DNA of 64,000 bases from Candidatus Bathyarchaeota archaeon. Its GTDB lineage: Archaea > Thermoproteota > Bathyarchaeia > Bathyarchaeales > Bathycorpusculaceae. Position numbers and translations under genes: made by a program. Positions 1-64,000 of the stretch are shown here, in pieces (position 1 is the stretch's first letter; each line of letters opens with the position of its first letter). Below the pieces are notes generated by a model. The model saw nothing but the letters and a program-made list of their open reading frames with translations. It was not told the DNA's origin and did not search any database. Where the stretch lies: assembly GCA_963770935.1 (NCBI GenBank), contig CAVYRJ010000009.1:64001-128000 (forward strand), in the 5' to 3' direction.

Positions 1-229
1 TTAAACATGTAAAATAATCGCTTGTATGGCGAAATTGAAAGTAGCTCGGAGAATTCTATAGCCCCTATTTAAAGTATTTAAAATTCACAGGCAAGGAAGA
101 AGATAGAATAATCAGATAAAATCACGACTGTCTTTTGTTAAAAGCTCTGCCTGAACAACTGGTTGTCAGCTAAAGATCACGAAGCTACTATAGCCAATTG
201 ACTGCTCACGTCGACTATACTTCAATTTG

Positions 230-607
230 CTACAAGATTAGCTGCGGCTTCATAATTAATGAGGATTTATTCATCGATGCTAACTCGTAGAAGGTTGAGC
301 TTTTTATTGCTTTTTTGCGGCAAGTATCTGCACATTGGTAACAGAAAATACACTTATCGAGTCTGAATTGGGGTCGATTTTTTCCATCAACCTCAACCAT
401 TTCAATCGCTCTTGAGGGACATTCTTTGCCGCATAACCCGCAACCGACACAAAGCCGAATATCGAATAAGGGTTGACCTCGAAAATTATCAGGCAACTGA
501 GGCTTAACAAATGGGTACATAGATGTAGCTGGCTTGGTAAAGAAGTTCGTTAATGCGCTTTCAAATATTTGAGGAACACGTGGTTTTTTCGCCATTTCCT
601 TTGCCAC
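230..607 (-). CDS. 2x[4Fe-4S] ferredoxin, NuoI/MbhN/EchF-like subunit
   Basis: T-x-x-YP N-terminal motif, FRG motif, CVGCGLCGKECP and CIFCYQCADTC clusters. Confidence 0.8.
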   Translation of the reverse strand: MAKEMAKKPRVPQIFESALTNFFTKPATSMYPFVKPQLPDNFRGQPLFDIRLCVGCGLCGKECPSRAIEMVEVDGKNRPQFRLDKCIFCYQCADTCRKKAIKSSTFYELASMNKSSLIMKPQLIL

Positions 608-1020
608 CGCCTAAATGATTTTGGCAAAAGCAATTCGAGAGTCTGTAACTTGGTTTAATGGCGGGGTTTACTTTGCCAGATTTGATTTTTTCTTTGGCTT
701 GCAAGAAAGAACGTGAACTTCAACTTAGCTTAAGATGCTATTGCTCTCTATCCATCTGACCTTCAAGGAAGAGCTTAACGCACTGAAGAACAAATTTTGT
801 TTTTGCTTTTGCCCTGCTTAACATATAGACTTCGCATCCTTAATTGTTTACGGTTCAATCATCTTTTTTGGACACCTTTTAACCATAAATCAGCATTCCT
901 AAACAGATGGGCACCAATATCGCAGTAAATATAGCTATTGAAGCGTTTGAGGCAGGCTCTGGGTTAGCTCTAGTTTTTTATTCAACATTTCTTGAAATAA
1001 CCACAAATTAGAGCGGTAAG

Positions 1021-2864
1021 TTACTTCTTGGGCGTTTTGGTTGGCTCTTTTTTCTCTGGCTTTGTTTCAAGTTTCTCAGGTTTGGTTGTTTTGGTGTAGT
1101 AGTATTCGCCGATGCCCTTCTGGAACTTATCCATCTGCGAATCCTCCTTGTTTACTCTGGGACGGAAAGTAACTGAGTCTCTGCGGAAGGTGATGTCCAT
1201 TTCCTTGAGAAACGTGTTCATGCCTTTTCTTAAACTGGTTGGCGGATGTGCTAAGCCGCTGACTCCTGGTTCACCGTTGAAAACCATCAAGCGGTCAGCA
1301 ATGAAGTCTTGGGTTACCACGTCGTGTTCAACCACGAAGGCTGGAATACCGTGCGCTTCCACGACACGTCGCAGGGTTTTTGCCACATTTAATCTTTCTT
1401 CAACATCTAAGTATGCACTTGGCTCGTCAAGCAGGAAAAGGTCAGTTTTGCGGCTAAGACACGCGGCTATTGCAACTTTTTGGAGTTCGCCTCCACTGAG
1501 TTCCATCACATTTTTATCCATCAAGACTTGGAGACGAAGCGGCTGGGCAATTTCGGTTTTGTACCAGCTTGAAGTAAAGTTATCCTTAGCCACGTTCATC
1601 AGCAGTTCTTGCACAGTGCCTTCGTAATCTGGGGCGATGTACTGGGGCTTGTAACTTACTGTTAACTTGCCCAGTTGACGTTTATCATCTGTTTCATCTA
1701 AGCCTGCTAAAATCTTGGCAAAAGTAGTCTTCCCAATCCCGTTGGGACCAAGAATACCGATGATTTCGCCTGTTCGTATTTCTCCTGGTTCTATGGCAAG
1801 TTTGAAGCCTTTGAAGGTTTTCTCCATCTTTTCCCATTTGAGCAGAGGTTCACCGACCATTTCTCCTAGCGGTTGGAGGTTTCTCGTGGAAGACTATGGC
1901 TTCTTTTCGGAACATTATGTTTTCGTCGGGGATGTAGCCTTGCAAGTAAATGTTAATGCCTGTTCGGACGCCATGAGTGTGTGAGACGACACCGTAGACG
2001 CTTGGTTCCCCATAGAAGACGCAGATTTGGTCAGATAAGTAGTCGATGATTGCTAAGTCGTGCTCAGCCACAACGATTGTCTTCTGTTGTTCTTTGAGGC
2101 TTCGGATGGCTCTTGCAACCACAAGCCGCTGCTTAACATCTAAGTAGCTTGATGGCTCATCAAAAAGGTACACGTCTGCTTCACGACTAAGCGCTGCCGC
2201 AACCGCGACTCGTTGAAGTTCTCCGCCACTGAGTACATCCAGCGGTCTATCCCAAATCTTCTTGAGCTCCAACTCTTCAGCGATTGCATCAAGCTGTTTA
2301 CGTTCATCGACTTTTTCCAAGAGCTCACCAGCCTTGCCTGTTACCGCCTTGGGAATTTTATCGACGTATTGCGGTTTGCTGCTGACTTTGAGTTTTTTCT
2401 CACTCAGCTTCTGGAAGTAATCCTGAAGGCTTGAACCCCGATAATACTGAATAATTTCTTGCCACTCGGGCGGTTCATCGAACCTTCCTAGGTTGGGTTT
2501 GATTTCGCCTGAAAAAACCTTAAGCGTGGTGCTTTTGCCTATGCCGTTTTGTCCCAGTAACCCTAAAACTGTTCCCGGCGAAGGCATCGGCAGGCGGAAA
2601 AGCTTAAAGCTGTTTTCGCTGAAGCGGTGGCTGCAATCCTTCTCGAGCTCATCAGGCAGGTTGACGATGCTGATGGCTTTGAAGGGACATTTTTTGACGC
2701 AAATTCCGCAGCCGCTGCAAAGAGTTTCCGCTATTATTGCTTTGCTTGCCTTCGACTTTTATGGCTTCCACTCTGCTGCGTACCATAGGGCAGAAGCTAA
2801 CGCAGAGTGAATTACATTTTTTGACTTTGCATTTGTCTTCATTTAATACGGCGATTCGCGTCAT
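1021..2864 (-). CDS. rli: ABCE1/Rli1 ribosome recycling ATPase (split into three ORFs by two indels, near 2720-2735 and 1860)
   Basis: N-terminal MTRIAV…CP Fe-S domain, GQNGIGKST and GPNGIGKTT Walker A motifs, two LSGGELQ signatures, FRRD…RPRVNK C-terminus. Confidence 0.93.
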
Positions 2865-3040
2865 GGGTGGCGTCGTTTAATGATTCCTACAAGATAGTTA
2901 TAAATGTAAACCTCAAAAGAAAAAGAAACAACAAAAAGCGAAGCTGACTTTTTCATTGGGTCAAAAAATTAACCTCAAAAATCTCGTGGAATAATCAAAA
3001 TTAAAAGAAAAATATCAACAGGCGGAGTTTATGGTTTATT

Positions 3041-3109
3041 TTACCATTCTTCTTCTTCCCATTCTTCATCTTCGCCTTCTTCCCATTCATCTTCTTCTTC
3101 GAATATCAT
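3041..3109 (-). CDS. Unannotated 22-aa acidic Trp-repeat microprotein MIFEEEDEWEEGEDEEWEEEEW
   Basis: Translated by hand. GAGGTGA Shine-Dalgarno 9 nt upstream, TATA-like CTTAAAC about 60 nt upstream, T-rich tract downstream. Confidence 0.7.
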   Translation of the reverse strand: MIFEEEDEWEEGEDEEWEEEEW

Positions 3110-3161
3110 GTGCTCTTTTCACCTCTCGAATAAGCCGTATAAGCTACCCTACCCTCGGAAG

Positions 3162-3175
3162 GGTTTAAGCCTTTA
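3162..3175 (-). promoter_or_regulatory. BRE/TATA-like promoter of the acidic microprotein
   Basis: Minus strand AAAGGCTTAAACC; the implied start site near 3139 lies upstream of the SD. Confidence 0.5.
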
Positions 3176-3381
3176 GATTCGTCAGTTGTCGTTAATCCCA
3201 AACCAAAGCTTGGGCTAAAACATCGGTTATGCAATAATTCTTCTACTAAATCCCTATTTGTATCGAGACTTCGTAAATAACCGTTAACATAAAATAGGCC
3301 TACAAAACTTCAACTTTTTTTTCCAAATTTTGTCAGTTGCTCAAATCAAAATAGATAAATCCGCACAGGCAGAATTAAAGT

Positions 3382-3446
3382 GGGGATGATGTAAGGCGAC
3401 GGCTTCGAGCCTAAAGCTGTGAGAAATCGTCAATAATTACTGACCC
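3382..3446 (+). ncRNA. Candidate C/D box sRNA
   Basis: GGGG-ATGATG(T) box C, CTGA-CCC box D, terminal GGG/CCC stem, about 65 nt, GATAAAT about 22 nt upstream. Confidence 0.4.
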
Positions 3447-3647
3447 AAATGCCAACATAGAAAACAAGGCTTTACGGACTGCAAAATTCACTTCTTTTAT
3501 GTATATTCAAAATGTAGACTTGGATTTTGGTAGTTGAATCTTGATCTAAGCTTGAAGGATTTAAAGCCGATACAAGTTTTGCATAGTTTAAAGATTGAAA
3601 ATCGCGAAGTTCTTTTGATTTGTTTTCTTTAGCTCTTGCAAGAATGA

Positions 3648-4835
3648 TTATGTTTGTTTGATGAATGGTTGTGTTTTTTCATTTAGAACGTGTGCAACAA
3701 CATTCATCAGCGGGGTTCCTATAAGATGATGTGAAAAAAGTTGGTGGTCTTTTAATTGTTCAAGTATTTCTAGAGCCACGCCAATTGAGGCTTTTTCTGA
3801 AGCACACATAAAAGGTCCGACTAGGTCGTATCTTTTTGTGGAATAGTAATTTGTGCATCCGCACCAATTCATGCAATATTCGTTTAGTTCACATTGTGTG
3901 CATTCAGTATTTTTGGCGCTGCTTGAGTTGGGTTTACATACTTCACTAGGTTTAAATCCAATTTTTACGTTTCCAAGACAGTGTGTTTTTCCATCGTCAG
4001 ACCCAACTAGTCGTTCGCATGGGTAAATATTTCCTGCTGGAGAAAATGCAAATTCTCCTTGCCCCATTCTACATCTTTCAGCAGGCTTATATCCGTCACG
4101 TAGTATGACTGTGATTTTTCCGTCAATTAGGTTAATGTATTTGGGGTGCCCAGTCAAGTAGAAATCAATGTATTTTTTTCCTATTTCTCTATACACAGTT
4201 GGTAATAGGTCAGCTTCTTTCTGAGTCCAATCGGCCGAAATGTTCGGATTTAGATAAATATTGACAGCTCCTAGGGAAACAAGATAGTCTATTACCTCAG
4301 GTAGATCTTGCAGATTTTCAGGAGAATAAACTGCGTTTACCGGAATAAGAGGGAACTGACTGAGAGCTCTTTTTAGGTTTCTTTCCACTATTTCGGAGGT
4401 ACCTGAGCCGTCTGGAAAACGTCTGTAAATGTTTTGTACTTTTGCGGGACCATCACAACTTATGCATAAAATAATTTTTTTCTCTGTCAGGAACGCAGAT
4501 ATTTCATCAGAAAAAATCGTTCCATTAGTAACAACAGATATGTTTACGCGGTTAGCATCATAGGATTTGTGTTCTTGGATGAGTTTTGTGATTTTTTGGA
4601 TCCTGTTAAATTCCAGGAGTGGTTCACCGCCAAAGAAACCGAATTCTATTCGTTCATCTTTGGCAACTTTAGCGAAAGCAAAATCAACAATCCTTTTCGC
4701 CATCGACAAAGAAATTACTGATTTCTTTTTTTCAATGTAACAGTATTTACAGGATAAATTACATTGCTGTGTAACAAAAATAGTACATTTCATAGTTTTG
4801 GGATAATAAGAAAAAGGGGAAGGGGTAGTTTCCAT
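3648..4835 (-). CDS. Radical SAM/SPASM protein (anSME/peptide maturase-like)
   Basis: CNLSCKYC, FFGGEPLL, ISCDG, SPASM region CRMG…YPC…CTQC…C…C. Confidence 0.9.
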   Translation of the reverse strand: METTPSPFSYYPKTMKCTIFVTQQCNLSCKYCYIEKKKSVISLSMAKRIVDFAFAKVAKDERIEFGFFGGEPLLEFNRIQKITKLIQEHKSYDANRVNISVVTNGTIFSDEISAFLTEKKIILCISCDGPAKVQNIYRRFPDGSGTSEIVERNLKRALSQFPLIPVNAVYSPENLQDLPEVIDYLVSLGAVNIYLNPNISADWTQKEADLLPTVYREIGKKYIDFYLTGHPKYINLIDGKITVILRDGYKPAERCRMGQGEFAFSPAGNIYPCERLVGSDDGKTHCLGNVKIGFKPSEVCKPNSSSAKNTECTQCELNEYCMNWCGCTNYYSTKRYDLVGPFMCASEKASIGVALEILEQLKDHQLFSHHLIGTPLMNVVAHVLNEKTQPFIKQT

Positions 4836-4850
4836 GTTTATCTTTTTGAC

Positions 4851-5270
4851 CTAAACTATGGCGTTTATGGATTCAGAAACGGCAATCATTTTTCCAAAAC
4901 TGACTGTTTTGGCAGAGTTCAATTTAGCTTTGAGATTCTCTAGGATTGGCGCAGAAAACCTGACCCATTGTTCAGTAGTCAAGACATAGACGTTTCCTTT
5001 GAAGTGCAGATGCGGCGATATCATACCGCCATGCCACCAAATTGGAATAACTGCTGATAAGGTGTTTGCCGTTGGCGCTTTTGGTGCTGCAGCAATGTCC
5101 GCAGGCGCTAAAAATGATCCCATAGCAAGACCCATCTGTGCCTCTTTAGATAGCGCTGGAATTTTGCTATTCTTTATGAAGTCACCGACTTGATTTTCAA
5201 AGACTGCCCAGAATTCTCGACGTCCGCCATTTCTCCAAATCCAATACAAAAAGGGATTAGATTCTGACAT
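4851..5270 (-). CDS. Hypothetical Trp-motif protein, possible radical SAM substrate or partner
   Basis: 139-aa ORF with GAGGT SD, ending 15 nt before the radical SAM start; motifs YWIWRNGG and IWWHGG…PHLH. Confidence 0.65.
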   Translation of the reverse strand: MSESNPFLYWIWRNGGRREFWAVFENQVGDFIKNSKIPALSKEAQMGLAMGSFLAPADIAAAPKAPTANTLSAVIPIWWHGGMISPHLHFKGNVYVLTTEQWVRFSAPILENLKAKLNSAKTVSFGKMIAVSESINAIV

Positions 5271-5631
5271 TTCAAATACCTCATAATGCGTTTTTGGCGC
5301 AATAGAAATGGTTGTATTTCTGTGTAATAAGCTTTGCAGTAAGACAAAATTGGCAAGACTGAATAATTGTTATATCCTATGCTTTTGGAAATGTGTTGCT
5401 GCAAAAACAGTTACATCTTCTAATTTGAAGAGTTTTAACTCAAGATCTAAGACCACGTTTTCAGTCTAAATGAAAGTTCTTGAGCCAAGCGCATCTTTCC
5501 TTTGATGATAAGCTTGAAGGGCTTGCCAACTTCCTCAAAGTTAGCGTTGTTTTCCTCACAATCGGTGAGTGAGGCTTATTAGCACTAATACATAAGTACT
5601 GTTCCACGAACTTTAAAGGAGAATAAAAAAC

Positions 5632-8172
5632 TTGAAAATATCAAAAAATAAAAGTGCTACATTATTTGCAATGTTTCTATTGTTAACTATTTCTGTACCG
5701 ATTTTCGCTCTTATGCCAAATGCAGATGCGCATGATCCTTTATGGAATATGCCTACATACACTTACATCAGTGCTGCGCCAAACCCGATAGGAGTTGGTC
5801 AAACCGCAATTATAGTGTTTTGGGTCGACAAACTGCCCCCTACAGCAGCCGGACATGCCGGTGATAGATGGTTCTTCTACGTCGATGTCACAAAACCTGA
5901 CGAAACCAAAGAAACCGTAGGGCCATTCACTTCAGATCCAGTCGGAGGTAGCTATTATTCATTAACACCACAAGAAACAGGAACATACACATTTACCGCA
6001 CGTTTTGGACCACAAGTAATAACTGGAAGCAACGGAACAGGCATATACAACTATAACATTGCTATCAACGATACTTATCTGGCAAGCAGTGCAACAACGA
6101 CGCTTACAGTGCAGGATGAGCCAATACCAGAACCTGTGAACTATCCGCTCCCAACCGAATACTGGACACGCCCAATAGAAGGACAAAATGTCCAATGGTA
6201 TACAATTGCATCAAACTGGCTTGGCGCTCCTCAAATATATGGGAAGTATCAGCCAGGCGGTAGTGCACCAAATAGCGCCCACATAATGTGGACAGCACCT
6301 TATGCGTTTGGAGGCGTGGTCGGAGGAGACCCATCCCAAACAGGCATCGAAGGCATAACATACTATGATGGAACTGCATACGAAGGCGTTTTCGGCGGTC
6401 CACTAATTATTTCTGGAAAACTCTACTACCCTCTAACATTGAGCACCTCCAGAACTGGTTCAGGATACACATGTGTAGATCTAACTACAGGCGAAACGAT
6501 TTGGTGGCAGAATTACACAGTCGCTCCGTCGTTCGGTCAACTCTACGACTATGAGTCAATTAACCAGCATGGAGTCATCCGAAACGGTTACTTATGGGCA
6601 TCTTCCGGCACTACATTGATTGCATACGACCCCTTAACAGGAAACTGGGTGTTCAGTGAGACTAACGTTCCTTCAGGAACCGCAGCTTATGGTCCAAACG
6701 GCGAGATACTGAGATACGTGCTCAACGCAAATGGCAAGTGGCTTGCTTTGTGGAATAACACTGCAGCCCACGATCTAACAGCCTCAACTAATCCAACAGA
6801 TTACACGAGCTCAAACTACAACCAATGGCGACCAGTAGGAAAAACAGTTAACGCTAGCACAGCCTACTCATGGAACGCATCAGTACCCTCCCTTATGACT
6901 GGGGCAACCATACAAGCCGTTATCAATGACGACCTATTACTTGGCAGCAATGGCACTTTACCTACACCTGGCAGCAGTTGGAGTCCATATACAATGTGGG
7001 CAATAAGTCTCAAACCAGAAAACCGAGGACAACTACTATGGATGAAAAACTACGACGCACCAGACGGCAACATCACCAGAAGCTTCGCACCAGTGTTTAT
7101 GAGCGAGCTAGTGGATCCAAAGGCACGCGTCTTCACCATGTATGACAAGGAAACTATACAGTGGGGAGGTTACAGCATTGACAATGGCACAAAGCTATGG
7201 CAAACTCCAACAGAAACCTCATTCAACTACTATGCTGATGTTGGTCTCACAAGATTCGCTGTCGCATATGGCAAACTTTACTCCAGTGGCTATTCAGGAG
7301 TAGTCTACTGTTACGACCTTATTAGCGGACAACAACTATGGAACTATAGCGCACCAGCCGGTTTAGAAGCAGCTTATCCAGGTTACCCACTAGGTATAGG
7401 TGCAATCGCTGACGGAAAAGTCTACTTATTCACAACTGAACACTCTGCCAATTCACCACACATAAAAGGCGTACAATTCCGCTGCATTAATGCCACCACT
7501 GGAACTGAAATATGGACTATAGATGGATACGGCTCAAGTGGCGCCATGGCTATTGCAGACGGCTACATGGTATATCTAAACTTATACGACATGCAGTTAT
7601 ACACCGTTGGTAAAGGTCCAAGCGCAACCACAGTCACCGCATCACCAAAGGTTTCAGTTCAAGGCAGCAGCGTACTTATCGAAGGCACCGTAACAGACAT
7701 CGCTACAGGCACCACACAAAAAGAACAAGCTGCTCGTTTTCCAAATGGCGTTCCAGCTGTTTCTGAGGATAGCATGAGTGATTGGATGGAATACGTATAC
7801 ATGCAAAAGCCTCGACCAATGAATACAATTGGCGTTGAGGTGGTCTTGAGTGTTCTCGATGCAAACAGCAACTTCAGAGAAATAGGCAAAGTTACAACAG
7901 ATTCTGACGGATTCTACACACTCAACTGGAAACCAGACATTGAAGGACCATATACAGTGTACGCTTCCTTCGATGGATCCGAATCATACTGGCCATCACA
8001 TGCAGTAAGCTCTTTTGCAGTAGATCCAGCTCCACAAGCAACAACAACACAACAACCAGTAGCAGCAGTACCACAAACCGAAATGTACGTCCTAGGCATA
8101 GGTGTAGCCATAATCCTAGCCATCGCCATAGTAGGCGCAGTATTATTCAGGGCAATCAAAAAACGACAATAG
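5632..8172 (+). CDS. Secreted PQQ-like beta-propeller surface protein with C-terminal membrane anchor
   Basis: Signal peptide, PNPIGVGQ motif, repeated D-x-x-TG-x-x-x-W blades, Thr/Pro linker, TM helix and basic tail. Confidence 0.85.
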   Translation: MKISKNKSATLFAMFLLLTISVPIFALMPNADAHDPLWNMPTYTYISAAPNPIGVGQTAIIVFWVDKLPPTAAGHAGDRWFFYVDVTKPDETKETVGPFTSDPVGGSYYSLTPQETGTYTFTARFGPQVITGSNGTGIYNYNIAINDTYLASSATTTLTVQDEPIPEPVNYPLPTEYWTRPIEGQNVQWYTIASNWLGAPQIYGKYQPGGSAPNSAHIMWTAPYAFGGVVGGDPSQTGIEGITYYDGTAYEGVFGGPLIISGKLYYPLTLSTSRTGSGYTCVDLTTGETIWWQNYTVAPSFGQLYDYESINQHGVIRNGYLWASSGTTLIAYDPLTGNWVFSETNVPSGTAAYGPNGEILRYVLNANGKWLALWNNTAAHDLTASTNPTDYTSSNYNQWRPVGKTVNASTAYSWNASVPSLMTGATIQAVINDDLLLGSNGTLPTPGSSWSPYTMWAISLKPENRGQLLWMKNYDAPDGNITRSFAPVFMSELVDPKARVFTMYDKETIQWGGYSIDNGTKLWQTPTETSFNYYADVGLTRFAVAYGKLYSSGYSGVVYCYDLISGQQLWNYSAPAGLEAAYPGYPLGIGAIADGKVYLFTTEHSANSPHIKGVQFRCINATTGTEIWTIDGYGSSGAMAIADGYMVYLNLYDMQLYTVGKGPSATTVTASPKVSVQGSSVLIEGTVTDIATGTTQKEQAARFPNGVPAVSEDSMSDWMEYVYMQKPRPMNTIGVEVVLSVLDANSNFREIGKVTTDSDGFYTLNWKPDIEGPYTVYASFDGSESYWPSHAVSSFAVDPAPQATTTQQPVAAVPQTEMYVLGIGVAIILAIAIVGAVLFRAIKKRQ

Positions 8173-8714
8173 AAACAAACACCAACAAAACAACATTTCC
8201 CTTTTTTTGTATTCCCGAACTCAATACAATTTCTAAATTTTGAGTAAGGTTCCTTAGTACATTTACAGGCAGCCATGTGTGAAAAGTAACTGGTAAGTTC
8301 TTAGTCTCCCGTGTTTTTCTTTTGTTTTTTTCTCTTTGCGAGGATGGGGTGCTCTAAAAATTTCCCATCCCATCTTTTAGATTGAGGCTGTTTGGTTTTT
8401 TGGTTTAGGGCTTTTTCCAGTTGCGGTTGGGATGGGGCAAGTGGATTTTTCTCACAAAAACTATGTTGGATGGGTGGGATGGGATGGGCGGGTATGTTGA
8501 GTTTGTATTCTATGGGTTATGTAGGGTTGATAAAAGAAGAAGAAAGTAATGACGACCGCAGATTCTCGATTTATAAGCCTTTCGCAAATCATAATAGCAA
8601 ATATCTGGATAGGGGGCTATTGAGCGAAAGTGTGAGTTTACGTTTTTGCCCTCGCTCAAGAGCAAAAGCTTGCGTTTTCGTTCAAAAATAAAATTATAGG
8701 AAAGAAAAGAAAAA

Positions 8715-11399
8715 ATGAAATCAGAAATAAGGAAGACTAAAACATTTTTGCTTGCGCTAATTATGCTGCTAAGCATTATTGCTACACTTTTTGCCTCGTC
8801 ATCAGTCGATGCTGCTGTTACTACCTACCAATCCTACATCTACGTTTCCGCCTCCCCTAACGTCGTCGGTGTTGGCCAATCGATGTTGCTTGTCGCTTGG
8901 ACAGCTGACATGCCCCCAGACATTGGCGAAACAGCAGGCACAGTTCCCAGTCCAAACGGTAGAGCTGGCTGGAACGGTATGCAAATTAATCTGACAAAGC
9001 CAAATGGCGAATCAGTACTTCTTGACATGCCGCATAGTGATCCAGTCGGCGCCAACTATATTTCCTACACACCTGAGACCGCGGGCACATATTACATTCA
9101 ATCTATATTCCCTGAAACCTGGAAAAACACCACCACTACACAAGCGCATTATTTTGCTACAGTCAGCCCAAAAAACAGCTTCACCGTACAGAACGAACCA
9201 ATACCAGCCTGGACTGATACACCACTGCCAAATGGTTATTGGACTCGTCCACTTAACAGTGCAAACAGATTCTGGTATGTGCTAGCAGGAAACTGGCTTG
9301 CTGGTCCTAGCGGTGGAGGTGGTTCAAGCTTAACAACCCCCTTCCTGCAGCCAGCAGGTACTTCAGGCGGCGTCCCTCAGCTTTTGGTCACTTGTCAAGG
9401 CACAGCAAGCGCTCACATACTATGGACAAAACCATACTATATGGGTGGACTCATGAGTAATCAATTTGAAGATACAGGCTACCAAACGGCTCACTACCAA
9501 GGTCTTGGTTGGACTGGCGTCACAATCCTGCAGGGAAAAATCTATTATGCTCCACGCGCAACCGATCACACAACACAGGGTTACGTCGTCGTCGACTTGT
9601 ACACCGGTGAAACATTGTACGCTTCAAACAACACTAAACCTGCATTCGGTCAAATATACAACTATGAATCCCCTAATCAGCACGGAGGCTTTGCATACCT
9701 ATGGAGAACATCTGGTGTTACCATAACTAATCCTGGCGGCGTCAACGGCACGGTTTGGGAGGCGATTGACCCATTCACAGGTCAAACAGTATACAAGATA
9801 GCCAACGTATCTTCAACAGGCACCCAAGTCTACGGCAAAGACGGAAGTATAACATACTACAACCTTGTCAACTATGGAACTGCAACAGTCCCCGACTATC
9901 GTTTGACTATTTGGAACAGCTCGGCAATACCATCTGAGTTGCTGGGAGACTCTGGAACCAACTATTGGCAATGGAGACCAGCCACAGGCGGCAGAGGTCA
10001 ACAACTTGGCGGCGAATATGTTCATGACGGAAACCGGGCCTACTCCTTAAACGTGTCAATTCCATCTCCCTATAACGACCGAAATTCACTGCTCAACGAA
10101 ACAGGAACGATCCGCTGCGTACGAGAAAGTGACTACCTCATATTTGGAACCGCTGGAAGAAACGATGAAAGAGGCGACGTCCCAGGCATGCTAACAGCAG
10201 TTAGTTTGAAGCCAGAAAATATAGGCAAACAACTGTGGAAGATAACCTTCTCAGAGCCATATTCACCAACAACATCCAACGCAACAATGAACCTAGCAGG
10301 CGTATATCCAGAATCAAACGTGTTTGTCTGCGGAAATGTCGGCATGCAAGGCGGCTCAAAGGTTCTCAAATGGTGGGGCTATGACTTAACAACTGGAAAA
10401 CAGATCTGGGAAACTGACACCTTGCCACAATTGCAGTACTACGTCGGCCTGTTTAACACCTACAACGGCTTGTTGTTGACCCAAGGTTATAGCGGAGTAA
10501 TGATCGCCTTTGACCTAACGACGGGAAAACAAGTGTGGAACTACACTGCTGATGGAGTTGGCTTTGAATCTCCCTACGGCAATTATCCCATCGGTATTTC
10601 GGCTATCGCTGACGGAAACGGGTTAATCTACACAGCAGCCAGTGAGCACTCGCCCACTCAACCACTGTGGCGTGGTCCAAACTTACGCTGCATTAATGCA
10701 ACTGACGGAAGTGAAGTTTGGAAAATACTATTCTGGGGAGCCGGTATGTCACCTACTGACCCTCACAACATAGCAATGGCAGATGGCATCTTAGTCGGTC
10801 TCAACTTCTACGATAATGAACTCTATGCATTCGGCAAAGGTCCAAGTGCAACCACAGTCTCTGCGCCTCTATCGGGCACGGCAGTAAATTCTGTTCTAAC
10901 CATCACCGGAACGGTCACTGATCAGACCCTAACTGGCAAACGAACCTCCAACAACGCCTACGAATTCACTCTCAAGGGTACACCAGCAATATCTGACGCG
11001 GACATGGGCAGATGGATGGAGTACCTCTTCATGCAGCAAAGCTACCCGGCAGATGCAAAAGGCGTTCCAGTTAACTTAGCAACCATCGACCCCAACGGCA
11101 ACTACTTTAACATAGGCACGGTTACATCTGACGTCAACGGCAACTACGGCATTCCGTTCACCCCCAACGTTCCAGGCACCTACCAGATCCTCGCAAACTT
11201 CGCAGGCTCTGCAGCCTATGGACCATCATCTGCATCAACCTACCTGACCGTTGCAGAAGCAGCACCAACACCAACAACTCAACCTGAAATAGCAATACCA
11301 GACAATACATCAACAATCATTGGCGCAACAGTCGCGATTATAATCGCCATCGCAATAGTTGGCGCTTTAATGCTTTTGGCAATTAGAAAACGACCATAG
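8715..11399 (+). CDS. Secreted PQQ-like beta-propeller surface protein (paralog of 5632..8172)
   Basis: Shared blocks YWTRP, HIxWT, FGQxYxYES-x-NQHG, EHS, GKGPSATTV, WMEY; TM helix plus RKRP tail. Confidence 0.85.
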   Translation: MKSEIRKTKTFLLALIMLLSIIATLFASSSVDAAVTTYQSYIYVSASPNVVGVGQSMLLVAWTADMPPDIGETAGTVPSPNGRAGWNGMQINLTKPNGESVLLDMPHSDPVGANYISYTPETAGTYYIQSIFPETWKNTTTTQAHYFATVSPKNSFTVQNEPIPAWTDTPLPNGYWTRPLNSANRFWYVLAGNWLAGPSGGGGSSLTTPFLQPAGTSGGVPQLLVTCQGTASAHILWTKPYYMGGLMSNQFEDTGYQTAHYQGLGWTGVTILQGKIYYAPRATDHTTQGYVVVDLYTGETLYASNNTKPAFGQIYNYESPNQHGGFAYLWRTSGVTITNPGGVNGTVWEAIDPFTGQTVYKIANVSSTGTQVYGKDGSITYYNLVNYGTATVPDYRLTIWNSSAIPSELLGDSGTNYWQWRPATGGRGQQLGGEYVHDGNRAYSLNVSIPSPYNDRNSLLNETGTIRCVRESDYLIFGTAGRNDERGDVPGMLTAVSLKPENIGKQLWKITFSEPYSPTTSNATMNLAGVYPESNVFVCGNVGMQGGSKVLKWWGYDLTTGKQIWETDTLPQLQYYVGLFNTYNGLLLTQGYSGVMIAFDLTTGKQVWNYTADGVGFESPYGNYPIGISAIADGNGLIYTAASEHSPTQPLWRGPNLRCINATDGSEVWKILFWGAGMSPTDPHNIAMADGILVGLNFYDNELYAFGKGPSATTVSAPLSGTAVNSVLTITGTVTDQTLTGKRTSNNAYEFTLKGTPAISDADMGRWMEYLFMQQSYPADAKGVPVNLATIDPNGNYFNIGTVTSDVNGNYGIPFTPNVPGTYQILANFAGSAAYGPSSASTYLTVAEAAPTPTTQPEIAIPDNTSTIIGATVAIIIAIAIVGALMLLAIRKRP

Positions 11400-11776
11400 A
11401 AAAAACAAAAATAACCAATCCCTCTTTTTCTTTGCTGAAAAACTTTTTTGCCACTATCCGGTCGAGCCATTAACCAGCAAATTCAAACAACTTTTAAACT
11501 TCTTCATTGCCACAGCAACATAAGCGGTCTTGTTACCCTTCTTAGCCAAATGGTTATTTCCAATTTTTTCGAGAGTTTTTATGTAGTTTTTAAAAGTTTA
11601 TTCCATAAATTCTTTGACAGTTATTGTATCGTTTTTTTATAGAAAATCCGAAAAGTCTCTTTGTCAAAAACATCTTTTTCCCAGAAAGAAAAAACCAAAT
11701 AAATGTTCTAAGAAGTATGGTTATCTGACTCGCTAATTGTTAACCAATCCTACAATGATCTTGCTGACTTTGGCTT

Positions 11777-12499
11777 TTACACTACTTTGGCGTCAAGTCC
11801 CTCAATTACCAACGTTTGGTTTTGCCCAAACAACTGATTGTATAGGTAATCGCTTTCGTTATGCTGGAACGCAATCAGTTTAAGGTCATATGCCATTTGG
11901 CTTTGAGATGCGCTTTGTCCGTTTGCATAACCAGTTTGAGCGGTCACTGTTCCCCAGATCGAAACTGTCGGATTTTCCAAGTGCTTTTCTGAAAACTTGC
12001 TTAAACTAACCATGCCCGTGAGAGAAATTAACCGTGATTGCCCAGCATCCAAAATGTTGCTAAAGCCGCTTGTTTGCAATCCCGTCCGCATATCAGAAAT
12101 TATTGTGTTACTTATTTCGAAAGAAGGTCCCCCTAAGGAGCCTTGGGCTGGACTGCCGTTTGAATCATTTAATCCGATTTCATTTTTTGTAATTTGTTCA
12201 GCTATGTACCCTCTGAATCCAGTCATACTAACCATTTTATCGCCGTTGTTGGTGACTTTCAATATTATTACATACGAAGCCAAGTTGTATTCTGAACTGG
12301 ATCGCGAAATGTCATAGTTAAATCCCGCCGAATTTGTGTAAACTATTGGGTGACCAATGTAGATGTATGCAATTTTAACATTTATATTGGGTTTGGGCTC
12401 AGGGAGGACGTTGTTCCAGTATATGTAAAAAACGCTTGTTAGCAGGATTGCAGATAAACCAACGGCTAAAACTATCAGAATTACGAATTTTGGCTTCAT
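11777..12499 (-). CDS. Hypothetical membrane-anchored extracellular protein
   Basis: N-terminal hydrophobic anchor followed by a beta-rich domain. Confidence 0.65.
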   Translation of the reverse strand: MKPKFVILIVLAVGLSAILLTSVFYIYWNNVLPEPKPNINVKIAYIYIGHPIVYTNSAGFNYDISRSSSEYNLASYVIILKVTNNGDKMVSMTGFRGYIAEQITKNEIGLNDSNGSPAQGSLGGPSFEISNTIISDMRTGLQTSGFSNILDAGQSRLISLTGMVSLSKFSEKHLENPTVSIWGTVTAQTGYANGQSASQSQMAYDLKLIAFQHNESDYLYNQLFGQNQTLVIEGLDAKVV

Positions 12500-12711
12500 T
12501 TTAATGTCATCATTGTCCGTTTTAAATTACAATCAATGCTAAAATCTATATCATTCTATCTATAAGAACAATAGCAAATTAACTAGTAAGCCGGATTCGT
12601 AATTTCACTTGAAAACCCTTTTTTTCTGCTGACGTTTTAGGTCTTATAGATAAGCATTTGATTTAAATTCGAATAGGACCTCTTTCTTTCCTCATAAATC
12701 TGTTTGAGAAA

Positions 12712-13044
12712 TTATTTCATCTGTTCAGCATAATTTATTTGAAGATCTGTTATTAGTCTTCTCAAACGCTCCTTTTCCGCATCTTCTATGTAGGGCTCCA
12801 TCTTGTCAACAAGCGAGATTATGCAGTCAATGGCAACATGTGCTTTTACAAGATCTTTCTTTATTTCACTCGTGCCTGGATTAACCCGCAGTCCGATATA
12901 ACGCCATGCTTGCTCGCTAAGAAGCATAACGAACAACTCTAAGAGCTGATAGATATCTAAACGAGATATGTCAACAGAACTCGGTTCTTGATCCATCTTT
13001 TCCGAATCACTCATATTAGAATTCAATCCCAAACATCCTCCCAC
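12712..13044 (-). CDS. DUF1844-like protein
   Basis: AW-x-x-IGL-x-x-NP…DL-x-x-A-x-x-AID…LQINY pattern; the true start may be the internal Met (MSDSE). Confidence 0.7.
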   Translation of the reverse strand: MGGCLGLNSNMSDSEKMDQEPSSVDISRLDIYQLLELFVMLLSEQAWRYIGLRVNPGTSEIKKDLVKAHVAIDCIISLVDKMEPYIEDAEKERLRRLITDLQINYAEQMK

Positions 13045-13297
13045 ACCATCATGTTTCTTCTCTAAACCTTCATTCTAACTAATAATTTCAATCTGCAACT
13101 CCAAGCTAAAAATATATAGGAGTTTCGTGAACGTCTATAAAAAACCCAAGAGATTCCGAAGAATTTCAGTATAAAAAAACGCTGAGAAATCCAAATATAC
13201 ACTATTAAGGTCAAAACAGAAATGTATAAGCTTTTATACGTATGTTGATGAGAGATGTTAAAAAGAAAATGTTTGCTTCCGAGAGGATAAAGACTAA

Positions 13298-16200
13298 ATG
13301 CCCTACATAAAAAAAATTGAGTTAAAAGGCTTTAAGTCTTTTGGACCACAAACCGTCAAGGTTAGCCTAGACAAGGGTTTCACTGCAATTACTGGTCCAA
13401 ACGGTAGCGGCAAAACCAACATCATGGATGCTTTGCTTTTTTCGCTTGGGGAACTTAGTACAAGAAGGCTCCGGGCGGAAAATTCTGCTAAGCTTATTTT
13501 TCACGGTTCAGAAAAGGCTGGGCAAGAAAAAGCTAAAATGGCAAAAGTTGTTGTTCAATTTGATAATTCAGATGGCATAATGCCCGTGGACACAACCACA
13601 GTCACCATTTCCCGCGAGGTTTACCGAAACGGGCAGAGCGTTTACAGATTAAACGGACGCCGGATGTCGCGTGGGCACATCACCGAAACACTCTCTATGG
13701 CTTCAATAAGCAGCATAAGCCAAAACATCATTCCGCAAGGCACAATCACGCGGTTAACCGATATTAATCCGCTTGAGCGAAGAAAAATCATCGAAGACCT
13801 CATCGGCATAGCCCAATACGACGATGAAAAGACAGAGGCAGAAGAGAAACTACGCGCCGCGGACATTTCAATCCGTACCGCCATGGGCAGAATTGATGAA
13901 GTCCAAAAACGCCTCGATGACCTTGAACGTGAACGTAACCAACTTTTACGCTACAATTTCATTCAAACCGAAACTAAAAAGTTCCAAGCCATAAAAATCT
14001 CAAGCGACATCACCCAAATGGACAAAACAATAAAGGAAAACACTAGCACAAACCGTTAAGGTTAAGGAAAGGGTTGACAAACTAAAGGAACAACGAAATC
14101 TTCGCAGAACCAAACGCCACGACATCGAAGGGGACTGGCGAAAACTTAGCGGCGAAGGTCTTGAGCAGGGCGGCTCCGAGGTTCTTAAGGTTCAAATAAA
14201 GATTGGAGAATTAAAATCAAAGCTCACCGAGTTAACTACGAAGATTAGTTCTGGGCAAGCTAGCCTTGAAAGTTTTAAGCGTGTTAAAGAAAACAACCTT
14301 GCCCAACACGAGAACCTACGAAGTGAGATTCGGGAAAACCGCTTAAAAATTCGTTCTTTTCGCAGTGAACATGAAAAACTCAAAACCCAAATAACAGAGA
14401 AAGAAGCCGCACACGGTGTTTTGGCGCAGGAAACTTCGCAGCTTTGGGGAGGACTAGATGATAATAACCTGCAAATACGTGCGTTGGAAGCTCAAATTGA
14501 ATCTCATGTTAAACGAATAGCTTATTTACGTTCGGTTTATACACAGGACAAATCGGCTCTGCGGCTTTGCACTGGAAGAATCAAAAACTTATCTGTGAGA
14601 AAAGAAAAGTTCCAGACCAGCCAACTTGAAATCGAGAAATCGTTATCTGAGCTTGAGCAGGTTCAAAGGGACCAGAAAACGCAGTTAAGGAATCTTGAGC
14701 AAACAATAGAGCGTAAAAAAGCTCAGAAAGAAACCGTTCAAAAAGAAATCACTGATGCAGAAAAGATTGCAAGTTCCGCTAAAGATGCCGTAATAGAGTT
14801 TGCAACCCAAAGAGACCTTGCCGCAACAATCGCTAATGAAGAAAAAGCGCTCCGCGGCATCGAGGAAATGGGCGATGTCGACGCAATTGCGGGGATTCAT
14901 GGCAGACTGCGTAATCTGATAAAGATTGATAAAGGCTTCAAGAAAGCCGTTGACGCAGCCGCTACGGGTTGGCTTGATGCTTTGGTCGTAAAAGATATTG
15001 ATACTGCCTTTACATGTACTGAAACGCTTAGGCGCATGAAACTGGGAAGAATCAAAATCATCCCGCTTCATGGGGCAATTAACATTAAAAACAAGGCGCC
15101 GCCAAAACGAGAAGGCATAGTTGGACCTCTTGTGAGCTTTCTGAAGTATGATAGTACCTTTGAGCTTGCAGTTAACTATGTATTCGGCGACACAATGGTT
15201 GTTTCAAACGATAAAGCGGCTTTTGCTCTTTCAAATGAGGGCTACCGTGCAGTTACAGTCAATGGTGACTTGTATGAACCAGGCGCTTTCGAAAGCGGAT
15301 ATTACCGTGCACCGATAGATTTCTCAACTATAATTCCCAGCGAGAAAGCATTAAGCAGCTTAGATGAAGCAGTTAAAGCCCTTCAACAACATCTAACCCA
15401 AAGAGGAACTGACATTATCAGTATTGAGGAAGAACTCGAGTACACGAAAATCGCGATAACAAGACTTACAGAATCCGTGGCAACTCTAGAAAGAGAAATA
15501 ATTAGGGTAAAACGGGGCGTTAAAAGAACCCAATTCAACATTCGACATTTAGAAAAGTACGGCGGCAAACTTGAACGTGAAGCAGCATCCTACAAAGGTC
15601 GCATGGACGTTTATAAAAATGAAAGAAACGCCATCCGAAGAAACCATCAAAAAATCCACGCTGAAATCGCAGCTCTAAGATTGAAGACCAATGTGGCTCA
15701 CATCCAAGAACTTGAGGTTCAACGTGAAAAAATCGGCGAAGAATTAAATACGCTACGGCAACGATTGGGTTCTGCGCAGACAGAGATTTCTACTCACCAG
15801 TCACAATTTGACAGGGTTCTACGGATTGGCTACAAAAACACAAAGATTCAGATTTCAAAGATTGAGCAACAACAAAAAAAACTTGAGAAAGAAGTAGCTG
15901 AGGCGCTTTCTGAACGAGAAATAATCAAGAAAGAAGCAGATGAACAAGAGAAAAGCCGAGTTGACCTCTCTAAAGCGGTTTTTTCTGCTCGTGAAGAATC
16001 CAAAAAATTCACGTCCCAAATCGACTCCATCGACTCGGAGCTAAGGCTGCTTGATTCGGAGTACGAGCAAGCAGAGAGACTTCTAAATCAACTTCAACTT
16101 GGCATAGAAACAAACCAATTCCGATTACAACAGCTTCAAAATCAACTTAGAATGTTCGGTTACGAACAGCCAATGGAAACTAATCCAAGACAGGTGCAGG

Positions 16201-16850
16201 AAGCTGAAACAACCATTCGCATGATGCAGTTTGAAATGGAGCGCATAGGCGCCATAAACCAGCTTGCAGCCTCGCACTATTCTGAACAGATTTCAAGGTA
16301 CCGAGAACTATCTGTGCGTTTAAACGAGTTGGAGCGGGAAAAGCAAGCTATTGTGCTGTTTATGGATGAGATTGAATCTAAAAAACGCAAGGTTTTCATG
16401 GTTGCCTTCGAAAAAATCAACACAAGCCTAAAAGTTTACTTCGAAAAACTCACAGGCGGCGGAGAAGCCACACTTAAGCTTGAAAACCCAGAAGAACCCT
16501 TCAACGGCGGAATAGATATGGTTGTGCAGTTCCCAAATAAGCCTTCTATTGTTGTGAGTGGAGCAAGCGGCGGTGAACGTTCCGTTTCAGCTGTCAGCTT
16601 CATCTTCTCACTCAAAGAGTTCACACCAGCAGCTTTCTACGTCCTTGACGAAGTAGATGCACACCTTGACGCTTTCCACACAACAAAGCTTGCTGAAGTG
16701 CTTTTAGAGGAAGCGGGGAAAATCCAGTTCATCGTCATCAGCCTTCGACCAGAGATGGTTAACAAGGCGCAGAAAGTCTACGGAGTTTATGAACGTAATG
16801 GAGTTTCAAACGTAGTTACCGCAAAATTCCCTTCGGAGGCACCTAAATAA
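13298..16850 (+). CDS. smc: Chromosome segregation ATPase SMC (one indel near 14050)
   Basis: GFKSF, GPNGSGKTN Walker A, coiled coils, hinge, SGGE signature and LDEVD Walker B; frame is open from about 14055 into the 14421 ORF. Confidence 0.93.
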
Positions 16851-16851
16851 C

Positions 16852-17571
16852 ATGGCGTCTGTATCAACAACTCCGACGAGGCGTCCGTTTTACCTTCGAC
16901 CTCCCTGGAACATCCTGTTTGAATTAAGCAAACTCGAGAAGCTTACACCATGGAACATTAACATAGCTTATTTACTAAGGTCATTTCTTGCAGAAATGGA
17001 GCGAACACACCCAGAAAAAGTCGATTTTCGCGCTTCAGGGGTAGCATTGGATTCTTCTGCTTTGATTTACTTGATGAAGTCTAAGTTATTGCTTACTTTG
17101 CAGGAGCCACCTGTTCTGCCCAAGGCGCCAACCGATTTTGTTCCACCGCCACTCTTTCTTCCTCTGCGACATGAATTGACTTCCACAACCATTCAGCATT
17201 TATTGGAAGTCTTAGATGACGTGCTGAAAGGTGAAAAACTTCTAAGCCTCACTCACGGGGTTGAGCAGCATCCTGTTTTGCCAGCTGTCACTGATTTGCT
17301 ACCTCAGTTTGACAAGTTCATCGCAGAGCTTGAATTGCAGGTTGACCAGCTGTACGCTATCCTTATCGAGAAAACTGGCGGTCAAGGCATAGTTGATTTT
17401 TCAACCCTAACCAAAGGCGCTACACGCATTGAAGCTTTGCGAATGTTTATCTATTTGTTGTTCCTAGCGCAGGATGGCTTAGTTAGCCTTTGGCAGAATG
17501 AAGAATCCGAGGAATTGTACATAGCTGTGGGGAAACTGAAAGTTGGAAAAGCCGAAAAACCCAATAGTTGA
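16852..17571 (+). CDS. scpA: Segregation/condensation protein A (kleisin)
   Basis: PWNINI…FL N-terminal motif, FxxLLFL C-terminal winged helix, position after smc. Confidence 0.85.
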   Translation: MASVSTTPTRRPFYLRPPWNILFELSKLEKLTPWNINIAYLLRSFLAEMERTHPEKVDFRASGVALDSSALIYLMKSKLLLTLQEPPVLPKAPTDFVPPPLFLPLRHELTSTTIQHLLEVLDDVLKGEKLLSLTHGVEQHPVLPAVTDLLPQFDKFIAELELQVDQLYAILIEKTGGQGIVDFSTLTKGATRIEALRMFIYLLFLAQDGLVSLWQNEESEELYIAVGKLKVGKAEKPNS

Positions 17572-18154
17572 AGAAAGCTCAAATCCAACTCCTGAGGTTG
17601 AGCAGGCACAGGAAAATGAGCGTAAAACTCATAGTCTAGCGCTTTTAGAAGCGGCTCTCTATGTTGCAGGTCGCCCCTTAGATCTAAACGAGCTATGTCA
17701 AGTAATTGGAAGCCGCTCTAAAAAACGGGTGACGATTTACGTTGAGACACTCATGGAAGAATATAAGGCACGCAGCAAAGCTCTTGAGATTTTGCCGCTG
17801 AAAAATGAGCGATATGTTTTACAGGTAAAAGCAGAATTTACACCTTTGATAAAAAAGCTGGTCAACAGGCCCCTTCTATCTTCTGGCCCCCTAAAAACTC
17901 TCTCCTACATTGCCTATCGCCAACCCATCTCCCAGAAAAGAGTAATCGAAGTCCGAGGGCAACATGCATATGGACATGTAAAGTTACTCAAGGATATGGG
18001 GTTGATAAATGCTGAAAGAAGCGGACGTTCAATGGCACTAAAGACCACCGATTACTTTTCAGACTACTTTGGATTAACAACGGACACTTCAGTAATGAAA
18101 AGAGATTTGAAAAAGATTTTCGGTGAAGCATTAAAAGAAGATGCCCAAACTTAA
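17543..18154 (+). CDS. scpB: Segregation/condensation protein B
   Basis: LEAALY, LKTLSYIAYRQPI…RG, TTDYF…FGL motifs. Confidence 0.92.
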   Translation: MEKPKNPIVEESSNPTPEVEQAQENERKTHSLALLEAALYVAGRPLDLNELCQVIGSRSKKRVTIYVETLMEEYKARSKALEILPLKNERYVLQVKAEFTPLIKKLVNRPLLSSGPLKTLSYIAYRQPISQKRVIEVRGQHAYGHVKLLKDMGLINAERSGRSMALKTTDYFSDYFGLTTDTSVMKRDLKKIFGEALKEDAQT

Positions 18155-18496
18155 AAGATAGTGGCTTTCATTCGTCAAAGCATTTAGCTAAATACTTTCA
18201 ATTGCGATTAGCTTTTTCTTTGCAGTTTTCCGTAATATTTCTGTGCTGGTCTACTATGTAGATATACAAAGAAACCGTAAACTTTTTATTTGCAACACGG
18301 TGTAACTTTTAAAGTACGTGGAGTTTAAAGAGGAAAGAACATGAGGGATCGTCACCTCAATAGCTGGGATCGTCGGGTACATATTTTCTAATTCACCCAG
18401 GTCACCCTCTAAACAATTCACGAAAAAATTCTCGCAAACATCTTCTTTTCTAGACGAGTTTATAGTTGATTCAACTGATAGGAGACAGAATTAAAA

Positions 18497-20200
18497 ATGG
18501 CAAAAATGTCTGGTGCACAAGCACTCTTAGAATCCCTAGAACGACAAAAAGTTGAAGTTATGTTCGGCATCTTAGGCGGAGCAATCCTCCCAGTATACGA
18601 TGCATTATGCAAAAGCAAAATTCGACATATCTTGGCAAGACACGAACAATGTGCTGCCCACGAAGCTGAAGGCTATGCACGTGCCAGCGGACGAGCAGGC
18701 GTATGCATGGCAACCAGCGGTCCAGGAGCCACAAACCTAGTCACAGGCATAGCTAACGCCTACATGGATTCCTCCCCAATCATTGCCTTAACTGGCCAAG
18801 TGCCCTCTTCCGGCGCCAACACCAGCTACATGATTGGAAGAGACGCCTTCCAAGAAGCAGACATCATAGGCATAGTTACAGCAGTCACCAAATACTGCTA
18901 CCAACCAAGAACCGTCGCAGAAATCCCAGTTACAGTCAACAGCGCCTTCCACATAGCAACAACAGGCAGACCGGGACCAGTGCTCATTGATTTACCCAAG
19001 AACATTCAAGCTGGAATCGTAGACATTGAAATTACAGACAAAATAGAAGTCGCAGGTTACAGAATAACAACTGAACCGGACCTTGCAAAAATTAGCGAAG
19101 CTTCAGACTTACTTGCTAAAGCTCAAACCCCAATAATACTGGCAGGCGGCGGAGCCATAATCGCTGGAGCCTCTGATGAAATCGTCAAAATGTCGGACTT
19201 ACTGATGGCTCCAGTTGCTACAACCTTCATGGGAAAAGGCGCCTTCCCCGAAACTCATCCTCTCTCACTGGGAAGTATAGGCATGCATGGTAACCCAGCG
19301 GCAAACAGGCTAATGGGTGAAGCAGACGTACTGTTAGCCATCGGGACAAGATTTAGCGACCGAGCAACAGCGAACCTCGACACGTTTGCCCCAAATGCCA
19401 AGATAATCCATATAGAAATCGACAACGCAGAAATTAACAAAAACATAGAAGTTGATGTGCCCATAGTCGCAGATGCAAAAATCGCCATGAAAATGCTGTT
19501 GATGGCAACATCCAAGAAGCTGCAGAAAGGCGAAGGCAAAGAATGGACAAAACGGGTTAAAGAAGTCAAGGAAAAGCTAAGTCCATTGATAAAAGATCTG
19601 CCAAAAGACGTGGTTCCCAAGTCCTTATTGTCTGAACTAAGAAAATTATTGCCAGACAGCGCCATAGTTACAACCGAAGTTGGACAGAACCAGATGTGGT
19701 CAGCACTATACTTCAAAGCACTAAAACCGCGGACATTCATCAGTTCAGGCGGACTTGGCACGATGGGCTTTGGGTTCCCAGCAGCCATAGGTGCTAAAGT
19801 CGCATGCCCAGACCGACAAGTCGTAGACATAGCAGGCGACGGCAGCTTCATAATGAGTGAACAAGAATTAGCATGCAGCGTAACAGAAAATATACCGGTC
19901 ACAGTCATCGTCTTAAATAATTCAGTCTTAGGAATGGTTGCGCAGTGGCAACGAACCTTGTATGACCGCCGCTACATGGCTGTCAACTTAGGCAAGGTTC
20001 CAGACATGGTTAAGCTAGCTGAAGCATACGGAGCTCAAGGCTTCCGCGTAAACAGCATCGCTGAATTCCACAAAGCAGTTAAGACAGCACTAAACAGTAA
20101 AGTAACAACGGTAATCGACGTGCCTATTGGTTCAGAAACCGATGTGGTTCCTTTTGTGCCTCCAGGCTGCGGATTACCCCAACAGAGAGGTGACTACTAA
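18497..20200 (+). CDS. ilvB: Acetolactate synthase large subunit
   Basis: RHEQ, TSGPGATN, GRPGPV, SGGLGTMGFG and GDGSF TPP motif. Confidence 0.95.
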   Translation: MAKMSGAQALLESLERQKVEVMFGILGGAILPVYDALCKSKIRHILARHEQCAAHEAEGYARASGRAGVCMATSGPGATNLVTGIANAYMDSSPIIALTGQVPSSGANTSYMIGRDAFQEADIIGIVTAVTKYCYQPRTVAEIPVTVNSAFHIATTGRPGPVLIDLPKNIQAGIVDIEITDKIEVAGYRITTEPDLAKISEASDLLAKAQTPIILAGGGAIIAGASDEIVKMSDLLMAPVATTFMGKGAFPETHPLSLGSIGMHGNPAANRLMGEADVLLAIGTRFSDRATANLDTFAPNAKIIHIEIDNAEINKNIEVDVPIVADAKIAMKMLLMATSKKLQKGEGKEWTKRVKEVKEKLSPLIKDLPKDVVPKSLLSELRKLLPDSAIVTTEVGQNQMWSALYFKALKPRTFISSGGLGTMGFGFPAAIGAKVACPDRQVVDIAGDGSFIMSEQELACSVTENIPVTVIVLNNSVLGMVAQWQRTLYDRRYMAVNLGKVPDMVKLAEAYGAQGFRVNSIAEFHKAVKTALNSKVTTVIDVPIGSETDVVPFVPPGCGLPQQRGDY

Positions 20201-20712
20201 TGGAAGCTGGAAAAACCAAAGTCATAAGCGTCCTGGTAGAAAACAAACCGGGAGTTTTGCACCTCATCGCCAACCTTTTCCGCCGCAGAAACTTTAACAT
20301 CGAAAGCATAACAGTTGGACCCACCCAAGAGCCAAACGTAGCCCGAATGACTATTACAGTAAACGAAGACGAAAAAACAATCGATCAAGTCGTCAAACAA
20401 GTCGCAAAACAAATCGACGTTCTAAAAGTCAGCGAGCTAGAGCAGGGCAACTTTGTGATGCGTGAACTCGCCCTCATAAAGGTTAATGTGCCAAGCCCCA
20501 AAGAACGCTCCGACGTAATCAACTGCGTAGAAGTCTTCCGAGGTAGAATCATAGATGTCTCAACCGATAGCTTAACAGTGGAAATCACAGGCACTCCTGA
20601 CAAAATCGACGCATTCCTAAACCTAATGAAATCCTACGGAATAATAGAACTCGCAAGAACAGGCATAACAGCACTAGCTCGTGGCGCAAAATCGATAAGA
20701 ATCGACGAATAA
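20200..20712 (+). CDS. ilvH: Acetolactate synthase small (regulatory) subunit
   Basis: VENKPGVL…FRRRNFNIES ACT domain, RELALIKV, ELARTG. Confidence 0.93.
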   Translation: MEAGKTKVISVLVENKPGVLHLIANLFRRRNFNIESITVGPTQEPNVARMTITVNEDEKTIDQVVKQVAKQIDVLKVSELEQGNFVMRELALIKVNVPSPKERSDVINCVEVFRGRIIDVSTDSLTVEITGTPDKIDAFLNLMKSYGIIELARTGITALARGAKSIRIDE

Positions 20713-20807
20713 ACAGCATTGCCTAAGCGGAAACCCTTAATTGTTGGTTCTTCAAAAATGCCCATTATCTTAAGTGTATTTAGTTTAATTTAGGGATAAG
20801 AGAAATC

Positions 20808-22088
20808 ATGAACATAACAGAAAAAATCTTAGCTAAAGCTTCAGGAAAAAAATCCGTGCACCCGGGAGAAATCGTCGACGCAAATGTCGACATGGTAATG
20901 GTGCACGATTTAACTGGACCTTTAGCGGTTGAAGCCTTCAAAAAAATAGGCGTAGAAAAAGTTTGGGATAACAAAAAAGTAGTGGTAATTCTGGATCATC
21001 AAGTTCCAGCTGAATCGGTTAAGGCAGCGGAACTACACAAGACCATGAGGCAATTTGCCAAAAACCAAAACGTAACATTCTACGACGTTGGAAGAGGCGG
21101 AATATGCCATCAAGTCATGCCCGATAAAGGACACGTGGTTCCCGGAACTATCATATTAGGTGCCGACTCACACACTTGCACTTACGGAGCATTTGGAGCT
21201 TTTGCAACAGGTATCGGTTCAACAGAGGCAGCTGCAGTAATGGCTACAGGAAAAATCTGGCTGAAAGTTCCCGAAGCCATCAAAGTAAACGTTAAAGGCA
21301 AATTCAAACCAAACGTCACAGCCAAAGACCTAGTTTTAGCAATAACAGGTAAGCTGGGGGTTGATGGCGCAATTTACAAGAGTTTAGAGTTTACGGGTCC
21401 AACCGTCAAAAACATGACTGTTTCAGGACGCATGACCCTGTGCAACATGGCTGTTGAGATGGGCGCAAAAAACGGCATAGTTGAACCCGACGAAACCACC
21501 CGCAAATACTTAGAAGGCAAAATAAAAAAAATGCCCGACTTAGATGCTTTGAAAAGCGATCCCGATGCTAAATACAGTCAAACCGCCGAATTCGACGTTT
21601 CATCCATGGAGCCTCAAGTGGCATGCCCATCATCAGTTGACAACGTTAAACCAATCAGCAAAATAGGGGAAGTTAAAATTGACCAAGCCTTCATTGGTTC
21701 ATGCACTAACGGAAGATTAGAAGATTTGCAGTTAGCTGCAAAAATCATGAAGGGCAAAAAAGTTGCCGACGGCGTCCGTGCCCTAGTTATTCCTGCGTCT
21801 CAGGAAATCTATCAGCAAGCCGACAAAGAAGGGTTGCTACAGATTTTCACTGAGGCAGGCGCAATCGTTTGCGGCTCGGCTTGTGGACCATGCTTAGGCG
21901 GACACATTGGGTTGTTGGCAGCTGGAGAAACCTGCGTTAGCACCTCTAACCGTAACTTTATCGGGAGAATGGGCAGCACCCAAGCCAACGTCTATTTAGC
22001 TTCACCTGCAACAGTAGCTGCTTCAGCATTAACAGGAAAAATCACAGACCCCACAGTTCAGGAGATAAAAGCATGTCCAGCAAAATAA
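20808..22088 (+). CDS. leuC: 3-isopropylmalate dehydratase/homoaconitase large subunit
   Basis: DSHTCT, GSCTNGR, CGPCLG, STSNRNF. Confidence 0.9.
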   Translation: MNITEKILAKASGKKSVHPGEIVDANVDMVMVHDLTGPLAVEAFKKIGVEKVWDNKKVVVILDHQVPAESVKAAELHKTMRQFAKNQNVTFYDVGRGGICHQVMPDKGHVVPGTIILGADSHTCTYGAFGAFATGIGSTEAAAVMATGKIWLKVPEAIKVNVKGKFKPNVTAKDLVLAITGKLGVDGAIYKSLEFTGPTVKNMTVSGRMTLCNMAVEMGAKNGIVEPDETTRKYLEGKIKKMPDLDALKSDPDAKYSQTAEFDVSSMEPQVACPSSVDNVKPISKIGEVKIDQAFIGSCTNGRLEDLQLAAKIMKGKKVADGVRALVIPASQEIYQQADKEGLLQIFTEAGAIVCGSACGPCLGGHIGLLAAGETCVSTSNRNFIGRMGSTQANVYLASPATVAASALTGKITDPTVQEIKACPAK

Positions 22089-22573
22089 AAGCGCCAGCCA
22101 TAGTGTTCGGCAACAACATCGACACAGACGTCATCCTGCCAGGAAAATACCTAATCCTAGTGGACCCTTGCGAATTAGCAAAACATGCCTTAGAAAGCTT
22201 AGATACAACATTCCCAGACAAAGCCAAAAAAGGAATAATCATCATAGGAGGAAAAAACTTTGGCTGCGGCTCAAGTAGGGAACAAGCACCCATAGCACTA
22301 AAGTACTCAGGCGTGAAATGCGTCATCGCAGAATCGTTCGCACGTATCTTTTTCCGAAACGCAATAAACATCGGCTTACCAGTCCTCGAATGCAAAGGCA
22401 TCTCAGACGCCGTTAAAACAGGCGACACCGTTGCTGTGGATTTTGAAGCGGGCAAGATAGAAAATGTATCTAACGGCAAAAAGTTTCAAGTAGATAAGCT
22501 ACCACCATTTATCTTAGAAATATTTGCAGATGGCGGATTAATCGAAAACCTACGAAGGAAAATGAAAAAATGA
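22073..22573 (+). CDS. leuD: 3-isopropylmalate dehydratase small subunit
   Basis: NIDTDVI, NFGCGSSRE, SFARIFFRN. Confidence 0.92.
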   Translation: MSSKIKAPAIVFGNNIDTDVILPGKYLILVDPCELAKHALESLDTTFPDKAKKGIIIIGGKNFGCGSSREQAPIALKYSGVKCVIAESFARIFFRNAINIGLPVLECKGISDAVKTGDTVAVDFEAGKIENVSNGKKFQVDKLPPFILEIFADGGLIENLRRKMKK

Positions 22574-23607
22574 CAGAATATAAAATATCCCTCATTCCCG
22601 GCGACGGCATCGGACCAGAATTGTCAGAAGCCACCCTAAAAGTCCTAGAAGCAGTCGAAAAGAAATTCGGCTTAAAATTCAAAATCATCGACGCACCAGC
22701 TGGCGACATCGCCCTTGAAACTCTTGGCGCTGCATTACCTGCCGAAACAGTAGAGAAAATCAAGGATTCACACGCTTGCCTAAAGGGTCCAGTAGGCGAA
22801 TCGGCAGCTGACGTTATCGTGAAACTCAGAGTCATGTTCGATTTGTACGCTAATTTGCGTCCTCTGAAAGCTTACCCCAACGTTCCTGTTGCTCGACCAG
22901 ATATCGACATGTTGTTTGTCCGAGAGAACACTGAGGACGTTTACAAAGGCTTAGAGTTCACAATAGGCACCGATACAACTCTTTGCCTTAGAGTTATTAC
23001 AAGAAAAGCTTGCGAACGTATCGCCAAGAAAGCGTTTGAAATGGCACGTTTACGCAATGGCAAAAAGAAAGTCACCGCCATCCACAAAGCCAACGTTATG
23101 CGAGTAACCGACGGCTTATTTGCCAGCGTATGTCGTGAAACAGCAAAACAGTATCCAGACATAGCGTTTAACGAACTCTACGTTGACGCCGCATCCATGC
23201 GCTTAATTAAAGAACCACAAATATTTGATGTCTTCTGCACCTGCAACATGTTCGGCGACATCCTAAGCGACGAAGCCGCACAGCTAATCGGCGGGTTAGG
23301 CATGGCTCCAGGCGCAAACATCGGCGACAACTTTGGCCTCTTTGAACCAATACATGGCTCCGCACCAAACAGAGCAGGAAAACACACCGCTAACCCAATT
23401 AGCATGATACTTTCCGCAAAAATGATGCTGGAATGGCTAGGAGAAAAATACGGTGACAAGAAATGCTTACAAGCAGGCGCAGCCATAGAGAACGGTGTAG
23501 TTTACGCTCTGCGTAACTATCAATCTGTTCCAGACTGCGGCGGCAAAACCACAACCGTGGGCATGGCAGAAGCTATCGCTGCAGCCTTAACGGTTAAAAG
23601 TGGCTGA
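22570..23607 (+). CDS. leuB: Isopropylmalate/homoisocitrate dehydrogenase family
   Basis: GDGIGPE, RENTE, NMFGDILSD, EPIHGSAP. Confidence 0.88.
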   Translation: MTEYKISLIPGDGIGPELSEATLKVLEAVEKKFGLKFKIIDAPAGDIALETLGAALPAETVEKIKDSHACLKGPVGESAADVIVKLRVMFDLYANLRPLKAYPNVPVARPDIDMLFVRENTEDVYKGLEFTIGTDTTLCLRVITRKACERIAKKAFEMARLRNGKKKVTAIHKANVMRVTDGLFASVCRETAKQYPDIAFNELYVDAASMRLIKEPQIFDVFCTCNMFGDILSDEAAQLIGGLGMAPGANIGDNFGLFEPIHGSAPNRAGKHTANPISMILSAKMMLEWLGEKYGDKKCLQAGAAIENGVVYALRNYQSVPDCGGKTTTVGMAEAIAAALTVKSG

Positions 23608-25138
23608 AAGCATGACAAACAAAACCTCAAGAACCATCCGAATTTTTGATACCACATTAAGAGACGGGGAACAAACCCCCGGAGTTTCTTTAACAGCCGA
23701 CGACAAAATTGAGATAGCCCGCCAACTAAGTAAACTAGGCGTTGATGTTATCGAAGCAGGTTTCCCAAGCTCATCGGAGGGCGAACGCAAAGTCGTCAAA
23801 GACATAGCAAAACTTGGCTTAACCTCGGAAATTTGTGCATTATCACGCGCAACAAGAAAAGACATAGATGCAGCACTCGCCTGCGATGTCAGCTTAATCC
23901 ATGTCTTCATCCCGACCTCTCCAGTCCAAATGAAATATGCCGTCAACTTGACAGAGGAGCAGGTGTTAGCTTCAGCGGTGGACTCGATTGAATATGTTAA
24001 GAAGCATGGCGTAAAATGCGAGTTTTCACCAATGGATGCCACCCGCAGCGAGCTGCCATTCCTAAAAAAAGTCTGCAAAGCCGCACAGGACGCAGGCATG
24101 GACACGCTAAACGTTCCCGATACCGTAGGCATCATGATTCCTAAGACCACCTCCAAACTAGTTGAAGACCTAAAAACCGTTGTCTCCGTGCCAATAAGCA
24201 TACACTGCCACGACGACTTTGGTTTGGCAGTTGCAAACAGTTTAGCTGCAGTTGAGGCAGGTGCAGCACAAGTTCACGTCGCTGTCAACGGCTTAGGCGA
24301 ACGAGCAGGCAACGCTTCACTAGAAGAGGTCGTTATGGCGTTGCATATGATTTACAAGTACAAAACTGGCGTAAACACACGCTTACTCTACAGTACCTCG
24401 CGACTGGTTGCAGCCTTAACAGGCATTACAGTGCAAGCTAACAAAGCAATTGTCGGCGAGAACGCTTTTGCCCACGAATCAGGCATCCACACAAGAGGCG
24501 TAACAGAGAAACCATTAACATTTGAGCCAATAAACCCAGAACTAGTTGGGCGCACAAGGAAACTGGTCGCTGGAAAGTTGGCGGGAACCCGAGGCATTAA
24601 AGCTGGACTTGAAGAAATCGGCATTCACCCAACGGAGGAGCAACTAAAAGAAATCGTCCAGCGCGTCAAAGAATTGGGTGACAAAGGCAAAATGGTCACA
24701 GACGCCGACTTAATAGCTTTAACCTCAGCTGTTATGGGTGAAGTTGTTGGGGAAGAAAAAATCGTTGACCTATGCGACATGGCAGTTGTAACAGGCATCA
24801 AAGTTATCCCAACCGCTTCCGTGCGTTTAGTCTTGAACGGCAAAGAATACGTTGCCGCTGAAACAGGAGTTGGACCCGTAGACGCAGTGCTTAAAGCCAT
24901 CCAGAAGTTAACCAGCAGCATCGAAAACATCCGCCTAAGCGAATATCGCCTTGAAGCTATAACGGGAGGATCCAACGCAGTCGCGGAAGTTGTCATTAAA
25001 GTCGAGGATGAAAAAGGCAACATCGTTAGCGCCAGAGCAGCCAGAGAAGACATCGTTATGGCATCTGTTGAAGCGATGATAAACGGCATAAACAAACTCT
25101 TGCTAAAGAACCATCAAAAGCAGGGAAACAAAAAGTGA
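23600..25138 (+). CDS. leuA: 2-isopropylmalate/citramalate synthase with LeuA regulatory domain
   Basis: DTTLRDGEQ, HCHDDFG, GERAGN, HESGIH, C-terminal GVGPVDA allosteric domain. Confidence 0.88.
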   Translation: MAESMTNKTSRTIRIFDTTLRDGEQTPGVSLTADDKIEIARQLSKLGVDVIEAGFPSSSEGERKVVKDIAKLGLTSEICALSRATRKDIDAALACDVSLIHVFIPTSPVQMKYAVNLTEEQVLASAVDSIEYVKKHGVKCEFSPMDATRSELPFLKKVCKAAQDAGMDTLNVPDTVGIMIPKTTSKLVEDLKTVVSVPISIHCHDDFGLAVANSLAAVEAGAAQVHVAVNGLGERAGNASLEEVVMALHMIYKYKTGVNTRLLYSTSRLVAALTGITVQANKAIVGENAFAHESGIHTRGVTEKPLTFEPINPELVGRTRKLVAGKLAGTRGIKAGLEEIGIHPTEEQLKEIVQRVKELGDKGKMVTDADLIALTSAVMGEVVGEEKIVDLCDMAVVTGIKVIPTASVRLVLNGKEYVAAETGVGPVDAVLKAIQKLTSSIENIRLSEYRLEAITGGSNAVAEVVIKVEDEKGNIVSARAAREDIVMASVEAMINGINKLLLKNHQKQGNKK

Positions 25139-25947
25139 AAGTAACCTATCAGGGCGAAACAGGCGCCTACAGCGAAATGGCTGTCTTCAAGTTTTTCGGC
25201 AGCAAAGCAGAGCCTATTCCCTGCAAAGATTTCCGAGAGGTCTTCGAATCCGTTAAAACAGGTACGGTTCCTAACGGCGTGGTTCCCATTGAGAACTCCA
25301 TTGAAGGCAGCGTCAACCAAAACTACGATTTATTCCTTGCTTACGACCTCAAAGTCTGCGGTGAAGTCGCAGTGAAACTTGCCCACGTCTTAATCGCTAA
25401 TTCCCAAACCAAACTTGACGACGTCCAAACAGTCTATTCTCACCCCCAAGCGCTGGCGCAATGCCGCAGCTACCTTGAAAAGCACAAGTGGGAAATCATC
25501 CCCGCATACGACACGGCTGGAGCAGCCAAAGCCATCAAAGAAAAAAAGCTTTTCAACGCCGCAGCCATCGCAAGTGAAAAAGCCGCCGACCTCTACGGCA
25601 TGAAAATTCTTGCCCGAGACATCGCCGATAACCCGTCAAACTACACGCGGTTTCTTGTCCTCTCACATGAAGATGCAGCGCCAACTGGAGACGACAAAAC
25701 TTCAATCATATTCTCAGCTAAGCATGCCCCTGGCACTTTGTACCATGTTCTTGGAGAGTTTGCGTCAAGAAACATCAACCTGACAAGAATCGAATCCAGA
25801 CCCACAAAAACCACCGCTTGGCAATACAACTTCTACCTTGACTTTGAGGGTCATAGAACCGAAAAACGCTGCGCTGAAGCAGTGCAAGCGCTAGAAAAGT
25901 ATGCTACTTTCGTGAAAATTCTGGGATCGTACCCCAGAGCAATCTAA
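25135..25947 (+). CDS. pheA: Prephenate dehydratase
   Basis: PIENSIEG, SHPQALAQC, TRF, ESRP ACT motif. Confidence 0.94.
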   Translation: MKVTYQGETGAYSEMAVFKFFGSKAEPIPCKDFREVFESVKTGTVPNGVVPIENSIEGSVNQNYDLFLAYDLKVCGEVAVKLAHVLIANSQTKLDDVQTVYSHPQALAQCRSYLEKHKWEIIPAYDTAGAAKAIKEKKLFNAAAIASEKAADLYGMKILARDIADNPSNYTRFLVLSHEDAAPTGDDKTSIIFSAKHAPGTLYHVLGEFASRNINLTRIESRPTKTTAWQYNFYLDFEGHRTEKRCAEAVQALEKYATFVKILGSYPRAI

Positions 25948-26080
25948 CTCGACTCTTTTCGCCTGAATTATTTCTTTGCTTTCTTTCGCGGCAAATCTGC
26001 AACACAATTTCGCCTGGGTACCAAAGGGTGCCAATAAAAATAACTAACTTGTGGAAAAACCAGATTAAAGAAGAGCTAAA

Positions 26081-26953
26081 CTATTTTTCTGTTGATTCTA
26101 GCATTTTATACATGTTTTCGTAGGATTCTACGAAATCGCTGTCGGATTCCTTTAGCCTCTTCTTTAGCTGTTCCATGCGCTCAACGATAGCCTTATTGTC
26201 TTTGCTTTTGATTAGGCTAAGCAGCTCTTGGGCTTTAGCCATAAAAGTGTCCTCGATTTTTCCCAGTTCAGGCAGGTTAGTCTGCACTGCAGCGTAGAGG
26301 TCAGGGGTTTCCAGCGCGGTTGCTTCTGCCAATGTGAAGAGCATTCGGTAGGTTGTGCCAGCTACCTTTTTTGTTTCTGGCAGATTCTTCTGCTCTAGAA
26401 GCGTTTCACAGGCGACTAAGCCAAGGAAATGAGGGAGGCCAAGCACGACTGACATAAGTTCATCGTGTTTTTTGGGTGTCATGATGAAAACATGTGCTTC
26501 TTCCTTTTCCAGCCAATGTTTGAATTTTTCCGCAAACTCCTGTTCCGTAGCGTTCGTAGGGGTTAAGACATAGGCTTTGTGCTTGACGCCGTTGCTTCCC
26601 GGACCAAAAACTGGATGTGTACCCAACACGGTGGCGCCTTTGACATATTGGTGCATGGTTTTGACGGGTGCTTCTTTGATTGAGCAAATATCCATAACCA
26701 CTTGCCCTTCGTGGAGAGACGGGCTAATTGCTTTAACTACCTCTTCCATCGCATTTATTGAGACGCATAGGATAATTTGGTCGGCGTCTTGGACAGCTTC
26801 TTGAAAATTTGTAGTTAGGTCAACCATTAAATCTTTTAGATTTTCAAGTCTCGTTTTTTTCCTATCAGCCAATACCACATCGTAATCTTTTGAGAGGAAA
26901 AATTTGGCGAACCAAATACCCATTTTCCCCGCGCCGATTACGGCAATCCTCAT
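26081..26953 (-). CDS. tyrA: Prephenate dehydrogenase
   Basis: GAGKMG Rossmann motif, DICSIK, HPVFGP, HD…LPH. Confidence 0.92.
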   Translation of the reverse strand: MRIAVIGAGKMGIWFAKFFLSKDYDVVLADRKKTRLENLKDLMVDLTTNFQEAVQDADQIILCVSINAMEEVVKAISPSLHEGQVVMDICSIKEAPVKTMHQYVKGATVLGTHPVFGPGSNGVKHKAYVLTPTNATEQEFAEKFKHWLEKEEAHVFIMTPKKHDELMSVVLGLPHFLGLVACETLLEQKNLPETKKVAGTTYRMLFTLAEATALETPDLYAAVQTNLPELGKIEDTFMAKAQELLSLIKSKDNKAIVERMEQLKKRLKESDSDFVESYENMYKMLESTEK

Positions 26954-28071
26954 TTAGCCGCCTCGCAGATTTTATCTAGACCTTCTTCTATTTGGTCGTC
27001 TGGTGCAGTTAGGGATATCCGGAAGTGTTCGCGGTAGTCGCCAAAAGCTGTGCCTGGAGCTACAGCGACACCTTTGTCGAGTAATTCTAAGGTGAATTTT
27101 TCTGAGTCTAAGCCGTCAAGTTTGGGAAACACATAGAAGGGTGCGTCAGGTTTGGTGAATTTGAAGCCTGCTTCTGAGAGTTTGGTGCTTGCGAGGTCTG
27201 CGCGTTTTTTGTATTTGGCTTTGATTTTGGACGCTATTTGCTTTTGTAGTTCTAATCCTTTTAGCGCGGCGTCTTGGATAAAGAGTGGCACGTTGTTTAT
27301 TGTGATTTGGTTCAGTTTGGTTATATTATCAACTAGGGGTTTGTTGGTGATTACGTAGCCGACTCGCCAACCTGTCATACTGAAGGTTTTAGAGAACCCA
27401 TTTGACAGGATATGTTTGCAATCGCCGTCGTAGTCGATGATACTTTTTGTTTTAGTGAAAGCTATTGTCCCATAAACCTCATCGGAGAGTATGGTTACGC
27501 CTTTTTTGTTTGCAATTTCCATTATGCCATCGAGGGTTTTGGTGTTAATCAGTTTGCTTGTGGGGTTGTTGGGGTTGTTGAGGATAATCATGCGGGTGTC
27601 TTTGTCAATTAGGCTCTCCAGCTTATCGATGTCTATATTCCAGTCGTTCTCAAACTCGGTTCGCAGCAGTTTAGTTTTGGCGCCTAAACTTTTGGCGATT
27701 AAATCGTAAGCTGTCCAATAAGGAGTAGGAATAATGACATTTCCGCCGCCCTTCATCATTAAAAACATCGTGGCAAATATGCCCCATTTAGATCCAGGTG
27801 TAATAACAACATTTTCCACTTTAACACCGTGCAGTTCAGCGAGTTTCTGACGAAGTTTATTCTCGCCGTAAGAAGAAGAATACTTGGTTCTGCCCGTCTT
27901 CATAGATGCGTATGCGGCTTCCACTATTTCAGGCGGCGTTGCCAAGTCTGGGTCGCCAAGGTTTAAGCGGATTATTTTTTTTCCTTCACTTTCAAGTTTG
28001 AGGGCTTTCTCGTTTATCTCGTAGAGCATCTTTGGACTCTCCGTTAAGAGTTCTTTATTCTTGAACGGCAC
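26950..28071 (-). CDS. Class I/II PLP aminotransferase (aromatic/aspartate)
   Basis: NNPNNPT, SDEVY, GFSKTFSMTGWRVG. Confidence 0.92.
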   Translation of the reverse strand: MPFKNKELLTESPKMLYEINEKALKLESEGKKIIRLNLGDPDLATPPEIVEAAYASMKTGRTKYSSSYGENKLRQKLAELHGVKVENVVITPGSKWGIFATMFLMMKGGGNVIIPTPYWTAYDLIAKSLGAKTKLLRTEFENDWNIDIDKLESLIDKDTRMIILNNPNNPTSKLINTKTLDGIMEIANKKGVTILSDEVYGTIAFTKTKSIIDYDGDCKHILSNGFSKTFSMTGWRVGYVITNKPLVDNITKLNQITINNVPLFIQDAALKGLELQKQIASKIKAKYKKRADLASTKLSEAGFKFTKPDAPFYVFPKLDGLDSEKFTLELLDKGVAVAPGTAFGDYREHFRISLTAPDDQIEEGLDKICEAAK

Positions 28072-28315
28072 TGCACATATTAACTATTTCGCGGTAAACT
28101 CGTTCAATTTGAGCAGGATCAAGCTGACATTGGACAGATTTGTCCTTTATGCGTCTGTAAACTTCATTTTCCCTTGATGAATCGCGTATTGGCATGTCCT
28201 GCCTTTTCTTCGATTCACCGATGGCTTTGCAAACTCTAACTCTTTCGCACAAAGCCTTGAGGACTTCGTCGTCGATTTCATCTACCCTTTTTCTCAGCTT
28301 TTGGATTTCATCCAT
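28055..28315 (-). CDS. aroQ: Chorismate mutase type II (AroQ)
   Basis: LR-x-x-VD-x-ID…R…IG-x-x-K…D-x-x-RE motif. Confidence 0.9.
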   Translation of the reverse strand: MDEIQKLRKRVDEIDDEVLKALCERVRVCKAIGESKKRQDMPIRDSSRENEVYRRIKDKSVQCQLDPAQIERVYREIVNMCSAVQE

Positions 28316-28317
28316 GT

Positions 28318-29421
28318 TTAGTGCTCCTTGAGGACTTTGGCTATGTAGCCAGCACGGATCAGGTGATCAGCTAAGGTTATGGCAACTGCCGCTTCGACTG
28401 CGGGTACGGCTTTTGGAACAACGCATGGATCATGTCTGCCCTTAACGTTCAAAGCTACATTCTCCATAGAGGATAGGTTAACAGTTTTTTGTTCCTTAGC
28501 AATCGAGGGCGTAGGCTTTATCGCCACACGAATCATGATCGGCATACCACTGGATAAGCCGCCTAAAACTCCGCCGGCATATTCCGTTGACGTGATAACT
28601 TCTCCATTCTTCAGGAGAAATGCATCGTTATTCTCTGAACCCCTAAGCTCAGCAACCTTAAAACCTGCGCCAAACTCGACACCCTTAACCGCTGGAACAG
28701 CAAACAGAGCTTTAGCTAAATCAGCATCCAACGAATCAAACAATGGCTCACCTATCCCAACTGGCATGTTAAACGCGATGCATTCGATCACTCCACCAAG
28801 GCTATCACCTGCTTTTCGGGCTTCGATTATTGCTTCTTCCATCTTCTCTGCGCAGGCTAAGTCGGGACATCTTGTTGTGGCAGCATTTTTGTTTTTGCGG
28901 ATTTCTGCAGCACTAAACTTTTTGTCAGTTTTAACTTTGCCAATCGATTGTGTATAGGCCAAAATGTCGATGTCATATCTGTTTAGGAGCTTTTTGGCTA
29001 TGGTTCCTGCCATTATTAGGGCAACTGTGACTCTGCCTGAGAAGCGTCCGCCGCCACGGTAGTCGTTGAAGCCGCCGTACCTTACGCGGGCTGGGTAATC
29101 TGAGTGCCCCGGTCTTGGCAGGTCCTTAATGGCTTCGTAGTCGCTAGAGTTGGTATCCTTATTTTCCACCATCAAAGCGATTGGTGCGCCTGTTGTTAAG
29201 CTGTTAAAAACTCCGCTGAGAATTTTTGCAAAATCCTTTTCGACACGTGCCGAAACAATTTTAGTTTCTGCTGGAACTCTTCGGTCAAGTTCCTCTTGGA
29301 AATTTTTTTCGGAGAGCGGCAACCCTGCTGGACAGCCATCCACGACTACGCCGACGACTTTGCCATGGCTCTCGCCAAACGTTGTAATAATGAATTCTTT
29401 ACCTATCGAATTTCCCGCCAA
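28318..29421 (-). CDS. aroC: Chorismate synthase
   Basis: TFGESHG, PRPGHSD, RGGGRFSGR, KPTPSI, GRHDPC. Confidence 0.96.
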   Translation of the reverse strand: MAGNSIGKEFIITTFGESHGKVVGVVVDGCPAGLPLSEKNFQEELDRRVPAETKIVSARVEKDFAKILSGVFNSLTTGAPIALMVENKDTNSSDYEAIKDLPRPGHSDYPARVRYGGFNDYRGGGRFSGRVTVALIMAGTIAKKLLNRYDIDILAYTQSIGKVKTDKKFSAAEIRKNKNAATTRCPDLACAEKMEEAIIEARKAGDSLGGVIECIAFNMPVGIGEPLFDSLDADLAKALFAVPAVKGVEFGAGFKVAELRGSENNDAFLLKNGEVITSTEYAGGVLGGLSSGMPIMIRVAIKPTPSIAKEQKTVNLSSMENVALNVKGRHDPCVVPKAVPAVEAAVAITLADHLIRAGYIAKVLKEH

Positions 29422-29426
29422 CTAAG

Positions 29427-30698
29427 TCAGCTCCTAACTGTTTTAGATGAGTGAAGAACTGTCGGATAAGACTTTCTGACGCACTGAGCATTTTGAATTG
29501 TGGTTTCTCCCTTGGCTCCTAATGCGGCAACTGCGCAAGCCATAGCTATTCGGTGGTCATTGTGAGGATCTATGGCTACGCCGTGTAAGGGTGAGCCGCC
29601 CTGAATGATTAAGCCGTCGTCAGTAATGGTTACTTTCGCGCCCATCTTTGTTAACTCAAGGTAAAGCGATTCGAGACGGTCAGATTCTTTAAGCCGGAGT
29701 CTACGAGCCCCAAAAATGTGAGAAATACCCTTCGCATAACATGCAAGGACGACTATGGCTGGGACAAGATCAGGAATATTCTTCGCATCAACTTCTACAG
29801 GTTTAAGTAAACTTTCTGAACCTTCAATCTCAACCCTGTCTTCGCAAACTTTCCCGTTTATCCCCATATGTTTTAAAATACCCAAAATTGCTTTGTCGCC
29901 TTGAACACTGCCATAGTCAAGGTTGTTAATCTGGACTTTAGAGTTGATTATTGCTGCAGCAGCGAACAGAAAGGCGGCTGAGGAAAAGTCTCCTGGAACC
30001 CTGCTGTCTGAGGGTGTATAGGTTTGGTTTGCTGGGATGTGAATGTGGTTTTCGTGTGCAGGCACTTTAACTCCATGATTAGCTAAAACAGTCTGAGTCA
30101 TCTTTACGTAATCCGCAGACTCCAACGGCGAACTAAGCATTATCTCCGTGTCGACACTTGCCATTGGGCAAGCAAACATCAAACCAGAAATAAATTGCGA
30201 ACTCACATCACCCGGAATGGAAGTCTCTCCTCCTACAATTCCCCCTCCCGAAACAAAAACTGCATCTCTTTCGCCCAGCTTTCCAAAATGAACTTTGGTG
30301 CCAAGTTCCTTGAGGCTTGCCAGCAAAGGTTCCACAGGGCGCTTTTCAATGGAGCCCTTAAACACCAACGTCGAAGAACCAATTGCCAAAGCAGCTACGG
30401 GAATCATGAAACGCAACGTTGCCCCTGATTCACCACAATCAATAGGCTCCTTTGCGCCTTTAAGCGGAATTGCACCTTTGATGGTCCAGCAATCTTCAGC
30501 AATTGTAATTATTGCTCCCAAAGCAGTAACAGCACGGAGCGTGGCTTCGGTATCCTCGGAAAGAAGAGGGTTAGAAACTTTAGAAATCCCGTTAGCGAGG
30601 GCGGCAGCAATGACCATTCTTTGCGTATAAGATTTGGAGGGGGGCGCACAAACTTGACCAATCAACTTTTCAGTTTTTTTAACTAATACATCAGTCAT
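29427..30698 (-). CDS. aroA: EPSP synthase (indel near 29460 alters the last residues)
   Basis: PPSKS, GESGATLR, SSQFISG, KESDR, DHRIAM. Confidence 0.95.
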   Translation of the reverse strand: MTDVLVKKTEKLIGQVCAPPSKSYTQRMVIAAALANGISKVSNPLLSEDTEATLRAVTALGAIITIAEDCWTIKGAIPLKGAKEPIDCGESGATLRFMIPVAALAIGSSTLVFKGSIEKRPVEPLLASLKELGTKVHFGKLGERDAVFVSGGGIVGGETSIPGDVSSQFISGLMFACPMASVDTEIMLSSPLESADYVKMTQTVLANHGVKVPAHENHIHIPANQTYTPSDSRVPGDFSSAAFLFAAAAIINSKVQINNLDYGSVQGDKAILGILKHMGINGKVCEDRVEIEGSESLLKPVEVDAKNIPDLVPAIVVLACYAKGISHIFGARRLRLKESDRLESLYLELTKMGAKVTITDDGLIIQGGSPLHGVAIDPHNDHRIAMACAVAALGAKGETTIQNAQCVRKSYPTVLHSSKTVRS

Positions 30699-30700
30699 TG

Positions 30701-31571
30701 CTATAGCACCTTAGCTTTCTCGCTGTTCAACTTTGCCTGCAACACTTCACCATCGTATCTTAGCAGGGCAGCTTCTACGGAAGCAATTTTATCTTTGGAT
30801 ACGACAACTGTCACTGCTGGTCCTTTTCCGCAAAGCCCCGCTGCAACAGCTCCAGCAGCCAATGCATCAATGGCGATTGCTGGATTAAGGTTAGAGGCTG
30901 AAGAATAGATTAAGCCATTTAGCGTTAATGCCTCCCAAACTCTCCCCTCCAAAACCCTGTCAAACGCGATTTCTACAAGAGGCTTGACGGATCTGAGCCT
31001 GCCTACGTTTGAGTTAGCAGTATAGGCTTTCTGTGGCGGTGCATGGAATAACACCACCAAATCATCTGGTAATGGCAACTGCTTGATTATTTCCCGACTC
31101 AGAGTTATCAGTGATTACAATGCCACCAAAGTATGAAGCGCAAGCATCATCAAAAGCACCCGTCACGGTAACGTTTGCGTCAAAAGCTGCTTCGACACCA
31201 AGCTTGACGATTTCTATGTCATCGAGTGTTTTCTTTAATGCCGCGATTGTTGCTAAAGCAGTTGCGTTTGCAGCAACACTGCTGCTTTTTAGACCTCTGG
31301 CGATAGGAATGTTGGACTGGGTTTTTATTTTTGCTCCAAAACTCTTCTCTAAACCGAAGAGCTGCAGAACTCTTGTCACGGTTTTTTCTATTAAAAGGGA
31401 GCTTTCTGTTGGGTCAGAGGCAATCTCTCCGCTGATAAATCCTACCTCATTGGTTAGTTTGACTTCTGCCTTTGTCCACAAGTCAACTCCAAACGCTGCA
31501 CCCTTCCCTAAAGCAATCGCGTTTACGATTGTTGCAGCCCCATGCGCTATAGCAGTAGCTTTGCCAGCCAA
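30701..31571 (-). CDS. aroK: Archaeal GHMP-type shikimate kinase (one indel near 31100)
   Basis: GAATIVNA, P-x-x-x-GLKSSS, TGAFDDA, GLCGKGPA. Confidence 0.9.
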
Positions 31572-31573
31572 GT

Positions 31574-32433
31574 CTACACCTTCTGCAAATGTTTAAGCGC
31601 TGCGTGCCTCATGACTTCAACAGGCGCAGGTTTCCCCGTCCAGATTTCAAACGATGCAGCACCTTGATAAATCAACATCTCAACCCCGCTTACAACTTTG
31701 GCTCCTACAGCTTGTGCTTCTTTAACCAGTTTGGTCTCTATGGGGTTGTAAACTATATCCATTACCGCTAAATTTGGACCTTAACAATTTAGGTGCTACA
31801 ACGCTTTCTTCTGACTTTGGGTTTCATTCCGATTGATGTGGCGTTAATTAGAATGTCTGAGTCTTGTAGGTTCTGCTGGATTTCCTTTGGTGAAAGTGAA
31901 CCCGCAAATATTTTTTTGTTAGCTAATTTTTCCAGCAGTTTAGCCAGGTCTTGAGCTGGTTTTAGGGTTCGGTTTAAAACTGCAAGCTCATCGGTTTCCT
32001 TAGCCATCGAGTACGCTATGGCTCTTGCAGCTCCGCCTGCACCAAGCAACAAAACTTTTCTGCCCTTAAGCTCCACACCGTTTTCTCGTAGAGCCTTTAG
32101 CGCTCCAACTCCATCAGTATTGAACCCAAAAAGTTTGCTTTCTTTGTTCAGGACAGTGTTGACCGAATTTATTATTTGTGCAGACAAGTCAACTCTATCT
32201 AGAAATTTTAGGATCGCACTCTTATGAGGCATCGTTACGTTTAGTCCGCGTATGTTTAGTGCGCGCATTCCATTTGCTGCGTTTTCAAGTTCTGCAGGTT
32301 TTACTTTGAAGGCTATAAACGAGTAGTCAAGTTTAAGGGCGTTAAAAGCGGCATTATGCATAATGGGGCTTAAGGTGTGTTCTATTGGATCACCGATGAC
32401 TCCACAAATCCTTGTTTTTCCAGATATATCCAT
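31574..32433 (-). CDS. aroE: Shikimate dehydrogenase (one indel near 31800)
   Basis: HTLSPIMHN, NVTMPHK, NTDG, GAGGAA, DIVYNP, MLIYQG. Confidence 0.92.
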
Positions 32434-32434
32434 T

Positions 32435-33118
32435 TTATTTTATCCCCAAAAGAGTATAAGCAGATCTCATTTCTCGGATACTCATTTGCCCTGTTGCGGT
32501 TTCATCGCCCGCATCTAGCGAAGCGAAAGTGAAGAAGGCTCCAAAGACCGGTGAGAGAAGCCTAGAGACTTTGCCGGGTTCACCCATGCAAAAACAAACT
32601 ATCTTGGCCTTGCTCGATGCGAAAGAAACAAAGCTCAATGCGGGGAGGGTGTCTTCAACTTGTTTGGCGGTTGTAACAATCTTGCATATGCTGGCTCCAC
32701 TGGCAATTTCCTCGTCAAGGATTTTCTCCATTGCTGAAACGTTGAGTGCCCCATCGAATTTGTGGTAGGAAGCGATTGGCTTAGCCCCCAGCAACTTAAG
32801 TTGGCTGATTGATTCTTTATGCTTTGGGCTTAACAAATCAACATCAACGTACTCAAAACCATTTTTGGCAGCGTTTACTAGTGTTTGTTGCCGTTCAGAC
32901 TCTGTTCCACCAAAGAAACCTGTTTCGCTTCGAAGTTTATTTGTTGCGATTAGGGGTGTTCTTGTACTTGCAGAAATATTTGATAGTTGGCAAGAATTTT
33001 CTAAACAGTCTAACCTAACTTCGATGAGGTCTGCTTTGGCTTTCTCGGATTTCTCAATCAGATTTAACGCTTCAAAATTGTTTTTGGGGAGAATCGAAAC
33101 ACAGATTCTCGCGGTCAC
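32435..33118 (-). CDS. aroD: Type I 3-dehydroquinate dehydratase
   Basis: EVRLD, SYH, KIV, MGE-x-G-x-x-SR, GQ motifs. Confidence 0.9.
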   Translation of the reverse strand: MTARICVSILPKNNFEALNLIEKSEKAKADLIEVRLDCLENSCQLSNISASTRTPLIATNKLRSETGFFGGTESERQQTLVNAAKNGFEYVDVDLLSPKHKESISQLKLLGAKPIASYHKFDGALNVSAMEKILDEEIASGASICKIVTTAKQVEDTLPALSFVSFASSKAKIVCFCMGEPGKVSRLLSPVFGAFFTFASLDAGDETATGQMSIREMRSAYTLLGIK

Positions 33119-34156
33119 TTTTCGATCACCGTTTCTTCAGGCACAGATATGCCGAAGTGTCTTCCTCCCTTCGCCGCTAAATGCACAAGGACTTCATCAT
33201 TTGGTTTTAATTCAGTGACTGGTTTGGAATCTTTGGGGAGTGACTAGGCGGATGGTTTCTGCATTCTGAAGGATTGTTTTTATTTTTGTGTTGCCTGCTT
33301 GGGCTTCAATTAGAATGAGGGGGCGAAACTCGATTTTGGATCTGCCAACGTTTGTGACCCTGACGTTGCCTTCTCGGCTGACTATTAGGACTTCGTCTCC
33401 TGCTTTGAGCTCTGAAAGGTATCGCGTGCTCTGGGCAGAGGTTAAGGTGTAGTGAGATGCCGGTCCAGCGTTCACTCGGAAGGGTCTAGACTGCACATAG
33501 GGGTTTTCGTTGACTTCAGCTTCAACAAGAAAAAACCCTGCAGATTGGCATCCGACAAGCATTCCTTCGCCGGGTACCATCAAGTCGACCGTGTCCACGC
33601 AAACTCTTGCTCCTGAGCCAATCGGCTTAATGGATAAAATCTTCGCTGATGTCAACGTCATTTTCGGAGATTGAGCCTTGATGATTTTGATGGTTTTTTC
33701 CAGTTCTGTTGAGTTTCCAGTTTTAAGCAGCACTCCATCAGTTCCTAATTCAAGAGCTTCCAAAACTATCTTCGCATCCTCGGAAGTGTTGACTTCGGCG
33801 ATAAGAGCGCTTTTTCCTCTGCCTTTGGCAATTAAGTTTTCAAGGGGGATCACTCGCCAATCAAGACAGTTTATAATTACATAGTCAACTCCAAGTTCTG
33901 CAGCTTTAGCTGCTTTGTTCTCGTCTTCTTTACCCTGAATTGTAACTCGAAGAGCCGTTTTTTTGCCCTCTTTCTTTAGCTGAGCAAGCTTTTTCTCGTT
34001 TAAATCTGAAAGAAAAGTTATGAATAATTTTCCGTTGCGGTTGCTGGCTTGGTTGTTTTCGAGAATTACATCAACGTTTTCAATAGCAAGGCTAAGTAAA
34101 CCTTCCTTTTCTTGAGTGGTTGCGTTTTGCGCGATTTCTAGCCAGAGTTCTTTCAA
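33115..34156 (-). CDS. 3-dehydroquinate synthase II (AroB', indel near 33235)
   Basis: W-x-x-IPLEN, RVCVDT, RPFRVNAG, LQNAETIR; the shifted frame continues …GGRHFG…EK* and overlaps the aroD start (GTGA). Confidence 0.9.
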
Positions 34157-34944
34157 CGTTTTTCACCGAGAATTCTAAGCGCTTGCTCAACCGATGCATC
34201 ATGATGGACAATGGCGGAGAGCGCTTTTGAAATTTGAGTTGGGCTGTCACATTGGAATACATTGCGTCCGATTGAAAGCCCAGCTGCGCCTGCTTTCAAA
34301 GCGTCACTTGTTGTTTGAAGCACTTCCTCTAAGGATTTGCATTTTGGTCCACCCGCGATGACTACTGGGACCGGACAGCTTTCGACAACTGTCTTGAAAG
34401 TTTCGATGGTGCCTGTGTAGTTTGTTTTGATTATGTCTGCGCCAAGTTCAGCGCCGATTCTGGCGGCATGCGCTACCATTTCGGGTGCATGTTCGTTTGG
34501 GATTTTGGGTCCACGCGGGTACATCATCGCCAATAATGGGATTCCTAAGGCATCACATTCCTCGGCGACTTTACCCAAGTTTTGGAGCATTTTATCTTCA
34601 TCTTGTGCGCCAACGTTGACGTGTACAGAGACCGCGTCTGCACCTATCCGTATGGCTTCCTGTAGGCTGCATACTTGGACTTTGGCGTTTATGTTTGGGC
34701 TAAGGTTTGACATGCCAGATAACATAACGATTAATCCTGCATCTCCAGTGTCGACTCGTTTGGCGATGCCTTTGTGTACAAGGATTGCGTCGACTCCGCC
34801 TTTAACAAGCTTGTCGGTTATAGTTTGCATGTTGGTTATGCCTTGGATAGGTCCAACGGTTACGCCATGGTCCATTGGCACGATAACTGTGCGGTTATCT
34901 TGCTGCATGATTCTTTTTAGTCTGCGATTTTTTCCTGTGTTCAT
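34153..34944 (-). CDS. 2-amino-3,7-dideoxy-D-threo-hept-6-ulosonate (ADH) synthase, class I aldolase (AroA')
   Basis: PMDHG, MYPRG, ELGADIIKT, AGG, GRNVFQ; adjacent to DHQ synthase II. Confidence 0.9.
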   Translation of the reverse strand: MNTGKNRRLKRIMQQDNRTVIVPMDHGVTVGPIQGITNMQTITDKLVKGGVDAILVHKGIAKRVDTGDAGLIVMLSGMSNLSPNINAKVQVCSLQEAIRIGADAVSVHVNVGAQDEDKMLQNLGKVAEECDALGIPLLAMMYPRGPKIPNEHAPEMVAHAARIGAELGADIIKTNYTGTIETFKTVVESCPVPVVIAGGPKCKSLEEVLQTTSDALKAGAAGLSIGRNVFQCDSPTQISKALSAIVHHDASVEQALRILGEKR

Positions 34945-34952
34945 TTTTCCAC

Positions 34953-36188
34953 CTAGTGTGTTTTAAGTGAGTTTTTAATTAACTTTAACGCTTTTTCTTT
35001 ATCATTCCAATCCACAAAAAGCAAAATGCTCGATGTAATGGTTAAGATTCCAGAGATGTTTATGCCGTTGACTCTTAGGTCTTCGCTGATTTTGCCAATG
35101 ATGCCATGCGTTTCCTCTAAACCGACACCGCTGGTTTTTATGAAGACAAGATCTTTTTTGACAGCCATAGCGATTGTTTCTTTGTTGTTGGTTGTTATGT
35201 TATGGATTTGGTTGAAGAGAGCATCGATGTTTTTTTCCTGTGGCACGTAGAGAATGATTGAGTTTGTGTTCATTGACATGCCAAGCAGCATCGAGTTTTC
35301 TCTTACTTTCTCCACCATCTCTGTGATGACTTGGGGGTTGGCGGACATGCCGTTTCCTATTACAGTGACCTCAGCAACAGGGGTTGGATGAGCGATTTCA
35401 GCGTCAAGTTCAGTTGCTAATCCGCCTGTGATTATTGTACCTGCTCGACTCAAGTCTCCATAGGCATTGCTGATGACTTTTACATCGATGTCTTTGGGTT
35501 TGTATTTGAGGGCTTTGCTATGTATGAATTTCGCGCCTGAATCCGCTAAGCCAACAAGGGTGTTAACGTTGATTTCAGAAAGCCGTTTAGGTGAGGCGAT
35601 AATTTTTGGGTCACTAGACATTATGCCATCTGCATCAGTTACCAGAACAACTAGGTTTGCGTTTATCCCTTGTGCTAATATGAATGCAGTAGTATCACTT
35701 CCTCCTCTACCAAGGGTAGTAATTTTGCCGTCTTTAGTTTTGCCGAGGAACCCAGCGATGACGGGGATAGTACCTTTCTCAATAAGAGGAAGGACGCATT
35801 CTTTGATATTTTTATCGCACTCTTTGAGCATTGGGTTTGCGTTTTGGAATGAATTATCAGTTATAATTGGCCACTTATCATCCATTGGATCGAAGTAGCA
35901 TGCGTCAACACCATTATTCTTCAGTGCAGCGGCAAAAATACGCACGCTGGTTCGTTCACCCATTGAGAGAATGTCATCTAAATCATGTTTCTCCAATTTT
36001 CCGTTCGAAGTGTTCTTCGCAGTAGTCATGAGGACGTCGGTTGTTTTGCCCATAGCAGAAACTACAACAGCGATTCTTGTGCCTTTTTTAGCTTCATTAA
36101 CTACGGAAACAACTGCTTTAAGGAGCCTCTCGTGATCGGATAGGCTAGAGCCACCGAATTTAACCACAATTTTTTTGTTAGCTAACAT
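34953..36188 (-). CDS. lysC: Aspartate kinase
   Basis: VVKFGGSS, VVSAMG, TLGRGGSDTTA, C-terminal ACT-like region. Confidence 0.88.
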   Translation of the reverse strand: MLANKKIVVKFGGSSLSDHERLLKAVVSVVNEAKKGTRIAVVVSAMGKTTDVLMTTAKNTSNGKLEKHDLDDILSMGERTSVRIFAAALKNNGVDACYFDPMDDKWPIITDNSFQNANPMLKECDKNIKECVLPLIEKGTIPVIAGFLGKTKDGKITTLGRGGSDTTAFILAQGINANLVVLVTDADGIMSSDPKIIASPKRLSEINVNTLVGLADSGAKFIHSKALKYKPKDIDVKVISNAYGDLSRAGTIITGGLATELDAEIAHPTPVAEVTVIGNGMSANPQVITEMVEKVRENSMLLGMSMNTNSIILYVPQEKNIDALFNQIHNITTNNKETIAMAVKKDLVFIKTSGVGLEETHGIIGKISEDLRVNGINISGILTITSSILLFVDWNDKEKALKLIKNSLKTH

Positions 36189-36207
36189 TTCAGTACACCC
36201 GTGTTTC

Positions 36208-36294
36208 GCCCAGAACCGTTCCCCAAAAATTTTTCAGTTCTGGGCTTAAGGAAAATAGTAATAATAAAAGTAGTAGTCGAAGCTAAGGAACGGT
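36208..36294 (-). promoter_or_regulatory. Attenuator-like alternative RNA pairings of the aro leader
   Basis: GCCCAGAACUG pairs with CGGUUCUGGGC; ACCGUUCCUUAG in the leader ORF pairs with the overlapping UUGGGGAACGGU. Confidence 0.7.
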
Positions 36295-36332
36295 GATGCG
36301 TTGGTTTCTTTCTTGCTATTGCAATTGAGCAT
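36246..36332 (-). CDS. Phe/Tyr-rich leader peptide MLNCNSKKETNASPFLSFDYYFYYYYFP
   Basis: Translated by hand. 10 Phe/Tyr among the last 14 sense codons, 8 consecutive; stop 57 nt before the aspartokinase ATG. Confidence 0.8.
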   Translation of the reverse strand: MLNCNSKKETNASPFLSFDYYFYYYYFP

Positions 36333-36368
36333 TTTGCTTCGGACCAGTGAAAGAGTCATTGCAGAGAA

Positions 36369-36384
36369 AATATAAGCGTTTCGG
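36369..36384 (-). promoter_or_regulatory. BRE/TATA promoter of the aro operon leader
   Basis: Minus strand CCGAAACG-CTTATATT; implied start site near 36346. Confidence 0.6.
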
Positions 36385-36452
36385 ATTCAGACTAAAGTTT
36401 GAACGCCGTCTATTGCTCTTAATTTAGTGTTAGTTAATATCGAAAACTAAAT

Positions 36453-37277
36453 TTAGGCAGTTATTTTTGGCGGAGGACGCACACGCCGTCTACCAAGCTT
36501 CACACGTAACGCTATGCGGTACAGTTTCCGTAGCGACTTAACTAATTGTTCAACAGTGGGCGCATTTGAGTAAATAAGTGGTATGTGTTCGTATTCAGCT
36601 ATTCGTATGGCTTCCTCATCAGGCACTGTTTTGTGGAAAACTACTATGCGTGGTTTGAGGCTACTTACACGCACAATCATCATGGGCAAACATCCAGCTT
36701 CAACGCTAGTGAAAATCAATGCCCGCTCGGTTGATGCCCCAAAAAGCTGCGTGTACTCCGAGCCTGAGTAAGCCTCAACCGCTTTTCTGCTATCGATAAC
36801 GGTATATCCGTTGACTTCTTTTACGAATTTTTCTTTGCAAGCCACCACTTCGCCCCCGATAGCCTTACACAAGTACTCCACCCTGACGGGTATGGGAAAC
36901 TCGCGGAGGTCCACAACCGCCATGCTAGGTGAACTGGTTAGTTTAGCGAATTCCCGTATGAAACGGCTGCCTTTGCCCTCGTCAATATGCAGAAGCGAAA
37001 GCACGAATCTGCGGATAAATTTGGCGCCTGGACTTTTCCTTCTGCAGCTTTCATAGTCACTAATGACTGAAGAGGATAATCCCATCGCTTCGGAGAGGCT
37101 GATTTGGGAAACAGCGAAGAGTTCACGCCACTTCTTCATAGTTGAGCCTGGTTTGCTTGAAAGAATTATTTCTCCAGCGATTCTTCTCGCTAAAACTTCC
37201 CTCAGACCAGGCGATATTGACACGAAATAATTCCTCTCTCTTGCACCTTTCCCTTCAAAGTTGAGGTATAAAACCAT
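36453..37277 (-). CDS. Archaeal XRE-type HTH transcriptional regulator (COG1709-like)
   Basis: IAGEI…PG-x-x-MKKWRELF…SQ…ISDYES-x-RRKSPG, plus C-terminal ERALIFT domain; true start probably somewhat downstream. Confidence 0.82.
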   Translation of the reverse strand: MVLYLNFEGKGARERNYFVSISPGLREVLARRIAGEIILSSKPGSTMKKWRELFAVSQISLSEAMGLSSSVISDYESCRRKSPGAKFIRRFVLSLLHIDEGKGSRFIREFAKLTSSPSMAVVDLREFPIPVRVEYLCKAIGGEVVACKEKFVKEVNGYTVIDSRKAVEAYSGSEYTQLFGASTERALIFTSVEAGCLPMMIVRVSSLKPRIVVFHKTVPDEEAIRIAEYEHIPLIYSNAPTVEQLVKSLRKLYRIALRVKLGRRRVRPPPKITA

Positions 37278-37501
37278 AGCGTTTTTTGGAGAGAACCATC
37301 GACAAACAACCGATTTAATTGATAAATCTACACAAATAAAAACTGCTTTTAGGCATTATATTTTGCAGTTGGAGCTATTTAGCGGGTCAAGTTGCTGAAT
37401 TTGGTTTATTAGGAAGTTTAACGTACTCTTGGTTTAACGTTCTACCCGAAAGGGCAAAGAACGTTATCCGCATCGAAGAATCAAATAAAAAAAGGAGTGA
37501 T

Positions 37502-37798
37502 ATGAATATGACAGAAAAAGCTAATGACGTAATATTCGTCGGAAATAAACCACCCATGAGCTATGTACTCGCCATCATAACTGCATTCTCTTCAGGCGCA
37601 GGGAAAGAAATTACCCTTAAAGCCCGAGGACAAGCAATCACCACCGCAGTTGACGTAGCAGAAATCACAAGAAGCCGCTTCATTAAAGACCTCAAAGTGA
37701 CAAAGATCGCAATCGGCACTGCAGAAATGCCACCACGAGAAGGCGAAAATAGGTCCAGGATGGTTTCAACCATAGAAATTACTCTCACAAAAGAGTAA
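37502..37798 (+). CDS. albA: DNA/RNA-binding protein Alba
   Basis: VGNKPPMSYV, LKARG-x-AI-x-x-AVDVAE, VSTIEI; GGAGTGA SD. Confidence 0.95.
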   Translation: MNMTEKANDVIFVGNKPPMSYVLAIITAFSSGAGKEITLKARGQAITTAVDVAEITRSRFIKDLKVTKIAIGTAEMPPREGENRSRMVSTIEITLTKE

Positions 37799-37845
37799 AT
37801 CTACGGATAAAATTGAAACTGGGAGTTTTTAATCTCTCCAATTTT

Positions 37846-38619
37846 TTACTTTTGTTTTTTCTTCAGATATGCATCGACGTTTTTTACAATTTCCATGAAA
37901 GCCTTAGCTGCCGCCGAATCTTTATGTGACAGAACAAAGGGTGTTCCCTTATCAGAATCCACACCTACTTTGGGATCGATGGGTATGCTGCCCAGAAAAG
38001 CTACTTCCATTTCTTGAGCCATCTTTTTGCCGCCGCCTGACTGGAAAATCTCTATTTTCTCGTTGCAATGTGGACAAATAAATCCACTCATGTTCTCCAC
38101 AACGCCGATAATTGGCATGTTCAGTCTTTGTGCGAAAGTGATTGCTTTCTTAACGATGGAGCTGGAAAGTTCAGAGGGCATTGTAACGATCACTACGCCG
38201 TCGATGTCTGGGAGAAGCTGGGCTATGCTTAAAGGTTCATCGCCGGTTCCAGGTGGCAAGTCAATGAAGAGAAAATCAAGTTCGCCCCACTCGACATCTG
38301 AGAGGAATTGGCGGATTGCCCGCATCTTTAGCGGTCCACGCCAAATAGTGGGCGCCTGTTCTGGCAAAAAGAAATCAATCGACATAACTTTCATTCCTAA
38401 TGGCCCATCAACTGGGAAAAGTCCCATGGGGCTAGTTTTAGCCTGCTTTCCCTCTAAACCCAGAAGCCTAGGCACACTTGGTCCGTGAATATCTGCGTCT
38501 AAAACTCCCACACTTTTTCCCTGCATCGCAAAAGCGGTAGCAAGGTTAACGGTGACGGTGCTTTTTCCTACACCGCCTTTGCCGCTTATGATTGCAATTT
38601 TATGTTTAATCTTACCCAT
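37846..38619 (-). CDS. mrp: Mrp/ApbC/NBP35 Fe-S carrier ATPase (N-terminus probably extends to about 38699)
   Basis: SGKGGVGKST, WRGP, DLPPGTGD, ENMS-x-x-x-CPHC. Confidence 0.92.
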   Translation of the reverse strand: MGKIKHKIAIISGKGGVGKSTVTVNLATAFAMQGKSVGVLDADIHGPSVPRLLGLEGKQAKTSPMGLFPVDGPLGMKVMSIDFFLPEQAPTIWRGPLKMRAIRQFLSDVEWGELDFLFIDLPPGTGDEPLSIAQLLPDIDGVVIVTMPSELSSSIVKKAITFAQRLNMPIIGVVENMSGFICPHCNEKIEIFQSGGGKKMAQEMEVAFLGSIPIDPKVGVDSDKGTPFVLSHKDSAAAKAFMEIVKNVDAYLKKKQK

Positions 38620-38804
38620 TGCGTCTTTGAGTTTCTGTTGTTCTTGGGATGCTTCTGTTTGTAAGCTGCAATTTGAGCCATGTTTCTTTCATAAGCCATA
38701 AAAACACATCGCTTGCTTCTGTTAAGGTTTGATTCCGAAGTAAACTAAAATAGGTTACGGTAATATCCATATCAGTTAAACAAACGCTTTTTTAGGCGAA
38801 CAAT

Positions 38805-39773
38805 ATGGTTACACTTGAAAATATTCAAAGCGCACAAAAAACCATTGCGCCATACGCAAAAAACGCCCCATTAATCCGCTCTAAATTTCTAAGCGACCTA
38901 TGCAAAGCCAACGTTTACTTGAAACTTGAAAATTTGCAGGTTACACACTCATTCAAGATTCGAGGCGTCATAAACAAACTACTAAACTTAACCACGGAGG
39001 AGAAAGTAAGAGGTGTCGTGACGGCTTCAGCTGGCAATCATGGTCAAGCAGTGGCTTTTGGAGCAAAAGAACTTGATTTCAAAGCGAAAATTATAGTTCC
39101 AACTACAACGCCGAAGGTAAAAGTGGAGGGCATACGTCAATATGGGGCAGAGCTGGTTTTGTTTGGTGCAACTTACCCTGAAGCTGAACGTAAAGCTAAG
39201 GAACTGGCGCAGGTTGAAGGGCGTTTGTATATTTCTCCCTACAATGACGAGTTAATTGTTGCCGGGCATGGAACTATCGGTTTAGAAGTTTTAGCAGAGC
39301 TTCCAAATGTCGATGTAGTTATCGTACCAGTTGGTGGGGGAGGTTTAATCTCAGGTGTCAGCATAGCCTTGAAGAGTCTTAAGCCGACCGTTGAGGTTTT
39401 AGGAGTGCAGTCCGCTGCAGTTCCGATAATGTTTGAGTCTTTGAAGTCTGGTGAAATCGTTAAGGCCCATAGGCATGAGGGAAAAACCATCGCGGAGGGG
39501 CTCTCAGGAGGCGTCGAGAGGGGCTCAATAACTTTTGGGATTGTACAGCAATATGTTGATGAGATTTTCTTGGTTAGGGAACAGTCTATCAGACATGCTG
39601 TTTATGTTCTTTGGGAGAACGATAAGCAAGTTGTGGAAGGTTCAGGTGCTTCTGCTGCGGCGCTGCTTTTGGAGAATAAGGATTTGTTTGTTGGCAAAAC
39701 GGTTGTATTGGTGTTGACAGGCGGCAATATTGACGATTCGTTGTTTCAAACACTGTTAGCTTGGGAGAAATAA
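38805..39773 (+). CDS. ilvA: Threonine/serine dehydratase (short form, no ACT domain)
   Basis: KLENLQ…SFKIRG, SAGNHGQ, VGGGGL, TGGN. Confidence 0.85.
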   Translation: MVTLENIQSAQKTIAPYAKNAPLIRSKFLSDLCKANVYLKLENLQVTHSFKIRGVINKLLNLTTEEKVRGVVTASAGNHGQAVAFGAKELDFKAKIIVPTTTPKVKVEGIRQYGAELVLFGATYPEAERKAKELAQVEGRLYISPYNDELIVAGHGTIGLEVLAELPNVDVVIVPVGGGGLISGVSIALKSLKPTVEVLGVQSAAVPIMFESLKSGEIVKAHRHEGKTIAEGLSGGVERGSITFGIVQQYVDEIFLVREQSIRHAVYVLWENDKQVVEGSGASAAALLLENKDLFVGKTVVLVLTGGNIDDSLFQTLLAWEK

Positions 39774-39781
39774 GTTTGGTT

Positions 39782-40282
39782 TTAGCCTAGTTTGTACCCG
39801 ATTTTCCGAAGGAATTGCCGACGCTCCCCAACTTCTTTGTCAGTTTCTATGCCTTTGCTTCTTAGCCCATCTACAACGCCAACAATACCTCTACCCTGAC
39901 GGGTCTCGGCAATCAATACTTCCAGCGGATTAGCTGTCGCAGCATAAACAGTGCATACTTCAGGTACCTTCTTGATTTTGTCCAAAACATTAAGCGGATA
40001 GGCATTCTTTATGAATATCAAAAAGCTGTGTCCACAGCCAATTTCAAACGCCTTCTCCGCTGCCAACCTTCTTAGTTCAGGGTCGTTTCCTTCATGACGG
40101 ACAAGGCAAGGTCCTGAGCTTTCGCAGAAGCCCACGCCAAATTGGATATTTGGCACCGAATTAATCAGGGCTTCGTAGAGATCTTCGGCTGATTTGATAA
40201 AATGCGCTATCCCAAGGATAGTGTTGCAGTCTTTGGGTGGTTCAATTTTTACTGTTTTTATCTCCAACTTTAAGCCTCCCAT
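39782..40282 (-). CDS. Adenosine-specific kinase / AMP-binding family (COG1839-like)
   Basis: HFIK-x-x-[28 protein letters not shown]. Confidence 0.82.
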
Positions 40283-40394
40283 GTTACTGTTATTATTTTT
40301 TGGGATATAACGTTTTAAGCAATCTGTATTTATTTTCTGGCTGGCAAAACCTAAATATCAAAGTGTAGTATCTGATTCGAGAATGTAAGGCTGC

Positions 40395-40468
40395 GGGCTG
40401 GTAGTTCAGCTGGCATGAACGCTTGACTTGCACTCAAGAGGTCGGGGGTTCAAATCCCCCCCAGTCCA
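40395..40468 (+). tRNA. tRNA-Ala(UGC), intronless, CCA not encoded
   Basis: Full cloverleaf: GGGCTGG/CCAGTCC acceptor stem with G3:U70, CTTGA-CT-TGC-AC-TCAAG anticodon arm, GGGGG-TTCAAAT-CCCCC T arm. Confidence 0.97.
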
Positions 40469-40639
40469 CTGTATTCTTAAACTTGAAAAAATCAATAGAG
40501 CAAAAGCCCGCTACAATATTGTGACTGATTGCTCTTCCTCTTTTGATAAAGAATTGATACATCGGTTGCCAAGGTGTCTGTTTGGCTTGGAACCAATTTA
40601 TAAATAACTTGTTAGTCTAATTATTTATGAGGTTGTTTT

Positions 40640-40843
40640 ATGGAATTTAGAATAGCTGCAGTTGTAAGTTGCTGGCTTTCTGTAGCATTGATAGCTTCTG
40701 TTTACATGTTTGTTTTTGCTAGCCAAATTGGAGATATTTTGTTTGGAGTATTTTTGCCTGTAGGGTTGCTTGTTTTAGTGGCTTTGTTTGTAACAATTTA
40801 TGTAGCATCGAATCAGAAACAAGAGAAAAATAGCGCCGCTTAA
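40640..40843 (+). CDS. Small two-TM membrane protein
   Basis: GAGGT SD and two hydrophobic helices. Confidence 0.65.
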   Translation: MEFRIAAVVSCWLSVALIASVYMFVFASQIGDILFGVFLPVGLLVLVALFVTIYVASNQKQEKNSAA

Positions 40844-41006
40844 CCTTCAGTTAGGTCTCACCTCTTAGCACTCCTCTGTAAACTTTATCGGCCTTGACCC
40901 TCTGGGCAGAATGGTCCATCGAACTTGAATACAAGATACAATGGTACAGATTACTCTATTGACAACTAAATTAAAAATAGTTTAGATCCGGCGATCCGAC
41001 GTATGT

Positions 41007-41583
41007 CTACTCTATTATTGAATGAGCTTTCAAGAGACGTTGTGTAGTTAGTTCACCTAAAACCGCCAAGCTTTCAGTATCCAAGAAACACCTGGCTGAT
41101 TCGTCAAACAACACATTGGCTGACGCTGAGAACTCATATCTCAGCCCAAAGAATATAGATTAATGGGATTCCCTCTAAAGCAGGAATCTCCACGGATAAT
41201 TCTCCGAAATCCACGCGGTTTCCCTTTAACAATTTTGCAGCTTCCACAAGTTGTGTTTGGCTGTTTCCAAAAACTTGGGCAATCGGATTAACCGCCCTTT
41301 GGATAAATGCGTGTTCATAAGCGTATCCTCCAGGGAGGTCCCTGAACTTAATCAACTTGCCGCTCTTTGGCGTCTCATAAGCTAAGGAGTAATGAACTAG
41401 CAAAGCTGTTATGTTCTGGAGCGCCCATTCGTTGTGCACGACACTTTTTTCAAAGAGGTCGAGAAACTCACCTGTTTCCAAATCCAGTGAATAGCCTAAG
41501 AATTGGTATGAACGGGCTTTTTCAACTTTTGTAAGTTGCCTTATTTTTTTTAGCTGCTCGGTTTGTAGGTTCAACTTAGTCAT
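41007..41583 (-). CDS. DUF3786-like protein (indel near 41135)
   Basis: FRDLPGG-x-x-Y, P-x-x-x-ILW; shifted frame continues EFSASANVLFD…E. Confidence 0.72.
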
Positions 41584-41844
41584 TTAATTTAACCTCTGCC
41601 TATCTTCGCTTAATCTTTTTGGTTCATAAGTAGATAAAAGAAGGCGCTTCTGATAGTTAATGTGTACACGACTAATGCAACAGGGCATGACCAAAATTAA
41701 ATATTCTGTTTATAAAAAAAACATGATTTTCCCTATTTCACTTCCCATGGAATCTCCAAAAACAAGAATCACACATTATCACTAAGACACATTCTTAGAC
41801 AAAATTTATAGCTACAAATATAGGACGTTGAATGGCGACAAAGC

Positions 41845-42366
41845 ATGAATAAAGATGAATTAAAAGCACTCGCAAAAACCGACATAAATCTTGCATCAAC
41901 AAACCTTAACGATAGCGAAATAAATTTTCTGGTCGAGACACTTAACGAAAAGGATGACAAGTTAAGATACAATGCCTTTTTGCTTTTACAGGCGAGCTCA
42001 CGCCAGTTCCCCTATGTGTACAAGTATTGGGATGAGTTTGAGAAGAAGTTGGACAACGAAAACTCGTACCAGCGGAGTCTGGGAGTAATGCTGATTGCGG
42101 AGAATGTAAGATGGGACCAAGGGGACAAGTTTAGCAAAACAATCAACAAGTACCTAAGCTGTAGTACTGATGAAAAATTCATAACCGCAAGACAAACCAT
42201 TCAAGGGCTAGAAATTATCTTGAAAACAACCGACAAATTTAACGATATAATAAAACAAACATTAGTTAATTTGCAGCTTTCGCAGTACAAAGAAAACCAA
42301 CAAAAACTGTTAAGCAAAGATGCATCAAACGTTCTCCAAAAAATTAACCGAAAGAGCATAAAGTAA
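41845..42366 (+). CDS. HEAT/ARM-repeat-like hypothetical protein
   Basis: 173-aa helical ORF with YKYWD and DEKFITARQ motifs. Confidence 0.6.
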   Translation: MNKDELKALAKTDINLASTNLNDSEINFLVETLNEKDDKLRYNAFLLLQASSRQFPYVYKYWDEFEKKLDNENSYQRSLGVMLIAENVRWDQGDKFSKTINKYLSCSTDEKFITARQTIQGLEIILKTTDKFNDIIKQTLVNLQLSQYKENQQKLLSKDASNVLQKINRKSIK

Positions 42367-42534
42367 GCACCATCAAAAACTAAAATCTATAGTATTAAAA
42401 CGAACTTTTCAATATGAATAAGAGGAATCATTTATTGTCTGTGACAACGAGAAAAGGTATGTATAGGGTTTCAGAATAATAGAGAAAAAAATACGTTTAC
42501 TTTTTGGGGATTGAAAAATAAAAAACTGGAAAAA

Positions 42535-42603
42535 CTATTTCTTTCCGGTTTTTTCTTCGTGCTTCTTCTTTTTTGCTGCGTTCTTTTTGGCTAATGAAGG
42601 CAT
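42535..42603 (-). CDS. Unannotated 22-aa Lys-rich microprotein MPSLAKKNAAKKKKHEEKTGKK
   Basis: Translated by hand; GAGG SD upstream and T-rich tract downstream. Confidence 0.55.
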   Translation of the reverse strand: MPSLAKKNAAKKKKHEEKTGKK

Positions 42604-42750
42604 AATATTCCTCTTGATTAATTCTATTTTAATTATTATGTAGTGAAGTGCCTAAAAGCTTACCTATTAAAAATTTTAAAATACCGTTGCAAAAATTGGT
42701 TTAAGCTATATATAATAGCTCATACAGTCTCATGAAAGTAAAATTAACTG

Positions 42751-43205
42751 TTGATTTGGGGGAATATTGGGTTGGATGAAGTCTTAGAAATGTTAGATAA
42801 AACTGCTAAGCGGGTTCAGAAAGTTGTGGATGAAACAAAAGAATCCACTGTAAAACAAACAGCTATCTACGAGCAACTTCTTGCATCATGTGAAGCATCT
42901 CAGGAACAAAAGTTAAAGGCATTTATTGGAAAAACCCTAGAGTTAGACCGCTTAGAACAGGTCTGAATTCTCAACTAAGCTTACTTTATTCGCTACAGAT
43001 TTTCGCGTTTAAAGTTAAAGTGCTTGAGGTTTCAGTTTGCAAAATAAACGAGCAACTTGTAAAGTCTGGGGTTTTGCAGAAAAGCGGCGAAGTAGAAGAC
43101 ATAAAAAAGAACATTGACGCCCTCAAAATCCTAATTGAAGCCCACTACGAATCGATGAAGGAAATAAACGAAACCCAAAACAAAAATCTTGGATACATAC
43201 AATAA
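42751..43205 (+). CDS. Hypothetical coiled-coil protein (split near 42960)
   Basis: Two co-linear helical ORFs that join with one indel. Confidence 0.55.
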
Positions 43206-43285
43206 AAATAAATTAAATAAAAAGGGCAGCCTTGGTGGTTTTCACCACTCTAGGTTGTTTCTGCCTGCGTCGGTTTTGGTTTATT

Positions 43286-44206
43286 TTAGAACAGTTTTTC
43301 CCAACTTGTAACTAAGTCGAGAACTTCTTGACCTGCTTTTCCGCCGTAACTCTTCAGGCGTTCGCGTGTGTCTTTTTCAGCGATTGCTGCTTTCTGGAAT
43401 TCTTGCATTTGGGCTGCTTTGTCTGTTAAGTATAGGAGACCGTCTGCACCTGCTCTTGCCATACGGACTGAGACTGTTAAGAGTTCGCTTGCAGTTGGTG
43501 TTTCTTTTGGATCGTCGCCTGGCCCGATAACGTATAGTGCGATGTTTAGTTTGACGTTCTTGAAGAGTTTCTTGAAGTTGCGTGTAAGCATTTCCCAGTA
43601 CCAGGGTGTAGCGTAGTTCTTGCTGAACATTACGACGAACATTTCTGTTGTGAGTGGTAGCATGTCGTCGAAGTTGACGCCGAAGCGTTCATAGTTGGTA
43701 ACGGGGTCTGGTAGTATACCGATGTAGAATGGTTTCTTTGCTTTGTTGATAACTGCGTCGCTTACTTGTGCCATGTAGCCTGTGATTTCTTTGCGTCTCC
43801 ATTCATACCATGAGAGTCCGCTTTTTGCGTGTAGTTCTTTGCATCTTGGGCATGTGCAGTGGCCGTGTTCTGCGAAGTGGATGCTGTTTAGCCAGATGCC
43901 TTGGGATTTGCGGGCGACGTCTTCCATATAGACTAGTTGTTCTGCTCTGTGTTCGGGCTGTGTTGCGCAGAGGACTTCCCAGCGTACGTTGTAGTTGTCG
44001 TTGGTTCTCCATGCTGGACCAAGGTCTGATTGGCTGATCCAGTCTGGGTGGATGCGGGCGGTTACGTTGTCTCCGAAAATCGCGATGTTGCTGTACATGT
44101 CAGCTTTTGGCGGCATTCGTCTGCCTACTTCTGGTTTAACGCGGAAAAGGTCAAAGTCGAAGCCTGGAACTTTTTTTGCTTCAAACATGTATGTGCCGAA
44201 TTTCAT
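43286..44206 (-). CDS. Glycoside hydrolase-like TIM-barrel protein with HCTCPRC motif
   Basis: HPDW, C-x-C-x-x-C after a Glu/His segment; resembles GHL10-like families. Confidence 0.55.
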   Translation of the reverse strand: MKFGTYMFEAKKVPGFDFDLFRVKPEVGRRMPPKADMYSNIAIFGDNVTARIHPDWISQSDLGPAWRTNDNYNVRWEVLCATQPEHRAEQLVYMEDVARKSQGIWLNSIHFAEHGHCTCPRCKELHAKSGLSWYEWRRKEITGYMAQVSDAVINKAKKPFYIGILPDPVTNYERFGVNFDDMLPLTTEMFVVMFSKNYATPWYWEMLTRNFKKLFKNVKLNIALYVIGPGDDPKETPTASELLTVSVRMARAGADGLLYLTDKAAQMQEFQKAAIAEKDTRERLKSYGGKAGQEVLDLVTSWEKLF

Positions 44207-44534
44207 TTTGCTCTACCTTTTTAGACTCAAAACGTGCGGCGCGGTTATAAAGTTTTGCGTAATAAGCCAAAAACTGTCTGCAAAAAAACAAAATGCAGTT
44301 TTGAGATTGATTTCCAATACACTAATACAAGTTTTCTCTTGTTTGTTAAACTTAAAACACCATTTATTTTTGGAACCATTTTTTTAGACAAATCAAAACT
44401 ACAGAAACATAAACAGTGAAAAAAAGAAACTTTGAACTCTATAAATTCTACTTATTATCTGCGCAATCTTTTTAGGGCAAGCTCCTTTCGCAACCTTTAG
44501 TAATTATTCAACCTTAGATGTTTAGGTTCTGCCT

Positions 44535-47139
44535 ATGAGCCAATTTCATTCAAAAGACAAACAAGAACTGCTGCATTCATTAGGCGTTGACTCAGATAGG
44601 GGTTTAACGGACCAAGAGGCAGCACAGCGCCTAAACCAGCACGGAAAAAACAGCCTTGTAGAAGAGCAGGAAATCCGTTTCTTAGGCATCCTACGGGAAG
44701 AAATCACAGAACCCATGATTCTGCTCCTCATCGCCGTCGGAGTCCTCTACAGCGTACTGGGCAGCTTAACTGACGCCCTTACGATCATAGTAATAATCAT
44801 CATCCTTGTCTTGGCAGAAGTCTGGAATGAATACAGAGCTAAACGTTCGATTTCAGCTCTCAGGCAACTGGCACCACCGACCGCACTTGCGATTAGGAAC
44901 GGTCAACCAGTAGAAGTTCAAACGATGTTTTTGGTTCCTGGCGATATTTTGCTTTTGAAGGTGGGGCAAAGGGTTCCAGCGGATGCCCGACTTCTTGAAG
45001 CCTACGGGTTAGAAATTGACGAATCCTCGTTAACAGGTGAATCGTTTCCCGCCACAAAAGATGCCGACGTGGTGTTGCCGAGTGAAACTAGAATCACCGA
45101 CCAAACCAACATGCTTTTCACAGGAACCGTAGTTAATCGGGGAAGGGCAAAAGCACTCGTAGTTGCAACTGGCGTAAGTACGGAGCTTGGAAGGGTTGCT
45201 GGCATAACCAAAGCGGCGAAAGAGCCCAAAACAGCGCTTCAATTAGCGATGAAGCAGCTTTCAAAGACGCTTGTGTGGGTTGCGCTCTTCTTTAGCATCC
45301 TTATCCCTGTTTTGAGTTATCTTAGGGGGTTGCAACCTAACCCTGGCGAGGCTGTGCTCTATGGGTTATCTTTGGCGTTCGTTGTCATCCCCGAAGAACT
45401 GCCCATCATAATTACGATGGTTTTAGGTGTCGGAAGCTATGCCTTGTCCCGCAAAGGCACCATAGTGAAGCGATTGCGTGCGGCTGAAACTTTGGGAACT
45501 GTAACCGTTATAGCGACAGACAAGACGGGAACAATTACTGAGAACAAATTGCGTGTTGAGCATTTTTATTTTGACGGTACAGTGCGGTTGACGGGTGAGT
45601 TTAAAGAAAACGAAAAAGCTGCATTGAAAACTGCGCTTCTGGCAAGCGATGCCATCCGGGACAATGCCGTTTTGGGTAATCCGATGGCGCAGGCAATTTT
45701 AGAGAGGCTAAAACAGGACGGAATCGATACTCAAGCCTTATCGAAAGATTGGGTTCTCAAAAACGAGATAAGCTTTGACGTGAAGCGTAAACTAGCTACT
45801 TACTTTTACCAATACGGCAACTCCCTTATTGCCTTGTCGAGCGGTGCACCAGAGAGAATTCTTGAAAAGTCCAGCAAGATACTGCTTAGAGGGGAAGAAA
45901 CACAGCTCACAGATGACTTAAGGAGCGAGACGTTGGGAGTAATAGTGCAGATGGCGAGTTTAGGCGAACGCCTTCTGGCTTTTGGATACCGCAGATTACC
46001 AACCGACGCCACATCTGGTAGCGAAAATATTGAAGGTGACATCGTTTTTGTCGGCATAATTGGCTTTATCGACCCCCCACGCAAAGAAGTCAAAGGCGCC
46101 ATCAAAACCTGCCAAGAAGCAGGAATCAAAGTAATCATGATAACTGGCGACCACCCTGAAACTGCTAGAACAATCGCTAATCAAGTCGGCATAAACAGCG
46201 CCAATGTGCTGACGGGTAGCGAAATTGCAGAAATGTCTGATACAGACTTGAAAGAAGCATTGAAGCAGCACCTTTGTTTTTGCTCGGGTCACTCCCGAAG
46301 ACAAGCTACGCTTAGTCAGGCTGCTAAAGGAGACCGGTGAAGTGGTAGCTGTCACGGGCGACGGTATTAACGATGCTCCAGCGCTCAAAGAAGCCCACAT
46401 TGGAATTGCAATGGGCATCCGCGGGACCGATGTTGCGAAGGAAAGCGCAAGTATGATTTTAACCGACGACAACTTCGCCAACATAGAAGTCGCCGTTAAA
46501 GAGGGACGTAAATTGTACGGCAATCTACGCAAGGGCGTCTCCTACTACTTAGCATGCAAAGTGGCGTTGGTTTCAATTTTCATTGTTCCAATCATCCTTG
46601 GGATTCCTCTTCCCTTTGCACCCATTCAAATCATAGTGCTTGAACTCTTCATGGATTTGGCCGCATCAGCCACCTTCGTAGCTGAACCCGAAGAAACGGG
46701 AAACATGAAAAAGCCGCCCACGAATCCAAAAGAGAGATTCCTCAACAAATCCGTGCTAAGAACCCTATTTTTGGGGGCATTGGGCCTCTTTATAGCTGTC
46801 ACAGCTACTTTCCTATTCGCATGGTATACAACGCAAAGTTTGCCTTACGCTCGAACAGTAGCGTTTGCGACATGGATGTTTGGTCACATCTTCCTCGCAT
46901 TAAATTTCCGCTCAGAACGCGAACCCCTGATAAAGGTAGGGTTGCTTTCAAACAAAGTCATGCTGCTTTGGGCTTTGCTGGTATTTGTGACCTTACTTGT
47001 CGGAACATCTTTGCCGATAATACAGACATCTCTGCAGATTACAGGTTTAAGCCTACAGGATTGGGTCCTAGCTATTGCAGTGTCGTTTGTGGCTACGTTC
47101 TGGATGGAACTTACAAAAATTCTGGGGAAAAGCGCCTAG
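44535..47139 (+). CDS. P-type (IIA-like) cation-transporting ATPase (indel near 46265)
   Basis: TGES, PEEL, DKTGT, DPPR, TGD, GDGIND. Confidence 0.93.
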
Positions 47140-47188
47140 CTTTTTAACCCAAACAACATATTGATGGTAAAAGGGAAGAGGGTTAAGT

Positions 47189-47584
47189 GTGCCGATAAAG
47201 TATTTTGAGGCTCCAGAAATCAAAAAACAAGTTGACCAGTTAGCGCAGGAATGCGAGTTTTACCATGTTGTGCCGCAGTTTGTTTTCTGCGTGAGAAGCA
47301 AAGGTTCGAAGGCACGGCGCACCATTGCTCGAATTCATGGTTTGGGCAAGATTTGGCAGGGCGTTTTGAACCTTCCACCGTCCTATACGATTGAGGTTAT
47401 TTCGGAGATTTTTGACAGGATGTCGGCTGAGGATAGGGAGAGAACTTTGATTCATGAACTTATGCATATTCCGGGCGGTTTCTCCGGGGGTTTTCGCCCA
47501 CATAAGGGCTATGTTGAAAGGAAAAATGTGGATTTTGTTTACAAGAAATTGCAGAATGAACGAAAGATGGTTGAGGAAGTTTAA
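47189..47584 (+). CDS. Putative zinc metallopeptidase
   Basis: ARIHGL…W, YTIEVISE, HELMH. Confidence 0.75.
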   Translation: MPIKYFEAPEIKKQVDQLAQECEFYHVVPQFVFCVRSKGSKARRTIARIHGLGKIWQGVLNLPPSYTIEVISEIFDRMSAEDRERTLIHELMHIPGGFSGGFRPHKGYVERKNVDFVYKKLQNERKMVEEV

Positions 47585-47784
47585 GAAGCTGCAAAGCGAC
47601 AGGGCTGCAAAACGGCAAAAACTGCTTTTTTCCTAAATTAACAGGTCTTTTTTGGGTTAGGTTTTAAGTTGGGTAACCGGGGTTATAGAAAGTTACTGCT
47701 TTGGTAACGAAAGATAAAAAAAGCATGCATAAGCTAGTAGTTGGCTAAGCAAGAAACTTTGCCGAAAAATGGTGTTTAACCCAA

Positions 47785-49462
47785 ATGAAGCACGTTATGA
47801 AAAGTCTAAAGCACAACGGCATATTCGTTCCGCCTTACGACCTTAAAGGGTTTAGCTTAAAAATTCAGGGTCAAACAATCAAACTAACCGAAAAATCTGA
47901 GCCCATGGCGATGGCATGGAGCCGCAGAGTTCTATCAACCACCATACCGCCCCCAGACAAGGTCTTTACAAAGAACTTTATGAAAGAATTTCTCGAACAA
48001 CTAAAGAAGGAAAATCCTTCAGCAGACTACTTGAACACTTTTATCCCAAAATACCTCGCCTGCATCGATAACGCACCATCCACACAAAACAACGGTTGCG
48101 AACAAGTTAACGAAATTGACTTTGGACAAGTTAAGAGCTTCATCGTTGATGAAAAAGCAAAGAAAGAAGCCATAAGCAAGGAAGAGAAGAAGCAGCAGGC
48201 TGAAGAACGCAAAGTTAAACGTTTAGAATTCAAAGAAAAATATCGGCTACGCTGAAGTTGATGGGCAAAAGCTGGAGATAGCCAACTGGACTGCTGAGCC
48301 ATCATGCCTTTTCGCTGGACGCGGTGACCACCCGCAGCGTGGCAAATGGAAGGAAGGTCCAAGCGAGCAAGACATCATTCTTAATTTGCCCAAAGACGAG
48401 AAAGGCAACCTCTTGGTGCCCCGTCCCGCTGGAAACTGGAAAGACATCGTTTGGGAACCCAACAAGATGTACGTGGCAAAGTGGGAAGACAAGCTAACTG
48501 GAAAAATCAAGTACGTCTGGTTCTCCGATACTGCGTTCCTAAAACAGAACCGTGAGAAAGAGAAGTTTCAGAAAGCCGAAACCTTGGGCAAACAAATCAA
48601 ACAAATCGAAGCACACATTCTAAAAAACCTCAACGACAAAGATGAGACAAGACGGAAAACCGCTACGGTTTCTTGGCTGATTTTGGTGCCAAATATGAGG
48701 GTTGGTGACGAAAAAGACCCAGACGAAGCCGACACCGTAGGCGCAATCACTTTGCGTAAAGAACACATCAACATCGTTGGCGATACCATCTACTTTGACT
48801 TCTTAGGCAAAGACAGCGTAAGGTGGGTCAAAGAATACAAGGCGCCACCCGAAGTCATCAAAAACATCGAGTACTTCAGCAAAACAAGCAAAGAATACCT
48901 ATTCGAAGGCATCGACTCAAAACACGTCAGTCGTTTCCTCTCCGAGAAAATGCCCAAACTCACCGCCAAAGTCTTCCGTACATGGCGATGCACAAAAACC
49001 GTCCGAGAAGAACTTGAAAAAAGCGGCGTAACCAAAGACGACCCCGACTACAAGAAAAATTTCGCTGCAAAAATGGCAAACTTGAAAGTGGCAGAAGTCG
49101 CAAACCACAAACGCAAAATTCCACCCACCTTTGACCAGCGTGTAGCCGATAAAGACTCAAAACTCAAAGATTTACAACTGCTTTTAAAAGCAAAGAAGGC
49201 TGAGGGCAAAAAAACTGAATCCCTCGAAACACGCATCGAACGCGCCAAACTCGACTTAGAACTCACCAAACTAACACGTGAATACAACCTTGGCACCTCG
49301 CTCAAATCCTACATTGATCCAACGGCATATGTGAAGTGGGCAAAGAAAGTCAAGTTCGACATCGAAAAATTCTACCCCAAAACCCTTCGCAGCAAGTTCA
49401 GTTGGGCACTCGAGCACAGAAAAGCTGAGGCTCCATGCAACACTGAGTGTATAACTCCATGA
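47785..49462 (+). CDS. Eukaryote-like DNA topoisomerase IB (indel near 48240)
   Basis: LKHNG, GRGDHP-x-RG, KYVW, RVGDEKD, FDFLGKDS, LTAKVFRT, NHKR, LGTS-x-x-x-YIDP catalytic Tyr. Confidence 0.93.
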
Positions 49463-49752
49463 GCATTGCCGAAACTAATGATGGCGTTTTCCTCACAATT
49501 TTTGTTAAACCCAACTCGGCCAAATTCAAGATTGAACTCGACGGCGACGAAATTGTTGTGCATTCCACTGAGGAGCCAGTGAAGGGAAAAGTTAACAAGG
49601 AAATCATAAAAGAATTAACCAAGTTTTTGCATACCAAAGTTGAACTTGTTTCAGGTGCCACTTCTAGAAAAAAACAATTTTTTATTAAGGGTATGCGAAA
49701 GCAGCAGTTAGAAACATTTTTAGTGGAAGCCAATTTAGTGTTTGGATATTAA
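49459..49752 (+). CDS. DUF167/YggU family protein
   Basis: VKPNS, P-x-x-GK-x-N-x-E, G-x-TSR-x-K; ATG overlaps the topoisomerase stop. Confidence 0.85.
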   Translation: MSIAETNDGVFLTIFVKPNSAKFKIELDGDEIVVHSTEEPVKGKVNKEIIKELTKFLHTKVELVSGATSRKKQFFIKGMRKQQLETFLVEANLVFGY

Positions 49753-49951
49753 AAAAATTGAAATATCCTTTATAAGGGAAAAAACACGCTCTTTATCTAA
49801 TAAACAATAAAAGAGAGGGACTGCCCCCTCACCTTACCCCAATTCTGCATCCAAAAACAACTTTTTTATTTCTTCATTTCTTGATTAAAAGGCTGTTTCA
49901 CTCAAAGCCCTTAATAACCCAGACACCATTTTTCCTTAAATGTGATTAGCC

Positions 49952-50134
49952 ATGTGTGAATTTAATGTAATAGTAGACGGCAAAGTGCAATTTAGGGATG
50001 TCATCTACAGCAAAGTTGACGGAGAAAACATAACCGTTAAAAACATCATGGGAGAGGCTAGAGAATTCAAGGGCTACAAAATCGTAGAAGTCGATGTTCC
50101 CAATACAAGGCTTGTTCTTTCTGTACTAAAATAG
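49952..50134 (+). CDS. CooT-like small nickel-binding protein
   Basis: MCE start, 60 aa, I-x-G…I-x-EVD…L pattern. Confidence 0.7.
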   Translation: MCEFNVIVDGKVQFRDVIYSKVDGENITVKNIMGEAREFKGYKIVEVDVPNTRLVLSVLK

Positions 50135-50518
50135 TAATATAAGCCTTCAATGACGCAAAGAAAAAACCTGCTGTTGCAATCGCAAGTACTGATGGTATCA
50201 ATTTGACTATTCTTCTAAAAATAGTTGATTCAGCGTACCTCTCAACTTGAGAGGGAAAGGGCGTTTTTGTTAGTATATAAGATTGCCTATACATAGTGGG
50301 TTCAATTTGTTCCAGTGGAAATTAAGGGGTTAAACATGAACTTAGCTAAAAAACCATGGGAAAAAAAATGTGCGACTGTAAGCACGGAGGTATTTAAGGC
50401 AAGATAACTCATGCTACCCCTCAGAACAATGGCTTTTTTGTCTTTCAGGATTTATATATCCTAAAGTTGACTAGTAAAGATTGCAGCTATCAGCATACCA
50501 GCTATTTGGCAAGGAAAT

Positions 50519-51196
50519 ATGATGAGTAACAGAGAAAAATTCGACCGTGACTTAACTGCTCTTCTGTGCAGGATGACTTTTGATTCTACTCCAGAAGTTG
50601 AAAACAAACTCAACACGTTAAAAGACTGGCTTGTCAAACTCCAGAAAGAAAACGTGGTAAAAATAAACCATTCCGTGATGGAACTCGTATGCGCCAAACA
50701 CCTCATTCAAAAAGGCTACGAAGTTCAAATTGAATATTCACTTAACTCATTTTTAACGTGCGATTTATATGGCATAAAAGGTTTGGGAAACCTAATAGTT
50801 GAAATAGAAACTGGATTTATTCCGCCTGAGAACGCCTTGGCGCCCTTAACCTACACAACCGCAAGATTGGCAAGCAAAATTATCCGGTATAGCAGCTTTG
50901 CAGGAAAATTCGCGCTGGGAGTTCCACCACATTACATCTTGCCTTTTCCACGAACCTTGGCAAAACCACCAAGAAACCGTTCAGACCAGGAAATTGAACA
51001 GATAAAAAATCTCTGTGATGCTTATTACCAGAAACCACCCGTGACACTTGAAGAAATCCGCAATGCCCGAATACAGGAAATTTACATTATCGACGTTGAC
51101 CGAGCAAGAGTTCAGGAGATCGATCCAGAAGCCTACCTCAAGAGAGCAATTCAGAAAGGCATAGTTCCTGATTACATAACGCAAACTGAGGAGTAA
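50519..51196 (+). CDS. Conserved hypothetical protein, PD-(D/E)xK-like
   Basis: CD…EIETG motif. Confidence 0.6.
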   Translation: MMSNREKFDRDLTALLCRMTFDSTPEVENKLNTLKDWLVKLQKENVVKINHSVMELVCAKHLIQKGYEVQIEYSLNSFLTCDLYGIKGLGNLIVEIETGFIPPENALAPLTYTTARLASKIIRYSSFAGKFALGVPPHYILPFPRTLAKPPRNRSDQEIEQIKNLCDAYYQKPPVTLEEIRNARIQEIYIIDVDRARVQEIDPEAYLKRAIQKGIVPDYITQTEE

Positions 51197-51205
51197 CAAG
51201 CCGCA

Positions 51206-51475
51206 ATGTCGTTTTACGTTTACGTACTACTCTGTATGGATGGCAGCTTCTACACAGGCTGTACAAATGATCTGCAGGAAAGAACAAAACAGCATGAAAA
51301 CGGCAAAGGCGCAAAATACACCAAGTCACATCGACCAAAAAAAGTAGCTTACGTGGAAGTTTTCGGGTCAAGAAGTAACGCCATGAAAAGGGAGAAAGCA
51401 ATAAAAAAGTTGAGCCACCTGCAAAAACAGGATCTTATTAGTTCCCAATGCAAAAAAATAAAAAAGCTATACTAA
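51206..51475 (+). CDS. GIY-YIG nuclease (UPF0213)
   Basis: YVYVL-x-C-x-DGS-x-YTG, GAKYT, A-x-KRE-x-x-IK. Confidence 0.9.
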   Translation: MSFYVYVLLCMDGSFYTGCTNDLQERTKQHENGKGAKYTKSHRPKKVAYVEVFGSRSNAMKREKAIKKLSHLQKQDLISSQCKKIKKLY

Positions 51476-51681
51476 GAGTGGCCGCCTAATTGCCAAAGTT
51501 TTCATTAGACGATTTGTAGCCAAAGAAACAGAGACCATCCAGTATACATGTTTTTTTTGTAAAAAATGGAAAATTGACGTTTCTGTAATTGCTCAACACT
51601 TCGAATTAATATGAAAAACGGAATTGGATAAAGCTTAAATTTCTATGCGTACAAAAGCGAGTTCTCCTCGCGGAATAAACC

Positions 51682-51921
51682 TTGAACAGACAAGACGCTA
51701 TAGCAGTATTAAGAAAAATAATGGCTAGTTGCGCTTCATTCAATACTGCGCAAGCAGCAAATATAACCAAGGATAAGGAAAAACAAGGCTGGGTTCTTAA
51801 TGTTAATTGGACTCCTTACTCTGATGAAAACGGATGCTTAGACAACATTCTTGATGAATACAATTTAGAGTCAGTAACTACAAATGGATGCACAGTTTTT
51901 CGCTCAATTCAAAAATCCTAA
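51682..51921 (+). CDS. Hypothetical protein
   Basis: 79-aa ORF with upstream TATA-like AAAGCTTAAAT. Confidence 0.5.
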   Translation: MNRQDAIAVLRKIMASCASFNTAQAANITKDKEKQGWVLNVNWTPYSDENGCLDNILDEYNLESVTTNGCTVFRSIQKS

Positions 51922-51940
51922 TTTTATAAAGCTCAAGAAA

Positions 51941-52255
51941 CTAACAACCCGTGGAAATCAACAAATATCCTCTAACATTGTCTGTTCTTAATTTGTGGCT
52001 TTTAACATAAGTGTCTAACTCATTAGAAAATGATTCTTGAATCGAACCTGAATCAGTTAGAACTACGTAACCATCTGTTTCAGTATCCAAAATACCCCAC
52101 TCAAGGAAACCTTTGAATATTTTTGGATGAAATGCGTCGAATTTTTTTAGGAACTCTATAGCTTCAGCAAAATCCATGATAATTAACCTAATTAACTCAC
52201 ATTTGTCTAATAGAATACTTAAAGAGTTGTGATTGCAAACAAGTAGTAACAACAC
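51941..52255 (-). CDS. Hypothetical protein (likely start at internal MDFAEA)
   Basis: ORF with globular composition from the internal Met. Confidence 0.45.
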   Translation of the reverse strand: MLLLLVCNHNSLSILLDKCELIRLIIMDFAEAIEFLKKFDAFHPKIFKGFLEWGILDTETDGYVVLTDSGSIQESFSNELDTYVKSHKLRTDNVRGYLLISTGC

Positions 52256-52482
52256 ATTTTATTGCTTTTTTGAATTTTAAAAAATATAGAAATAAACAGC
52301 TCCATTTGTCATTTTTCCCTTTTGTGTTTGGTTGAAAGCCTAATATTCGTTTAAAACATCAAATAAAAAACAGGCAACAATGATGTGTTGCCGAAGCCCA
52401 TAATGTCTGAAGTGACCTACTTATTATCAAAATAAGTGACCGCCCGAAATATTAAAAATGTAAGGGGTAACTTGAAAAAGTT

Positions 52483-64000: not shown

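What the first reader, a model, noticed from the sequence alone, without database searches (positions are those of the whole stretch)
36189..36384. Candidate ribosome-mediated attenuator with a Phe/Tyr leader peptide controlling an archaeal shikimate operon
Seen on the minus strand: BRE/TATA (36384-36369), then ATG at 36332 encoding MLNCNSKKETNASPFLSFDYYFYYYYFP*, with 6 Tyr and 4 Phe, eight in a row, using both synonymous codons. Directly after the stop is an 11-bp stem GCCCAGAACUG/CGGUUCUGGGC with UUUUU in the loop. A segment inside the ORF just before the control codons (ACCGUUCCUUAG, 36294-36283) can pair with UUGGGGAACGGU (36226-36215), which overlaps the 3' arm, so the structures are mutually exclusive. 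The first gene starts 57 nt after the stop, behind a GGGTG SD-like site. Established: this is the logic of bacterial pheL/trpL/hisL attenuators, and the control codons match the operon products (chorismate mutase, tyrA, aminotransferase). Inference: stalling on Tyr/Phe codons masks the upstream segment and favours the post-stop hairpin. No hairpin-plus-U-tract terminator follows, so the output may be archaeal U-tract/FttA(aCPSF1) termination or translation initiation control. I know of no well-established archaeal example.
Basis: partly seen in the sequence, partly recalled or inferred. Interest (0 to 1): 0.92.

Follow-up and report, generated by a model that had tools for sequence, protein, structure and literature searches.

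The report
Archaeal Tyr/Phe leader-peptide attenuator candidate
A tiny upstream gene packed with tyrosine and phenylalanine codons, followed at once by an RNA hairpin, sits in front of the aromatic amino-acid synthesis genes of many Bathyarchaeia and related archaea, and it looks like the ribosome-based amino-acid sensor so far established only in bacteria.

Summary
On the minus strand a BRE/TATA element is followed by a 28-codon ORF (36332-36246) ending in YYFYYYYFP. An 11-bp hairpin starts directly after its stop, and SD GGGTG and the aspartokinase start (36188) of an 11-gene shikimate/Tyr operon follow.

It is not chance. All 64 distinct orthologous loci, the window included, carry an aromatic-rich uORF. 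So do 41 of 79 loci sampled across Bathyarchaeia (42 on the sense strand against 2 on the control strand) and 11 of 12 loci from other classes of the phylum. Their nucleotide sequences are unrelated. A stable hairpin starts within one base of the stop in 43 of 51 leaders.

SD sequestration and pairing of the aromatic tract with the RBS are not supported. Oligo-U tracts are not universal.

Best reading: a ribosome-stalling Tyr/Phe leader peptide. Stalled ribosomes let the hairpin fold; terminating ribosomes hold it open. The sensor is well supported. The output (FttA/oligo-U termination, translation or RNA stability) is unresolved. I found no archaeal precedent in seven literature searches.

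The parts
36366..36384 (-). BRE/TATA-like promoter element (CCGAAACGCTTATATTTTC)
   Evidence: Sequence. The TTATATTTT core is at least 90% conserved in the 61-sequence genus alignment. A comparable TATA-like element lies about 42-50 nt before the leader ATG in many, though not all, of the leaders from other families. Its promoter function is inferred.
36336..36345 (-). P1 5' strand (GGTCCGAAGC), probably at or near the 5' end of the mRNA
   Evidence: The TTCGAAGC core is invariant or nearly so in 61 sequences. RNAalifold pairs it with the S-F-D codons. The start site is inferred from the usual archaeal TATA-to-start spacing (established knowledge). One 154-nt contig of a run filed as metatranscriptomic (flagged 'RNA? 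probably DNA') ends at 36345; that is a weak hint only.
36246..36332 (-). Leader ORF, 28 codons plus stop (MLNCNSKKETNASPFLSFDYYFYYYYFP*)
   Evidence: The frame is open in 60 of 60 genus sequences, while the +1 frame has stops in 27 and the +2 frame in 54. An aromatic-rich uORF is present in 64 of 64 orthologous loci.
36274..36284 (-). P1 3' strand (AGCTTCGACTA, the Ser-Phe-Asp codons just before the aromatic run)
   Evidence: RNAalifold gives 7 pairs. The variation is mostly wobble-compatible one-sided change (for example U-A to U-G in 8 sequences), with 3 broken cells, and there is no two-sided covariation.
36252..36275 (-). Aromatic control-codon run: TAC TAC TTT TAT TAT TAC TAT TTT (YYFYYYYF)
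   Evidence: In 57 distinct genus peptides the aromatic fraction is 0.82-0.98 at positions -2, -3 and -5 to -8 from the stop, 0.37 at -4, and 0.09 in the rest of the peptide.
36208..36245 (-). P2 hairpin: 11-bp stem, 16-nt loop with A5-T5 (T-run at 36225-36229), starting at the first base after the stop
   Evidence: Fold. The stop-to-hairpin distance is 0 nt in 51 and -1 in 5 of 60 sequences. One-sided changes are wobble-compatible on the sense strand only. Two-sided compensatory changes occur at stem positions 8 and 9 in sister genera. The hairpin occurs only once in the genome.
36186..36200 (-). Shine-Dalgarno-like GGGTG (36200-36196) and aspartokinase start codon (36188-36186)
   Evidence: The SD-like site lies 6 nt after P2 in 17 of the 20 genus sequences tested.
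26081..36188 (-). Controlled operon: aspartate kinase, ADH synthase, DHQ synthase II, DHQ dehydratase, shikimate dehydrogenase, GHMP-type kinase (in two ORFs), EPSP synthase, chorismate synthase, chorismate mutase, aminotransferase, prephenate dehydrogenase
   Evidence: Pfam and NCBIfam hits. That these genes form one transcription unit is inferred from shared strand and short gaps.

Best explanation
This is a cis-acting leader ORF at the 5' end of the aspartokinase-shikimate operon mRNA. It reports the supply of charged tRNA-Tyr and tRNA-Phe through the speed of the ribosome that translates it.

Sequence of events (inferred). Transcription starts about 25 nt after the TATA box, close to GGTCCGAAGC. 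A first ribosome loads on the AUG before the P1 3' strand is made. When Tyr or Phe is scarce, that ribosome stalls on codons -11 to -5 from the stop. The first base after the stop stays free, so hairpin P2 folds. When supply is good, the ribosome runs to the stop. Because P2 begins at the very next base, the ribosome must hold the P2 5' arm inside its mRNA channel, and P2 stays open.

Consequence (inferred). Polarity requires that stalling switches the operon on, so folded P2 is the ON state. It would shield the untranslated gap and, in this genus, the oligo-U run in its loop. Open P2 would be the OFF state, exposing naked U-rich RNA behind the polymerase to archaeal termination or cleavage (FttA/aCPSF1 or intrinsic oligo-U termination). 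In some other families it would free a pyrimidine-rich 3' arm that can pair with the SD.

Shown here: the parts, their order, their conservation and their spacing. Inferred: translation, stalling, polarity and the output step.

My odds: sensor role about 0.8. P2 as the element toggled by ribosome position about 0.6. Termination or cleavage as the output in this genus about 0.35.
For: Composition matches the operon's products. The peptide has 10 aromatic residues in its last 14, and the operon makes chorismate, prephenate and Tyr.

Conservation. All 64 distinct orthologous loci (AK at least 52% identical) carry an aromatic-rich uORF ending 52-86 nt before AK; 0 of 3 paralogous AK loci do. The frame is open in 60 of 60 sequences although the N-terminal half varies in sequence (24-29 codons in all); the other frames are closed in 27 and 54. 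Across the class, 41 of 79 loci have such a uORF, with 42 on the sense strand and 2 on the control strand. Examples are NPYYYYYYYCFF*, MFFDFFYYYFYFE* and FTFSGYWYTFNY*. In other classes of the phylum 11 of 12 loci have one.

Position. The aromatic run always sits at the C-terminal end. A hairpin starts at -1 to +1 nt from the stop in 43 of 51 leaders; mean z against dinucleotide shuffles is -2.6, and z is below -2 in 36 of 51. P2 shows compensatory changes: A-U to C-G and C-G to G-C in 4 hairpins of one sister genus, and C-G to U-A in 1.

Promoter and rarity. In the genus a conserved TATA-like element precedes the leader ATG by about 42 nt, and a TATA-like element lies roughly 42-50 nt upstream in many of the leaders from other families. 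This is the densest aromatic small ORF of 1727 in the genome.

Oligo-U. T-runs of 6 or more occur at 0.37 per kb on the coding sense strand and 1.8 per kb downstream of stops. The 12-22-nt P2 loop holds a T-run of 6 or more in 35 of 60 genus sequences and of 5 or more in 48 of 60.
Against: There is no experimental datum. No start site, ribosome footprint or 3' end is available; public runs gave only short contigs.

No conserved structure alternative to P2 was found in this genus.

Predicted SD accessibility does not differ between ribosome states: 0.37/0.37/0.38 in 60 genus sequences and 0.42/0.43/0.38 in 59 leaders.

The oligo-U run is not universal. It is 3 or shorter in 5 of 60 genus loops. 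In the 41 class-level leaders it reaches 5 or more inside the hairpin in only 6, and 4 or more after it in 9. T5 also occurs 11 times inside the operon's own coding sequence, so T5 alone cannot be a strong terminator.

Stalls at the last two or three aromatic codons would themselves open part of P2.

Within the genus, P1 and P2 are almost invariant, so most pairs carry no covariation evidence. Sequence-specific recognition by a protein cannot be excluded.

I found no comparable leader before the trp, his or ilv genes of this genome, so this is not a general strategy of the organism.

Thirty-eight of 79 class-level loci lack the dense aromatic uORF. Most carry other upstream motifs.

Relatives are not independent samples.
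Confidence: 0.6

Rival explanations
1. The leader is an arrest peptide. The nascent aromatic peptide, inside the exit tunnel, senses a free ligand (Phe, Tyr, prephenate or chorismate) and stalls the ribosome at or near the stop, in the manner of TnaC. It would not report tRNA charging.
For: The peptide shows more sequence pattern than a bare codon run: S-F-[DEG]-Y-x-F-Y-Y in the genus, F-[SG]-G-Y in other families, and a frequent Pro or Gly-Pro before the stop. Families without the dense run keep a short conserved motif with single Phe and Tyr codons. The stop abuts the hairpin, so a ribosome held at the stop would hold P2 open, and repression by abundant product would follow directly.
Against: Leaders from different families share only aromatic richness at the C-terminal end, not a motif. 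Runs such as seven Tyr codons in a row are what codon-supply sensors look like. The S-F-D codons are also explained by their pairing in P1. No tool here can test ligand binding.
Confidence: 0.13
2. Regulation is by RNA or DNA elements read by a protein, and the uORF is secondary. P1 and P2, or the inverted repeats as DNA operators, would be bound by a regulator such as the HTH-like protein encoded just upstream. The uORF would serve only for translational coupling or mRNA stability.
For: The P1 and P2 stem sequences are almost invariant across 61 genus sequences, while the flanks and the loop vary. A 274-aa ORF with a weak HTH_3 match (E = 0.0023, below the Pfam cut-off) lies directly upstream on the same strand. 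The trp operon of the same genome appears to use operator-like repeats and has no leader.
Against: The P2 spacer varies from 12 to 22 nt, which does not suit a dimeric DNA operator. One-sided changes in P2 keep G-U pairs on the sense RNA only. In other families the hairpin has unrelated sequences at the same place. The aromatic ORF persists where P1 and P2 sequences do not, so the ORF is the conserved core.
Confidence: 0.1
3. The ORF encodes a functional aromatic-rich micropeptide, for example a small subunit, a membrane peptide or a precursor, that happens to be co-transcribed with the operon.
For: The ORF is conserved in length (24-29 codons in the genus) and has a conserved C-terminal pattern.
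Against: The N-terminal half is free to vary. Between families nothing is kept except aromatic richness next to the stop. The tight stop-hairpin-SD spacing has no explanation under this reading. At 28 aa the peptide is below the length limits of the homology tools, so no homology search was made.
Confidence: 0.05

Closest known systems
Bacterial Phe/Trp/His-type ribosome-mediated transcription attenuators (pheL-pheA, trpL; Rfam leader families). The description of these systems is recalled from established knowledge.
   Same: A short leader ORF is the first cistron of an amino-acid biosynthetic operon. It carries a run of codons for the operon's own end products, with the stop codon next to RNA structure. 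The expected polarity is that stalling switches the operon on.
   Different: The host is an archaeon, whose polymerase does not use hairpin-dependent intrinsic terminators. No conserved terminator/antiterminator pair exists in this genus. No U-tract follows the hairpin here. The control codons run to within one codon of the stop, and the hairpin starts at the next base. No Rfam family matches; the only hit has E = 6.5 and is unrelated.
Polycysteine leaderless short-ORF attenuators of mycobacteria (Canestrari et al., bioRxiv 10.1101/834739; I read the abstract and outline only).
   Same: A short sensory ORF at or near the mRNA 5' end, without a classical terminator, controls downstream operon genes through ribosomes stalled on codons for the pathway's product.
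   Different: There, according to the abstract, stalled ribosomes block a structure that sequesters the downstream RBS. Here, pairing of the aromatic tract with the RBS flank is weaker than in codon-permuted controls (mean z +0.58) and random-coding controls (mean z +0.85). SD accessibility is also predicted not to change.
tnaC-tnaAB control in E. coli, by Rho-dependent termination (recalled).
   Same: The position of a ribosome at the end of a leader ORF decides whether a factor can reach the RNA just after the stop. FttA/aCPSF1 is the archaeal factor that enforces comparable polarity (recalled).
   Different: tnaC senses free Trp through the nascent peptide and induces a catabolic operon. 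Here a biosynthetic operon needs the opposite logic, and a stable hairpin rather than a factor loading site follows the stop.
pyrBI-type attenuation, in which a translating ribosome physically prevents hairpin formation (recalled).
   Same: The ribosome itself is the competitor of the hairpin, rather than an alternative RNA helix.
   Different: In pyrBI the hairpin is a terminator and ribosome occupancy gives read-through. With that assignment the polarity here would be wrong, so P2 is more likely a protective, ON-state structure.

Membership tests
Ribosome-mediated leader-peptide attenuator (functional class) | A short ORF lies between the promoter and the first gene of an amino-acid biosynthetic operon. 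| tested here: met
   ORF at 36332-36246, between the TATA element (36384-36366) and the AK start at 36188. The operon was identified.
Ribosome-mediated leader-peptide attenuator (functional class) | The ORF is enriched in codons for the operon's end products, and this enrichment is conserved while the rest of the peptide drifts. | tested here: met
   10 of the last 14 residues are aromatic. Such a uORF is found in 64 of 64 orthologous loci, 41 of 79 class-level loci and 11 of 12 loci from other classes. Note that the class-level set was selected by the aromatic threshold itself.
Ribosome-mediated leader-peptide attenuator (functional class) | The leader is translated, and ribosomes stall on the control codons when the amino acid is scarce. 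| not testable with these tools
   The only indirect evidence is that the frame is kept open in 60 of 60 sequences, against stops in 27 and 54 in the other frames. Public runs gave only short contigs.
Classical trpL/pheL-type transcription attenuator | Mutually exclusive antiterminator and terminator helices are selected by ribosome position. | tested here: not met
   The proposed alternative pairing is strong in L001, L005 and L008 only. Cognate pairs average -6.27 and non-cognate -6.02 kcal/mol, p = 0.105. RNAalifold finds only P1 and P2.
Classical trpL/pheL-type transcription attenuator | A hairpin followed by a U-tract (intrinsic terminator) precedes the first structural gene. | tested here: not met
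   In the window P2 is followed by GAAACAC, not by U. A U-run of 4 or more follows the hairpin in 9 of the 41 class-level leaders and in 0 of the 10 genus representatives.
Translational attenuation (erm/cat type and the mycobacterial Cys short ORFs) | A structure sequesters the downstream RBS and is opened by the stalled ribosome. | tested here: not met
   The SD unpaired probability is the same in the free, stalled and at-stop states. Only family f14 (L122, L125, L136) shows a clear drop when the ribosome sits at the stop. Flank pairing is weaker than in controls. These are thermodynamic predictions only.
Rfam leader families (Phe, Trp, His, Leu, Thr leaders) | A match to the covariance model. 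| tested here: not met
   cmscan of 35900-36700 at E up to 10 returned one unrelated hit (Histone3, E = 6.5).

The most novel reading that the evidence does not exclude
This would be the first clear case of ribosome-mediated amino-acid attenuation in Archaea. It is old and widespread, found in Bathyarchaeia and in other classes of the same phylum. Its architecture is not bacterial. A leader ORF on a short, SD-less 5' UTR ends in Tyr/Phe codons, and its stop codon abuts a hairpin. That hairpin competes with the ribosome itself rather than with an antiterminator helix. It would link translation speed to archaeal, hairpin-independent termination or cleavage (FttA/aCPSF1, oligo-U) or to initiation at the first gene.
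Probability: 0.55. Interest if true: 0.9.

Novelty: new variant of a known kind. Interest (0 to 1): 0.85.

Why it matters
Leader-peptide attenuation is a textbook consequence of coupled transcription and translation. To my knowledge, and in the seven library searches made here, it has been established only in bacteria.

Archaea also couple the two processes, but they terminate transcription differently, through oligo-U and the FttA/aCPSF1 factor, without needing a hairpin. A conserved, phylum-wide aromatic leader with a fixed stop-hairpin-SD geometry gives a concrete natural test case. It allows asking whether and how an archaeal ribosome can instruct the polymerase or the mRNA's fate.

It would also explain how uncultured Bathyarchaeia regulate the archaeal (aspartate-semialdehyde dependent) shikimate route. 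And it supplies dozens of natural sequence variants for reporter and in vitro work.

Tried and rejected
1. It is present here (-17.1 kcal/mol) but not conserved. In 60 sequences cognate pairs average -6.27 and non-cognate -6.02 kcal/mol, p = 0.105. The aromatic tract against the same 3' segment gives cognate -4.04 and non-cognate -4.27, p = 0.88. In that script the P1 3' strand was mislocated in 6 sequences, which lengthened their upstream segment. I did not rerun it.

2. SD or AUG sequestration that changes with ribosome position. There is no consistent change. Stalled is more open than at-stop by more than 0.2 in 9 of 59 leaders, and the reverse holds in 8.

3. Aromatic tract pairing with the RBS flank below P2, as in the mycobacterial Cys model. 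The observed energy is weaker than in codon-permuted flanks (mean z +0.58) and random coding flanks (mean z +0.85) in 99 leaders.

4. P2 as a bacterial-type terminator hairpin. Rejected on polarity, since it would form when the ribosome stalls, and because no U-tract follows it in most lineages.

5. Oligo-U as a universal output. Rejected as universal. Kept as a possibility for this genus.

6. Other leader peptides in this genome. A scan of 1727 intergenic small ORFs gave candidates whose downstream genes, read by eye from their translations (no family search was run on them), do not look biosynthetic. The regions upstream of the trp, hisG and ilv genes show none.

7. A regulon sharing P2. The hairpin occurs once in the genome.

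8. Rfam. Nothing relevant.

9. Expression evidence. The look-up of sequencing runs found only runs holding small shares of the stretch (at most 0.28 of its sampled words), all kept as contigs. Laid contigs cover 36196-36345 (X1, no mismatches) and 36167-36335 (X2). Both runs are flagged 'RNA? probably DNA'. Contigs cannot show starts or ends, so this gives no support either way.

10. The consensus sigma-70/terminator scan found no more than the shuffles and does not apply to archaea.

11. Literature. Seven searches listed no archaeal leader-peptide attenuator. From PMC13675443 and PMC2965389 I saw only the passages that matched my search terms, and neither mentions archaeal attenuation. The library lacks most subscription journals, and supplements were not opened.

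Full report
**What is in the window.**
Read on the minus strand, the region holds, in order:
- a BRE/TATA-like element, CCGAAACGCTTATATTTTC (36384-36366);
- GGTCCGAAGC (36345-36336);
- an ATG at 36332 that opens MLNCNSKKETNASPFLSFDYYFYYYYFP, with stop TAA at 36248-36246;
- an 11-bp hairpin that begins at the very next base, with arms at 36245-36235 and 36218-36208 and an A5-T5 tract in its 16-nt loop;
- GGGTG, 7 nt after the hairpin (36200-36196);
- the ATG of the first long gene at 36188.

The ORF listing reports the frame from an upstream in-frame ATG at 36359. That ATG is not conserved. It also lies only about 10 nt after the TATA box, so it is probably upstream of the transcription start. 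That last point is an inference from the usual archaeal spacing of about 25 nt.

**Context.**
The genes downstream on the same strand are as follows:
- aspartate kinase (NCBIfam NF005159, above its cut-off);
- ADH synthase (TIGR01949, above its cut-off);
- 3-dehydroquinate synthase II;
- type I dehydroquinase;
- shikimate dehydrogenase;
- a GHMP-type kinase, in two ORFs;
- EPSP synthase;
- chorismate synthase;
- chorismate mutase;
- a class I/II aminotransferase;
- prephenate dehydrogenase, ending at 26081.

This is the archaeal shikimate route, which depends on aspartate semialdehyde, plus the Tyr branch. Prephenate dehydratase lies convergently on the other strand (25135-25947). Record titles of close relatives name Bathyarchaeia/Bathyarchaeota, some of them Candidatus Bathycorpusculum.

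**Is it more than chance?**
In the window's genome I listed 1727 small ORFs that lie in gaps upstream of long ORFs. This one has the densest aromatic window, 9 of 10 residues; the next best has 7.

I collected aspartokinase orthologues from species-representative genomes. After removing 11 duplicates and 3 loci whose aspartokinase match lacks the N-terminal part, 67 distinct loci remained. All 64 with an orthologous kinase (52-100% identity, the window included) have an aromatic-rich uORF, with 6-10 aromatic residues in the last 14, ending 52-86 nt before the kinase. None of the 3 loci with a paralogous kinase (35-38% identity) has one.

In 60 genus sequences the leader frame is open in all, the +1 frame has stops in 27, and the +2 frame in 54. 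The peptide is 24-29 residues long. Its N-terminal half varies freely.

**Beyond the genus.**
I located DHQ synthase II in 138 of 301 Bathyarchaeia genomes and fetched 100 upstream regions. Seventy-nine of them have the kinase and at least 260 nt upstream. Of those, 41 carry a uORF with at least 6 aromatic residues in its last 14, ending 53-84 nt before the kinase. With the same criteria the sense strand of these loci gives 42 such ORFs and the opposite strand 2.

The sequences are unrelated at nucleotide level. Examples are ...NPYYYYYYYCFF*, MFFDFFYYYFYFE*, ...FTFSGYWYTFNY* and ...FFGYFYFYYFK*.

In 12 loci from other classes of the same phylum, 11 have one, for example ...MFGYFYFYYFGP* and ...FGFFYGFYFYFYFGP*. 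Three of these 11 have only 5 aromatic residues in the last 14.

A TATA-like element lies about 42-50 nt before the leader ATG in many of the families. So the leader is the first cistron, on a short 5' UTR with no Shine-Dalgarno site.

The property kept throughout is aromatic richness next to the stop. In 57 distinct genus peptides the aromatic fraction is 0.82-0.98 at positions -2, -3 and -5 to -8, and 0.09 in the rest of the peptide. The class-level set was selected by the aromatic threshold, so its profile is partly circular.

That pattern is what a sensor of codon supply predicts. It is hard to reconcile with a functional peptide or with an accidental ORF inside an RNA element.

**RNA structure.**
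RNAalifold on 61 genus leaders finds two helices only.

P1 pairs UCGAAGC, 1-4 nt before the AUG, with GCUUCGA, the Ser-Phe-Asp/Glu/Gly codons just before the aromatic run.

P2 is the post-stop hairpin. Both helices are nearly invariant in the genus. None of the 15 pairs shows a two-sided change. Nearly all of the one-sided changes are wobble-compatible on the sense RNA only (C to U opposite G, A to G opposite U); nine cells in all are broken or gapped.

When sister genera are included (72 distinct hairpins), P2 shows compensatory changes. At stem position 8, A-U becomes C-G in 4. At position 9, C-G becomes G-C in 4 and U-A in 1. The four come from one sister genus, so they represent few evolutionary events.

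The strongest structural signal is positional. The hairpin starts 0 nt after the stop in 51 and -1 nt in 5 of 60 genus sequences. Across families with unrelated stem sequences it starts at -1 to +1 in 43 of 51 leaders, with mean z = -2.6 against dinucleotide shuffles. An SD-like site follows within 9 nt or fewer in 54 of 59 leaders, and at 6 nt in 17 of the 20 genus sequences tested. The P2 spacer ranges from 12 to 22 nt, which argues against a dimeric DNA operator.

**Tests of specific mechanisms.**
- Constrained folding with a ribosome footprint on the aromatic run or on the stop does not change predicted SD accessibility in any consistent way. The exception is family f14, where a ribosome at the stop frees a 3' arm that pairs with the SD.
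- Pairing between the aromatic tract and the RBS flank, the mechanism described for mycobacterial poly-Cys short ORFs (abstract), is weaker than in codon-permuted or random-coding controls.
- Oligo-T runs are depleted on the coding sense strand. T-runs of 6 or more occur at 0.37 per kb there, against 1.46 per kb antisense and 1.80 per kb after stops. That is consistent with oligo-U acting as a termination signal in this organism. The P2 loop carries a T-run of 5 or more in 48 of 60 genus sequences.
- Against that, 5 of 60 genus loops have a run of 3 or less, other families mostly lack it, and T5 occurs 11 times inside the operon itself.
- In some leaders from other classes (L195-L198, L202), reading the sequences printed by eye, the last leader codons, the segment after the stop and a segment before the SD appear able to pair in mutually exclusive ways, a more classical layout. 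The constrained folds show the pairing shifting with ribosome position in some of them (clearly in L195) but do not establish it, and I did not test it statistically. The wiring therefore differs between lineages while the sensor is constant.

**How it most likely works.**
The sensor step is well supported: a ribosome translating the leader slows on Tyr/Phe codons when charged tRNA is scarce. My odds for that are about 0.8.

For the output I reason from polarity. A biosynthetic operon must go up when the ribosome stalls.

A ribosome stalled with its A site on codons -11 to -5 leaves the base after the stop free, so P2 folds. A ribosome on the last codons or the stop must hold the P2 5' arm in its mRNA channel, so P2 is open. 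Folded P2 is therefore the ON state.

This excludes P2 as a bacterial-type terminator. It fits a shielding role. With P2 open, the RNA between the terminating ribosome and the polymerase is naked. In this genus it is also U-rich, and so accessible to FttA/aCPSF1 or prone to oligo-U termination or cleavage. With P2 folded, the gap is structured until the kinase RBS emerges and recruits its own ribosome.

P1 would close the 5' end and the leader AUG after the first ribosome has passed. That would restrict sensing to the pioneer, co-transcriptional round, which also favours a transcriptional decision.

All of this is inference. I put about 0.35 on termination or cleavage as the output in this genus. 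The remainder is shared between translational control, RNA stability, and something I have not thought of.

**Comparison with what is known.**
The element works like the bacterial pheL/trpL class (recalled knowledge). But two structural features of the classical family were tested here and not met: the alternative helices and the hairpin-plus-U terminator. It also matches no Rfam family.

It resembles the mycobacterial poly-Cys short ORFs in having a sensory ORF at the 5' end and no terminator. However, the RBS-sequestering duplex of that system is not predicted here.

Seven full-text searches returned no archaeal leader-peptide attenuator. The library is incomplete, so this is not proof of absence.

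**Caveats.**
- All evidence is comparative and thermodynamic.
- Related genomes are not independent samples.
- Genus-level invariance of P1 and P2 leaves room for a protein partner.
- Thirty-eight of 79 class-level loci lack the dense aromatic uORF and show other conserved upstream motifs instead.
- Several operon genes look truncated or split in this assembly. Indel errors, also in the A5/T5 run, therefore cannot be excluded.

**Verdict.**
The feature is real and conserved. It is best read as an archaeal ribosome-mediated Tyr/Phe attenuator of non-classical architecture.

Noticed in passing
L121-L183 (for example L127, L140, L141, L145, L147, L148, L157), about 40-150 nt upstream of the aspartokinase gene: Bathyarchaeia families without the dense aromatic uORF carry another conserved upstream ORF or motif with single Phe and Tyr codons in a fixed context, roughly [VIL]-F-[GR]-[GDR]-x-x-[VIL]-Y. 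Examples are MGDHLFGDGVY... and ...IFGGHIYGDHYWP.... There is also strong nucleotide conservation and often a GGAGG-like core. It may be a second type of leader, or an RNA motif.
   Followed up: partly
L164, L169, L171-L174 (one genus), upstream of the aspartokinase gene: An 18-codon uORF (MGGHLYWHKPAPETLIQV*) lies inside the loop of a 7-bp helix. The 5' strand of that helix precedes the start, and its 3' strand begins one base after the stop (sequences, read by eye).
   Followed up: no
window 30701-31571 (-), 33119-34156 (-), 31789-32433 (-): The GHMP-type shikimate kinase is split into two overlapping ORFs (169 aa and 125 aa). DHQ synthase II is 314 aa and matches only positions 1-308 of the 344-position family model, whereas relatives have about 340-360 aa, and a 94-nt gap follows it. 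Shikimate dehydrogenase is only 214 aa. These could be frameshifts or assembly indels.
   Followed up: no
window 36453-37277 (-): The gene directly upstream of the leader promoter encodes a 274-aa protein. Its only family hit is a weak HTH_3 match (E = 0.0023, below the Pfam cut-off), and it has no NCBIfam hit. It is a possible regulator of the operon.
   Followed up: partly
G000:C8:296723-297180 (outside the window), minus strand: The trp operon of the same genome has no Trp-rich leader. Its upstream region holds a repeated palindromic hexamer next to a TATA-like element, which looks like a repressor operator rather than an attenuator. The comparison with a known Trp repressor box is recalled, not tested.
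   Followed up: no
window 25135-25947 (+): Prephenate dehydratase with an ACT domain lies convergent to the end of the operon and is not under the leader, while prephenate dehydrogenase is. Yet the leader mixes Phe and Tyr codons.
   Followed up: no
L122, L125, L136 (family f14), post-stop hairpin: The stem of the post-stop hairpin in this family contains the same GCTTCGAA / TTCGAAGC palindrome that forms P1 in the window's genus. There it is followed by U4-5 and then GGAGG. This may be coincidence or a shared recognition motif.
   Followed up: no
window 36196-36345: A 154-nt contig from a run filed as metatranscriptomic (flagged 'RNA? probably DNA') matches without mismatch. It ends at 36345, the first base of GGTCCGAAGC, which is the start site I infer from the TATA box. 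Contigs cannot show true ends.
   Followed up: partly
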